A stretch of 63,092 nt of DNA, filler included, from Choristocarpus tenellus KU-1152 (taxonomy: Eukaryota > Protista > Phaeophyceae): the NCBI GenBank assembly GCA_964200185.2. It is 11 parts of 11 records of this genome, joined end to end, with 100 filler letters (N's around TTAATTAATTAA, not from the genome) between each part and the next. Parts side by side here need not be neighbours in the genome. Positions count along the whole stretch, not along the records: positions 22,769 to 25,674 come from CAXNAD020023755.1; 10 more parts are not named here. One strand, given 5' to 3'. Position numbers and translations under genes: made by a program. The first letter of the stretch is position 1. Every line of letters starts with the position of its first letter. Below, piece by piece: positions 1-63,092 of this stretch. Under the pieces are notes generated by a model. It made no database searches and was not told the origin of the DNA. It was given only the letters and a program-made list of their open reading frames with translations.

Positions 1-2909
1 CCCCCCGCCCCCCCCCTCACCCCCCCCCCATCAATTTTTTTTTTTAACACACACATACTCAAAAAAATAATAATAATAACATACATACGCGCTTGAGCTC
101 TTTAAACTTTATGCACGATGGGCCACGGGAGGGTACATGAAGAGTGCAGGGTAGTGCAGACTGTACAACAATTTTGACAAATATCATCCCTGACAGAAAG
201 TAACACCCACGTAACAGTACTCAAAACCACTCTAACGCAATACACACACACACACACACAAAAAAAACATTGTCTGGACAACAGATGCCACCGGGAAAAT
301 AGTCCCCAAGAATTGCCTGGGACAAGAAACAGCTCGGGGCTAAACAGGTTTTGAAAGCTTGCTGAATAACAGGCACTGGTGAGCAAATAACTCTCCTGGT
401 GCTGTCCAGAACAACACACAGTATGGACTAACAACTCCCAGGTCTTGCCCATGACAACAGATGTTTGAGAGCGAAGGGCAAATGGGAGCAAAAGAAATGC
501 TCGGCAGCGGACGCTACAGAGAGCAAACAAGCTCGAGCGTTTGGTGGAGCAAAAAAAAAGAAATATCACACAATAGGCATTACGGGCAAGGAACACAAAC
601 AAATATTATTTCTTATTACGGGTTAATTTATTTTTCTTCTTTTCTTCCGACCAAATCCTTCCACTTGTCGCTTCCGTGCTTCAATTAAAGGATGAAAATT
701 GTAATAATACACAAAATATTATTCTTATTATTATTATTGCTATATATACAGAAGTGGGGGGCTTCTGACGTTACAGGGGAAATGGACTCGAGTAGTCTAC
801 TTGACAACAGGTAGGTACCACAGAGCAAACGGGTGCTGAGCATTGCCTGCCTTGATGAAGGTAGCAACTCACAAACCTAGTCCTGGACAAGACACAACAC
901 ACAACACACAACACACAACACACGTTGTACAGCAAACAGCAAACTGAGTACAGACAACGGAGGTCATACGAACCAACTGGCCCTCAGGCATCCTTGTCCT
1001 GGTTGTCCTGATAACGGACCCCACCACTGCACAGATTGCCCCAAACACTGTCGTGGACAAAGGTCATTACGGGACAAATACGGACGATACAGGGAAACGC
1101 CTGCTAGCATGGGGCGTGACAGTTACACCTTCTGTCTTGTTTGTGAGGTGTGAATAACATGGTGTCACTACAATGTTGTACTTGTTTGGTTTGTTCCCTT
1201 TTGTCTTTCATCTCGTAACTTTTTCTGACAAATATTTTTTTTTTCTGAGGATTCTTAAGGACTCAGCGAGGTTTAAACGCTGTCGTACGCATCTTTCTAT
1301 TATTACATTTTTTGCTAAAAAAAAACTGGTTTTGTCGTTTATCATGTATCAGTTTTAGTTTTTTGTTGGAGGCATTAAATAAACGCCTGCATGGTGTCAT
1401 TCACACACATACACCTAATGTACAAGTACGTATTTTTTCTCCTTCAAAGCAAAAAATAAATTGGTCACAATAAAAAGAAACAACCTCTCCATTCCAATTA
1501 GGGCACAAAACGTATCCCATGTTCATCACTTGAAACAAAGGGCGACAGTACTACATAGGTAGGGAGGGGGGGGGCGGGAGGCGGACGAGTATCATCAAGC
1601 CATCAAACCCGAAAAAAATGCAGCAAAAACCTACACCTAGTTTAAACAAGTAGTTTGAGCAGTACTGCCAAGTATTCTCATATTGAGAGTACAACATTAC
1701 AGGACTCAACAATCCATATGTGCTTTCAAAGCAAGAAAACCCTTGAGGTGTTTCCTGGAACTCCAGGGAGAGGGGTGGGGGGGTCTAGTCTAAAATCAAG
1801 TCGCTTGAGTGATATTGACCTAGCTCCGTATACGGGTACATGTTTAAGATCTCCAAGCTCTGGCCCCTCCCCTGCTCAATATCATACAATCACGGTCTAG
1901 AATTTTCATTTTGACCATTGCTAGCATTGTGCATCAAAAGCAAGCAGATGGACGAAAAGATTCATTTAACAGGCCCATAGCCTTCTTCTAGTAGTTGCAC
2001 ACACATAGTCCGATCGAGACAAGCAACGCGCCAATGACAGCTACTAAGGAAAGGTTTTTGTAAAGAGCATACACGCACAACAAAGGAACCACCTAATCTG
2101 GACAGAAGGCTACGATTGCAGATTATGTTTAGGCTAAGAACAACAAGTAGGGATTGGATTAGCCACCCTACTCTTGGCACACAATTTTGAACGTTACAGG
2201 AACAGTCAGGCGTGTTCGTCGCCTTCATATCACATTTTTTATTACGCTCATCTGACAGGCGACAGCACTGGATTTTTCAAAAAAAAAATGCACAAAAAAA
2301 AAATGTAATTAAATTTAAATATCTGTATACCTATTTATGCATACACCTGCTTCCTACCTTGCTTGACCGCAAGGACAACATTGTGCTGTATGAGAACCTC
2401 AGACAAGAACACATACAGAGTATATAGCCGCACTAAATGTTCTTGTTTTACACTGTCAGAGCAGCACTGTCACACCACAACGGACAGCAGTCAAATCAGA
2501 AAATACAAATTCTGGTTCCAAGATTTATGGTCTCTTTGATGGTGCGTCAAAGAACGTGACTGTCGGAGGATCTTCACGCTACTCACACACCAGACCCTCA
2601 CCATCTAAAATTTCTACGCTATGCAGAGTACTGAGTTAAAGAAAATAAGAAGGAAATAGTTGAAACCAATGAACTACTGTACACTAGCTACCCTATTGGT
2701 CACTGCAAGGCAACGCATTCATAGTACCTGTGGGAGAAAACATGGAAATGTCCACTGTTGTCTTCGATGCATCTCATTCTACATACGACTGAATGGAGGA
2801 CCTCCCAAAAAGGCAACCCCGTCGTACAATACTTCAGCACTCCCAACCCCACGCCCTTCCTCTAACTGCACCACACAACATATATAACAAAGGTGTTCTT
2901 GACACCCAT

Positions 2910-3484
2910 CTACCATCAATCACTCTCACCGGCCGTTTGTGCTGATGACTCGCAGGGTCAGCAACAACACCTGCACCGACCATATGTCGAGCCTCTGCCG
3001 CCGCCGCTGCCGAAACCTCTTCTGTGAATGCCAGCACTGCAGCCTCCTCAATTTCTGCCGCAGTCATCTTCCTATCCTCATCTACCTCCCCTTCACCGCT
3101 GACCTCAGCTACTTGACTGTTCTCACCTATATCTAAGACCACTGGTTCCACCGAGGAGGTACCAACACCACCGTCTACTGCCACTGCCAACGCTGGCTTT
3201 AGTGACAACTCCTCATCATTGCCTCCATGTCCCTGCCCTCCTCTACCTCCAGCACTGCCTTCACCCCCTTCCTCGCCCACTTCCCCATCCTGTGCTTTTG
3301 GCGAAGAGGCAACTGTTGCTGTGGTATGGTTGTCAGAGATAGAGGACAGGAAAGGTTTTTCTATCACCTCTCCTTCTGGTACCCCCGCAACAACCCCAGA
3401 ATAGGATGCTGTACGCAAGACAGTCCTTGATCGGTGACGTTCAACATGGGCCGCCTGGCCCTCCTTCTCTGACAGGGGGATGAC
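2910..3484 (-). CDS. Internal exon of the FYVE-domain gene (acidic, low-complexity region)
   Basis: Phase-0 acceptor ttcag|GTC ATC CCC follows the phase-0 donor of the 3725-3847 exon; long open frame VIPLSEKEGQ...RVIDG. The donor position is approximate. Confidence 0.65.
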
Positions 3485-3724
3485 CTGAACCATGGAGATA
3501 AAATTGGAGCAGAGTGCAGTGATTGATACTTAGTTACAGTAAAGTGATTACAGCACTAGAATAAAGGCTCAAACAGTATACTTTAGTATGTGACCTCAGA
3601 TCGATCACTGAGGGAGGCATGGAGGACAGGAGGGGTCACATATGAGTTGGGGGCCGTAAAGTAAGAGCACTCAAGCGCACTACAAAATGGAACAGGAAGT
3701 CCTCCTTTGAACCTGACCACAGAC

Positions 3725-3847
3725 CTCGTCAGCTTTTGTGAGCCCGGACATATGATGTGCCTTGGCACAGGGTCGACAGACACGCTGCGACTTTACCCCA
3801 AAACCCTGAATCTTGAGCTTCTCCTTGCTGCAGGGGTCGCACACAGA
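3725..3847 (-). CDS. FYVE zinc finger, second half (exon)
   Basis: ctcag|TCT...GAG|gtctgt, 41 codons: SVCDPCSKEKLKIQGFGVKSQRVCRPCAKAHHMSGLTKADE. Supplies the CxxC...RVCxxC motifs. This frame is not in the ORF track. Confidence 0.85.
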
Positions 3848-4438
3848 CTGAGTGTAGCAGGATGCCGACGGAAAGGAGGGCCGGCAGAAGGATTAAGTAA
3901 GGGGGGATAGGAGGGTGTTAGTGGCGATATATCTTCGTTCTGTTCAACTCGGTATATGAAAGAGGGAATATGGAGGAGTGGATGCTGCACTTGTGGAGAA
4001 ATATATGGACCAGTGCAAAGTTACAGTAGCACGTAGACAGTGCGACAGAGGAGATGAAGCGAAATACAAGGATATTGTGCTTCCACACATATCTCATCTG
4101 CAAGTCAACAAGATACCTAAGGAAACAGAATCTAAGAAGTGGAGTCTTCATCGTTGCCAACTACGTAAGTACTGGACATGTATCACCCCGCCTTGCCCAC
4201 AAAGTCTAAACCTTGGAGGAGTAGTCTCGGTACTTCTACCAACTTCTGAAAGAAACCAACCTTACCAGTAAACGATACCATAGCACCGCCTCACCCCCCT
4301 CTTGGCCGACGAATCGAATGTGTGGTAAGAATGTAGACTTCTTCAGTCCCCCACCATCGTCCTTACCAAAGATGAGCTTGTCCCTTTAGAAACACAATTA
4401 TAGACCAGAAATCAAAGGAACAATAAACAATTCCCTAC

Positions 4439-4819
4439 CTTTTTGCATGAGCGACAGTGATGACGCCGGACCCGCCACGTGAAGTGGTAGCCACAAACAT
4501 GGCATGCTCTTGCAGACGTCGTCGCTGGGCTGGACGTTGCCGATAGTGACTCGGACCCAAAGCTTGTTTGCCCACGTCTGATCTTGGAGTCCCTCGGAGT
4601 TACTGCCAGGCCCGGCCCAGTCGAGAGTCTGTTTGAGGGAGATGACTGATGGCTACGGCTAACCAGACGCGACGATGAGGACCGACTACCAGGCAGTCCA
4701 AGGAAATTAAAGTGCGAAGGTCCCGCGGAGGGAAGCTTGATATCGTCGGGGCCGCTCATGTCGGACCGATCACACTGACTAGAAGGATCTCTGCTCGGAG
4801 AACAAGCCTTTGTCACAAC
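4439..4819 (-). CDS. FYVE zinc finger, first half (exon)
   Basis: ccag|GTT...AAG|gtaggg, 127 codons ending CHVCGYHFTWRVRRHHCRSCKK (R[R/K]HHCR FYVE signature); splices in frame to 3847. Confidence 0.85.
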
Positions 4820-6604
4820 CTGGTAGAAGTAAAAGCTTGACCTGGAGCAAGTTCGTGTGAGAGAGGATGAGAGAGTACAAAAGGAGCACTTGTAAAGAGT
4901 TGCGAAGCCTTACAATGATCACTTCTCTTCAAGTTCGAATAATAATATGATATCTGTCTTCTGTGGTTTGTGACAAGAGAGAGTACCTGAAGAGTACCTG
5001 GAAAATGGTCAAGATTAACGCAGGATGATGATGATACACACCCGCAAGCCCCTACAAGTTGGAATTTTGGACTCCAAACCTCCCAAACCTCCCCTTCATC
5101 CATCAATTTATTATTTGAATAGGTAGGATGGTTGAGAAAAAATACGCCTCTATGAGAACGGTATTTAAAAATTGAGACAAATCTGTCGTACCGTTCTTTC
5201 CATTTGTATATACCACCTCCAAGTGACAAAACTTGATAGATTATTTAGATACTTTTCAACATAATTTCTACATAATATTATAAACTCTTCTTTACCTTTC
5301 CCAGATGTGTTGGGGAAAATCTGAAACAAGATTATTACAAGGAGACTCATTATGTTACTACTGTTGTGTTGTTGAAGGAGTTGTCACCAAGCCTAACATC
5401 TCTTATGAAAGGTTTGTTCGCTACTAAGTAATGATCATTTTTCCACTATATATACCCTCTGACATTATGAAGATGTGTTATGGAAAAGCAAGACAAAAAT
5501 TGTATCAGATGGCCATACCTTCTTGTCCATTGTTTTGAGTACAAGTAGTGTATCTGATTCTGATATAGTATAGTCCCTTTCATGGTTACGTTTATTGCAT
5601 TCATTACATTATTTTTTCTCGTCTCTGGTCTCACATGAACTTGTTTCATGGTCTCCATTATGCTATTATCATGTTGGAGTGCACAGGGGAACAGACCTGG
5701 TCTTGGAGAATAGCCAACTGTTGTCACAATTTCTTCACTTCTTCTAATGAACCTTAGGGGGTTTTTCACATACATGTCAGCATGATGGCTTAGGTTAGGG
5801 TTAGGATTCGGGTTTGGATAAGGTTTTCGAAAGTGTAGGTAAAAGTAAAAAATGGTGGACCCTTGAGAAGTGATGATTTCCCAGTCCACACTATGATACT
5901 ACGCCACTTCTAGAATTCTCCCCTTCACGATTTTTGTTTTTCCTCCATCAAAATCCCCACACTTCAACCACCACCACCACCACCACTACTACAACAACTG
6001 TTACAGATAACAACAGTAGTTAGTTGCTTTAATATAACTTGATTCGTAAAAAATAAAACAGAACCGATTTCAACGTCCTGAAGAAACCACTCTCATACCT
6101 TAGTTGACACCACAGTGGAATACTTTCAGACGTTGGAGAGAAATTTGAACTCAGGGCAACCAGTCACATCGCCCAAAAAGAAGTGGACTACATCATATTT
6201 CGCTATTATAGAGTATCTGTTGCACTATTATTATTTTTTTCTTATTATTATTATTTATTTATTTCAATTATTATTATTATTATTGTTATCATCATCATCA
6301 TCATCATATACAGACTGTCCTATTATTTCACGCTCCAACTTCAAAAATTTTGAACCATGATGTCAGCTATTTCATAACAAGGTGATACGAATATCAACAA
6401 TCACTACGTGATAAATATCACCACTCCTAGCACTACTGTATGAGTATTAAAGAGGATGCGTAGGGATGGCATGGAAGAGGAATGATGGCGAAATTCAAGG
6501 GGTAGGTAGGGAGTGTGTATTCATGAAGGCATGCACATTTTGCTGCTTGCCAGGACAGTAGTAGAAGAATGACCTGTATTAACAATGTTGGACTCGGGAT
6601 TACA

Positions 6605-6864
6605 GAGTGAAAGTATCTTAGAGGTTACGAGTTTTTCCCTGTTTGTCTATTTGGGGCTTGGCTTCCCTCAGGGTTCTCATGACATTTTCCTACTCCAAAA
6701 CATTTCAGAGTAGGTACGATGTATACGTTATAAAAAGGTGTGTCCGGAACAAGGACATTGACACTTCCTAACAAACACGATCGCCAAAATCACATCAAAA
6801 TCGCAATATAGTAACCCTAACCCCCAAATGCACGCGGCTCTACCCTCTAAGATACTTTTGACTC
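6605..6864 (+). mobile_element. MITE family A (Sola2-like), full copy
   Basis: TIRs GAGTGAAAGTATCTTAGAGG...CCTCTAAGATACTTTTGACTC; flanks taca/acat, so the TSD is imperfect. Confidence 0.85.
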
Positions 6865-7654
6865 ACATTGCATTGGGTTGAGCGAGCCATTAGAGCCCAT
6901 CTGCTCAATGGGTGACTTGCCCTTCTTACTCCATATTTTTTGCATCGTCAGACAGGTCATATTGCCCTACAACCCCTGCTACACAATGAACCTTGATCCT
7001 GCCTAATTAGTATTTTATCACATCCTTCATACAATACTAGAGAAAGAAATATGTACTTCAAGTAATTCTCCATTTTTTCAGGTTGTAGAAGAGGGGTTCT
7101 ATATTGTTTATTATTCCTCCCTATATATTGCATGTTGCACACATCGATCTCTTGCACTTTATTTTGAGAATCTTGGAGAGAAAGATGGGCCCATCTGTCA
7201 CTATCATCGTGCATGTGCATGTTCACGTGTGTGTGCAAGTAGTGAGACGCCATGCTTTCCTCTAGCCGCACGTTGCTCTGTCTGTGTTCTCAGACATAAT
7301 TTCTAGTAGAAGCAGTAGCAGCAGTAGCAGTAGTGTGCTGAAGTACAGCAACAAATAAAACACGATAATAGTAACAAATATACCACCAGTGAGAAAAAAT
7401 GATAGGATTCCAACAAGCCCACCACCACCACTAGGTCCTACTTCAAAGTATAACCACTACTATTTATAGCAGTATCACTACTGACTATACCATACTAATA
7501 CCTCTTCTACCATCACATACACATATCAGGACCAAGTGTTCTTCACCCAGCCAGGCAACAGGCGACCTTTATATTAACATGAGATCCCCACCCCGTGCGT
7601 ATTTCATGTGCTTGCTCTGGTTGACAGTCAGGTCAGTGCGGTGTGCTTGCATTA

Positions 7655-7836
7655 GGGTCAAAGTATCTGGAGGGAGGGGGGGTGGTTTGTGAGGGGGCGT
7701 CCGTTTTGGTCAAACACCTTTTTTTTTTGCTGACATTTCAAATCCAATACGTACGACCAAGTCACACCAAAAAAGTGAAAGTCGAAAAAAGTCTGAAAAA
7801 CGGACGCCGGCACCCCTCCCCCAGATGCTTTGACCC
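7655..7836. mobile_element. MITE family B (related TIR core)
   Basis: GGGTCAAAGTATCTGGAGGGAGGGG...CCCCTCCCCCAGATGCTTTGACCC; flanks atta/gtta. Confidence 0.7.
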
Positions 7837-8130
7837 GTTAGCGCCTAGCATGTGTAAGGGGTGACACATGATGTGTGGAATTTATGTGTATTTTTGGGAG
7901 AGCAATGTTCTTTTTTTTCTGCCAGTGCTTGACAAGAATGTCGGCGATCTAAGTAGACATGCGCACATTATCTATCTGTGCTTCGTCTCTACCTTACTGT
8001 TGAAGTGCTGCCGTACATCCAAGTTTGGGGTTTCTTGCTTGTTGGCACATGTACGTGTCGATATTTCTCACGTTGGCCAGGGGAGGTTGCTCATTGTGCC
8101 TTAATCTCCGTATACATGACTCGAGCCATC

Positions 8131-8187
8131 GTTCACAATGTATACATTTTACCTACTCCGAAACATTTCAGAGTAGGTAAAATATCA
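8131..8187 (-). mobile_element. Internal fragment of MITE family A (central hairpin)
   Basis: Matches the cattttacctactcc...gagtaggtaaaat palindrome found inside every family A copy. Confidence 0.65.
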
Positions 8188-8260
8188 TTTTAAAAAATGT
8201 GGGAAGCTTTGACTGAGACGATCATTTGCCAAACCAGCAACAACATTATAATATTCGCAC

Positions 8261-8387
8261 CATATCAGAGGGGAGACTATTCAGGTCCCTTTGAGTACTC
8301 AGGGCTTCTTCAAACTTTCTGCACCACACCTCACTCCCATGCCTAAGATGAAGCTCACCGACCGACACAATGCTCTGTAGCACTGCC
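8261..8387 (-). CDS. Probable upstream exon of the same minus-strand gene
   Basis: Strong polypyrimidine tract, ctacag acceptor, open frame AVLQSIVSVGELHLRHGSEVWCRKFEEALSTQRDLNSLPSDM, phase-0 donor ATG|gtgcga. Confidence 0.5.
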
Positions 8388-9753
8388 CTGTAGCAGCACA
8401 AAAAAAGAGAAAAAGAAGAGAAAAAAAAGAATATATATATATATAGAGAGAGAGACAACGAACCTGATCAGTTGTGACGCTGGGGAAGAACCCAAGGCTG
8501 AGACTACGGCTGTTAAAGAAAAGGCAAAAAAATGGTTAACATAAGCTCGCCATTTAGGGCGCTAGAAGCACGTACACTACAAGCAGAAGGCAGTCACAGG
8601 GATCCCAAAATGCTCAACGACACCCTCTTCTATGATGCGATGCCTCCTTGTGTTGCTCGTTGTGCCTTCATTTTGTGTTGGGTCTAGCGATAGATGGGCT
8701 CATAGAGGTGGTGTTGAATATTGTTGCTCTTTCTCCACAGCAGCAAAGAGAGTGGAAGCCCTGGACCCGACCATTGATGATGTCTTCCATCAAGATATGG
8801 CAATACCCATATATTTGAGTTTCTGCCTGAGTCTATTAGGTTGGTGATGAGAACAAAATGCTGTGCAGTACATGCAGGATTTCATATATACTTATAAAGA
8901 ACAAACGAACGTACATGCACAGACCAGCTAGGATAGTGACAGGGAGTGACTCAGTCCCTACTGCGTACAACCCGCGCAACCAGCTAGCTATCCAATACGA
9001 TTTTATGCTGCGGAGAGGGACAAGACTCTTGTTCGCTCTCGTCAGCAGCCTACCACTGGTGATGCGTTGATCCTCTTTTGAAGTCATCACTTGAGGGGGA
9101 GAGGTTGTTTATGAGGGTGTTCATGTGCAGCAGACCAGTTTGTCTTGGCTGGGTAGCTGGAGCCAATCCTTGCGGGGTCTCATGCTTCCTAAGTGTATAT
9201 TGATACAGCAAGCAAGGGCAACAAACCACTGCCATTGCACTGCATCACAAGGAAGTCATCCCAGGATACAAATGGGCAGTATCTATCCCATGTTGCTAGA
9301 CTGAATTTAGTCAAACCTCTCTCCACATCTATCACAACTCGAGCATTTTGAGAGTCAACTAAAATAAGACATCCCGTGTTGTGAGTATGCTGCCCAGAAA
9401 CAAGACAATAGCGATCTGGTGGTCATGTTACAGGCGCCCCTCAGAACTCACCTCCACAGGATGTACAACTCAAATCCAATTCACATATTAACGCACGTCA
9501 GCTCAGCAGAACAGGAGTACTCTCAGGTGAATCAAGTAGCACAAGGAAAGTATTTTATCGATATCAGTTAAGAGAGAACAACTGAATAGGTGGGTCCTCT
9601 AGGTCAGAAGAACTGAGCCGTTTTGGGGTCTTCTTCTGGTTTACAGACATTGGAATATATCTGAGAACATTTGCGACCTTTCCATCTGGGACCCTTTGCG
9701 AATTTCCCGAGTTACAGATTTTATTGTGCAACTTTTTGGCAAATCGGAGTTCC

Positions 9754-9853
9754 NNNNNNNNNNNNNNNNNNNNNNNNNNNNNNNNNNNNNNNNNNNNTTA
9801 ATTAATTAANNNNNNNNNNNNNNNNNNNNNNNNNNNNNNNNNNNNNNNNNNNN
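9754..9853. other. Artificial contig spacer (first of ten)
   Basis: 100-bp N-TTAATTAATTAA-N linker with stops in all six frames. Others: 16262-16361, 22669-22768, 25675-25774, 31428-31527, 35171-35270, 39051-39150, 41861-41960, 45848-45947, 50022-50121. Confidence 0.97.
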
Positions 9854-10218
9854 CACTTGTGGATTGTGTAGAAAGGTGGACTCGGTGTATTTGAAGGCAT
9901 CTTGCAGAGGTTTCCTGCGGCACAAGGCATGGCTTCCACTTTATTCCCCTACCAGCAACGTACTGTACTGCTGCATTACTCAGGAAGAAAGGCACTTTTC
10001 GCGAGAAATGTTTACTCGCGCGCCAAACTCGCGTGAATATCTCCCCGAGTTTGTGCCAAATCGCCCAAATACGAGAATTCCGGTACAAAAGCCTATTTTT
10101 TGAACATGTTGAAAAAAGCGGTACACAATATCATATTTTTCGATTTGGTTCATAATGTTTGGGCCCAAAACATGGGTACCTACTGTATGTATAGACCTTG
10201 CGGCATGATACAATGTAT

Positions 10219-10275
10219 ATAGTTTCATTGGTTTCCCCCTGACACATCTGCAAAATGTCAGAGGGCATAATAATA
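10219..10275 (+). repeat. Terminus of repeat family C (…ctgacacatctgcaaaatgtcagagggcataataata)
   Basis: Near-identical reverse complement at 57520-57572; diverged versions at 11031-11134. Confidence 0.65.
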
Positions 10276-11030
10276 TAGTATTTGACCAGTAACAGCAATC
10301 AATTCTAAATATAAAGTTTCATCGGTTTTCATTTGAAAAAAGCGAAAAATTTCAAAAGCATAATAATATTATATACGGTTTACCTTTTTCACATCTAATC
10401 ACACTATATATTATTATTAATACTAATATATTGATGTTTAACATTTTCGGGGAAAAACCCAATTCAATATTTTATTTTACCCAATTCAATATCGTAAGGA
10501 CTCTTGTAAAAGTACAATTGTCATAAATGCGAAAGAGATCTCTCCAAAATCTATTTTCTACTTGACTACCACCTATACTACACCACTCCCACAGAAGGTC
10601 ATAATTACAATGTGATATCTACACTACTGTATGCCTCCAACCTAGCTTAGACCAACACAACTGGGCGAGGAGGCACCTCCACCTGGGGAACCATCCCAAT
10701 AATCTGAAAGGCCTCTTCTTTTCCATCTTCCTGGTGTCTCCAACAAAAAAACGCATGACACGTTTTGAGAGAGCCAATTAGTGACAGGCACTCTATGTCG
10801 TAAACAAGATTTGGTACTTCATTTCCTCCTGTACCCTCCCGCCCCTCTCCCCCCTACTGCTTGTGTAGCCAACTCATCCAGAAACCTTCCTGCTTGCTTA
10901 CGGAGGCGCTCAAGAATTTCCATCACTATGCATATGCATATTTAGAAATATTCAAAGAGAAAATGTTTTTTGGAGAGATACCTTTTTCATTAACAACTAC
11001 TGTTGCTCTTAGGGGTCCTGGTGATAGTGG

Positions 11031-11134
11031 TTTGACTTTTTCCCTGACACAGCTGTAAAATTTTTGAGGGCATAATAATACACACACACATAATATGCCT
11101 TTAACCTTTTGCAGATGCGTCAGAAAGAGTCAAA
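11031..11134. repeat. Imperfect hairpin made of two family C ends
   Basis: ~45-bp inverted arms around a (CA)n spacer. Confidence 0.6.
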
Positions 11135-12584
11135 TCTGTATCCCATAAAGGATACCTCTCTAACATTTCACTATTTTCAGTGCCTAACCAACTGAGAGCT
11201 AGGCAGGGTTACATTTTTAAGGATCCCGAGAAAGGGCAAAATGTTTCATTTTGTACAATTGCCGAAAGAGCCTCTACGGAGTTGTAGTGCCATTTTGTGT
11301 GTGAAAAGGGGGAATATCAATTTTGGGTACACGATCGTATGTATACAACAAGTAATGAAATAGAATGTATTGCACAGGGTAAGAAAGATGTCTTGGAGTG
11401 CAAAAGGGGATAAACCTGCCAACCTCTCAATTGGTTTAGCTCACTAGCTATGTAACAATGCCCCCCTTGAAGGTTGGTAATTGCAATGTAATGTGTACGC
11501 TGCTCCTATGCCTCTATCCCAGGTTTATCCTTCAAAAGATGGGCGAGGAGGTTGGGAAGCACCCCAACCAAGAATCTGACAGGCCTCTTCTTACCGATCT
11601 GCCTGGTATATCTCGCTTAAAACACATGGCATGTGTCGAGAGAGACTCCTGTAGAATGACGGACACTATCTGTCTTAATCCCTTCTTTCCTACTATATCC
11701 TCCCGCCCCTCTCTATTTACGATCTCATCAAACAAACTTTCTTTTCACCAAATAGGTATTGTTGTACCGTCAATAGTTTAGGATATTCTTTCTTGGCTAA
11801 TTTCCACCCCTACTGCCCTTCTCCCTTCCATTCCTCAAGTTCATTGTTCTTTGTTTATTCATTATTCGTTAATCCGTTCTGGTCAAACTTACCTGAAACC
11901 TGAACCAGAAAATATCCTCTTCCATCTTGTGGCTATTTCGGGATTCAAGGTACTTAAATGTCCGATTTAGTTTTCAAAACCATTAACAGTCCTTCCACAA
12001 AGATATAGGATTTTAGATCTAGAGTTTCGGGGAGATTTTTCTGCATTTTCTCTCTTGAAATAATAAATATGATTCTGAAGAACACCATATATAGAGAATG
12101 TGTATATATCAGAATGTGACAAGGTGTTGACAACATGACAATTACACGAAATAACAGTTCCTATGACATGTATTGTAGAAGGATGTAGATGATTCTTAAT
12201 AAAACGTTACTCCGTTTTGATTTTATTGGACGAGAGATGTCACTCCTTAAATATTTTGTCGCATAGTTAAGGGTCTGGGTGGAAGTTTGGAGATCTTTAT
12301 TCACCCTATGAACGCCTCGAAATGAATATCCAACTATAAGCGAGTACCCTTGCAGTCGGTTGTCGGGTACAATAACCCCAGCATTCTGAGGAGAAACGAC
12401 TGTATGTGAGGTCTGAACTAGGTGAAGGGATCGGATTCGCACCACCAGCTTTAGTAGGATAAGTGTTACAAATCTTGGCATATTTGGGAGTATGGTTGTC
12501 TACAAGCAGTTAGAGGAGATTTGGTTGTAAGTAGGGCAACGGTAGTCTCAATTTTTGACTTGGTTGTTGAGACTTTTGTGCCAG

Positions 12585-13822
12585 TAACAGAACCGTCCTC
12601 AGCCTCGCAAGGGAATTTTCACTGCCCTGGAAAGCAAAGGCTACTAAGTCGACGGGAATATTTGGAAACAGGACTGATAATCCCGGCTCATTAAGCTGGA
12701 CCTGGTTGAGCTTGGTCCGAGACAAGGAGATGTCCCGATTCCTAGAATACAGTCAGTTTGTGCTGGAAGGGGGCCCGAAGCAGGTACCGACAAATCCACG
12801 ACCTCTGAGTCTTCGATGGGCACTTGTGGATGGAAAATGGGCGAAAGTTGAACAAGATGGGGATCAGCTACGAGCTGCAGGACTGGGAACAGGCGAAGGA
12901 AGAGGACTGGTAGAGGGCACCTCGAAGCCGCTGTTTCGAGCGACAGAGTCTCACGAAAGCAACAAGACCGGGGAGAGAGAAGAAGGCGAAGAGGTTGGGG
13001 AAGGAGTAAAGGATCTTAGTGAAAAGATTATGAACGTTGCTATGGACCCAGCGTCTACGACCTCCTCGACTCACTCTGCCGTCTGGGCGACCCCTCCCCT
13101 AACAAGCACCTCGTGTTCGGCAACGACACTATCGCCGCCGACATCGTCTCCATCGTCGCCAACATCGAAGGATATCCAATTGAGAGAGGGTGTCAGTACC
13201 AAGAACGTCGTGCGTGACCTCACCCTGATGGCAGGTGGAGGGGAAGATGGTGGCGACAATGATGACAGGTTGAAAGAAGCCGAGATATTTGGTGAGTGGA
13301 CAGGGGGAGGACGGATCAGAGTACCTACAGCTGACTGGCCCAGGAGGTACAGCAAGGAGGACCTTGATGCTAAAAAGAGTGGCACCGAGTTAGAGGTTGA
13401 AAGGGGGGGATGCGAAACAGTTCCATCTCAGGGCGAATTATGTGATGGCGACGGCAGTTTATCGAATACCGTGAAAGGTCACTCAAGTAGATCGTTACAA
13501 GAGGGGCCAGGAATGCATGGTGCTGGTGAAAGCGGTGAAATGGATCAACCGAAGTCAATGCCGCAACAATCAATGGGGCTTCTACCATCGTCTCACAGAA
13601 GAGAATGTAATCAGAGTAGTGGCGACGTAACAAATTCGTTGTTTAGGGGGATCACGATCCTGCATCGGTCAGCTAGCACGGGGAGCAACATTGCTGGACC
13701 ACAGCACTTGCGGAGTGGGAGTGACTTGAGTAATACGATGGATGCCCCTACCCTACAGAGGTCACTGACAACGACGGTGGAGACAAGGGACAATGAGTGT
13801 CAGTGGAATGGAAGTGAGAATG
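12585..13822 (+). CDS. Large exon of an uncharacterised protein (S/G/E-rich)
   Basis: gtgccag acceptor at 12584, frame open through the 397-aa ORF, phase-1 donor AAT G|gtagtt compatible with the next exon. Confidence 0.7.
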
Positions 13823-14404
13823 GTAGTTTTTATAGCCATTTGGGGTTGTTGGGACAATGCAATTATGTTTCAAGTGGATGGAGTAATTCCTTCACTTAGT
13901 GAGCCACTCAATTAAATCAATTCCACACAAGCTACATATCTCTATCTCGGAGAGGTTAGGTGCTCTGGGGAATGGGATAGATATCGGATGGGTTGGCAAA
14001 GAATATCTCATCTCTACTGACCATCTCATGTGTTGTATACGGTGGGGGAGAGGTTGCTAGGGGCTGGCTGTCATTTTACTTGAACATGAAACACTTAACC
14101 CTAGGTGGTGGTAGTTGATTGGTACAAGTACTCTTAAGCCCCTTTCCCTCTAATGCATGACACTCTTGATGGCGAGATGCCTCTTCCTCCTCCACCTCTG
14201 CCCATTTGCTGTTGATCTTTATCTTTCTTGTTTATTTCTTCAGTTAAAAATGCTCATCTGAAAAACACTTTGCAAATATGAACTTTGGTTGCACATATAC
14301 AATATATACAACCTTGATTAGTTGTCACTATTATGGCACCATCCCCCTTGAGGCGCCATCCATTACCTCTCTGTATCAAAATCTTCACATCTTTTGTTGT
14401 ACAG

Positions 14405-14671
14405 GTGAGATTGATGAGGATGAAAAAGTTAATGACATTCTGCGGGTGGAATTACCCGATACCCCAGACTGTCGTGGTGTGATAGCTGTCCTTCGCCTTT
14501 ATGACCATGCCAAAAAAGAGAACAAGAGGAAAGGGGTCGCCACAAGCAAGTCTGGTTGGGGAGTCAGTGCAAACCTTGAAGACTGGGAGGGGGTTTACTT
14601 GGATGGTGAAGATCGTGTGGTGGCTCTAGATGTTGAGGGGAACCCAGGAAACCGTCAGCAGCAACTTATTG
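14405..14671 (+). CDS. Next exon of the same uncharacterised protein
   Basis: tgtacag|GT GAG ATT...ATT G|gtgagt, phase 1 at both ends; EIDEDEKVNDILRVELPDTPDCRGVIAVLRLYDH... Confidence 0.75.
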
Positions 14672-17600
14672 GTGAGTGAGGCATTCTCTTGTGGGGACTC
14701 TAGTTCGCCTGAATACACACTTCAATGGGCGCATTTTTCCTGTTTAAACTGGGCCTAATTCATGGTTCTCTAGTGATCAAATATAACTCCAAGGTGAGAA
14801 CCTAAAGGTTTCGGCACTAGAAGTAAATTACCAACTCGTGGAGGCACTGACTGTGTGCGAAGCAGCTTTGCCAGTGAACGGTTGATCAATGACAACAACA
14901 CGTGAAATGTGACAGTTGGGGCATTGCAGCTTTGCCAGCGATCGAGACTCCCCCTTTGCTATGTTCAGAGCAACTCTATGCATGGGACCTCAGGCAGTCA
15001 CATTTGACACCGTCTTGTATACCGAGAATAGCTTCCATAAAGAAATGTAATATATATATATATGTATCTATCGCCTCCCAGCCCCCACCTGTTTTACGTC
15101 GATGTACATATGAAGATGATGTGTACTAAGCAATGTTCCAGTGTCCATGATGCAGTAGTACATAGTAGACACTCAAGAGGAACGTATATACATATACATA
15201 CATATACATACATATATATATATATATATTTTGTCCTTCATTTCCCAGCCCTACCCAGCCTATACTTGTGTTATTTGGAAAAATAAGAATGCAGAGGCCT
15301 AGCAAGCTCTGTGCCAGAAGGAGAACAGTCCTTTTCTGTACAGTGTATGTCACAGCACAGATGATGACCTGTGTTGCCAAATGCAACAGAACCGTTCACA
15401 CTTTGTAACAGCTTGTTGGCTTCTGAGGTGAAATGCGTGTTCTTTCTCTCCACGGTTACGGTAGATGTTCTCACCGAAGCAATGGCCTCCCCTCTCCCCT
15501 ATCCTTCCCGATTTCATCCCGTCTTTATACTTGAGGATGGAAGTAGGACCAGTTTATGCTTTTGTGAAGTCTAAGGATGTTTCCGTGCTGTTATTTAGGT
15601 TTTGACTTCCTTGACCAGGCGTTATTTAGGTTTTGACTACTTTGACCAGGCCATGGGGGAAGGGGGAGGGGTAGAGCAAGAATGCTCCGTGCTTTTTGTT
15701 TCGTTTTTTGATGTTTTGTGGCCCATAGCTCCAACATGTAGTGGCCCTTGTTACGTGTTGGGTGAGTTTGTGTTAACAGGTGGCAAAACAGTCAGAGATA
15801 GTGTCTCAAGGGCTGATCCAGGAATACGTCGGGAATTTCTCTCAGGTCAAATATAAGATATACCTTCTGATATACCTGGTCAAATGTAAGATTTGCTTTC
15901 TATGTGTGTGTTTTGTGAGTTGTCGTCAGAATGCTGCACCCCTAGCAATAGTACACTTACTGCCATGCAGAATTGACAGGTTTTGTAGGATATTGGGAAG
16001 GCATTGCCCTCCTATTTGTACCTCAAGTGTATTTATACGTTGTACCTATGCAGGCAATAATACATGACGTGTGTGACGTGTGTGGAGATGACCCTCCACT
16101 TGCCCTCGACTAGGAAGAATCAAAATTGTTTGATTGGTATGGCGTGACGTACCAAGTTGGTAGGAGCAAGGGAGGGGGGGGGGGGGGGGGGGGGCGCTCT
16201 GTTTACAAGGGGACTTTTTGTTGTTGGTGGGGCTCTTTTTCACATTAAAAACACCGTTTCCNNNNNNNNNNNNNNNNNNNNNNNNNNNNNNNNNNNNNNN
16301 NNNNNTTAATTAATTAANNNNNNNNNNNNNNNNNNNNNNNNNNNNNNNNNNNNNNNNNNNNATGGACAGCCGCCACCCCCCCCAGATATGTTGAGCCTGG
16401 TAGGTATGGGAGATGTTGCTACTTCACAAAAACACACATATTTATCCCACTGCATTATATTTCCCTTGAAGTCATCATTACAAGATGAACTCCTATTCTG
16501 TTTGAGTTCAAACTCATAAGTATTGCAGCTGTTGGCCCAATTTACAGAGTGTAAGACATACATGCCTAACACGTGTTTATGTGGGCTCAATTATGTACTT
16601 TTTTCTGTTTATCCCCTCTCGCCTACCCTTTTCTTTGCCACAATTATTATTTTCTTTACATGCGAACATCTTTTTGGATGATCACACGACTTTCGATTCA
16701 TACTAAGACTCACAAGTTTTGGTCATTTTACCTCATTTGCCTTTTCTTCCCCCCTGTGCATACACCACATCTTAATGCTATACATGCACAATAACACCCC
16801 CCCCCAAAAAAAATGTTTACTGCAGAAGAGAGGCCAAGAAGACAATTTACCGCGCACAATTTAGTAAATACCTTTTTTTCGTCACGTAAAAAACAAAAGG
16901 TATATTTTCTGACTATTTCTGGGGATCCTTTTAATACAACTAGGTCTCTCACTTTATACTAATCTTTCAGCTTTCTTCACATCATATCTGACTTCGCTTG
17001 CCCACTATAAGGACAATGGCAAAATGAGCACTTCATTATTATCTGGAACTATCAAATGGGCCCTCTACTCGAAAACCTCGCTTCTCTGCCACATATTGTT
17101 AGAGTCAAACCAATAGTGTGAGAGGTAGGCAGGTTTCGACCCTTTTGCATTCTAGGTAATCTCTCTTACTTACCCTGTGCAATACCATCTTTTTAATCGC
17201 TTTATGTGCGCAATAGCGTACGCAAAATTGATATTCTCCCTTTCCACACACAAATTGACTCCACAACTAAGTAAAGGCTGTTTCTGGAATTGCACAAAAC
17301 GTCGACATTTTGCCCTTTTTCGGAATCCTCAAAATGCTACCCTGACTGCCTCTAATTTGGTTTGGGTCTGTATCCACTAATGTCCTCACACATAGGTGGG
17401 CATGCTCAGGAGCATTTTCAAACCCTCATACCATATTTATAATCTGGGCCATGGCAACAATAACACTGGCAAGAGGAGCTCTAGAAGCTCTGGGGACTGT
17501 CCACTGGACTTGAAGCATAAGGCTACCCAATAACATACAGCTCAAATGGTTAGGGGTCAGAGCCAGGATATATCATCGGGTACTCATCCCTACACACCAA

Positions 17601-19836
17601 AGATTGATGTAGACTTGGACTGTCTAGACAAATTGAAACGCTTGTGTCCAATATGTTTACTGAGGTCTCAAAACTTGGACAGAAGAAGAGGTAGGTCTTA
17701 CGAAGAGGGAAGCCTATTCAAGAATACTCAACAAATTTGTTTGTACACGGTATTTTTTTTTGTTCTATATGACTCATGATTTCCATATTTTCGGCGTGAA
17801 TGAAGCACATCGCTCCAGTCTACTACATTTTTTTGGAACTTTTGAACCACATTTAAAATACTCCCAGTATATGCCAACAGTGCTCTAGTCAACACACACA
17901 TCTGTTCACACAATCTCGCAATTGGGTTTGTTGGTACCAAGGAGGACTAAAAACCACCCCTATCAAAAAATTGCCTCTGCCTTTTTTCGGTGAGATCTAA
18001 GACAACATTAACGTGTTCGTATAAGTCTCTTGTCTCATCCTGTAGATGGGCCCAGACCAAACTCCTAAAATTAGAGTGTCGTCTAAATTTATTGTAGGTT
18101 GCAACCATTTTTTCATTGAAGGGTATTACAAGGAGATAATTAGGTAAGTAAGCAACCTTCATCTACTTTTCCACTTCTACGCTCATTTTAACAAGAAACC
18201 CACACACCATAGATTTGGAGATATCACAGATGACGTAGACAGATATGGGTGGGGTCATTTTGGAGGTCAATAAGAGTGTTGGTATTGCGGTTGTTAGCCC
18301 CCATCCCATATTTTCTTAACAATAGTAGTTGATCATAACTTCATCAAAACATCTATTGAGTAGAGTCAGTACACCATGGATAAAATATTACTGTTATTAT
18401 TATTGTGCAACTATTGATATGTAGTTGATAGGTTGATGACGTACTATTGTGCCATCTTATATTGAGAGTAGAGTCTAATTGTAGTACACACAACACTCCT
18501 ACTACTACTCTTCCCTATATTAAAAAGTAGTTTTTTTAAAATCGTACTTTGAAATAGAATTTGAAGGCAGACGATGGGGAGGATGAAAGCGATATTTGAT
18601 ATTTTGCATCGATATCGGTCTTCCATATTTTTATATTTCATCTAACAGGATGGGTCTGCACGACTTTTGACCCCGACTTCAAAGACCATCGACCCTTGTT
18701 GGGTGGTAAAGCCTACCAACACAGTGGTGGATGGGGTCGATGAGAGGTTCTAACTGAGGGGAAGGTGGGAAAGATCGGGCTAAGAAATACCAGGACGAAG
18801 GACCTTGGAGCTTAACACGATCGACCAGAGGGGGTGAGAGAGGCATGGTGTTGGTTGGTGCCCCTTGGCCTGCTTGGTGGTCAGTTGTGGGTTGCTCATA
18901 TCATGTACAAGATCGGTAGGATTAGGATAAATATCTGGGTGATGAATTAGATGGTTTTACTTCTGAACGAGAGAGATTTTGCGAAAGGTGTGAGGAAAGG
19001 GCCTTACCCAAAGAGGACCTCCTTGGCATGACTTGTCGATTGTGACTTAATGTGAGTCTATTTGGTTGACCCTTGGGGCTTCACAACGGAGAGGATTCTG
19101 TGTAATGTGAGATTGTGGTCGAGAATAGCAATTGCTGGGGCTCACGGGGTTCTCGCCATGTCAGGATCCTTCGCCTCTTGTCGAGGATCCTGTGTTGTCT
19201 GGTTGTTTGCTTCCTCATGTTTGGTGCCTGATAGTCTTGAACTGTCTCTCTTTGACGTTACCCACCCTTTTATGAGGATGGATCTACCTTAGTTGCACGG
19301 CTTTGTTATTCTCGGGCCCACCGTTTGGTTAGACTATTGGGTAACCGAGCCGCTACGTAGAGATGTTGGAGGATTGCATTCCCCCGATTGATCCAGTACC
19401 CATAGTCCAGCGACCGTAATAGATACCTTGTCAACCTTGTCAGAAGCCCAGCAAGGATCGTTCACGAAGGTTCCTTGGGCGAAGTCTAGAGCTGATTAGA
19501 ATGTTGGTTTGATCGATCTGATGACCAACGCTTCCTCGGCGCTTCAGACATGCCTATCTCGCTGAAGCACCCACACAGGAGCATGACATAACAAAATTGC
19601 GCACACGTGCACAGATTCGCAATCAGGGACTCAAGATTTGCAGCCTGCTTACCTTTGGGGTAGGAGAAACGAAAACGTGACAACTCATAGGCCTTCATCC
19701 AGTGACCAGCGAGAGGTCGGAGGACGAAACCCAGCCAGGCAACATACTTTTCTTCCTGGTGGTTTGGGACTGGGGCGGGAAGAGGATTTGAGCGCACAAC
19801 TAGGCATAGAGGGTAGAATTGCACTGTGAGAAACCA

Positions 19837-19980
19837 ATGAAGGTTGAGCAGGCAGCAGCGGTGCTGGGGGTGGCTGTGGATGCTGACCCTGAAACTCTCA
19901 AGGCAGCGTATAGGCGATTGGCTTTGCGATGGCACCCAGACAAGTGCCAGGATCCTGATGCCAAGGAGCGATTCCAAGAG
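19837..19980 (+). CDS. DnaJ/Hsp40 J-domain protein, first exon
   Basis: MKVEQAAAVLGVAVDADPETLKAAYRRLALRWHPDKCQDPDAKERFQE with HPD motif, then donor gtgaga. I found no downstream exons before the spacer. Confidence 0.9.
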
Positions 19981-20599
19981 GTGAGAGGTGCTGCTAGTGT
20001 TTTACGGTGGTTTTGGAAAGAGTGGGAGGGGATGGGGGGCATAAGGGAAGAGGAAAGACTGAATATTCAATGTGGGTGTAGTTCCCCGTTGTACCATAAG
20101 GGTTGTGCTCTTGGACTAGGGATGCGTCTCTATCCCCTCTGAAAGCATGTTTCGGATATGGGTTATGCTACTGGGTTAGGTTGTGTAGCATAGAGAGGTT
20201 TGAGGGGTGCATGTTGGGGAGGGGGATCCCAATGGTTGAGTTGACAGGAATCAGTAGACATTGGATTCTATGCCAATAGGTATAATGCAGATACTCTAGG
20301 GATATGGTGAGGACTAAATATATGTGTGCAGGGTGTTATTGGGAAAACTGAGCGAATTGACTGAGAAAGAAAGGAAAAAGCTCTTAATGCTGTCACGGCC
20401 TTGATAAATATCCAAGGTTGTTAAAATGTGAGTTATCACGCAAAAGGATACTTATGGTCGGAATGTTAGTTGAGCTTAGGGTTAGGGTCTAGTCTGTGGC
20501 ATGATGTGCATTCCTGTATCGCTCCCAAGTTGGAACATGGTTAGAAGCAACAACCCAAAGAACCTCTGCACCTCGGTCCTCTACCCGAAACCCCAGTGC

Positions 20600-21330
20600 A
20601 CTTCTCATTCCCTCATAACTTCACCACACTGCTAGAAGTAGCAAGGCTGGCAAAACCATTAGGGTGTGGTTTGTTCTTCTTTATGTCTACCAAGGCCATA
20701 GGCCTAACATTGATGGCCTCATGTCGGTAGACCAAGGACCTACCTGTTCTTTATGCCACACACTCTTCCAGCAAGAAATTAGATACAAGAGATCTCCTAC
20801 TACTAGGATATAATTTTTGTATGTAATTTCACCGCAGGTGTTGGATTCAGTCTGCGTGACAGATGCTGGTGATAGATGTGCTGTAGTACAATGCAAATTT
20901 TGTTTGACTTTTTTGTATGATGTGGACTTGGAGAACACATCCCGAACCCTAGAGTATCTCCACTCGGCCTGTTGGTATCAACCACAGTTAGGAATTTAAA
21001 TAGCGAGCCGCTGTCGCTTCTTTTTCACTCTTGTTAGGGTTATCTATCCAATAACAGGAACACTCCTTGTGCGCTGATGAAGAACTTGGTGCCGCTCTCC
21101 ATGAGAGCAGGTTGTAGGTACTGTATCACATAGACCTGGTAGGGGTTGAATCAGAATGAGGCTAGTCTTTGTGAATACATAGCTGTTGAGAGGGGCAGTC
21201 TACTCTGATGTGCCCTATCCCTAGCCTGTCGATACGAGGGTTTTTCGATATTAAGAGTGCCTTGACAGATGTGATACCCTTTACCTTCACCTTCACTCCC
21301 CTGTCTCGGCCTGATGGTGGCATGACACGA
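20600..21330 (-). pseudogene. Possible highly decayed LTR-retrotransposon remnant
   Basis: Partial zinc-knuckle-like GIGHIRVDCP in a region full of stops. Confidence 0.25.
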
Positions 21331-23098
21331 TTATTTTTTGTCACTTGATGGAACATTGATTAACAGGTGTCAGTGGCGTACACAAGGCTGGTGTCAGGTG
21401 AATCTGGAAGAGACCATGATGGTCCGGGGTGAGTATCTCAGGAAATCATGCCTCAGACCGGATCAGGGTTAGGGTTAGGGTTATGCTGCTTTGGTGTATT
21501 CTTCGTAGTACTTGATGCTAATCACTTGTACTTCAAACTATGTTATGTTTATAGTATACTCTGCAGTTCAGGAATTAATAGTAGAGCTACACTTTGTGCC
21601 AAGCTGGTGATACTCCTGAGGAATCGGAGATTGCTACCAGCAAAATAAGGAGGGGGGGCGGGGTGGCAGGTTGGTATGACGATGTGATTAATACCTCTCA
21701 TAGTAGAATATAGTTTTGCCGTACTGCCCACTCCAATCCATTTTATGCCCTGGCTCTGTACTGTACTGAACTATCTGTGATGACAAGGTTAGAATTACAT
21801 GCTCAGGTGATTCGGGTTAGCGAGTGCCTGTGATATTCCAAATATTATAAAAAAAAAATATATTTTTTGGTCGCGAGATGCGTTATTAAATAATCATATC
21901 TAAATTGGATCGAAAAGTTAAATTCTACTTGTAACCTTTGCTATTTTTTTTAATGTTTATCCGTGTGTTTTTTGTGTGTGTGAAATTCACCTTGACGAGT
22001 CGCCCAAGTGTGAGGCATTGCAATATACTAGGGCAGGCATGTGATTAGTTTTTATTTTTTTATGTGCCAGCAATTGGTTTGGAAAGGTCCAAAAATTTGT
22101 ACTACTATTGTTTTAGTTTTAGCTGCTGGTGTGTAGTGGTAAGTAAGGTAGTATGTCATTCCAAAAAGATCTTTTGGTTCCCTAGCCCTAAGGAGGCTTA
22201 ACCTCAACCCACACCTTCCTTCCCCCTAATCTCAGCTGTTTTCTTGAAACCATCATGTGGTCTTCTTGGGTAAGGGGGCCTGCTCCGCCATGCATGCAGT
22301 GCCTGCAGAGTCTGGTGTTAGTGCCGGGGAGCAGCCCACAAGGGGGCTGTTATTATTGGTTTGGGGAGTTGTAGGGAAGTGAAGGAGGTGTTGGGGTAGG
22401 GTTAGTTGTCCCCAATGGTGACAATACAATAGCTTATATTCTCAATTTAAATTTGAATGGATTTTGTTGTGGTGCATTGTTCCACCAGTTCAATCTAGAG
22501 ATGTTTTGTTGCCCCCCCGCCCCCCCATCCTTCTCCTGTCTCGTAATTTTCACTCTTCCATTTTTTTTTGTGTATGTGTGTGTGTTGGGGGGGGGGGGGG
22601 GCATTATTTTTTGTGTGTTTGTGGGTGTTTGGGGGGGGGGCGGGGGTGGGCGGGGCGGGGGCCGGGGGNNNNNNNNNNNNNNNNNNNNNNNNNNNNNNNN
22701 NNNNNNNNNNNNTTAATTAATTAANNNNNNNNNNNNNNNNNNNNNNNNNNNNNNNNNNNNNNNNNNNNTAGGCCCCCTCACCACAATGCCCCCCCCCCCC
22801 CCCTGAAATGTCATTACTTTTTCTTTGTGTGAGCATTTTGTGTGCGTGATGCTGGCATAACCTTTAGTTGTGTTTTTTCGAGCAGACAAATGTAATACCA
22901 GTTTTTGTCTCAAGGGACATGGGAGAAAGCAGTGTGTATCAGAGGGAGCAAACCGTTCTTGTCGGAGTGGAGTCTTCTATCGTCTCTCTGCTGACACAAA
23001 TTCCCCTCCCTCCCTCCCTCCCTCCCTCCCTCTCTCTCTCTCTCTCAAGGTGTTGATTTTGCTAGTTCTGCAGTTTTGTTTGATGAGTAAAGACCCAC

Positions 23099-23273
23099 CA
23101 GCTGCATCTATCAAAAGCAGATAATACCTACTGCAAGAAGTTGAATGAATATTTAGCTCCAGATTTATTGATACTTGATGAATTAGGATTTAGGGAAGTT
23201 CCTAGTTATTCATCAGATGATTTTTTTGAAGTAATATCTAAAAGATATGAAAACTCATCCTGTATAGTGACCA
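23099..23273 (+). pseudogene. istB: Fragment of bacterial IS21-family helper ATPase IstB
   Basis: QLHLSKADNTYCKKLNEYLAPDLLILDELGFREVPSYSSDDFFEVISKRYENSSCIVT: Walker B (DLLILDELG) plus the IstB FEVISKRYE.S.I.T motif; AT-rich codons; no start codon and no Walker A. Confidence 0.85.
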
Positions 23274-23436
23274 ACTACTATTGAAGGTTTTAATTTTAAA
23301 AATAATACTATAGTATTTATACAGGCTATCACGAGTTGGTAAGTAGATTTTAGCTTATTAAATAGCCCAGACATTTTGATATGTAGATTAGAAATATGTG
23401 GAATAACTGGCATATCTTGAGTTATATATTTTTCAC
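23270..23436 (-). pseudogene. murG: Fragment of bacterial MurG (lipid II GlcNAc transferase), Rickettsiaceae-like
   Basis: EKYITQDMPVIPHISNLHIKMSGLFNKLKSTYQLVIACINTIVLFLKLKPSIVVG, cut exactly before the expected FGGY; resembles the N-terminal domain of rickettsial MurG as I recall it. Confidence 0.65.
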
Positions 23437-24090
23437 CAAGAGGAAAATTCTTTGCGTTTAAATGTCATATTAAATTCTCATGCAAGGTATGATGGCGTTT
23501 ATTCTAGTTATAAGGAAGTTTTTACAGATAATGTGCCCAGGAGAGTTGAAGCCCTCATGCATGACATCAAGATCAGACTTTGCTACTTGGCTGGATGCTG
23601 TGTTTTCTAACCAAGTAGGCTCTGGATGTGAACTTTGCTTTTCCCTTGCAGGTGGTGTTCTCAATCTTAAGGTGCACTGAGCCCTACCTCAATCAGTACT
23701 TCACAGGGGCAGCTGGGTGTTACAAAGAGCTAATCCAGGCTGGCTTTAGCACTGTGAGAGCTTCAGTAGTAAGGACAGTAGCTACAGTCTAACTGCTTGC
23801 TTGAACTCAGTCCGTACAGAGTAAATACCCTGTGATTCAATTCTTATGGAGAGGTGGAGAACGGATATCGACTCAATGATGTCTTTACTTCTATTGTAAG
23901 ACTTCTAACCTTTGTGTTGATTTTTTTTTTTTTACTTCTGGGTGCTGAGACAGTCATTGGTTCATGCTACTCTCTTAATACCTCAGGTGTTCACCAAAGT
24001 TTCAATGCCGCTCCCCTTAATCTCTATATCTGCATTCGTAATGTACGTCACTTAGGGATGCATACATATCTCATATTTACACGAGCGTTC

Positions 24091-24192
24091 AGAGTTAAGA
24101 AGTGTGAATGTGTAAATTAGTAAGAGTTAAGAAGTGTAAATGTTTAAATTAGTAAGAATCAAGAAGTGTAAATATGTAAATTAGTAAGAATC
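24091..24192 (+). repeat. Minisatellite, ~32 bp x3
   Basis: Unit agagttaagaagtgtgaatgtgtaaattagta with variants. Confidence 0.85.
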
Positions 24193-26816
24193 ACACCAGA
24201 GGAGTTTTCGTGTGTCATGTGTAATCAGAAAACTGCATCGAACTCCATTCCTGGAAGTTCATCCCCTATCAAAAAAAGGTCTGAAGTGAAGGTGGTGGAA
24301 GGTATCGAAGGAATTGAAGGTATACCTTATCATGGACATTGAACTAGCCGTGGCAAGACTCGCAACGTTTGAGATCATGAAGGCCTCGGAGGCGAAGACC
24401 TGGGTCAGAAGAGTTTTGGGGTAGAACTCCAAGGTCAGTTCAAGGTGCTGGAACTGGGTGGTTAGACAACGTGGCCATGAAAAAGGAGGTTGCAGGTAGA
24501 TTGCTGACACGAGCTCGACTCTAAGAATCTTCAAATCCAGAGGAGCAACCGGAGCCAAGTGGTCTTGTTACTGAAGACATGGGAGTAGATTCAGATGATG
24601 AGGGATGCGAGGACCCCCACAAGGTTGGGTCTTCAGAAGAGCAGGGATGAGGAGTCTGACATGGGTAGCTGGGTCGGTGGGGGCATTAGGGAGATACTGA
24701 ATGAGAAGGAAAATATTTCATGTGAATTCGTTCTTGTCAGAGGGAACTCAAAGGAGAGTCTGCTGACTAAGGCGGGCATTTAGGGGTGGTCAGCACTAAT
24801 TGCAGAACCATCAAGAAGCGGGCTCTGATCCTGTTGTGGGAGTAGTGGGCTCAAAGTCGATAGGTATGGAGCCCGTACTCTACTTCAATTTGAATTTCCC
24901 CTGATGAGATGGCAGTGGTTGCAAACACTTGCATGAGATTCAGTACAGTAGGTGTCATGCAAGAGTTGCTGACAGCCAGCGTATGTTCATTGCTTTGCTT
25001 CGGATGATGGTCATTCAAAAGCATGTACAGGAGGCAGATGGGTTATAGTGTAAGAGGTGAGGCTGAATTGTGACTTACTCTGCTTCAGGTACCCCTTGGT
25101 ATTTGTGCTGAATGCTGATACTGTGGGAAGTGGGGATGGTAGGGATGGATACCTGGAGAGCCAAGATTGAAGGGCAGAAGAGAAGACCAAGGTTGTCCCA
25201 CCTTGCTCTAGGGGAAGCATGGCAAGCATAGTCCTGACTCCACCTGGTGGTTTGTTACAGTATTGGGCATGGTCAAGACAGATGACATTCACAGCGGGGT
25301 CAGGGTCCTCTGAGGGGTTGATATTTCATGAGGTTCAGCAATGATTACAGGGATGTCATTCACAAAGAGGACTTGGTGTTTGGTTGAAGCTTGGAACAGC
25401 GAATAGTCGTATGTGATCTTGAAATCCATACCTTCCAGTTCCATGAAAGGCTTGGTGGACCCAGCAATAGATAGATAAACACAAATATGATCTCTGACAG
25501 TATGGCAGTGATACACTCCTGATCCTACTCATTAGTCCTCTCAACGTTTGTTTCTCATTGATATATTTGCTCCTAAGTAGATGAATGTGTATTGCCAAAG
25601 ACATGCATTTGTTCTTAATTGTTGCTGGCCCCTCCTTGTCAATTCCCTCACGATCAGTGCTCCCACCCAAACCCNNNNNNNNNNNNNNNNNNNNNNNNNN
25701 NNNNNNNNNNNNNNNNNNTTAATTAATTAANNNNNNNNNNNNNNNNNNNNNNNNNNNNNNNNNNNNNNNNNNNNCAGTGCAACGCCGATGGGGAGGCGGG
25801 GGGGGGGGCACAGTCTGCGGTGTTTCGATGGGTTTTTTTTGGAGGACAGAGACCGTTCTCATCGGTTACATTATAGAGCCGGTGTACTATTTTTTTGCAT
25901 GTGTGTACGCACGCACGCACTGTGGTGAGGTGAGGTGCCTCAGGCACATTTTTCTTTTTCAGTGCCGGTAGTTCGTTGTGTAGCGGTAATAGAGGTAATA
26001 GAGCGTTCTTTTTCTTTTTCTTTTTCTCAAGGAGAACCAAAACCAAAACGAAAGGATTCACGAAGGCATCCACCTCACTCGGTGGGGGACTTTGGAAGGG
26101 ATCCGTCTGGAACGGCGCGCGAGAGATCGACTCTGATTTTTAAAAAATATGTATCTTTTAAGCGAAAAACGAAAAAAAAAAAATGTGAGTAAACAAGACC
26201 GGGCAAAAGGCCGTGGTGGGGGAATGGTCTCAACGCTGCCAATACCTTCTTTTTTTTTCTTCTGACTACTGTACTGCGTGACGCCAACTGCTTCTTTTTC
26301 TTTCTTTTTTAAAATTTCCCTTGTGAGGTGTTGACGGGGTTCGGCTGATACATCAGTACGGAAAAAAATAATAATAGAACAAAAAGAGTGTTTCATAATG
26401 GACAGCCGCCACCCCCTCAGATACTTTGAGCCTCACAGGGAGTGAACATTTGCTTTCCGAAAAAGAAAAATTGCTCTGAGGCAGCTTATCAGGTGGTTTT
26501 ATTCTTAGCTGTTGTGAGCCAAACTGGTAATCCCCCCTGCTCCCTCCTCTCTCTCATTACAAAAAGTGGTTGTGATGCCCTTCATCCTCCTCCAAAACCC
26601 AACTTTCGTTGAGTGTATTCATTCTTATCCACTCAGTCAACCCTCTCTTGACTGGATGGCCGCAGATTTATATGCAACAAATGAGTGATAGCTAACACAC
26701 AAAAAAGAAAGGAAAGATCGAAGTGTATGTTCATGCCTGCAGAATAAATATCTAGTGTCACCTTCTGTCAATATTCCACTCTGCCACTGCCACATGTCTT
26801 GTCACATTCCCCTCAC

Positions 26817-27119
26817 CTGGTCAGGAACCTCCAGTATAGCAGTTCTTCCAAGATTTAGCTCCCTCAGCTCAGTCCCCATCACCAGCACCTCTACTGGAAA
26901 ATACTTAATATCTTTCCCACTCAGATCCACCACGCCCTCCACCGCTGACACTGATGGGAGCTCAACAACATGGACTGATTTATCACGATGATCCCTAGTG
27001 TCTCTGCCATCCTGACAGCGGTCAATGTCGGTATTGACATCACCATTACTGCTGGCCGTTTCTGAATCCCCTGCAACTGAAACAGTTGTCTTCCATTGTG
27101 TGCCTTCCTGCTGTTCATG
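26817..27119 (-). CDS. Leucine-rich-repeat protein exon
   Basis: gcag|CAT...CAG|gtgagg; ends VVDLSGKDIKYFPVEVLVMGTELRELNLGRTAILEVPDQ (LxxLxLxx LRR pattern). Confidence 0.75.
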
Positions 27120-29296
27120 CTGCTCCATTAACAATAGGACAATCAATGTCAAGATCAACCAACAAATTGAGATTTGGGATATATATATGAAGGGGGAGAC
27201 ATGGTTAGAACCGCAAGGATTAGTACAGAAGCAACAGAAAAGAGTCTACATGGCGAATAATGACACTACTATTAACACATATTTCCCCTTGCAAGAAAAA
27301 GGGAGCAATACTCCTCGAAATACAGATGCACCAAGGAGACGTACCTCTGTCAAATTAGGGTGGGCATAGACAAATATGACTCGTGATGGAGACTTAGCCC
27401 CAACCTTGGCCTCAACCCTTAGGGAATAACGATATCTCCAATGAGTACCTGCGGCTAGTGGTGTGTCCAACACAATGACAGTATGCATCCTTCCTCTTCC
27501 TATGGTTTCCAACGCAATAAGTGTGCTCACGTCTTTCCTCCTTGCAACATTCCTGACCCGAAATACACGTGCGCGTAGTATTTAGTGGACACACTGTAAG
27601 GGAGGGCGGTACATGCGTACCGCCCGCCGCCCCCATCTCTTCATCGACGGATGCTAACTCTGTGACCTGTGACTAAACAAAACGAACCGCCTTAGAATGT
27701 TTATGTCCTGGATTGTCTTTGTGTAGGACACAAAAAATCCTAGGTTTGGTTTAGTACCCCTTTCGAGCTATCTGGATAAGTGAAAAGGCCGCGATATGCA
27801 GTTGGAACCTGGACGTAAACACGCCTCCGTCCTGTCCCATGCACCCATGAGACGGGAACAACAACGTAGCATTGCCACATTCCACGTTTGGCAATAATAC
27901 TAGTGTGAGAAGATAATGTCGTACATCAGGTTCTATTCACTATTGAATGTCTCTACACTCTTATTCTGAAGCCAGATGGATTCTCGACAGGGGGGGCAGA
28001 AGGTGAAGAGATCACCAGTCAAAACCTTACAGGTTGGGGAGATACCATCATCCATCGACTCGAACAGGGAAGACCGCAGTGCAATATATTGAGTACTTCT
28101 CTGATATATCGTCGCAGTCTCAATCTGAACTGTTCGAGGATTCTACAGCGCTGCTGAAATCAATCCATTGTTCATCACTGCTAGTTTTCAAGTTAAGCCG
28201 GACTAAGTCTTCATCGGCAGACAGTCATGCGAGGAAAAATTCAATAGGTTACGTTCACCTTGGTGTTGTTGAGAGGGCAGTGAACTGCAAGGCTCGACAT
28301 CTCTTCTTCTACTCTAGTCGAGGTAGGTACGTCGAGATCTTGGATTCGACGCTCAAGCCAAACCTCACTAGACGCAAGCTCTTGGCTCTTCCTTCTTGTA
28401 CGTTGTTAAAGTCAGCACATCTCACTTCCTTGGTTTCTGGGTGGGGGGTCAGAAACCAATCACCCAGAATCTATGTACAGGTGGGTGTTCACGTCCCATA
28501 CGTTTTGCCACAAGAATGTACAAGATACTTCGACTGAAACCAATCACCTACTATTATGTATTCCAAAAATAGAAACGATTGATTGGTTGGTTCTATTTTA
28601 TTAGTGATAAAGTAGGAAAACCATTGAAATCGGAAATCTCCTCCCAACATAGATATGCAATTTAAATGTTTTAACTGTTATTTCAGGTTCTAGTTCAAAT
28701 GTTTCTTGTTCTATATTCACTACAAATTAATCTGGGTTTACCTGTTGGGAATTTGACGTCAGAAAGTTCAAATCTTAGAAAATTTGAATCTAGGAAGGTT
28801 TTGCTGTGATTTGGGAGCGGGGTGCGACGAACAGTCAAGAATCGTTATTATGACGAAAATAAAGCAAACATCTGTTCTTATATAGATATGATATGATATA
28901 GGCGAACATAGTTGATTTTCTTTTCTAACAAGTTCGGTTCAATGAAAGGAGGATCTTTGGAAGGATAGCTTTCCACAACTTGTTCTCATCCCTTCTTGAG
29001 AATCTTCTCCAAACCTGAATGTCCCATTTTGAGGATTTTTTCTTCTCAATCCCACACGAACCCTGTGTTCAATATTGGACAATGGTGAGGTGTACCCTAT
29101 TTTATGTATGTGAGATTGTACATTTGATTGATTTCATCTAATGTTACTAATGAGTAATCCAGATTATGTATGGGGATTATGTATGGGTTTGGTTCTGCAC
29201 TCAACTACTCTTATATAACCATTGACGTATGTATGATGCATAAAATAATAACAAAACAAACAATAAGAAGACACCCAAGGTCACTCTTCTTATTCC

Positions 29297-29473
29297 GGCT
29301 TAAAGTATCTCGGGGGGGTGGCGGCTGTCCATTTGGGGTCATTTTTTTCATGTCGCAATTTTTGTGTGATTTGGTTGCATACATCAATCAGATGGATAAT
29401 GTAGATGCACTTTTCCTTATTTTGCCCCAAATTGATACCTTGGTGTATACCCCCCCCCCAGATACTTTGGGTC
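29297..29473 (+). mobile_element. MITE family B copy
   Basis: GGCTTAAAGTATCTCGGGGGGGTGGCGGCTGTCCATTTGGGG...CCCCCCAGATACTTTGGGTC. The same end recurs reversed at 16362-16397, 26397-26432 and 31528-31598. Confidence 0.7.
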
Positions 29474-29589
29474 TCATCCACCCATTCTTTTCACGTTCAG
29501 TAACGGGGGTCGTGTGAGGCTCCACACCTTCTTGTCTTCACTACAAATCAAAAAGCAATACTTTCAAGGTTAATTGCACAGGTTATGAG

Positions 29590-30170
29590 CATTATTAGTA
29601 GTATGGTGACTGATCCAAAGAAACCTGCTGTCTGGAAGGGGGCCAAAAGAAGGTCATTGGAGACCTGGTTCACTTGGAGACTCTCGTTGATAGGCCAAAC
29701 TGGGGGAAAGGGATCGTACGAGATCATCACGAGGGACCACAAGGTTCCTCTGAGACCCCCACAACCACCTCAGGAGAGGCATTGTGCACTGCACATGCCA
29801 CATACATCAAGAACAACAAGGCATTATGGTTCCTGCTTACCCAAGCAAAAAGGTGTCAGCATCAGCAACCGTTGCAAGATACAATAACGAGGGTCAACCA
29901 GACGACAGAGGGGCATGACTAGAGTTAGAGTCTATGGAGGACATGTGGAGGACGAGACTTTGAGAACTCCAGTGTGCAGCATCACAGGAAAGCACTGATT
30001 TTGTAATTAAACTCAAGCGACTATTTGCCGACTTCGAGCAGCTCAAGTAGCCAAAGTTGGAAAATATGAAGAGGGCATCTATACTGCTTGGGATCAAAGA
30101 GCCATGCCACATGTGTTTGTGCAATTAATATCGCACCCTGACATCAGCTATGAGGAGCTCAAACGGGCAA
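29590..30170 (+). pseudogene. Decayed Copia-type gag
   Basis: Frameshifted pieces YIKNNKALWFLLTQA and TDFVIKLKRLFADFEQL...SILLGI...HPDISYEELKR resemble Copia gag. Confidence 0.5.
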
Positions 30171-30179
30171 ACATCTCTT

Positions 30180-31427
30180 CGACGACCTTCCTTCACTCAG
30201 ACCAAGATGGGCACGATGGACCAGCATCATTCTCAGTGATACATTGGACTGGTTATGCCTTCCCTGGCCATCTAGTCGAGATAGGCAGCTGTTGCGTCCG
30301 TCGCTGTGCGTTTGGTTTTCAATCTGTAAACCCTCTTGTCTCGGCTGCTCTCATTGACAAACACCTGAAACTATTTGTGACCAGTGATTTCTGGTTGGAA
30401 AGGTCCTGCCAAGTCCGTGTGTACAACCTCGCCAGGCTGCTTAGGGGTCCTGTCACCCTGTTGATAGCTGAGAGCCTCTGATTTGCACTCCTTGCATACT
30501 TTGCATTGCAGTTCCGACGCCACAGTAGCGCCAGTGATCTCCAGCAGTCCACGCTTCTTGAGATTCTTGATAGGTGATGGGTTGATGTGGCCCAATGCAA
30601 TGTCAGGTTCTGTTTTTTATTGGCTCGTGTTGCGCTGGGTCTCCATTCTTTTCCACCTTCACTACTGTTCCTGTTAAATTGAAGAACCCCCTAAACTTTG
30701 GTAAGTTTATCTTTGGCGAATTCTTGGGGGTCTTCAAATAACCTTTTGTTCCTGAGTCCATAAATTCTCTTCCATTGCGTCGTATGGTCCCTGTGCTCAG
30801 AATGCAGCATGGGTATACCTGGCACCCACAGAACATCCTTCAGAACCACCCTTGTTGGCTTGCTGTTCTTGTCTGTCACCATTAAAAACAAATCCCCGGT
30901 TTCCTTTGCTTCCAGTTTCCCGTTGTTATCAAAGGTGCATATCCATTTGGTGGCCTGAGCGCTTACCAGGTGAGCCAAATTGTCTTAGAGGGTAGAGCCG
31001 CGTCCATTTGGGGTCTTAATCCAATGTTGCGATTTTGATGTAATTTTGGCTATCGTGCTTGTTAGGAAGTGTTAATATCCTTGTTCCGGACACACCTTTC
31101 ATAACGTATACATTTTACCTACTCCAAAACATTTTGGAGTAGGAAAATGTCGTACAAAAGCCCGCGGGAAGCCAAGCCCCAAATGGACAAACAGGGCAAG
31201 ATTCCTACCCTCTAAGATACTTCCACTCAGGTCTTCATGATCAGGTGTAAGATGGACGTTTGCTCCGGAGTCACACAATATCTCAGCTTGCCTTCCACTG
31301 GAGGAGTTGAGAACCACACTTCCATTAACCTCCTCATCCGCTGTCAACCTGCAGGTGGAGAAGGAGTGCGCTTGGTTCCTGTTGACCTTGTCGCTCGGTG
31401 TACGTCCATTGTTGCTGCTCCCACCAG
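30180..31427 (-). mobile_element. Ty1/Copia pol remnant (protease, GAG-pre-integrase, integrase)
   Basis: CDSGANVHLT protease motif; LKDVLWVP; GHIN...CKVC zinc-binding region; VHTDLAGP integrase. Has stops, frameshifts and a MITE insertion. Confidence 0.9.
30972..31228 (-). mobile_element. MITE family A inserted in the Copia protease
   Basis: GAG...CTC termini, perfect TSD aggt/aggt. Confidence 0.92.
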
Positions 31428-32181
31428 NNNNNNNNNNNNNNNNNNNNNNNNNNNNNNNNNNNNNNNNNNNNTTAATTAATTAANNNNNNNNNNNNNNNNN
31501 NNNNNNNNNNNNNNNNNNNNNNNNNNNACAAAAAATCGCGACATGAAAAAATTGACCCCAAATGGACAGCCGCCACCCCCTCCCAGATACTTTGAGTCAC
31601 TGGGCTATCCGTGGGACCACCCTGAGATCCATGATCCTGAAAACCGTGTATTACGTTTTTAGGAAGTTATAAATCCGATTATATCCATACTTACAAATTG
31701 TTTAAAATACAAAGCACATACTTCATTCATTTTGTATGTTTCCAATGTTCAGTAACCAAAACGTCAAAAAACAACTCAAACCCTCTACATATTTGAAGTA
31801 CAAATACGTACAAAATAACACATTTGGATTCTTGTAAATTGTAGAGGCGATAAAAAGTGTTTCTTTGGGTAAAACTGATCAGCGCGGATCTCGAATACCT
31901 GAAGATCCATTATACATGTGCGTTAAGGTTTTTTCAAAGAGTAAATCCAGAAATAACCGTTCTTAGGATTTAAACAAATACCAAGAACGCACTTTATGGG
32001 TCTCACACTTTTCCAATTTTCAGAAACCAAAAGGACACTTCCAACTGGTCTCTAGTGTTTATTTAAATAATAAATCCGCTTATATTTCAATAAACACTAG
32101 AGATTACAAAAAAGCGGATCTTGTACCGTTGAACACCCAAAACACGTGCGTTAGGGTTTTTATAAAATTAGAATGATATTC

Positions 32182-32645
32182 TAATCTTTACATCCAGAAA
32201 TACAGATACAAACCACATCCTTCATTGATCCAACACGATTAAAAGGTACGATACGAAAAGGTCACAAAAAACTGGTACTCTCTGTCTCTTTCCAATATGA
32301 AATCGTATGCTGTTCGATATTCGTATTTTTTATAACACAATTGTCAAGGGAAAGACAAATCTGAGTTTTGAGGACCGACCGACCAGATGGAACAAAGCAG
32401 CACCTAAATAATAATTATATTATAATCTTTACATCAACAAATACAATTACAAACCATTTCCTTCATTGATCCAATACGTTTGAAAGGTACGAAACGAAAA
32501 GGTCACAAAAACTGTAACTCTCTTTCTCTTTCCAATATGAAATCGTATGCTGTTCGATATTCGTATTTTTTATAACACAATTGTCAAGGGAAAGACAAAT
32601 CTGAGTTTTGAGGATCGACCGACCAGATGAAATAAAGCAGCACCT
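32182..32645 (+). repeat. Direct duplication, ~225-bp copies (32182-32405, 32423-32645)
   Basis: Two highly similar AT-rich copies ~241 bp apart. Confidence 0.9.
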
Positions 32646-33654
32646 CCCATCCCTCAGTCCTCATTTCAATTCATTCCCTTCAGTACATACCACATACACC
32701 TGTTTTTTACCGATCCCCATCACACCCTCTCAACCTTCGCCATGTCCAGCATTAGCTCAACAAAACCCCACCCACCCGCCGATGGCGCTGCCCACGGATC
32801 GAGAACGTGGGACAGCGATCTGAAGGGTATGTCCTCGCTCCTAGAACATCACTCCCTCGATACGTACCGGATGAAACTCAGTAACATCACATGCACGGAG
32901 ATGGTGCGTCCACTGAGCGAGCGTGGCCTTGTGCGCGTCAGCAAGTCTATCCCCGAGAAAGGTTGATCGGAGCAGTTTGCTCCATCTGTGGTAATCCAGC
33001 GAGACTCTTTAGGTAATGGGGACCAGCTCACCGCCGAAACCGCGCTTGCCATTCAAGGACGTACACTGGGCGGAAACCATAGAATAACGGTGCTGAAGAG
33101 AGAGTTTGATTCCGAACGCGCTTTCATGATGCGGGTCTACATGGAGTTCAATCAAGCAGAAGAGAGGTTAATTGCCAACGGTGGGTGATGGAGTGTTGTC
33201 GTTATTCCTTGATTGCCTGATGACTCTTCTGATCTACCAAGTTGTTACCGAGTTTCCTTGGTTCATCGTCAGTCAGCCAATTGTTGATCTATTCGCTGTT
33301 GATCTTATTTATCCCTCGTGGTCTTTCTGTCGACAGCAACATGTTGCTCACTACTGCCTACCGCGTGTGTCCTGCGACTGCTTCCCACCTACCCCTTGCC
33401 CCGTTCGCCCACTGCAATGTGTTACAAGTCCAACAACTTGCCCGAGAAAATAGATAAATGCAGATCAGCGTATCTGACAGGGTGGGGGGGGGGGGGGGAG
33501 ATCGCAACAAACGATATCTCGGGCACGCCGGAGATATTCGTACAAAGAGGTCGATCATCATATAATGTCGATACTTATATACGTTCAGTGGTAGCTTCTG
33601 TCAGAATAGTATCATCATCGTCATCCCAACAAAGTGGATCTCCAGCTTCGACAC

Positions 33655-35145
33655 AAATGGAAGCTGAAGGCTAAGGAGACATGAGACATGGTACGATCGA
33701 TAACAAGCAAGAACTGGAGGTCAAGAAGATACTTTGGGTACCTCGTATGCCATGCCGAATATTGAGCAGTGGGACCCTGGGACAAGATGACTGAGTTAAT
33801 CGAGGCAATGCAGCCGGAGCTGCAATCTTGAGCCTGAGCCTGAATCTGACCCACAAGAATCTACCTATGAACCTAGAGCAGTGATTACAACACTTGTCCC
33901 TGAAGGGGGCACGCCCATCGATTGAAGACCCCAAGATTCTTGCGTACGGAATGAGAAAAGCAATTGCTGTATCCGCCACTAGGGGAGCAGGACATTATCA
34001 AGAGCAGTAACTAAGCCTCCACCAGAGTGAAAGTATCTTAGATGGTACGAATTTTGTCCTGTTTGTCCATGTGGGGCTTGGCTTCCAGTGATTTTTATTG
34101 ACATTTTACCTACTATAAAATGTTTCAGAGTAGGTAAAATGTATATGTTATGAACAGGAGTGTCCAGACAAAGATATTGACATCTCCTAACAAACATGAT
34201 AGTCGAAATTACATCAAAATTGCAACATCGGATTTTGGTCCCCAAATGGACGCGACTGTACCCTCTAAGATACTTTGGCTCACCAGAAAGGAAAGCAGGA
34301 CCTAACCGTGGGGAGCCTGGGAGCACTCTAGCCGCTGGGACCATAAACTCATGGAAGAGAACACAGAAGGTCAGCGGAAGAGGCGGCCAAGGTACAACTG
34401 GTCAACGTACAGACCATATTACAACAAGATCCCCAACCAGAGACGAGATCAGGACCAACAGATGATGTTTAAACTGTGGACTGATCAAGCATATTGGTCC
34501 TTGTTATTTTGAAGGAATATTTACAACTGTGGAGGTAACGGAAACCTTCAGATCGTTTGTCGGGCGAGGAGAGTGACACTGTCTTAACAGGCGAAGGAAT
34601 TAGCCGCACCCAGAAAAGAAAATCAGAGGAAGCTTGTCAGCAAAGGACTGCCTGCATAAGACTTGTAAGTCCGGGAAGTAAATAAGATCTTCTCCAGACC
34701 ATCAAGAACCATCTTCCATATCAGAGGCACCCTGGCGAGGAAGGTTGTTAGCAAAGGACTTCACTCAACAAGAGGATGTACAAGACATTCAACTATGATA
34801 GGCTTCAAGCCTGGGAGAGTGAGTGCTACCTCCAACAAGAGAAACAGCAAAAGGGGGCTGGTTCAAAATTTTGACTATAAACTAAGCGAGGGGTCATCAT
34901 GGGACACGATTGTACGTCACTGCGTTGACTGGATGAATGACTTATGTTTGAGTTCAAGCAATCAGTGTTCTTCTATTGCGTTGACAAGATAAATGTGATG
35001 TGTGTGAGAATTGAACCAATCTGACGTCTATTAATTCCATTTTTCATGGGGAAGTGTGCAAAATGGGAGTGTGCACAATAAGATGTTTTAGGTTTGAGAG
35101 TTCCAGCAACTCTTTCATTGCCTGCACTCTCATGGGGGAGTGTGC
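33655..35145 (+). mobile_element. Rearranged, decayed Copia remnant
   Basis: EVKKILWVPRMPCRILSSG (protease region), zinc-knuckle relics CLNCG and YNCGGNG, RLLAKDFTQ (RT-like), and a GGGGGAGTGTG polypurine tract near 35135. Confidence 0.6.
34025..34281 (+). mobile_element. MITE family A
   Basis: TIRs; perfect TSD acca/acca. Confidence 0.92.
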
Positions 35146-35825
35146 AAAATAGGATAATAGTGAGGTGTACNNNNNNNNNNNNNNNNNNNNNNNNNNNNNN
35201 NNNNNNNNNNNNNNTTAATTAATTAANNNNNNNNNNNNNNNNNNNNNNNNNNNNNNNNNNNNNNNNNNNNCCCTAACCCTAGATGTAGCACTACAAAATG
35301 GAGAGTTTAGCAATATGATACCCCCATAGCACAACAGTGCACATTGCAGTGCAGTACAGAATTACCAAGTGCGCAATTGTCAAGAGGAGAGCAACAGGTA
35401 CCCTAAAAATAGATGATATGACTCTGGTTGTCGTGCATCAACATGCTAGGGTCATTATGTACAAAGGAATAACTGCGATTACGTAGCCCAGCACTTGAAT
35501 TAACTCAGGGATTCCCTCCTCTACAAAACCCTCTAGTTTGGTTGTTCACACGCTTCAATTTCAACCCCAGCACCCTACTTCTCCCCTTCCTCTCTTTGGA
35601 TACAGTCCAATGAAACAAAAACCTATTTATAGTACTGCAAAATTTGAACAAGAGAAACATTCACACCAGCAATTAGGGCCCTCACCACACTCAAATGCTG
35701 TCTTAACCACCAACTCAGAATTATTTTGCATCCGCACCATAGTACAGCACTATAGTACAGCACTATAGTACAAAAAACAAGTATGCTAGGGTACTATCCA
35801 GATTTAGAATTGGCTATTTGTCTAC

Positions 35826-35962
35826 CTGTGAATGTATCCCTGTAAGTATTCGGAAGGAGAAGTAGGCTGGGACCGGAGTCAAAGCGGTATCCGCCGTCCA
35901 GGGTGATCTCGTTCAGCCTACCCCCGACATCCTTCTCGCTATTCTTCTCCACCACAGTTACC
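35826..35962 (-). CDS. crtI: CrtI-type phytoene desaturase family, exon 3
   Basis: cacag|G GTA...ACA G|gtagac: VTVVEKNSEKDVGGRLNEITLDGGYRFDSGPSLLLLPNTYRDTFT. Not in the ORF track. Confidence 0.8.
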
Positions 35963-36255
35963 CTGTGAAGAGGGACCGGAAAAAGGTTCGACGGTATAGA
36001 ATCTGAAACACTCGCTTGTTACTTCTGGAGTTCTCACACCTCTTCCACACAGTGAGATGCTTGCCACTGCGAATTGATGGATTAAATTGCCACTGGCTGC
36101 AGTACCTTGGTTGGAGAAGTAGGTCAGGTACTGTGCAATATCTGTGTACTTAACCAACCGTCAAGGCTATTGGTTCTGGAGCCTCTGTAGGACTGCGTTG
36201 AAGAATGGAGGGGGTACCTGACTCTCTTCCAATAAATATATGTTGAGGTCCTCAC

Positions 36256-36409
36256 CTACATCCTGATTTACGCAAACGCGCCGCACTGGACAACCCCCCT
36301 ACTCCAGCTCCTACCACAACCACATGAGGCTCTTCCAGTCCCGCGAAACTCATGCTGATAGTTGCCTTGTGCAATATTTGAAGGTTGGAACTGACATGGA
36401 AAGGAGAAA
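36256..36409 (-). CDS. crtI: CrtI-type phytoene desaturase family, exon 2 (FAD-binding GxGxxG)
   Basis: ...MSFAGLEEPHVVVVGAGVGGLSSAARLRKSGC AG|gtgagg; phase 2 matches exon 3. The acceptor at 36409 is inferred. Confidence 0.8.
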
Positions 36410-36496
36410 CTGGCAAGAGGGCCTACGGTTATTGTTTGTTTACAACGAGGTGCATCCAAAATGCTTCACCAGAATCAATCATAACTTTACACTCAC

Positions 36497-36572
36497 CATG
36501 AGACGTGAGGAATCCATGAGCCGCAACCACCGTGAGAGACACACCAAGCGTGGTCTTTTCAAGCCAGATCAT
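36497..36572 (-). CDS. Probable exon 1 (signal peptide) of the CrtI-like gene
   Basis: MIWLEKTTLGVSLTVVAAHG-FLTSH then G|gtgagt; an 87-bp intron joins it in frame to exon 2. Confidence 0.6.
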
Positions 36573-37803
36573 TTCAGCAACTGGAAAAGTCTTATTTGAG
36601 GATTTGAAATGACATGAAAATAGAAAATAGATGGGTAGTAGAGTTACAAAAGTCTTTTGTAATTATTTGAAGGCGTTTCCACTATGGGTTGTACATAGTA
36701 TCACTACTAAAAATATAAATGTAAAACCCCACCACTTAATCAATATTACTCTTGAACTTGTTTCCTTCACTTGTATTTCTCGTTCTTCCTTACTTCAGTA
36801 TATGCTTCAACTGAAAGCACCAATATTCCAATATTCAATGAACAGCAACTAATCAATGTGATGCATCATTTACAGATTCTTACTGATACTGTTTTCAAAT
36901 AACGCTGAGGTGGTACTACGATACGACTCTTAATTAAGCTTGGTTGACCCTAAGCATCGACCAAAAGTAGATGATACCATCAGCACCCCCTTACTTGTTC
37001 AGTAGCTTCCGTCTGTCGCTTTTCAAGGGAGTGAAACCTGGCGAAAGGATAAAATAGTGAGTAGTGTATGTCCTGATCAACTAAGCACACACAGGGTCTC
37101 CTTCTGGTACACAACCCATGCCAAGGGCTATTCATGTGTTTCATGTGTGACAGAGATGGATGTCCGTGAGGGATTAAGGTTCTTGATGCTGGGTCTGGAG
37201 AGTACACTCATTATGTCACGGCATGGCAGAGGGCACCATGAATCCATCATTAACTGCCTCTTTGTAGCTATCAACCACAATCTTATTTAAACTCATTATA
37301 TTTTACATTGCAAGGCAGGGGAAGATGAGAAGATGAAGAACCATACATTACCAGACACCTCCCTGTGTATTAGGAAGTGAAGTGAAGACAGAAAATGCTG
37401 GAAAAAATACTCCATCATATCCTGCAAGGATCAATACTAATGTGTACTCTGAATATAGCAGGGAACCAGTTGAGAAATGATATTATACAATTGACCCTTG
37501 TTTCTCGTTTACCAAAATTACTATGGGTAGTAGTAAATATTAACTTCAATGCAAGTAATGTGTGATGAACAAGCGTTCAGCTAATCTTCCCCCTCCAATT
37601 CAAAATGTTGTGCAAGATTGGCGAATCACCAAGCACTCTCTCCACACCATGCATTTCTGTGCACTCTACGCCATACAATTCCCTGTCCTCCAAACTGTGT
37701 GTCAAGTTTTCTACACCTTTGCTGGCAAGTACACAACTCGAGCTGCTCCAGCAGAAGGAATCAATCCCTCCTGCTGATGAGTGGCAATACACAGCTACAC
37801 GTG

Positions 37804-38397
37804 CTACAGGACTGCACCTAACCAATCTGCCATCCAATCATATTCTCCTCTACCACTTCCTTTGATTTCTTGATTATCTATATTGTCTTCATTAATTTGT
37901 AGTGGTGGACGAAACATGCACCCTCTCAACTCTCTTGAGCAAACTTGCCCCCTTAGGGCCACTACGACCTTTGGTCGGCTCCCAGTGGAAAGCATGTCAC
38001 ATGACATTGCCATTACCGGCGGGTCCCATTCGTCCCTTTCAAATCCCCTTTTCTCTACCCCCTCTCCCCCTTCACCATACCGGTTTGAGATGGTACTTGG
38101 CTCTCCAAGTTTGGACTCAGATTTTTCTCGGAGACTTGAGCTGCCATTGAGAGTACACTCTGAGCTTACTGGGCTGACATCATTGACTGGAATGTCAAAT
38201 GTGTGGAAGGTACCCGAGGTGTCGAGGACATAGAACACACCGGGACGATGCTCTGACCAGAGCACTGAGGACACTCCAGCAGGGGCAACAATGTGTTCAA
38301 ATTCTTCCCTGGTAGTCCTGTCGGTCCTGTTAACTTTCCCCTCTTCTTCCTTTCCGGTGAACCCTTCCCAAGTCACAATCGGCCTTGAGCAGTCCTC
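37804..38397 (-). CDS. WDR60: Dynein-2 intermediate chain WDR60/DYNC2I1-like, last exon
   Basis: ttaacag|GAG GAC TGC; PIVTWE...VSSVLWSEHRPGVFYVLDTSGTFHTFD matches the C-terminal WD repeats; TAG stop at 37804. Confidence 0.72.
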   Translation of the reverse strand, partial: EDCSRPIVTWEGFTGKEEEGKVNRTDRTTREEFEHIVAPAGVSSVLWSEHRPGVFYVLDTSGTFHTFDIPVNDVSPVSSECTLNGSSSLREKSESKLGEPSTISNRYGEGGEGVEKRGFERDEWDPPVMAMSCDMLSTGSRPKVVVALRGQVCSRELRGCMFRPPLQINEDNIDNQEIKGSGRGEYDWMADWLGAVL

Positions 38398-38911
38398 CTG
38401 TTAAGAGTGTGGAGCATATGACAGAAAGGTTGTGTGGTGTGGGAGAAAAGGCAAACCAACATCTGGATGCATGGGTCCATAAAGGAACATGCACACCCCT
38501 ACTGCTTCAAATAATATCAGAGAATTCCTTGAAGTTTGCAGAGTATCAGGATGAACCCACTTTTGTGAGACATGTGTAAGTGCAAACACCTCTAGGTGCA
38601 GCAGCACAAAAAATGCAGACATACTACCATGTACTTTGAAGCAGTACTTGTTAGCAATCAAGAGCTCTAGTGGCAAAAGCAGGTTGCCAGTACTGAGTGC
38701 TCAACTATACATTACACATTATTAATGGATTCAGTAGTATTGAGTGCTTCGGGTGACAATGCCATTACCAATGTGTCGAGTTGAGTGTATGGGATGTGAT
38801 GCAAAGGAGTGTGCTCTAACAAACCTTTGAGACGCAACAAACAGAGGAGGGCCAACACCTTTTTGAACCCTGAACCACTGTTTTCCCCTGTGCATCCCCT
38901 TTTCTCCTCAC

Positions 38912-39050
38912 CTTGTAGAGGCGTACACTTCCATCTGAACAGCCTGCAAGAAAGTGTCCAAGAAAAAAAGGACTGAAGCTCAAGGACATGACTGCCCCTG
39001 ACACCCACCGGCCTGTAAGGGGCTTCTGCTCTGCTTCTGGTAAATCAGGC
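38912..39050 (-). CDS. WDR60: WDR60/DYNC2I1-like, penultimate exon (5' end uncertain or lost in the gap)
   Basis: VMSLSFSPFFLGHFLAGCSDGSVRLYK|gtgagg; the FLAGCSDGSxRL motif is typical of WDR60. Confidence 0.72.
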
Positions 39051-39602
39051 NNNNNNNNNNNNNNNNNNNNNNNNNNNNNNNNNNNNNNNNNNNNTTAATT
39101 AATTAANNNNNNNNNNNNNNNNNNNNNNNNNNNNNNNNNNNNNNNNNNNNGCCTCCCCCTCGCCACATACGCCCGCAGCCGTGGAGGTCGCAACGGAGGA
39201 GGGGGGGGGGAGGAGGGGGGGGGGGGGCAATAGCTACTGGATGGATGAGGTTTGTACTGTTGATTGCGAGGCGTGTTGCTAAATTTAACTGTATCTTGCC
39301 CCCTGGGAAGAATAAAAATCTGAGTGTGTTTGTTTTGTAGCGTGGTGTTTTAGAGCCGGTTCTATTTTTGTGTGTTGTTGAGATTGGTGCGTAGGAGGCG
39401 CGTGGCCGATTGTTTATTTTGCATCTTTTTTTATTTCAAGTGAATGGTAGATTTTTTTTTTTATCAACTCTTGTTTTGATTTTGTGATCAGGAGAGAGCA
39501 TGGGACGCAATTGCGGTTGCGTGCCGGGTGAGAGGTCTTTTTTAGGTTCGGACACGTGAATCTAGGATTCGGACACGAGTAAATTAATGGCATGGTGTGA
39601 TT

Positions 39603-39721
39603 TTAATGGCTTGAAGTACTAGTGATGTTAATGGCTTGAAGTACTAGTGATGTTAATAGCTTGAAGTACTAGTGATGTTAATGGCCTGAAGTACTAGTGA
39701 TGTTAATGGCTTGAAGGACTA
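39603..39721 (+). repeat. Minisatellite, 25 bp x ~4.7
   Basis: Unit ttaatggcttgaagtactagtgatg with no spacers. Confidence 0.92.
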
Positions 39722-40306
39722 AGTACAGGCTTCACAACGATGACTTTTTTGAAATCAAGCTGTGACAGTGTTAGGGTGGTGCTCGAGTTTTTTTTTTGTT
39801 TTTTATTTTTTATTTCTGAGATAAGAGAAGTGTGCTTGTGTATATATATAGCCCTTACTTACTCTATAGGATGATTACTGTTATTTTTACAATTGTTACT
39901 GTGATTAAATATGATTTAGAAAGAATGAGAATGGTAATGGATGGATGCGACTGTTGAAAGTGAAAATTACGTGTTTTTTTTTCTACTCGAATGAGAAGAA
40001 AAAAAACGGATTTGGGTTTCCAGGTAAACCCTAACCCTAAAACCCTGTACTGTACACGGTGGGTTATGATAATAATAGTAGAAATATGGATTTGATATTA
40101 AAAAATAAGGATAAAAAATATAATTTATTATTGCTATGTACGTATGTAGATTTTAAAAAACTACCACCACTACAGCAGCCTAACCTCTGATCTATCCAAT
40201 GATGCTTACGTCCTCAACAATTGTTATTGGAAGCAATATAGGCGTATGTATGCCTTAGAATGTGTATTAACTTCTCCCTTTTTTGGTGATGGTCGTGTCT
40301 ATCTCT

Positions 40307-40450
40307 TGATTCTTGATTGTAGTGATGGGATGAAGAGAGCATGTTGATTCTTGATTGTTGTGATAAGATGAAGAGAGCATATGGATTGTTGATTCTTGAT
40401 TGTCTTGATGGAATGAAGAGAGCATATGGATTGTTGATTGTTGATTGTTG
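40307..40450 (+). repeat. Imperfect tandem repeat, ~36-45 bp x3
   Basis: ttgattcttgattg...gatgaagagagcat units. Confidence 0.8.
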
Positions 40451-41177
40451 GTCGACTAGCCCCGGCGACGGTCAAGGTGTTTTGACAGGTCTACACAACT
40501 GCGCATGCATGACTGCGTAACACACACTATTTGTACAATTTTATTTTATTTTTTCCTGCTGGCTAACGGCCTGACCCTAATCCTCTACAGTCGTATGTCT
40601 TTTTTTTTTGCGGCTGTATTTTGTAATGTATTATTATTGTATTATTATTTTTTATATTATTGCATTATTATATTATTTTATATTATTTTATTATTACGCA
40701 TATTTTTTCATTTTTTTTTTTATATATGTATATTTGTGTGTGTGTGTTTTTTTTTTTTTTTATGAGTGTTTTCTTTGACTACTCCTCGATTTTTTGTTTT
40801 TGGTGCTCGTGAATTTTTTTAATTTTTGTTGATTGGGGCTATATTAAAAAATCAATATATTTGTTTGTATGTATGTATATTTTCTGTTTCATGTAAGTGT
40901 ATACACACTTTTTTTTCTGTGCACGTATCTCATTGTGTTTGTGTTAAAAAAAATTAATGTTGTCTGTGTACCGTTGTGCATTTTTTTTTTTTCCTGTGGA
41001 GAGTAGAACTCTAACAGTGAGGGACTGTCTTGCTCGGTTACTGTTCCTGCGCTGGTGAGTGCGCCTCTGGTGGTGAACTGTGCATCCCGGACTACTGTGG
41101 TGCATAATGAGGAGCCTGGGGCACCAATGAGGTAGATACCTTGTAGTGCAATGTTATTATCATTCTTGTTATTGTCA

Positions 41178-41388
41178 CTATTGTCTTCACGTTGGTGTAA
41201 TGATTGTAATTTCTTTACCATGCTTTTCATTATTATTACTATTGTCTTCACATTAGTGTAATGATTGTAATTTCTTTACCGTGTCATTCATTATTATTAT
41301 TATTATTATTGTCTTCACATTAGTGTAATGATTGTAATTTCTTTACCATGTTATTTATTATTATGATTGTTGTCTTCACATTAGTGTG
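41178..41388 (+). repeat. Imperfect tandem repeat, ~60-68 bp x3.5
   Basis: ttgtcttcacattagtgtaatgattgtaatttctttacc plus variable (ATT)n. Confidence 0.85.
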
Positions 41389-42074
41389 GGGGGTCCTATA
41401 CCCATGGTTCAAAAGGTGGTCTGGTCAGAAGAAGGCAATGATACATGTATGCCACCTTTCATTGAATAATTGTAATGTCCTTACCATGTTATTTATTATT
41501 ATTATTATTAGTAGTAGTATTATCATTAGTCTGAAGGGTCCCAGACCCCGTGGTGTTGGAAAGGTATAATAATGCTTGTAATTGTGTTGGTTGAAGCACT
41601 TGCTTGATGTTGGGAACGAAGTCTTCATGTCAATTTCCTCCTTGAATAGAGTGGGGTAGATGTGATCCAAACAACGAGGCCTTCTCTTTGAAGAGAAGCC
41701 CTACTTCTTTTTTTTTCGGAATGGGTGAATTTTTTTGTTGATACTACTAAAAAATATACATATTTATTTATTTATTTTATGTTTTTTTTGCTGTGTGCAT
41801 CCTTTAAGACTTGAACCTTTGCTCGTGACATTGATGTATATATCAACAGGGGGGGAGGGGNNNNNNNNNNNNNNNNNNNNNNNNNNNNNNNNNNNNNNNN
41901 NNNNTTAATTAATTAANNNNNNNNNNNNNNNNNNNNNNNNNNNNNNNNNNNNNNNNNNNNCTCCCACGGGAGTGTCTGCGATGATGTGGTGGTCGGCCGT
42001 TTTTTTTTCTCGTGTGCAGACAGAGCCCACACTGGGGGGGGGGGTGATGTGACGGACAGATCCCTTTGGGAGGT

Positions 42075-42344
42075 GAGTGAAAGTATCTTAGAGGGTACGA
42101 TTTTTGCCCTGTTTGTCCATTTGGGTCTTGGCTTCCCATGCGTTTTTTAATGACATTTTCCTACTCCTAAATGTTTCGGAGTGTGTAAAATGTTTATGTT
42201 ATTAGAAAGTGTGTCCAGAGCATCGACATTGACACTTCCTAACACACACAATAGCCAAAATTACATCAANNNNNNNNCGAAATTGAAACATTGGACTTTG
42301 GCCTCCAAATGGACGCGGCTGTACCCTCTAAGATACTTTGGCTC
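42075..42344 (+). mobile_element. MITE family A
   Basis: TIRs; perfect TSD aggt/aggt; small internal N gap. Confidence 0.9.
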
Positions 42345-42978
42345 AGGTGACCTTAGTCCAATCCACATCACCGCGCACACACAAGGGCGATTGTTGTGCA
42401 CACACTTCTTTGTTATTGGTGACGTTCCCGCCAACATCAAACACTGAAATGTTTTTGAGAATTCTTAGACCACTTGCCGTTGAACGGTGACAAAGATGTG
42501 ATGTCACCAATCTGATCCGAGATTCTAAAAACGTTCCCTAAGATATCATGACTGAGAGAGCTTTGGGTTTGCTGAAAGCACCCCAACGTGACATCACCGG
42601 TGATTCTGAACACCCCCCAAGATTGATTGGACCCTGACTCACGACAGAGGGCATAATAGAATCTATATAGAGAGAGAGAGCTTGTGGTGGTATGGTTTTC
42701 TGATATTTTGAAACAAACACGATCAAGCCCACTCGCAAGTCTATGCGCGAGGGTGACAGTCTGTACAAATAGTGTACAAACACCGATGGCAGATGGATCG
42801 ACAGGAATCACTTGGTCTTATGCAGTACATACATGGGAAACTGGGAGAAGTAAGTGATGATAATGTGGACAAATCAATATCGGAAGAATCAATGGCCGTC
42901 CCTGGCATAAATCAGAGCTTTACACGTTGGATGGACTGACTCGTGGCCGTATGGCCAACAGTGAACATGCTAACTTCC

Positions 42979-43235
42979 GAGTGAAAGTATTTTAGAGGGT
43001 ACGAGTTTTTCCCTGTTTGTCCATTTGGGGCTAGACTTCCCACAGGTTTATAATGACATTTTACCTACTCAGAAACTTCGGAGTAGGTAAAATGTGTACG
43101 TTATGGAAAGATGTGTCCGGAACAAGGATATTGACATCTCCTATAAAATGCGATAGCCAAAACTACATCAGAATCGCAACATTGGATTTTGGCCCCCAAA
43201 CGGACGTGGCTCTACCCTCTGAGATACTTTGACTC
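42979..43235 (+). mobile_element. MITE family A
   Basis: TIRs; perfect TSD ttcc/ttcc. Confidence 0.92.
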
Positions 43236-43373
43236 TTCCTCGCCAGATGAAAAGCCCTGCTTAAGTGTAGGATATACCAGATACAAGAGGCAAGATACAA
43301 GATGCAAATAATAATGAATGGTGACTAGAGAGTCATCCTGAACACATGGCTAGCCCGAATGTATAAAAAATCA

Positions 43374-44017
43374 GGGCTTTTCATAAGGCCTGGCAGTTGG
43401 CATGTCCACTGTTGGCCATATGGCCACGGGCTGGTCCGTGACCCCAGCATGCCGAAACGGTTAATGGCCATGGATTTGGTCATGTTCAAACTTGGTTATA
43501 CATGGCCCGCGGCAGCCCCACTCATGTTGAGTAACTGGTGGCCATGGACTCGGCAGTATTCAAACTTGGTTGTACATGGCTTACATGGCTGCCCATTGGT
43601 CCCAGTCATGTTGAGTAAGCAATGTTCATGGACTAGGCCATGTTAGAACATTTTATGTGAGGCTGGTCAGGTAGTATATTTTTTACACTCGGCCTGGCCA
43701 TGTCACGGCCATGCCTCCTATTTTATATTTGGCCTCTCTTCAATAATATATCCCAAATTTCAAATTTCTATTGCTGGAACTGCTAAATATATTGCATGTA
43801 GTGATATTTCTACATTATTTCATACAAAAATATGTTGTTGGGTATGTGAGGTAATTTGTGATCCGTGTGTGTGTTAATGTCTCACATTCACACTTGTAAT
43901 CTATTAAAAGTTAGCCTGGTCCATCAATGAACATGCTCAAGGACATGTTGAATATTTTTGGGACTGGTCCAACATGTAGACGGACCTTTTTTAATTTGCT
44001 GGCCCTGTGAAAAGCCC
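43374..44017. mobile_element. PIF/Harbinger (Tourist-like) non-autonomous element
   Basis: TIRs GGGCTTTTCATAAGGCCTGGCA / TGCTGGCCCTGTGAAAAGCCC, 3-bp TSD tca/tca, no convincing ORF. Confidence 0.75.
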
Positions 44018-45775
44018 TCAAAAAAACGTTCCGTTTCCATAGACAAAATGTTCTAACATGACCGACTCTATGGCTGTCGCTACTTCAACATGACCAGAGT
44101 CGTTGCTGGTTGGGTAAAACTAAGTTCGAGCATTGTCGAGTTCACGACTATCAACCCTCTCCACATGGGCCGCAAACCAAATGGCCGACACTGGACATAC
44201 GCAAAATACCCAAACCATTGAAACGCTCTGAATATATCGCGATTACTCAAAGCTGGGTAATGAAAGGTTTCATCATTTTTCGTACAAAATGAGCATTACC
44301 TCTGCAGAGGTAGGCCATTGACACGCTCAAATCGTCAACCTCTACTACATAGTGCGTGAATGTTTAGATTGCCATCAAGTATACCGAGATTTTTCGATCC
44401 TACCTAACTCTGTTCATTATAATACAAATAATATGGCTTCGATTCACAACATTATAACACTATCACAGTGAACACGAAGTGGGTAAGTATTTATGTTCCT
44501 ATTGTTTCAAACACTGACCACTTACTTCCCTTCTACCTCTTTCTTTTTGGTCCAAGCATTTCACCAAACACAAAGAAGATAGTTGGCCCAGAAAGAGATA
44601 CATTTTTTTATCTGAAGGTTGCAGGGTACACGTGCAAATTGTGCTATTCATAGATGGTCCATAATATATTTTGTGACTGGCACGTGGATGGAGGAAGACA
44701 AAGTTGTGGGCCCATCTTACCAGCATGCTTTAGCAAGGAACATCGGTCAAATTGGGCATGTTTTGATACATTGTCGGAGTGACGATATAGTTTTAGGCAT
44801 GAAGAGATATGTAGTGGGCACGGTTGTATGGTTTGTGTGTACCTCCTGACATGCAAAAGAGTGAAATAACAGAACCACTAACCGAACCATTTCGGTTGAA
44901 ATACCGACCGCGAAGTGTATTTCGACCGAAAAATAAATTAGGAAATTGAATTGACGTGACTAGGAACTCTTTTTCTACCATACTACAGTTCTTAAGGGTC
45001 CCACCCCAACCCATGCAACAGAACTTGCAGCTCCTACACGACATCAGAATCATTCACCTTTCATTCGCACTCTGAATTGTTGTAGTACCAGCCCACCTCA
45101 ACATCTCAGACTCAGACCCATGCCTGTGCCTTCGGCCCATCCATAACACACGCTGTGACTGTACACTACCTTTCTTGTTTGCAAAGTTTCATCTGCACCT
45201 TGTACGGAAACCACGATGAATCTGAATTTCCTAAAGTACTGCTCTGGATGCACAAAGAGGACAACCAAAGGGTTAGTTGTCATATACCCGTAAGAGGATT
45301 CATGAAAGGTCAAGGTCTACATTCGTTCCAAGGACTAACCTCAGTTGGCCTCAGCAAGGAAACGAACAACTCCCACTCGTGTACTAAGCAACGAATGCTG
45401 ATGGCCTAAGATGAAATACCAACAGATAACATGACTACTGTCTAATTAACCCAAGAATATCAGTGAAGTCTGCTGGGCAAGAAATATACGTTCTATCTTC
45501 ACCACCGTACTTAAGAATGCTGGTGTCAGTTGCACCTAAGTTGTGATGCCACTTCCAGATCTTGTGCTTAATCCACACGGACTCCACGCCTGTCTACAAG
45601 AACTCCCAGTACTATGGTTGCTATAATATCCAGCAGTACCTGCTCAACAATGTACTAACAACAATACTTCAGATAATCCCATAACAATTCCTCTACACTC
45701 TAGTTATGTTCTGTTACAATACTACTGAATAGAGATGTCCAGATAAACGATATTTCGATATATGATCCTCCTTCA

Positions 45776-46013
45776 GAGCCAAAGTATCTTAGAGGGTAGA
45801 GCCGCGTCCATTTGTGGGTCAAAATACAATGTTGTGATTTTGACGTANNNNNNNNNNNNNNNNNNNNNNNNNNNNNNNNNNNNNNNNNNNNTTAATTAAT
45901 TAANNNNNNNNNNNNNNNNNNNNNNNNNNNNNNNNNNNNNNNNNNNNCCATGGGAAGCCAAGCCCCAAATGGACAAACAGGGAAATATTCGTACCCTCTG
46001 AGATACTTCACTC
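45776..46013 (-). mobile_element. MITE family A ends on either side of a spacer
   Basis: Left end 45776-45847 and right end 45948-46013; flanks ttca/attg do not match, so these may be two different copies. Confidence 0.75.
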
Positions 46014-46880
46014 ATTGGTTACAACAAAACCAAAACCACACCATATCACCCCCAAGGAAATTCTGTGTTAGAGAGAGTACATGCTACGTTGTATTCTATG
46101 CTAGCAATGTATATCTCTATTGCTGAGGATAACTGGGCATCATTACTGCCTTTTGTACAGTTAGCACATAACACGGCATTCAGTGCAAAGTTGCATGAAA
46201 CTCCGTTTTTCCTTCTGTTTGGAAGACAAGTTCGTTTGCCTGTTGATATTATCCTTGGTTCGTCTAATGCTGATTCAGATATCACTACTGAAGAGTTTGC
46301 TCAGCAAATCAAAGATAATTTACAGCTTGCATTTGAGTTGGCACGCTGTTGTAACCTCCATGAACAAGTTTAAAATCAGGAGTGTGACAACCATCTTGTG
46401 TTCTCCGTTTTCATACCTGGTGGTCAAGTTCTAATCCATGGGCCACATGAGAGTACTGATGGTCTGAATCCGAAGTTACTTCACCCTTGGAGGGGTCTGT
46501 ATGAAGTACATTCTAAGGTACCACCCATTGTGTACGGGGTAGTATTATCCGGAAACCCACATCTATTTTCCATTCATCTGGGTAGAATGAAGCTTTAATA
46601 TTCTCAAGTCCAAACTACCACATCAGATTTGAATGAAATGGATTATTTGTTTCCTAGAACCATTTCCATTACCGGATGTAGAAATCAAATCTCTCAACCT
46701 CTTATTGGCCAATACACTATTCACAGCATTGTTGGGCATAGATTTGGTTTTGGTTGTTGTCTGTCTCGTCTACTAATGTTATCTATCACCTTCGTCTTTG
46801 TGGCCATGGACCGTCTTGTGACCTTCACAAAAGAATAAAACAGACCCCGCAATGCTGTGAAATTATTGCAGTCTTATCGT
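46014..46880 (+). mobile_element. Ty3/Gypsy integrase C-terminus with GPY/F and chromodomain-like relic
   Basis: TTPYHPQGNSVLERVH...W...LPFVQLAHNT...TPFFLLFGR, KLLHPWRGLYEV, then YTIHSIVGHR / YHLRLCGHGPSCD; frameshifted. Confidence 0.88.
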
Positions 46881-48216
46881 GCAGTAAATGGATTGGATAA
46901 CCAGCAAAATTCTCGTCCCACACAGTGTTCACTTGATAATTCGTATTTACTGTTACCATACTCCGTTGCATCGTCTCCATATCATGTATTGACATAATAT
47001 TGTAACCTATTGTTTCAGTAAAGAGATTAATATATGTATGTGCGATACAGATCCTTGCCATATTTTTGTGTATTTGTTTTATGATGACTTGTGTGTCTTG
47101 GCCGGATCTCGTTGTACCCACATACCGTAATCCTTTAGATAGGTTGACCATCTAGTTTAGACAAATCGCTTGTGTGTCATTTTGTCATGGATGGGTATAG
47201 TCTATCGTTTTATGAAGAGATGAGATAACTGGTAACAGGTGTCAGTTAACCTGTTCATGACGAGCTCTAACTTGACATCTTGTGTTTACCAAGTTTATCA
47301 ATCCTTGCACATAGACTGAATTTGGATAATTTAAGAATACAATAAATATTATATCTCAACTCTCCTCGTTTGCATGACACATGCGGTGGTGAAGAGACCG
47401 TATCACCACCGCGCACAATAGCACCTGTGTGCTAAAGGTGACTGTTCATTACATTATATTACTTTTTTATGAATTGGATTTATTGACCATCATGAAATGA
47501 CTAAACGTATTAAAAACAATAGATTCAAATCCACCACTAGGTAAGAGATGGAAACTTCAAGTGAGTCATACATGTTGTCTGTTATATTTTTCGAGTGGCA
47601 TGGTCCCCCCGACATTATATAATAGTTGTACAGTCACCTCATATCGTTTTTGGAGAGTTGAACCACCAATGTTGCACATCCGAGTTGTCCACTTGGAATA
47701 TTGTAGTCATCGTGAGCAATATTCCAATCGACATCAGAATTTGAGAAAGGAGAATGGGTGCACAAATTTGATCTCATGATCTGCTGTATTGATCTTGATC
47801 ATGTAACACTCGGTGTTGATTTCACGCATCGCAGTGGTGATCAAAATCATCGAATAACACTCATACAGCATTTGCTCCTCTTACACCTATTCTGAATATC
47901 CTCTGTTTTATACAAGATAATAGAGACCCTATATGCTGGCCACATATACCTCTCGGCTCATCTTTAGACTGATTGATATGCTGATTCCATACTCTCAGAC
48001 CTTGTAAGCTTGATTGGTGTGCTGACCACATACCATCAACCTTCAGGCTAATGATATCCTGATCAGATATTCATTGATGCCTTGTTTATATATTACACTA
48101 CATTGTGTATTAATGGAGCTGTGTAATAAAATGGTGTAATAGTATACTAACAGTCACACATGTTTCCCATTTCAATCCCAGAGCTCACTCTTTGGTTGAC
48201 CTTGAATCATGTTTAT

Positions 48217-48490
48217 GAGTGAAAGTATCTTAGAGGGTACGATTTTTTCCCTGTTTGTCCATTTGGGGCTTGGCTTCCCACGGGTTTCTAATGGCACGGG
48301 TTTCTAATGGCATTTTACCTACTCCAAAATGTTTTGGAGTAGGTAAAATAAATACGTTATGAAAAGGTGTGTCCGGAACAAGGATATTGACATTTTCTAA
48401 CAAACATGATAGCCAAAGTTACATCAAAATTGCAACATTGGATTTTGAGCCCAAATGGGCACGACTCTACCCTCTAAGATACTTTCACTC
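48217..48490 (+). mobile_element. MITE family A
   Basis: Near-perfect TIRs, TSD ttat/ttac, internal 16-bp tandem duplication. Confidence 0.9.
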
Positions 48491-51081
48491 TTACATGACT
48501 ACAAGGCCGATCAAAAGGGGGGTGATGTGGAAAGCATCTTTGTTATTATACTCCTTATTTCCGTATGTTAACTACCATTGTATCAATTGAGGTTCCTTGT
48601 CAAGAATCCCTGACTCCAGTGGAGGATCTTCCGTGAGAATGAGTCCATGGAATCTCTTCAACAGACCAGTTCCACAGATATGACACTGCTCTTCATTCAG
48701 AGTTGTCAAACACGAAAGATTCACTTTGTTCTCACGTCTTGACATTTCTGATGATCCTCTCACAAGATCCTCAGTCTGTCAGTCCACACAGTTTTTGTAC
48801 AAGCAGTCTCGCACTTTTCCAACTTTTACCTCATCCTCTCGGTTACGGTTGTTAATCTTGGTGTGTCTGGTCTGTCTTGCCTGGTGATTCTCTTCACCAC
48901 CTTTGCCTGAGTGAACCATGACGCCACAGAATCACAAGATTCATAGTTTGTTTTTGTTTCATCCTAACATTAGATTGAGTGTAGTCACTCGCTTTGGCGA
49001 TTTCTTATTTCTATTTTTGTATTTTTGGTTTAAAGAAGAAAAATGTTCCACTGCACCAATAACAATAACAATGACAATACATAATTTATTGTTGCTGGTC
49101 CCATATATACACTGCATTTGCATGTATGTTCTGTAGTAAATCAAGGGTTAATCGCTATCAAAGAGGATCAGCACTCAACTAATGAAGGATGTCTACGAAG
49201 TGGCAGATGGAGAAAAGTCAACCAAAATTTACATGTAAAACTTGAAAAAATAGTATTAATAGTGTGTCCGAATCAATTCCTGAATATTAACCTATCACAT
49301 GCCTGCTGCAATAAATATAGTATCATTATTACTGGTGTTGATATATAAAATAGCTAAATGTTATTTCCAGAAATAGGGGTGATGTCCACGATAGTTTTAA
49401 TTGGTTGCATTGTAACCATAGAGGTGATATCTAAAGACAATTAAAACACTGCCAATGCTACTGTTGATAAATACAATATTTGAAAAAATATATATTAAAA
49501 AGTTGACAATTGCGGAACATTTTGTTGAGATACATAATGAATAGTGAAATACATTATTATTATATTATTATTATTATATGCAAATGTAGCAGTAGAAGAG
49601 TAAAAAAATAATACCGCAGATGCAATAAAAAACGACTAAATCAACCTGGGGGTATCACTTGCATTGCATCAAACATGAAAAATAAAATCCTTCCAATGTC
49701 AACATCAATATATTTTTTTCATGTAAAAGTCAGAAATGCCAGGCTCAGTTATACAACACCCTTGCACATGCCGCTGCATCCACAACAGTAACTCCAACAA
49801 ATCACAAATACCACCTGGCGAAGGCATCAAATAAACTATTACTTCTTAAACACACAGCAAATAATATACATGATCTCTTCAGCATGTTTTAATTGAAATG
49901 AAAAAAACAGAGGCTTTTTTAATTCTCCCACCTACCCATCCAACCCCCCCCCCCAAAAGTCTGAAAACACACACACACACACACACACCCACCCAAAACA
50001 GATTTAAAATAAAACAAATAANNNNNNNNNNNNNNNNNNNNNNNNNNNNNNNNNNNNNNNNNNNNTTAATTAATTAANNNNNNNNNNNNNNNNNNNNNNN
50101 NNNNNNNNNNNNNNNNNNNNNGTGATTCTCTTCGCCACCCTTGCCTGAGTGAACCACGCCGCCACAGAATCACACGATTCACATATGCTGCATTCAATTA
50201 CATTTGATTCTTCCTATTTGGTCATAATCCATCGATTGACGTGTTTGGACCCCTTTTGTCAGTGAAGGCAATGCTTCTGGGTGAAGGCATCTACCTTCTA
50301 TTTAGTACATGCTTTGTTTGGTTGATTTGATGCTTGCTAATTGATCATATTTTATTGTCCTACTGGTTAGGACCAAATATCTCATACAGGCCTTGAATTT
50401 TGTTCTTTGTACGATGGTAGGGAATTTTGTTCTTGTCAAACACGAAATTATTTCCTAATACTCAAAGGTGTAACAATTTTCGATGGTATTTCAATCATTG
50501 AGTATGACAACCTTTGATCTTTTTACAAGTTGGAGACGATACATATGTGCGAGACAACATTCAAGGTAAGCATGTCACTCCTTCAGAACCAAGGTTTCTA
50601 TGTAGTATATGCTGCGTTCAATTACCTTCAGTTCTTGCTATTTAGTCACAATTCGTCCTTTCTGATGGGTTAGGACCAAATAAAATATACTGGCGTAGGA
50701 ATTTTGATCCGTGTATGGTGCTAGGAAATATATTCATGTCACGACATGTGTACTGCATTGAATCTGTCAACTACTCTAAGGATGTCACAATCAGCGATAG
50801 AACTTTGTTGTAGAGTGTGAAACCTTGGGGAACTCGATAATTTCGAGTCAATATAAACACATGTGTGACAACTAATCATATAAGCACAGCAGTCCTTCTG
50901 TGGGTTACGGTTTTTCTTACTACTTAGCATACGCTGTGTTCAAATACATTCGATTCTTGCCTCTTGATTACAATCCATTGTCAGATGTGCTTGGATCAAG
51001 TATTCTATACCGTCGATGAATTTTGATGTGTACATGATGCTAGCAAATACTTCCATATATACTTGAAAACGCACAAATGCA

Positions 51082-51362
51082 TTGCTCAACATTTCTTTCT
51101 TGATGATGAAGAACTGCTAAATGATCAAGATAAAACCTGATAAGAATAATCTCGTTTCTCGAAACCTTTTCTGCATTTCATATATTCTTGCTCAGAAACA
51201 AGCTAGGCTACATGCTTCATTGTTGTTCAACATTTCTTTTTTGACTAAGAACTGCTGAATGCCTGTCAACATCAAACCTCATAAAAACACTCTCATTTCC
51301 TGTAAACTTGCCTGCATTTCATATATTCTTGGTCATAAACTAGTGAGACTACATGCTTCATT
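51082..51362. repeat. Diverged tandem duplication, ~141-bp period
   Basis: Shared ctgcatttcatatattcttg...ctacatgcttcattg blocks. Confidence 0.75.
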
Positions 51363-53091
51363 GCCACACTGCAAGGCACTACAACCTTGGTACATCATGA
51401 GGATGACGTCTTAAGCAAAACCTGCAATAACTCTCATCAAAACACAGTCAACTTGTATACCCCCAACCAAAGGGTTAGTTGTGACCTTGCACGGACCATA
51501 ATCCTGAAACTATGGAATTCAATCTTAACCTCCTGTTGAAAAAGAAACAGTAAGAATCTTGACAACTTCCATGGAGGATGGCAGAGTGGGTTCAGTTTAC
51601 AAAGGCAAAGGACGTGGAGAGTGATAATTAGGAAGAGGAGGTGGAAACAATGAGGGAAGGACAGGAAGGAGGGCAGGGATGGTTTTTGGATGGTCAGGGG
51701 AGGATTTGGAGGACAAGGTGGAGAGTTAGGGTAGCAAGGGGGATGGGGAGGAGAGTGTGGACAAAGAGGAGAGCTAGAATAGCGAGGAGTATGCGAAGGA
51801 TAATGAGGAGGACGATGGGAGTCAGTAGAGTAAGCCGAGCAAGGACTCTTCAATCAACACAGACGAGAACTTGAAAAACCTTGAGGATTAAAATCATCCC
51901 AAACTACCCTGATTGAATGCAAAAAACCTGGCAAAGCTCAAGTCCAGAATTTTCAGATCAAACTCTCCTCTGATCAATGTCATGGGCATGAGCGATGAGG
52001 AGGAGGTAGAGGGGGAGTCGGATCACCAGGAATAGGTTGACCCTTATTGCTTATCTCTCCACAATAGTGGCATTGAGGGATGTCCAATGGTTGATGAGGA
52101 GATGAGAATGGAAGAGGGGAAGGGAACAATGACCACGAGAAAGCAGGTTCCACTGGTTCATGAGAAGTCATCAAATTTCTTTGACGAAAAGAGGATAATG
52201 GATATACCCCATTGACTCTAAACAAGGAGAAGGGTGCCTCCAAAGGGCAGTCTTCTGACAAGAAGTCGAAGTTTTGTTGCTTTTGAGACCAGAAGAAGCA
52301 ACTGGAGAAGTATTCCGAAAACAAACTGAAACAATCTTGAGGTGAGGGCACAGATCAACATACCAAGAAGCCTGCAAAGAAGGCCAAACGTTCTCTGGCT
52401 TAGGAGAGTGAGCAACAATGGATGAATGATGAGGATGCAAAGGATGAGCAGCAGCAAATTGAAATTATCTCTTGAATGTATTTTAGTGGGTACACTGAAA
52501 CCTGCAGAAGAAATGAAAGGTGTGAATACCTCTAGTGGACAGTCTTCTGCTAAGAAGGCGAAGCTTTCTTGGGCTGATGAAAAGGAGCAAACAGTGGGGA
52601 AACCTTCAGAAAATGAGGGAAAACATTCTCAGGCTGAGGATGCAAAACGACAAACTGAGAAGGCTTCTGCAAAGAAGGTCAAACATTCTCCAGCTCATGA
52701 GACTGAGTAATGACAGATGAATGATATGGATGGGAAGGATGAGCAGTAGAACATGAAATTACATCTCTTGAATGTGTTTTTGCCAACACACCAAAACCCA
52801 CTGAGACTGAAACAAAGAATATTGGTGATACAGATTGGGGTAGGGCTCAATGATGAAAGGGGGGGGAGTTCCGGAAACAGTACTGGCAGTTGTACTGCTG
52901 TTGATAGGATCCAAAGGAATGGTGAACTTTGGACGACAAGGAAGATTAGACCACCTATGGCGTTACTGACTGATCCTGGATGATTGTGGAGTATGCATAT
53001 CAGAATCTAACTCCGAATGAAGGATGGTGGAGGTGTGGGCAAATCCAAGGCCAATACATTTGTCAATGTGAACACCCTTCATCAGGTGAGT

Positions 53092-53350
53092 GAGCCAAAG
53101 TATCTTAGAGGGTAGAGTCGCGTCCATTTGGGGACTAAAATCCAATGTTGCGATTTTGATGTAGTTTTGGCTATCGTGTTTGTTAGGAAGTGTCAATATC
53201 CATGTTTTGGTCACACCTTTTCATAACGTATACACTTTCCCTATTCCGAACCATTTTGGAGTAGGAAAATGTCATAAAAGAACCCATGGGAAGCCAAGCC
53301 CCAAATGGACAAGCAGGGAAAAATTCGTACCCTCTAAGATACTTTCACTC
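53092..53350 (-). mobile_element. MITE family A
   Basis: Full TIRs; no recognisable TSD (gagt/attc). Confidence 0.88.
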
Positions 53351-53912
53351 ATTCTGGTACTGCTGATTTATCCATAGGTGGAGATTTTCAGTCATGAAAT
53401 GTCCATAAAATGGTGTATTTTTATTTCCAGGAGACAAGAATGTGCAAGAGAGTTCATTCTCAGTGCAAACTCCCCGAAGAGCCTCCTCATTTTGTACCAA
53501 CATTTCATTATCCCACCCTTGAAGGGGTGTAGAAGTGGTATTATCAAGCTGGGTGTAGATACTGGTAACACACTATTGCAGTCAGTGCAGGTTAACCATC
53601 GTGGGTGCTACTCATTATTCCGATTTCCTTTGACACTCTTGTGTCCTGAGTAAGTATCCTATCTCTAGGGCATAAGACATCCAACGAGGTGAGAAACCTC
53701 CATGGTATTCTTGTAGTAATTGAAACGCTTATTCTCATACAAGCCCTACTGGCAGGTGCAATTGAAAGCATGTATTGATGAGAATCTCATATACTACATG
53801 TCACAATTCCCTCTCTCTGTCCCAACTGCCTTCCTCCTCTAAACAACTGCTGTACTCTTGTTTATGGAGCAGGTGCCTAACATGACCCCAATGATGGTAT
53901 CTTTTGAGCTCA

Positions 53913-54170
53913 GAGTCAAAGTATCTTAGAGGGTAGAGCCACGTCCATTTGGGGGCCAAAATCCAATGTTGCGATTTTGATGTAATTTTGACTATCATGT
54001 TTGTTAGGAAGTGTCAATATCCTTGTTCCAGACGCATCTTTTGGTAATGTATACATTTTACCTACTCCGAAACATTTTGGAGTAGGAAAATGTCCTAAGA
54101 ACCCTGAGGGAAGTCAAGCCCCAAACGGGCAAACAGGGAAAAACTCATACCCTCTAAGATACTTTCGCTC
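53913..54170 (-). mobile_element. MITE family A
   Basis: TIRs; perfect TSD ctca/ctca. Confidence 0.92.
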
Positions 54171-54569
54171 CTCATCAGCGAGTGGCTGAACCGGACAGAG
54201 GTAGTTAGGCGCCTCAAGACTGCTAATGTGTAGGTCCAACGTGCCTGATGGACGCTAGTACCTGTGTAGATGGTTTTTATTAAATAGAGTTCTGTTAATA
54301 GGGCTCTCTACTGTTGGTACAAAGTTTACATGTTGGAGTCTGTTGCATGTGGTTGCCAGTGGAATGGTCTGATGAGTGAAGAATTGGGTGCAATGTTCTT
54401 GTGTGATTGTTATTCTGGCAACAAGCGTGTGGGCATTATTGGAAATCTGGAGTCAAACGATAATTTTTGTGGTGAGGTTTTGTTTTTTGGTGGTAGTGAT
54501 ACAAAAGGGTGATGAGGAGGTCAGGGACAGTGGGATCTTACATTTTGTAGGTCTGGTGTTTGATTGACT

Positions 54570-56740
54570 AGACTGACTATGATGGTAGTGATGCATTATT
54601 TTTTAAATCGTGTCATCCTTAGCAAGATGTGTGTGTGCCTAGAGAAGGGTGAGAATGATGTCTTGTGTTGAGAGAGGGGATCGATCCAGAAGAGTTGTTG
54701 AAATTTGTTGACTTGTAGGGAGATGAGGGAGATTCCCTTTTCCTTTGCTGTAGTGAGGGTGCAGTCCAGGTGTGATCTAAGAGGAGGCTATTGTCAAGAG
54801 CTTTGCAACTAGAATGCACTGGTGCAGGCTGATTGATTCCTTGTTGTGTTCATAGTGCGACCTTCTATTTTGTTGCCTTGTATGTTTCCATCTTAATCTG
54901 GGTGAGATCTATATATATGTATTCATGATGGCCTTTCTGGCCTCTATCTATGGAGTCACATTGAACGCTCCTTGCTTCCACAGGAACAGTGATTTGTTTT
55001 TGTCCCAAGCAACGTGCAAGATTGAGAGGTTGATATTGTTTCCATCTCGTCAAAGTCCTGTGCACTTAATGAAAACCAAAAATTGCATGTACACTATTGT
55101 GATGCACATGCACGAGACGTTTCATGTCCCCTCTCCCTCCTTTGGGAGAGTAGGCACTGCCTGCCGCACCAGTTACATCAGCAGAGGACATGTGCATTGT
55201 GGGTGCGTAGATGACGATCCTTTCCTTTCAAGTGATAGTTGTGCAATGGGGATTATTTCAGAGTATTTGAGTAAGAAATAGAGGACTTTTTAATGTTAGC
55301 ATTCTTGGGTTTGAACATACACACCTTCTCCAACTGTTGATAGCATCTCCCTATTCAAATCACTTTAGCTGTCAGTGGAATGGTATCATCGCATCATTGG
55401 GTCAAAGTGGGATGTACACGGGTGATAGCAAAGAATGTAAGCAGCTCACGGAGTGTGATCTAGGGTGTGTCGGGTTTGGCTTCCGAGAGGAGGTGTACCA
55501 AGACCAGAACAGTTAATACCCCTCCTATCAGCGATGCCTATTGGGAAACATGTGTGGTTTGGAGCACTGAGTGCATTTTACCGTCCCTCAGTGAAGAGAC
55601 AGGGACGGGCTTAGAATGGCCCACACCATGTTCCTGCCACTATAGCCCCAATGGTGCAGCCTGTAGAGATCGTAACAGTAAGACAACTTGAGATATACGA
55701 GATCTATCACTTAGTTGTATGTACGAAAGAGATGTTTGCCTCTCTTGGACTGGTCCCCTCTATGTAAATTTGTGTTCACTACACCCTGGCTAAGGCAATA
55801 GTTGCAGATTGATAAATTGTCAAAATGGGTCATGTTACTCTTCAAGAAAATTGTTTCAAGTCTCAAAATATTGTAACAAATAAATTATGATCTCCTACAA
55901 GTCGTCATTATTGGTCTGTCTGGTGATGTCATCAATACTTTGATAGCTTGGTCTGAAAGGACTAGATACCACCATTTTCAACACCTCAAGACTGTTCTGC
56001 TTAAGCTGGTCTTCACTACCACAATAGTTGGGAATGGGGATCAGGTGCTCCGTCCTTGTCTTGGCGGGTAATGTTATCCACCTCGCAGAGGCGTAGGAGA
56101 TGCCTACTTCTAATCATCTCCAGGTGGAGATGGCCAAGTCGATGACCCCTTTCCCCTTGACGTGTTCCGAACCCTCCTCCTAATCTTTCCTGGAGGAATT
56201 CGCCCAACCAAACCACAACAGTCACTTGTACAGATGGACCAGACCATGGCGAGGTGTTGGTACCGTCACCCTCCTCTCGGTCACTATCAATATTTATCTA
56301 CTAACCGTCGATAGTCTGTCCCCGTCAGTCTAACATAGATGCTCGTATCACGACCGTTCCCGATGACACCTTCGATTGTGCCATTCCATTACCAATGCCT
56401 TCACCCATTTGGCCATACCATTTCCTCCAAACCATATACACAGGTCCAAATCTCGGCGCTTCATAGCCAAGAAACGCCTCCCATCGGAACATCCGCAACT
56501 ACTCCTGAAACTGTGGAGGAGGGGAGCATCGACGTCGCCACCGTTGCCACCTTAACGCGGGGATAGTACACACACACACACACGGACCCATCCATTTGTG
56601 GGTCCTGCGCGGTCTTGGGAATATGTTTGTTTCGATGATATCTTCACAAAACACCTCAGAAGCTATCCGGTTGGCGATAATTTATGCCGCCAAAATAGAG
56701 GCCAAACTGCTCATGATGATGAGGTTTGACAGGGCAGAGA
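54570..56740 (+). repeat. Large diverged repeat family D, copy 1
   Basis: 54575-54865 aligns directly to 61555-61835; 56016-56140 aligns to 62830-62955; 56250-56740 is inverted relative to 56830-57335. Confidence 0.7.
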
Positions 56741-57448
56741 GAAATGTAACATCCACCTCTGGATAATTGTGTTGGGAGGAAAGAGAGGGACTGAGGAGGA
56801 CCCAAAGCACCATTATCGTGACGGTGTTATCCGTGATTGCCTTATCAGACTCCATCATCTCTAGGTTAGCCTCAATTTGGCGGCATGTGATATCGCCAAC
56901 CGGATAGGTTCTAACACTTTTTGTAGAGATCCTATTGAGGCAAAGGTCTTTCCAAGATCGCGCAGGAGTCGCAAATTGATGGGTTCGTCAGGGTGTGTGT
57001 ACTACCTCTACAGTGGAACATCTGGCGGTAACGGCAACGTTGTCGGTCCTACTCTCGTCCACAGCTTCAGGAGTAGTTGGGTTCGCCTCTATCAGAGGTA
57101 TTTCTTGGCCATGAATCCTTGAATACTTGTTCCTGTGTGTGTGGATTAGAAGAAATGGGATGGCAAAATGGGTGAAAGTAAAGGTATTGGAACGACAGAC
57201 ACAAGGGAGTTATCATCGGTCACAGTCGTCGTACGAACATCTTTATCTTTGTCAGGCTGACGGCAAAGAGGGACAGATAATCCATAGGTAGTAGATAAAC
57301 ATTGGTAGTATCCGAAAGGGGTGAGTACTCATGCTAGGTGGAAGGTGTGACACACATGGACACCACTAGTAGAGTTGCATATATAGTATCATGTAACCAA
57401 CCACATACCATACAACAATTCATTTAGCGGTATGGAATGATAAAGAGG

Positions 57449-57575
57449 TCTGAAAAATGTCAGAGGGCATAATAATAAAAAATAAAGAAGTAGGTCACAC
57501 ATACGTATTTATTTTATTTTTATGCCCTCTGACATTTTGCAGATGTGACAGGGGGAAACCAATGAAAACTATTTA
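57449..57575. repeat. Hairpin of two family C ends
   Basis: tctgaaaaatgtcagagggcataa...ttatgccctctgacattttgcaga. Confidence 0.7.
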
Positions 57576-58856
57576 CATATGTGTACATAAAATGTCCTAA
57601 ACATAAGAATACTCTAAGACATTGCGTGGAAACCTCTCATCAGTTACTTCACCACTTTTTATTATTATCCACGTATTTATTATCCAATTCTAGATTTCGT
57701 TGGAAAGGTAGATATACCAAATTGAGAGGATCAATACGTACGTCCTCTATAATACTCAATCAATCCCCTCCCTTTCTCTTTATAGCTCAGTCTAGTGTAC
57801 AGACCTAAAAACGGGGAGTGGTGTACACACTCGAACATGAGGGTACTAACACCCCGCACAATCAAAGATCTTGACCTACTACCCCATTGACTGGACCAAC
57901 TGCGATAGTGGTAGATGTTTCGTCAGATGACATCATTGAGCGAAGACAAGAAGGAGGCGGTTCAGTACTCATCAAGGGAAAAGGGGTCATCGAATCGACC
58001 ATCGCCGCCTGGAAATGATTACAAGTGGTCATCTCCCGGACGTAAACCGCCTCCGCGAGGAGAATAGCATTACTCACCCACACAAGGACAGAGCGATTGA
58101 TTCCCATTCCCACTACTTCATACCACGATCCAAAACGCAAGGCGAAAAATCACAACAGGTAAACTCCTCTTCCACCCCTCGTCGAAATTGCAACAACTGC
58201 CTAACCAAAAAATTGAACGTAAGGGCAGCTTTCCTAACCCATAATCCCACAGTCTACACGGATCCAAGCGCCAAGCGCACATCCTAAATGCATTATATAT
58301 CTCAACACATCAAAAATAGACAAACCCTCCACGACTGAAGATAGCAAGTGTACCATTTTTGAAGCACCTGGTTGGGGCCCAAATGGACATCCCAGTGCAG
58401 ACCCCTCCCCACCCCAGATACTTTCGCCCCCTACTATTGTGTTGAAGATCAGCCTCAGAAGAACCGTCTGGAGGAAAAGGAGGGCCGATGCGATGGGCCA
58501 CAGTACGAGAGGCATTTCGACGAGGAGGGTGTATGTCGTTCTCTAGAGAATATCGATTGTGTACACGTGCTTGTTGCTTCGCTGTTGCTAGGGGCGTGCA
58601 GCTCCTCGAGCATACCGCAGGCAAGCTGGTGCATGTTGTGTGGTTTTGACAATCAAATGGTGAAGAGTGGGGATCTACTTTCGAAACGCCAGACGCTACA
58701 GTACGTAGAAACACAAAAAATGTGGACAGGAGTGAGGTGTGACCTATACCACTTGTTGAGTTTGATCGAGGAAGGTCAGGTAGTACTTATTCGATGAGTT
58801 GTTTTTGAGAGCCAAATATCGTAGAGGGATTGATTTTGAACATAAATCTTATCAGG

Positions 58857-59116
58857 GAGTGAAAATATCTTAGAGGGTGCGAATTTTGCCCTGTTTGTCC
58901 ATTTGGGGCTTGGCTTCCCGTGGGTTTTTTTATTATATTTCCTACTCCAAAATGTTTCGGAGTAGGTAAAATGTATATACAATATGAAAAGGTGTGCCCA
59001 GAACATGGATATTAACATTTCCTAACAAAAACGATGGCCAAAATTCCATGAAAACCGCAACATTGGATTTTAGCCCCCACATGGACACGGCTCTACCCTC
59101 AAAGATACTTTGGCTC
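58857..59116 (+). mobile_element. MITE family A, plus a partial copy at 59154-59221
   Basis: Perfect TSD cagg/cagg; the empty site is visible in the paralogous arm near 62395. Confidence 0.92.
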
Positions 59117-61554
59117 CAGGTACTAGAAATACTACAACGCACACACACATAAACTCGCGGGAAGCCAAGCCTCAAATGGACAAACAGGGTAAAACTCGTA
59201 CCCTCTAAGATACATTCGCTCACTGTTAGAGTTCTTCACTTTTCGGTAAAGTACTGATATGACGGATGACTGCCTAGTATTTGGAGCTTTGAATGCTCCT
59301 CACACCAACTACCACCTTCATAAAATGATGGCCCTGTCCGTATTGTTTGCACCTATCTTGCATGGATCCTCTTCATATCAAGAATAGCTGATACTCATGC
59401 TGAGAATGCTTCATCTATAATCATCATCTGGGGAAACTTTGACCATCTGGGGGAACTTTGACAGGTATGGTGTGAATTTGATTTACTACATGATGAAATT
59501 ATATACCTTGTTTGGTGCAAGGAAAGTGAGATTCAGAGTTACATGCTTTCGTGGTGTAGGTTGATCATGATTTGAAGACAGATGTCCCTTCTACTACCAC
59601 TATGCTTTGTACTACTGTGATGAACTATCTTCACTAGTGGTGGTGTTCATCCACAATATTAATGCTCACTTACTTGTCCTCATACACGAGAAGTTAGTAC
59701 TGATAGTCCGCTTCTCTAGTGATTGGTTAATGAAAACACTCAAGACAATCACAGAATGAGAGAAAACTTCAATATAGGAGGCAAATATAGCTGGATATTT
59801 TTTATCTATTTTGTGAGATTTGTTTTCTCACTGCATACAGCTGAAGATGGGGGTGCAAAATTGTAATTACAATACCCAAAGGTTGACCCAATCATCATCA
59901 CCTACCTGGCGTCCAGCATGAAGAGCTTTGTACTGACTTTGCACAGGAGCATAGAGTTTGATTCAAGAAGTGCAATCATTACCGAGGGCAAACTCCTGCT
60001 TGTCACAGTGGAAAGAGGATTTTGATATATATGAAGCATAGAAATATTTGTACATTTTTGTATGAACTGATTCAGTACCTCTAACCTCACACTTGAGGTT
60101 CTTCTTGTCCTAGGCTATATCGGGTATTGATTGCCCTGAGTCCGTGTGTAGTAGCAAAGTCATTGCGTTTGTTGGCACAGGGAATCATATACCTCATCTC
60201 TAGCGAGATTGCAAGAGTATTGGTGTGATATCTCCAGCATGCTAGGAGTGCTACCATTGATGTACTCCATATGTTGCTCAGGTTTCGACATTTAACTCTA
60301 CTGAGCTTTTACTTTTTCGTACCTTTCCAAGTCGCAGTTACTTGGCCAACAACCTCCGCATGCACATACTATGAACTAATAATCACTCAGTGCAAGTTAG
60401 CTGATGACGAAGAAGTGCAGAAAATTGGGGACTTTTTCAGATTATTGTTGAGCAACAAAATCTCAGACTCAGACATTCAATTAAGAAGTTTGGTTGGGAT
60501 TGACCTGGGAGATGAAGGAGGGCTACTGATTTTTCATATTCCCAATATATGGAGATCTCTTGACTGTACTTCAAGGATACTGTTTGTGCAATTATTGCTG
60601 GACTTAGATACCTTACCAATGCGGGGGCTACCCTCACTACATATTTTACGTCCTTCCTACCCCAACTCTACACCCTCATTGCTGCCATTGACCTTGTGAC
60701 AATACTCGAAATGGCGGGAAAAAAACTTTGAAAGAATGAAGCGTAGCTTTTCCAAGAGAAGGAGAGTATGTGTAGTGGGAAAGAGACTGGGGAGAGGAGG
60801 AGTGATTGGCTCAGCCAGTAGTCATGTTGTCAGGGTCTGGTGTGGTAGGGTGTCTGTGTGTTTGTGTCAATCCCACAGGTCGCGCTTGTTCTGGAATAAT
60901 TTTCTGTAGTACAGTATGTACATGTTGACAGTATATTGCGATACATGATGAAAAGCATACGGATGTGGTCATCCTGCCAACTTCAGAATGATTTACTGGG
61001 TTACACACCTATACAATAATAGTCGTGTAACAGAAAGTGACTGACTATATATATGTTTTGTCTCTCTCCTATATATGGAGTGTGTGTATGAATTTGTTTC
61101 TACTTACATATTTATTGGTCAAATTTGAAATATTGACGTTGCTTAAGAATTACACGTCATTATTACAGTGAAGTGTGAAATTGGGTGTTTGATTGGAAGA
61201 ATTCCAATTTTCCTAGATCACCAGTATTCTCATTCCACTCGAACTATATGAATTACAATTATTATAAAGATACATTGGTATTCACATCGCTAAGGTTTGG
61301 TGTTTACAAGCTTACGTTGTTCTGCTGAGGAGTTGAAATGATGGTGTCTAGGCATTTTACACATCAAATTATCAAAGCATGGATGATGAAGTCACCAGAC
61401 AGAATAATGATGTCCACTTGTAGGGGGACATATTTGATTTGATATGATATTTTGTGTTGGTAAAAGAAATCTTAGGATGGTGCCAATATCCTACAATAAG
61501 GATGCTGCCAAGAAACTGACATTACTCATGAAAAATATATTAAATCTTCATTCT

Positions 61555-63092
61555 GACTATGATGGTAGTGATAGATTGGGAAATCTTGTGTCATTGCTAC
61601 CAAGATATATGTGTGATTAAATAAGGGTGTGAGAGTGATGCCTCATGTCGAGAAAAGGAATCTACTCAGAAGAGTTGTTGAAATTTGTTGACTTTTAGGG
61701 AGATGATGGAGAGTCCGATTCTTCTTTCCTGTAGTAAGGGTGCAGCCCAGAGGTAATCTAAGAGGAGGCTATTGGTCCCTAGAATGCACTGATGCAGGCT
61801 GATTGATTCCTTGTTGTGTTTATAGTGTGACCTATTACACATTAGTACAAAGCATAGTAGCAGTAGAAGGGACATCCGTCTTCAAATCTTGATCAACCTA
61901 CACCGTGAAAGCATAGGACTTCTGAATCTCACTTGCACCAAACAAGGTATATAGTTTCATAATGTAGTACATCAAATTCACATCATACCTGTCAAAGATC
62001 CCCCGATGATGTTCATAGATGAAGCATTCTTAGCACGAGTATCAACTGTTCTCGATAGGATTCATGCGAGATAGGTGCAAACAATGCGGACAGGGCCACT
62101 ATTCCATAAATTTGGAAGTTGGTGTGTGGAGCATTCAAGGATACAATAATAGGCAGTCATTTATCTTATCAGTACTTTATGGAAAAGTGAACTCTGATAG
62201 TAACTTATTAATGCACCAAGTAGGACCATTCCATCTAGTGACCCAGCCAAGTTTTGTTTTTCGTACCACACGTCCCTTCATATCATGTCTGGATTTTCAC
62301 ATCTCCAGATCATATTCCAACATACATACATACATCTCAATAAAAATACATATATATTTTTATTTGTCTTAGTTGTAATCTTTCTAAAAATAGTACTTGA
62401 TTCGATTTATGTACTGAATCAATCCCTAAAGGATATTTGCCTCTCAAAAACAATACATTGAATACGTACAGTACTATCTCACCTTCCTCGATCAAACTCC
62501 CAAATGTGGTATATGTCACACCTCACATTCCTTTCCATCTATTTTTTGCGTTTTCTGTTCTGCCTTGTGAAACGTATGGCGTTTCGAAAGAACCTCCCCA
62601 CTCTCCACCATTTGATTGTCACAACCACACAATATACACCAGCTCGCCTGCGATATGCTCGAGGAGCTGGGCACCCCTGGCAATACTGAAGGAACAAGCA
62701 CGTTTACACAATCGACATTCTCTAGAGGACAACATACACACTCCTTGTCAAAATGCCTCTCCTACTGTGGCCCATCACATCGGCCCTCCTTTTCCTCCAG
62801 ACGGTTCTTCTGACGCTGGTCTTCAATTCAATAGTAGTGGGAATGGTGATCAAGCGCTCCGTCCTTGTCTGGGTGAGTCATGTTTTTTGCCTCGCGGAGG
62901 CGGTTTATGTCCGGCACATGACCACTTCTAATCATCCCAAGGTGACGATGGCCAATCAAGTTCATGAACATTGTTCCCTTGATGAGTACCGAGCTCCCTC
63001 CTTGTCTTTGCCCTAGGATGTCATCCGACGAAACAACGACTACCACTGGCACAGTTGGGCCAGTCCATAGGGTAGGTCAAAGCCTTTGATGT
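61555..63092 (+). repeat. Large diverged repeat family D, copy 3 (runs off the window)
   Basis: Inverted partner of 57860-59590, lacking that copy's MITE insertions. Confidence 0.75.

Follow-up and report, generated by a model that had tools for sequence, protein, structure and literature searches.

How did a short run of bacterial coding sequence come to lie in DNA that appears to be eukaryotic? The question is raised by one part of the window, the whole stretch of 63,092 nucleotides from Choristocarpus tenellus KU-1152 (assembly GCA_964200185.2). That part, 2906 bases long (positions 22769–25674), carries an AT-rich patch of 432 bases at 23102–23533, within which GC content is 28.9%, as against 45–50% in the flanks. 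Followed from left to right, GC content is 50.4% up to 23044, 40% across 23045–23101, and 28.9% in the patch, after which it remains at 45–48% to the end. The patch consists of three adjoining internal gene fragments of approximately 171, 167, and 97 bases, each in a reading frame without stops. We lean toward the view that it is a dead, non-functional insert of Rickettsiaceae DNA in a chromosome of the donor's present or former eukaryotic host, captured there by end joining.

Several of these features had been described in a sequence-only reading of the window, and they hold up well. That reading reported a eukaryote-like (CCCT)n/(CT)n tract followed by a turn to AT-rich composition; the tract, (CCCT)10 running into (CT)n, occupies 23004–23044 (Tandem Repeats Finder: period 4, 10.2 copies, 97% matches), and GC content falls from 50.4% to 28.9% beyond it. 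The limits then proposed for the patch, 23099–23532, differ by 1 to 3 bases from those given here, which were drawn from nucleotide homology, and the reading frames of all three fragments are free of stops, as described. Between the microsatellite and the first fragment is a 57-base spacer of 40% GC (23045–23101) that matches none of the related loci compared; it may belong to the host, or be a fourth scrap whose shortness prevents its identification.

The first fragment (23102–23272, plus strand) derives from istB, the helper ATPase gene of IS21-family elements. The frame that opens at 23099 encodes 61 residues matching the Pfam family IstB_IS21 (PF01695; E = 2e-12, 47.6 bits against a cut-off of 24.1) over profile positions 134–192 of 238, as well as the NCBIfam model IS21_help_AAA (NF038214; E = 7.6e-13, 48.7 bits against a full-length cut-off of 200), so that the original assignment of istB to the plus strand stands. 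The fragment retains a Walker B stretch (DLLILDELG) but lacks the Walker A motif, the start, and the native stop, and no istA adjoins, which makes this a fragment rather than a working gene. By residue-by-residue comparison, homology begins at about 23102 and stops at 23272–23275. When 72,556 plasmids were searched with tblastn, the best three matches were plasmids of the Rickettsia endosymbiont of Nesidiocoris tenuis (58–61% amino acid identity), and the next best were gamma-proteobacterial plasmids at 42–44%. At the DNA level only two of those Rickettsia plasmids match, with 73% identity over 142 bases. In a separate observation, one Rickettsia plasmid region (AP029036.1, 85133–91303) holds IS21 istA/istB, an IS200/IS605 tnpA, and an IS5 transposase within 6 kb; given such crowding of mobile elements, fragments of insertion sequences should be abundant raw material in donors of this kind.

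The second fragment (23270–23436, minus strand) is part of murG. By itself it gives no direct Pfam or NCBIfam match, and a search of the PDB returned chance matches only (E = 0.17). A phmmer search of 1.84 billion representative proteins produced four matches, three of them MurG N-terminal domain proteins, with a Glyco_transf_28 protein at the top (E = 1.5e-10). Among bacterial genomes, scanned at one per species, two metagenome-assembled contigs titled Rickettsiaceae bacterium (L004 and L005) match the fragment at 78% and 73% amino acid identity, respectively, over all 55 residues, and at 79% and 80% nucleotide identity over 166 bases. Both matches lie in full-length murG genes (TIGR01133; E = 3e-86 and 4e-87), the one in L005 being located in a murD-ftsW-murG cluster. 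These results uphold the earlier identification of murG on the minus strand. The fragment corresponds to MurG residues 44–98 of 361; it lacks the GGTGGH loop and the C-terminal domain, and it retains nothing beyond "VVG" preceding the FGGYP motif. In an ungapped DNA comparison, identity halts sharply at 23270 and at 23436, while the bacterial gene runs on.

A side observation concerns murG elsewhere. Two ENA metagenome assemblies from different samples contain an identical ftsW-murG contig (L002:1638–2030 and L003:903–1295) in which a Rickettsiales-like murG ends after approximately residue 86 and is followed by sequence weakly resembling PF18962, a type IX secretion C-terminal sorting domain; the resemblance is below threshold (E = 0.0034, 18.1 bits against a cut-off of 27). 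The fusion may be a further mosaic of gene scraps, or the same misassembly made twice.

The third fragment (23437–23533, plus strand), previously noted simply as an open AT-rich piece, can now be named. It comes from the interior of a gene for a divergent polysaccharide deacetylase (PF04748, YibQ-like), covering approximately residues 222–254 of a 364-residue protein, and it is true coding sequence in the frame first proposed. The fragment alone has no Pfam match. A metagenome scan with the open frame recovered 11 loci, with 77–94% amino acid identity over residues 2–32; among the 11, L010 and L017 give 53–58% over longer, weakly extended alignments. Near-full-length matches show 78–84% nucleotide identity over 23436–23533, and 29 of 31 residues are identical to those encoded at L007 and L008. 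The match falls within proteins of 349–364 residues, and the full genes at L008 and L011 match PF04748 at E = 1.5e-33 and 4.3e-36. The contigs concerned have 28–38% GC, and the neighbors of the gene in the related loci are an ORF of about 455 amino acids and another of about 165, which, reading them by eye, we take to be an S41 C-terminal protease and a NUDIX hydrolase. Two other interpretations of this fragment were considered and set aside. It does not come from upstream in murG, since DNA homology to the closest murG genes ends at 23436. Nor does it appear to extend into the right flank: the frame remains open for 25 more codons into GC-richer DNA, to 23607, and one tblastn alignment (to L010) weakly reached residue 53, but homology stops at 23533; beyond that point agreement falls to about 3 of 21 residues and nucleotide identity is lost, so the extension was judged a product of chance.

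The nearest named relatives of the patch are thus members of the Rickettsiaceae, represented by the two metagenome-assembled genomes for murG and the Rickettsia plasmids for istB, in keeping with the affinity to Rickettsiales suggested at the outset. The insert, at 29% GC, can be set beside the 28–38% of the related contigs. We also considered an organellar source and rejected it; the best matches are to bacterial contigs and plasmids, and the genes are bacterial cell-wall and insertion-sequence genes, so the earlier call of a bacterial rather than an organellar origin is sound. The titles under which the closest genomes and plasmids are recorded support, at the family level, a Rickettsiaceae bacterium as the donor of the pieces. 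The genomics paper on Ca. Megaira makes no mention of the accessions of the metagenome-assembled genomes.

How the pieces came together may be read from their junctions. The 3′ end of istB (approximately 23272–23275) meets the 3′ end of murG (23270) in the tail-to-tail arrangement that the sequence-only reading had described, and the bases ACC(AAC) at the join could belong to the end of istB or to that of murG, which amounts to 2–6 nt of possible microhomology. The join between murG and the deacetylase gene, at 23436/23437, is head to head with an overlap of 0–2 nt. Homology breaks sharply at every junction, with an overlap of 0–6 nt. Around the patch there are no direct or inverted repeats, no target duplication, and no terminal repeats, so that nothing points to transposition. 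Transposition of IS21 was examined as the mechanism of insertion and rejected: the patch shares istB with the istA/istB elements of this family, but it holds 57 of approximately 240 codons and has no istA, no element ends or inverted repeats, and no target duplication. An IS21 element did not transpose here; istB is part of the captured DNA.

The three genes are not neighbors in the relatives that we compared. Within 6 kb on either side of the related murG loci, neither istB nor the deacetylase gene is present; within 4 kb of the related deacetylase loci there is no murG; and in none of the related loci does istB adjoin murG or the deacetylase gene. The pieces therefore correspond to separate places in related genomes, which agrees with the initial proposal that fragments of distant loci had been joined directly. 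What is found here is what distinguishes an end-joining mosaic, namely non-contiguous donor fragments joined directly, with little or no microhomology and neither duplication nor terminal repeats. From this junction anatomy we infer that the pieces were probably stitched together during break repair. Three short fragments would have left three separate sites of the bacterial genome or its plasmids, would have been linked one after another in mixed orientation, and would then have been ligated into a chromosome break beside the (CCCT)n/(CT)n microsatellite, most likely by non-homologous end joining as in the mosaic mitochondrial and plastid inserts of nuclear DNA. All being internal gene fragments, the pieces are expected to be without function.

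It is conceivable that the mosaic was assembled in a bacterium, as gene debris beside an IS21 copy in a decaying genome, and was moved (or assembled by the software) as a single block. Plasmids of the Rickettsia lineage are packed with copies of IS21 and other insertion sequences, and a truncated murG fused to unrelated sequence does occur in the two metagenome assemblies. We nevertheless regard such an origin as very improbable: the 171 bases of istB are themselves an internal fragment that includes neither end of the element; every related locus seen has its murG or deacetylase gene intact, with different neighbors; and host-like DNA on both sides would still demand an integration event.

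Capture by end joining in a eukaryotic chromosome, the reading that we favor, has counterparts in better-known systems. Mosaic NUMTs and NUPTs, and the filler DNA found at double-strand breaks, are made of several short, non-contiguous fragments in mixed orientation. The patch resembles the organellar mosaics in its 0–6 nt of microhomology and in the lack of target duplication and terminal repeats, and differs from them in that the donor would be a bacterial symbiont rather than an organelle. Transfers from Wolbachia to the nuclei of insect and nematode hosts have likewise placed Rickettsiales DNA in host chromosomes, often as fragments and mostly in non-functional form. Those transfers involve another donor family and another group of hosts, and many of the inserts are far larger than the patch.

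The closest parallel comes from Volvox carteri strain EVE, whose nuclear genome holds a rickettsial gene-like region that spans about 9 kb and contains nearly complete genes (Kawafune et al. 2015, PLoS One, PMC4324946). The region is a mosaic of truncated rickettsial 16S, murB, ddlB, and ftsQ sequences, confirmed by PCR and by comparison of strains, in which a 412-bp 16S fragment adjoins a truncated murB even though the two are separate loci in the symbiont (PMC4324946). The two cases are alike in that truncated Rickettsiaceae genes lie in eukaryotic DNA (eukaryote-like DNA, for the patch), pieces of separate loci abut, and frames are open; both also draw on cell-wall and division cluster genes, murB, ddlB, and ftsQ in Volvox and murG here (PMC4324946). 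Host-specific repeats occur around and within the Volvox region (PMC4324946), and the patch has a microsatellite in its left flank. Unlike the Volvox region, the patch is built of pieces of only 97–171 bases, includes IS21 and deacetylase fragments, and is as yet a candidate insertion.

The last of these differences bears on a less welcome explanation, that the structure arose in the laboratory or the computer, either because fragments of a symbiont or contaminant were ligated to host DNA during library preparation or because a low-coverage chimeric read was assembled. The contig is only 2.9 kb long, and the assembly appears fragmented. Moreover, an exact look-up of the nine ATG-started ORFs of the piece in a collection of 15 billion proteins found none of them, so no independent assembly of the same structure came to light, nor a second copy of it. 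The anatomy of the patch is harder to reconcile with an accident of this sort. Four joins fall within 432 bases without a shared repeat, unlike the errors of graph assemblers; pieces of 97–171 bases are below the usual insert size of a library, and four ligation accidents would be needed in one molecule; and the same anatomy has been documented for real insertions (PMC4324946). On balance, we think an artefact unlikely, and we infer that the flanks are probably host nuclear DNA and that the pieces were joined within the host, not in vitro.

The flanks themselves look like non-coding eukaryotic DNA, an impression formed chiefly from the features that they lack. The ten longest open frames of 22769–25674 have no Pfam match at E ≤ 0.1, a search of Rfam gave only IS009 at chance level (19.9 bits against a cut-off of 117), and promoter-like and terminator-like sites on the piece are no more frequent than in shuffled sequence. 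The right flank (23534–25674, 45% GC) has a non-bacterial look, contains no recognizable gene by Pfam and Rfam, and matches none of the 72,556 plasmids. No positive host gene or marker was seen on the 2.9-kb piece.

It follows from searches of this kind (Pfam, Rfam, and plasmids) that nothing on the piece links it to a particular eukaryote. The integration could then be real and yet belong to some other eukaryote in the sample, such as a ciliate, an amoeba, or a small animal with Rickettsiaceae, in which case the record of host and symbiont would be misattributed. Rickettsiaceae such as Ca. Megaira are found in ciliates as well as in algae (for example, PMC10132079). There is no positive evidence of a second eukaryote, however, and other pieces of the genome had been judged algal in the sequence-only reading; we consider a misattributed host improbable.

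If the patch is a captured insert, as we suspect, the pattern of substitutions gives some indication of its age. Counted by codon position (first/second/third), the murG fragment differs from its two nearest relatives at 12/0/24 and 11/1/22 sites, and the deacetylase fragment differs from its nearest relatives at 3/0/17, 3/0/15, and 5/0/10 sites; all of these counts depart from an even spread (p = 7e-3 to 4e-6). A comparison of L004 with L005, two living relatives, gives the same pattern (7/1/19). Against the closest references there are no second-position changes at 86 codons, and there are no stops. GC content is still 29%, with no drift toward the 45–50% of the flanks. Taken together, the bias toward third positions, the absence of second-position changes and of stops, and the unchanged GC content indicate that there has been little neutral decay since the sequences left a working genome; a rough estimate by the rule of three puts such decay at a few per cent at most. 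The recent transfer proposed at first is consistent with so little visible decay. The same lack of decay is expected of DNA from a living bacterium, so it fits DNA that was never outside one equally well, and it does not separate integration from artefact.

The capture of symbiont DNA in a host chromosome is already known from Volvox and from insects, and the patch, if real, adds another case, one that shows mosaic capture cleanly and at a small scale. Provided that the junctions are genuine, it would be a lasting genomic record of a Rickettsiaceae symbiont in this eukaryote lineage, even where current cultures have none, and it would join, with its unusually small pieces, the few rickettsial insertions documented outside animal hosts. 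In practical terms, the patch supplies four junction sequences as targets for PCR, and three marker fragments for seeking the donor genome among the raw reads. We can also speculate, more doubtfully, that it is one visible case of a continuing influx, in small pieces, of DNA of an undescribed Rickettsiaceae symbiont into the nuclear genome of a host not known to carry one. Were that so, many more mosaics of 100–200 bases should be scattered across the assembly, there would be a new host-symbiont pair, and breaks would be repaired with symbiont DNA at a high rate.

A few minor features of the flanks deserve mention in their own right. A run of 15 C residues occupies 22789–22803 in the left flank. 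To the right, the segment 24269–25400 has a strong excess of G over C on the plus strand (skew 0.2–0.5), and all three of its open frames of at least 100 codons, none with a Pfam match, lie on the minus strand. This strand pattern is probably compositional; the long open frames of the flanks are all on the C-rich strand and agree roughly with expectation from composition. The right flank also contains, at 24091–24189, a tandem repeat of an AT-rich 32-base unit in 3.1 copies with 91% identity.
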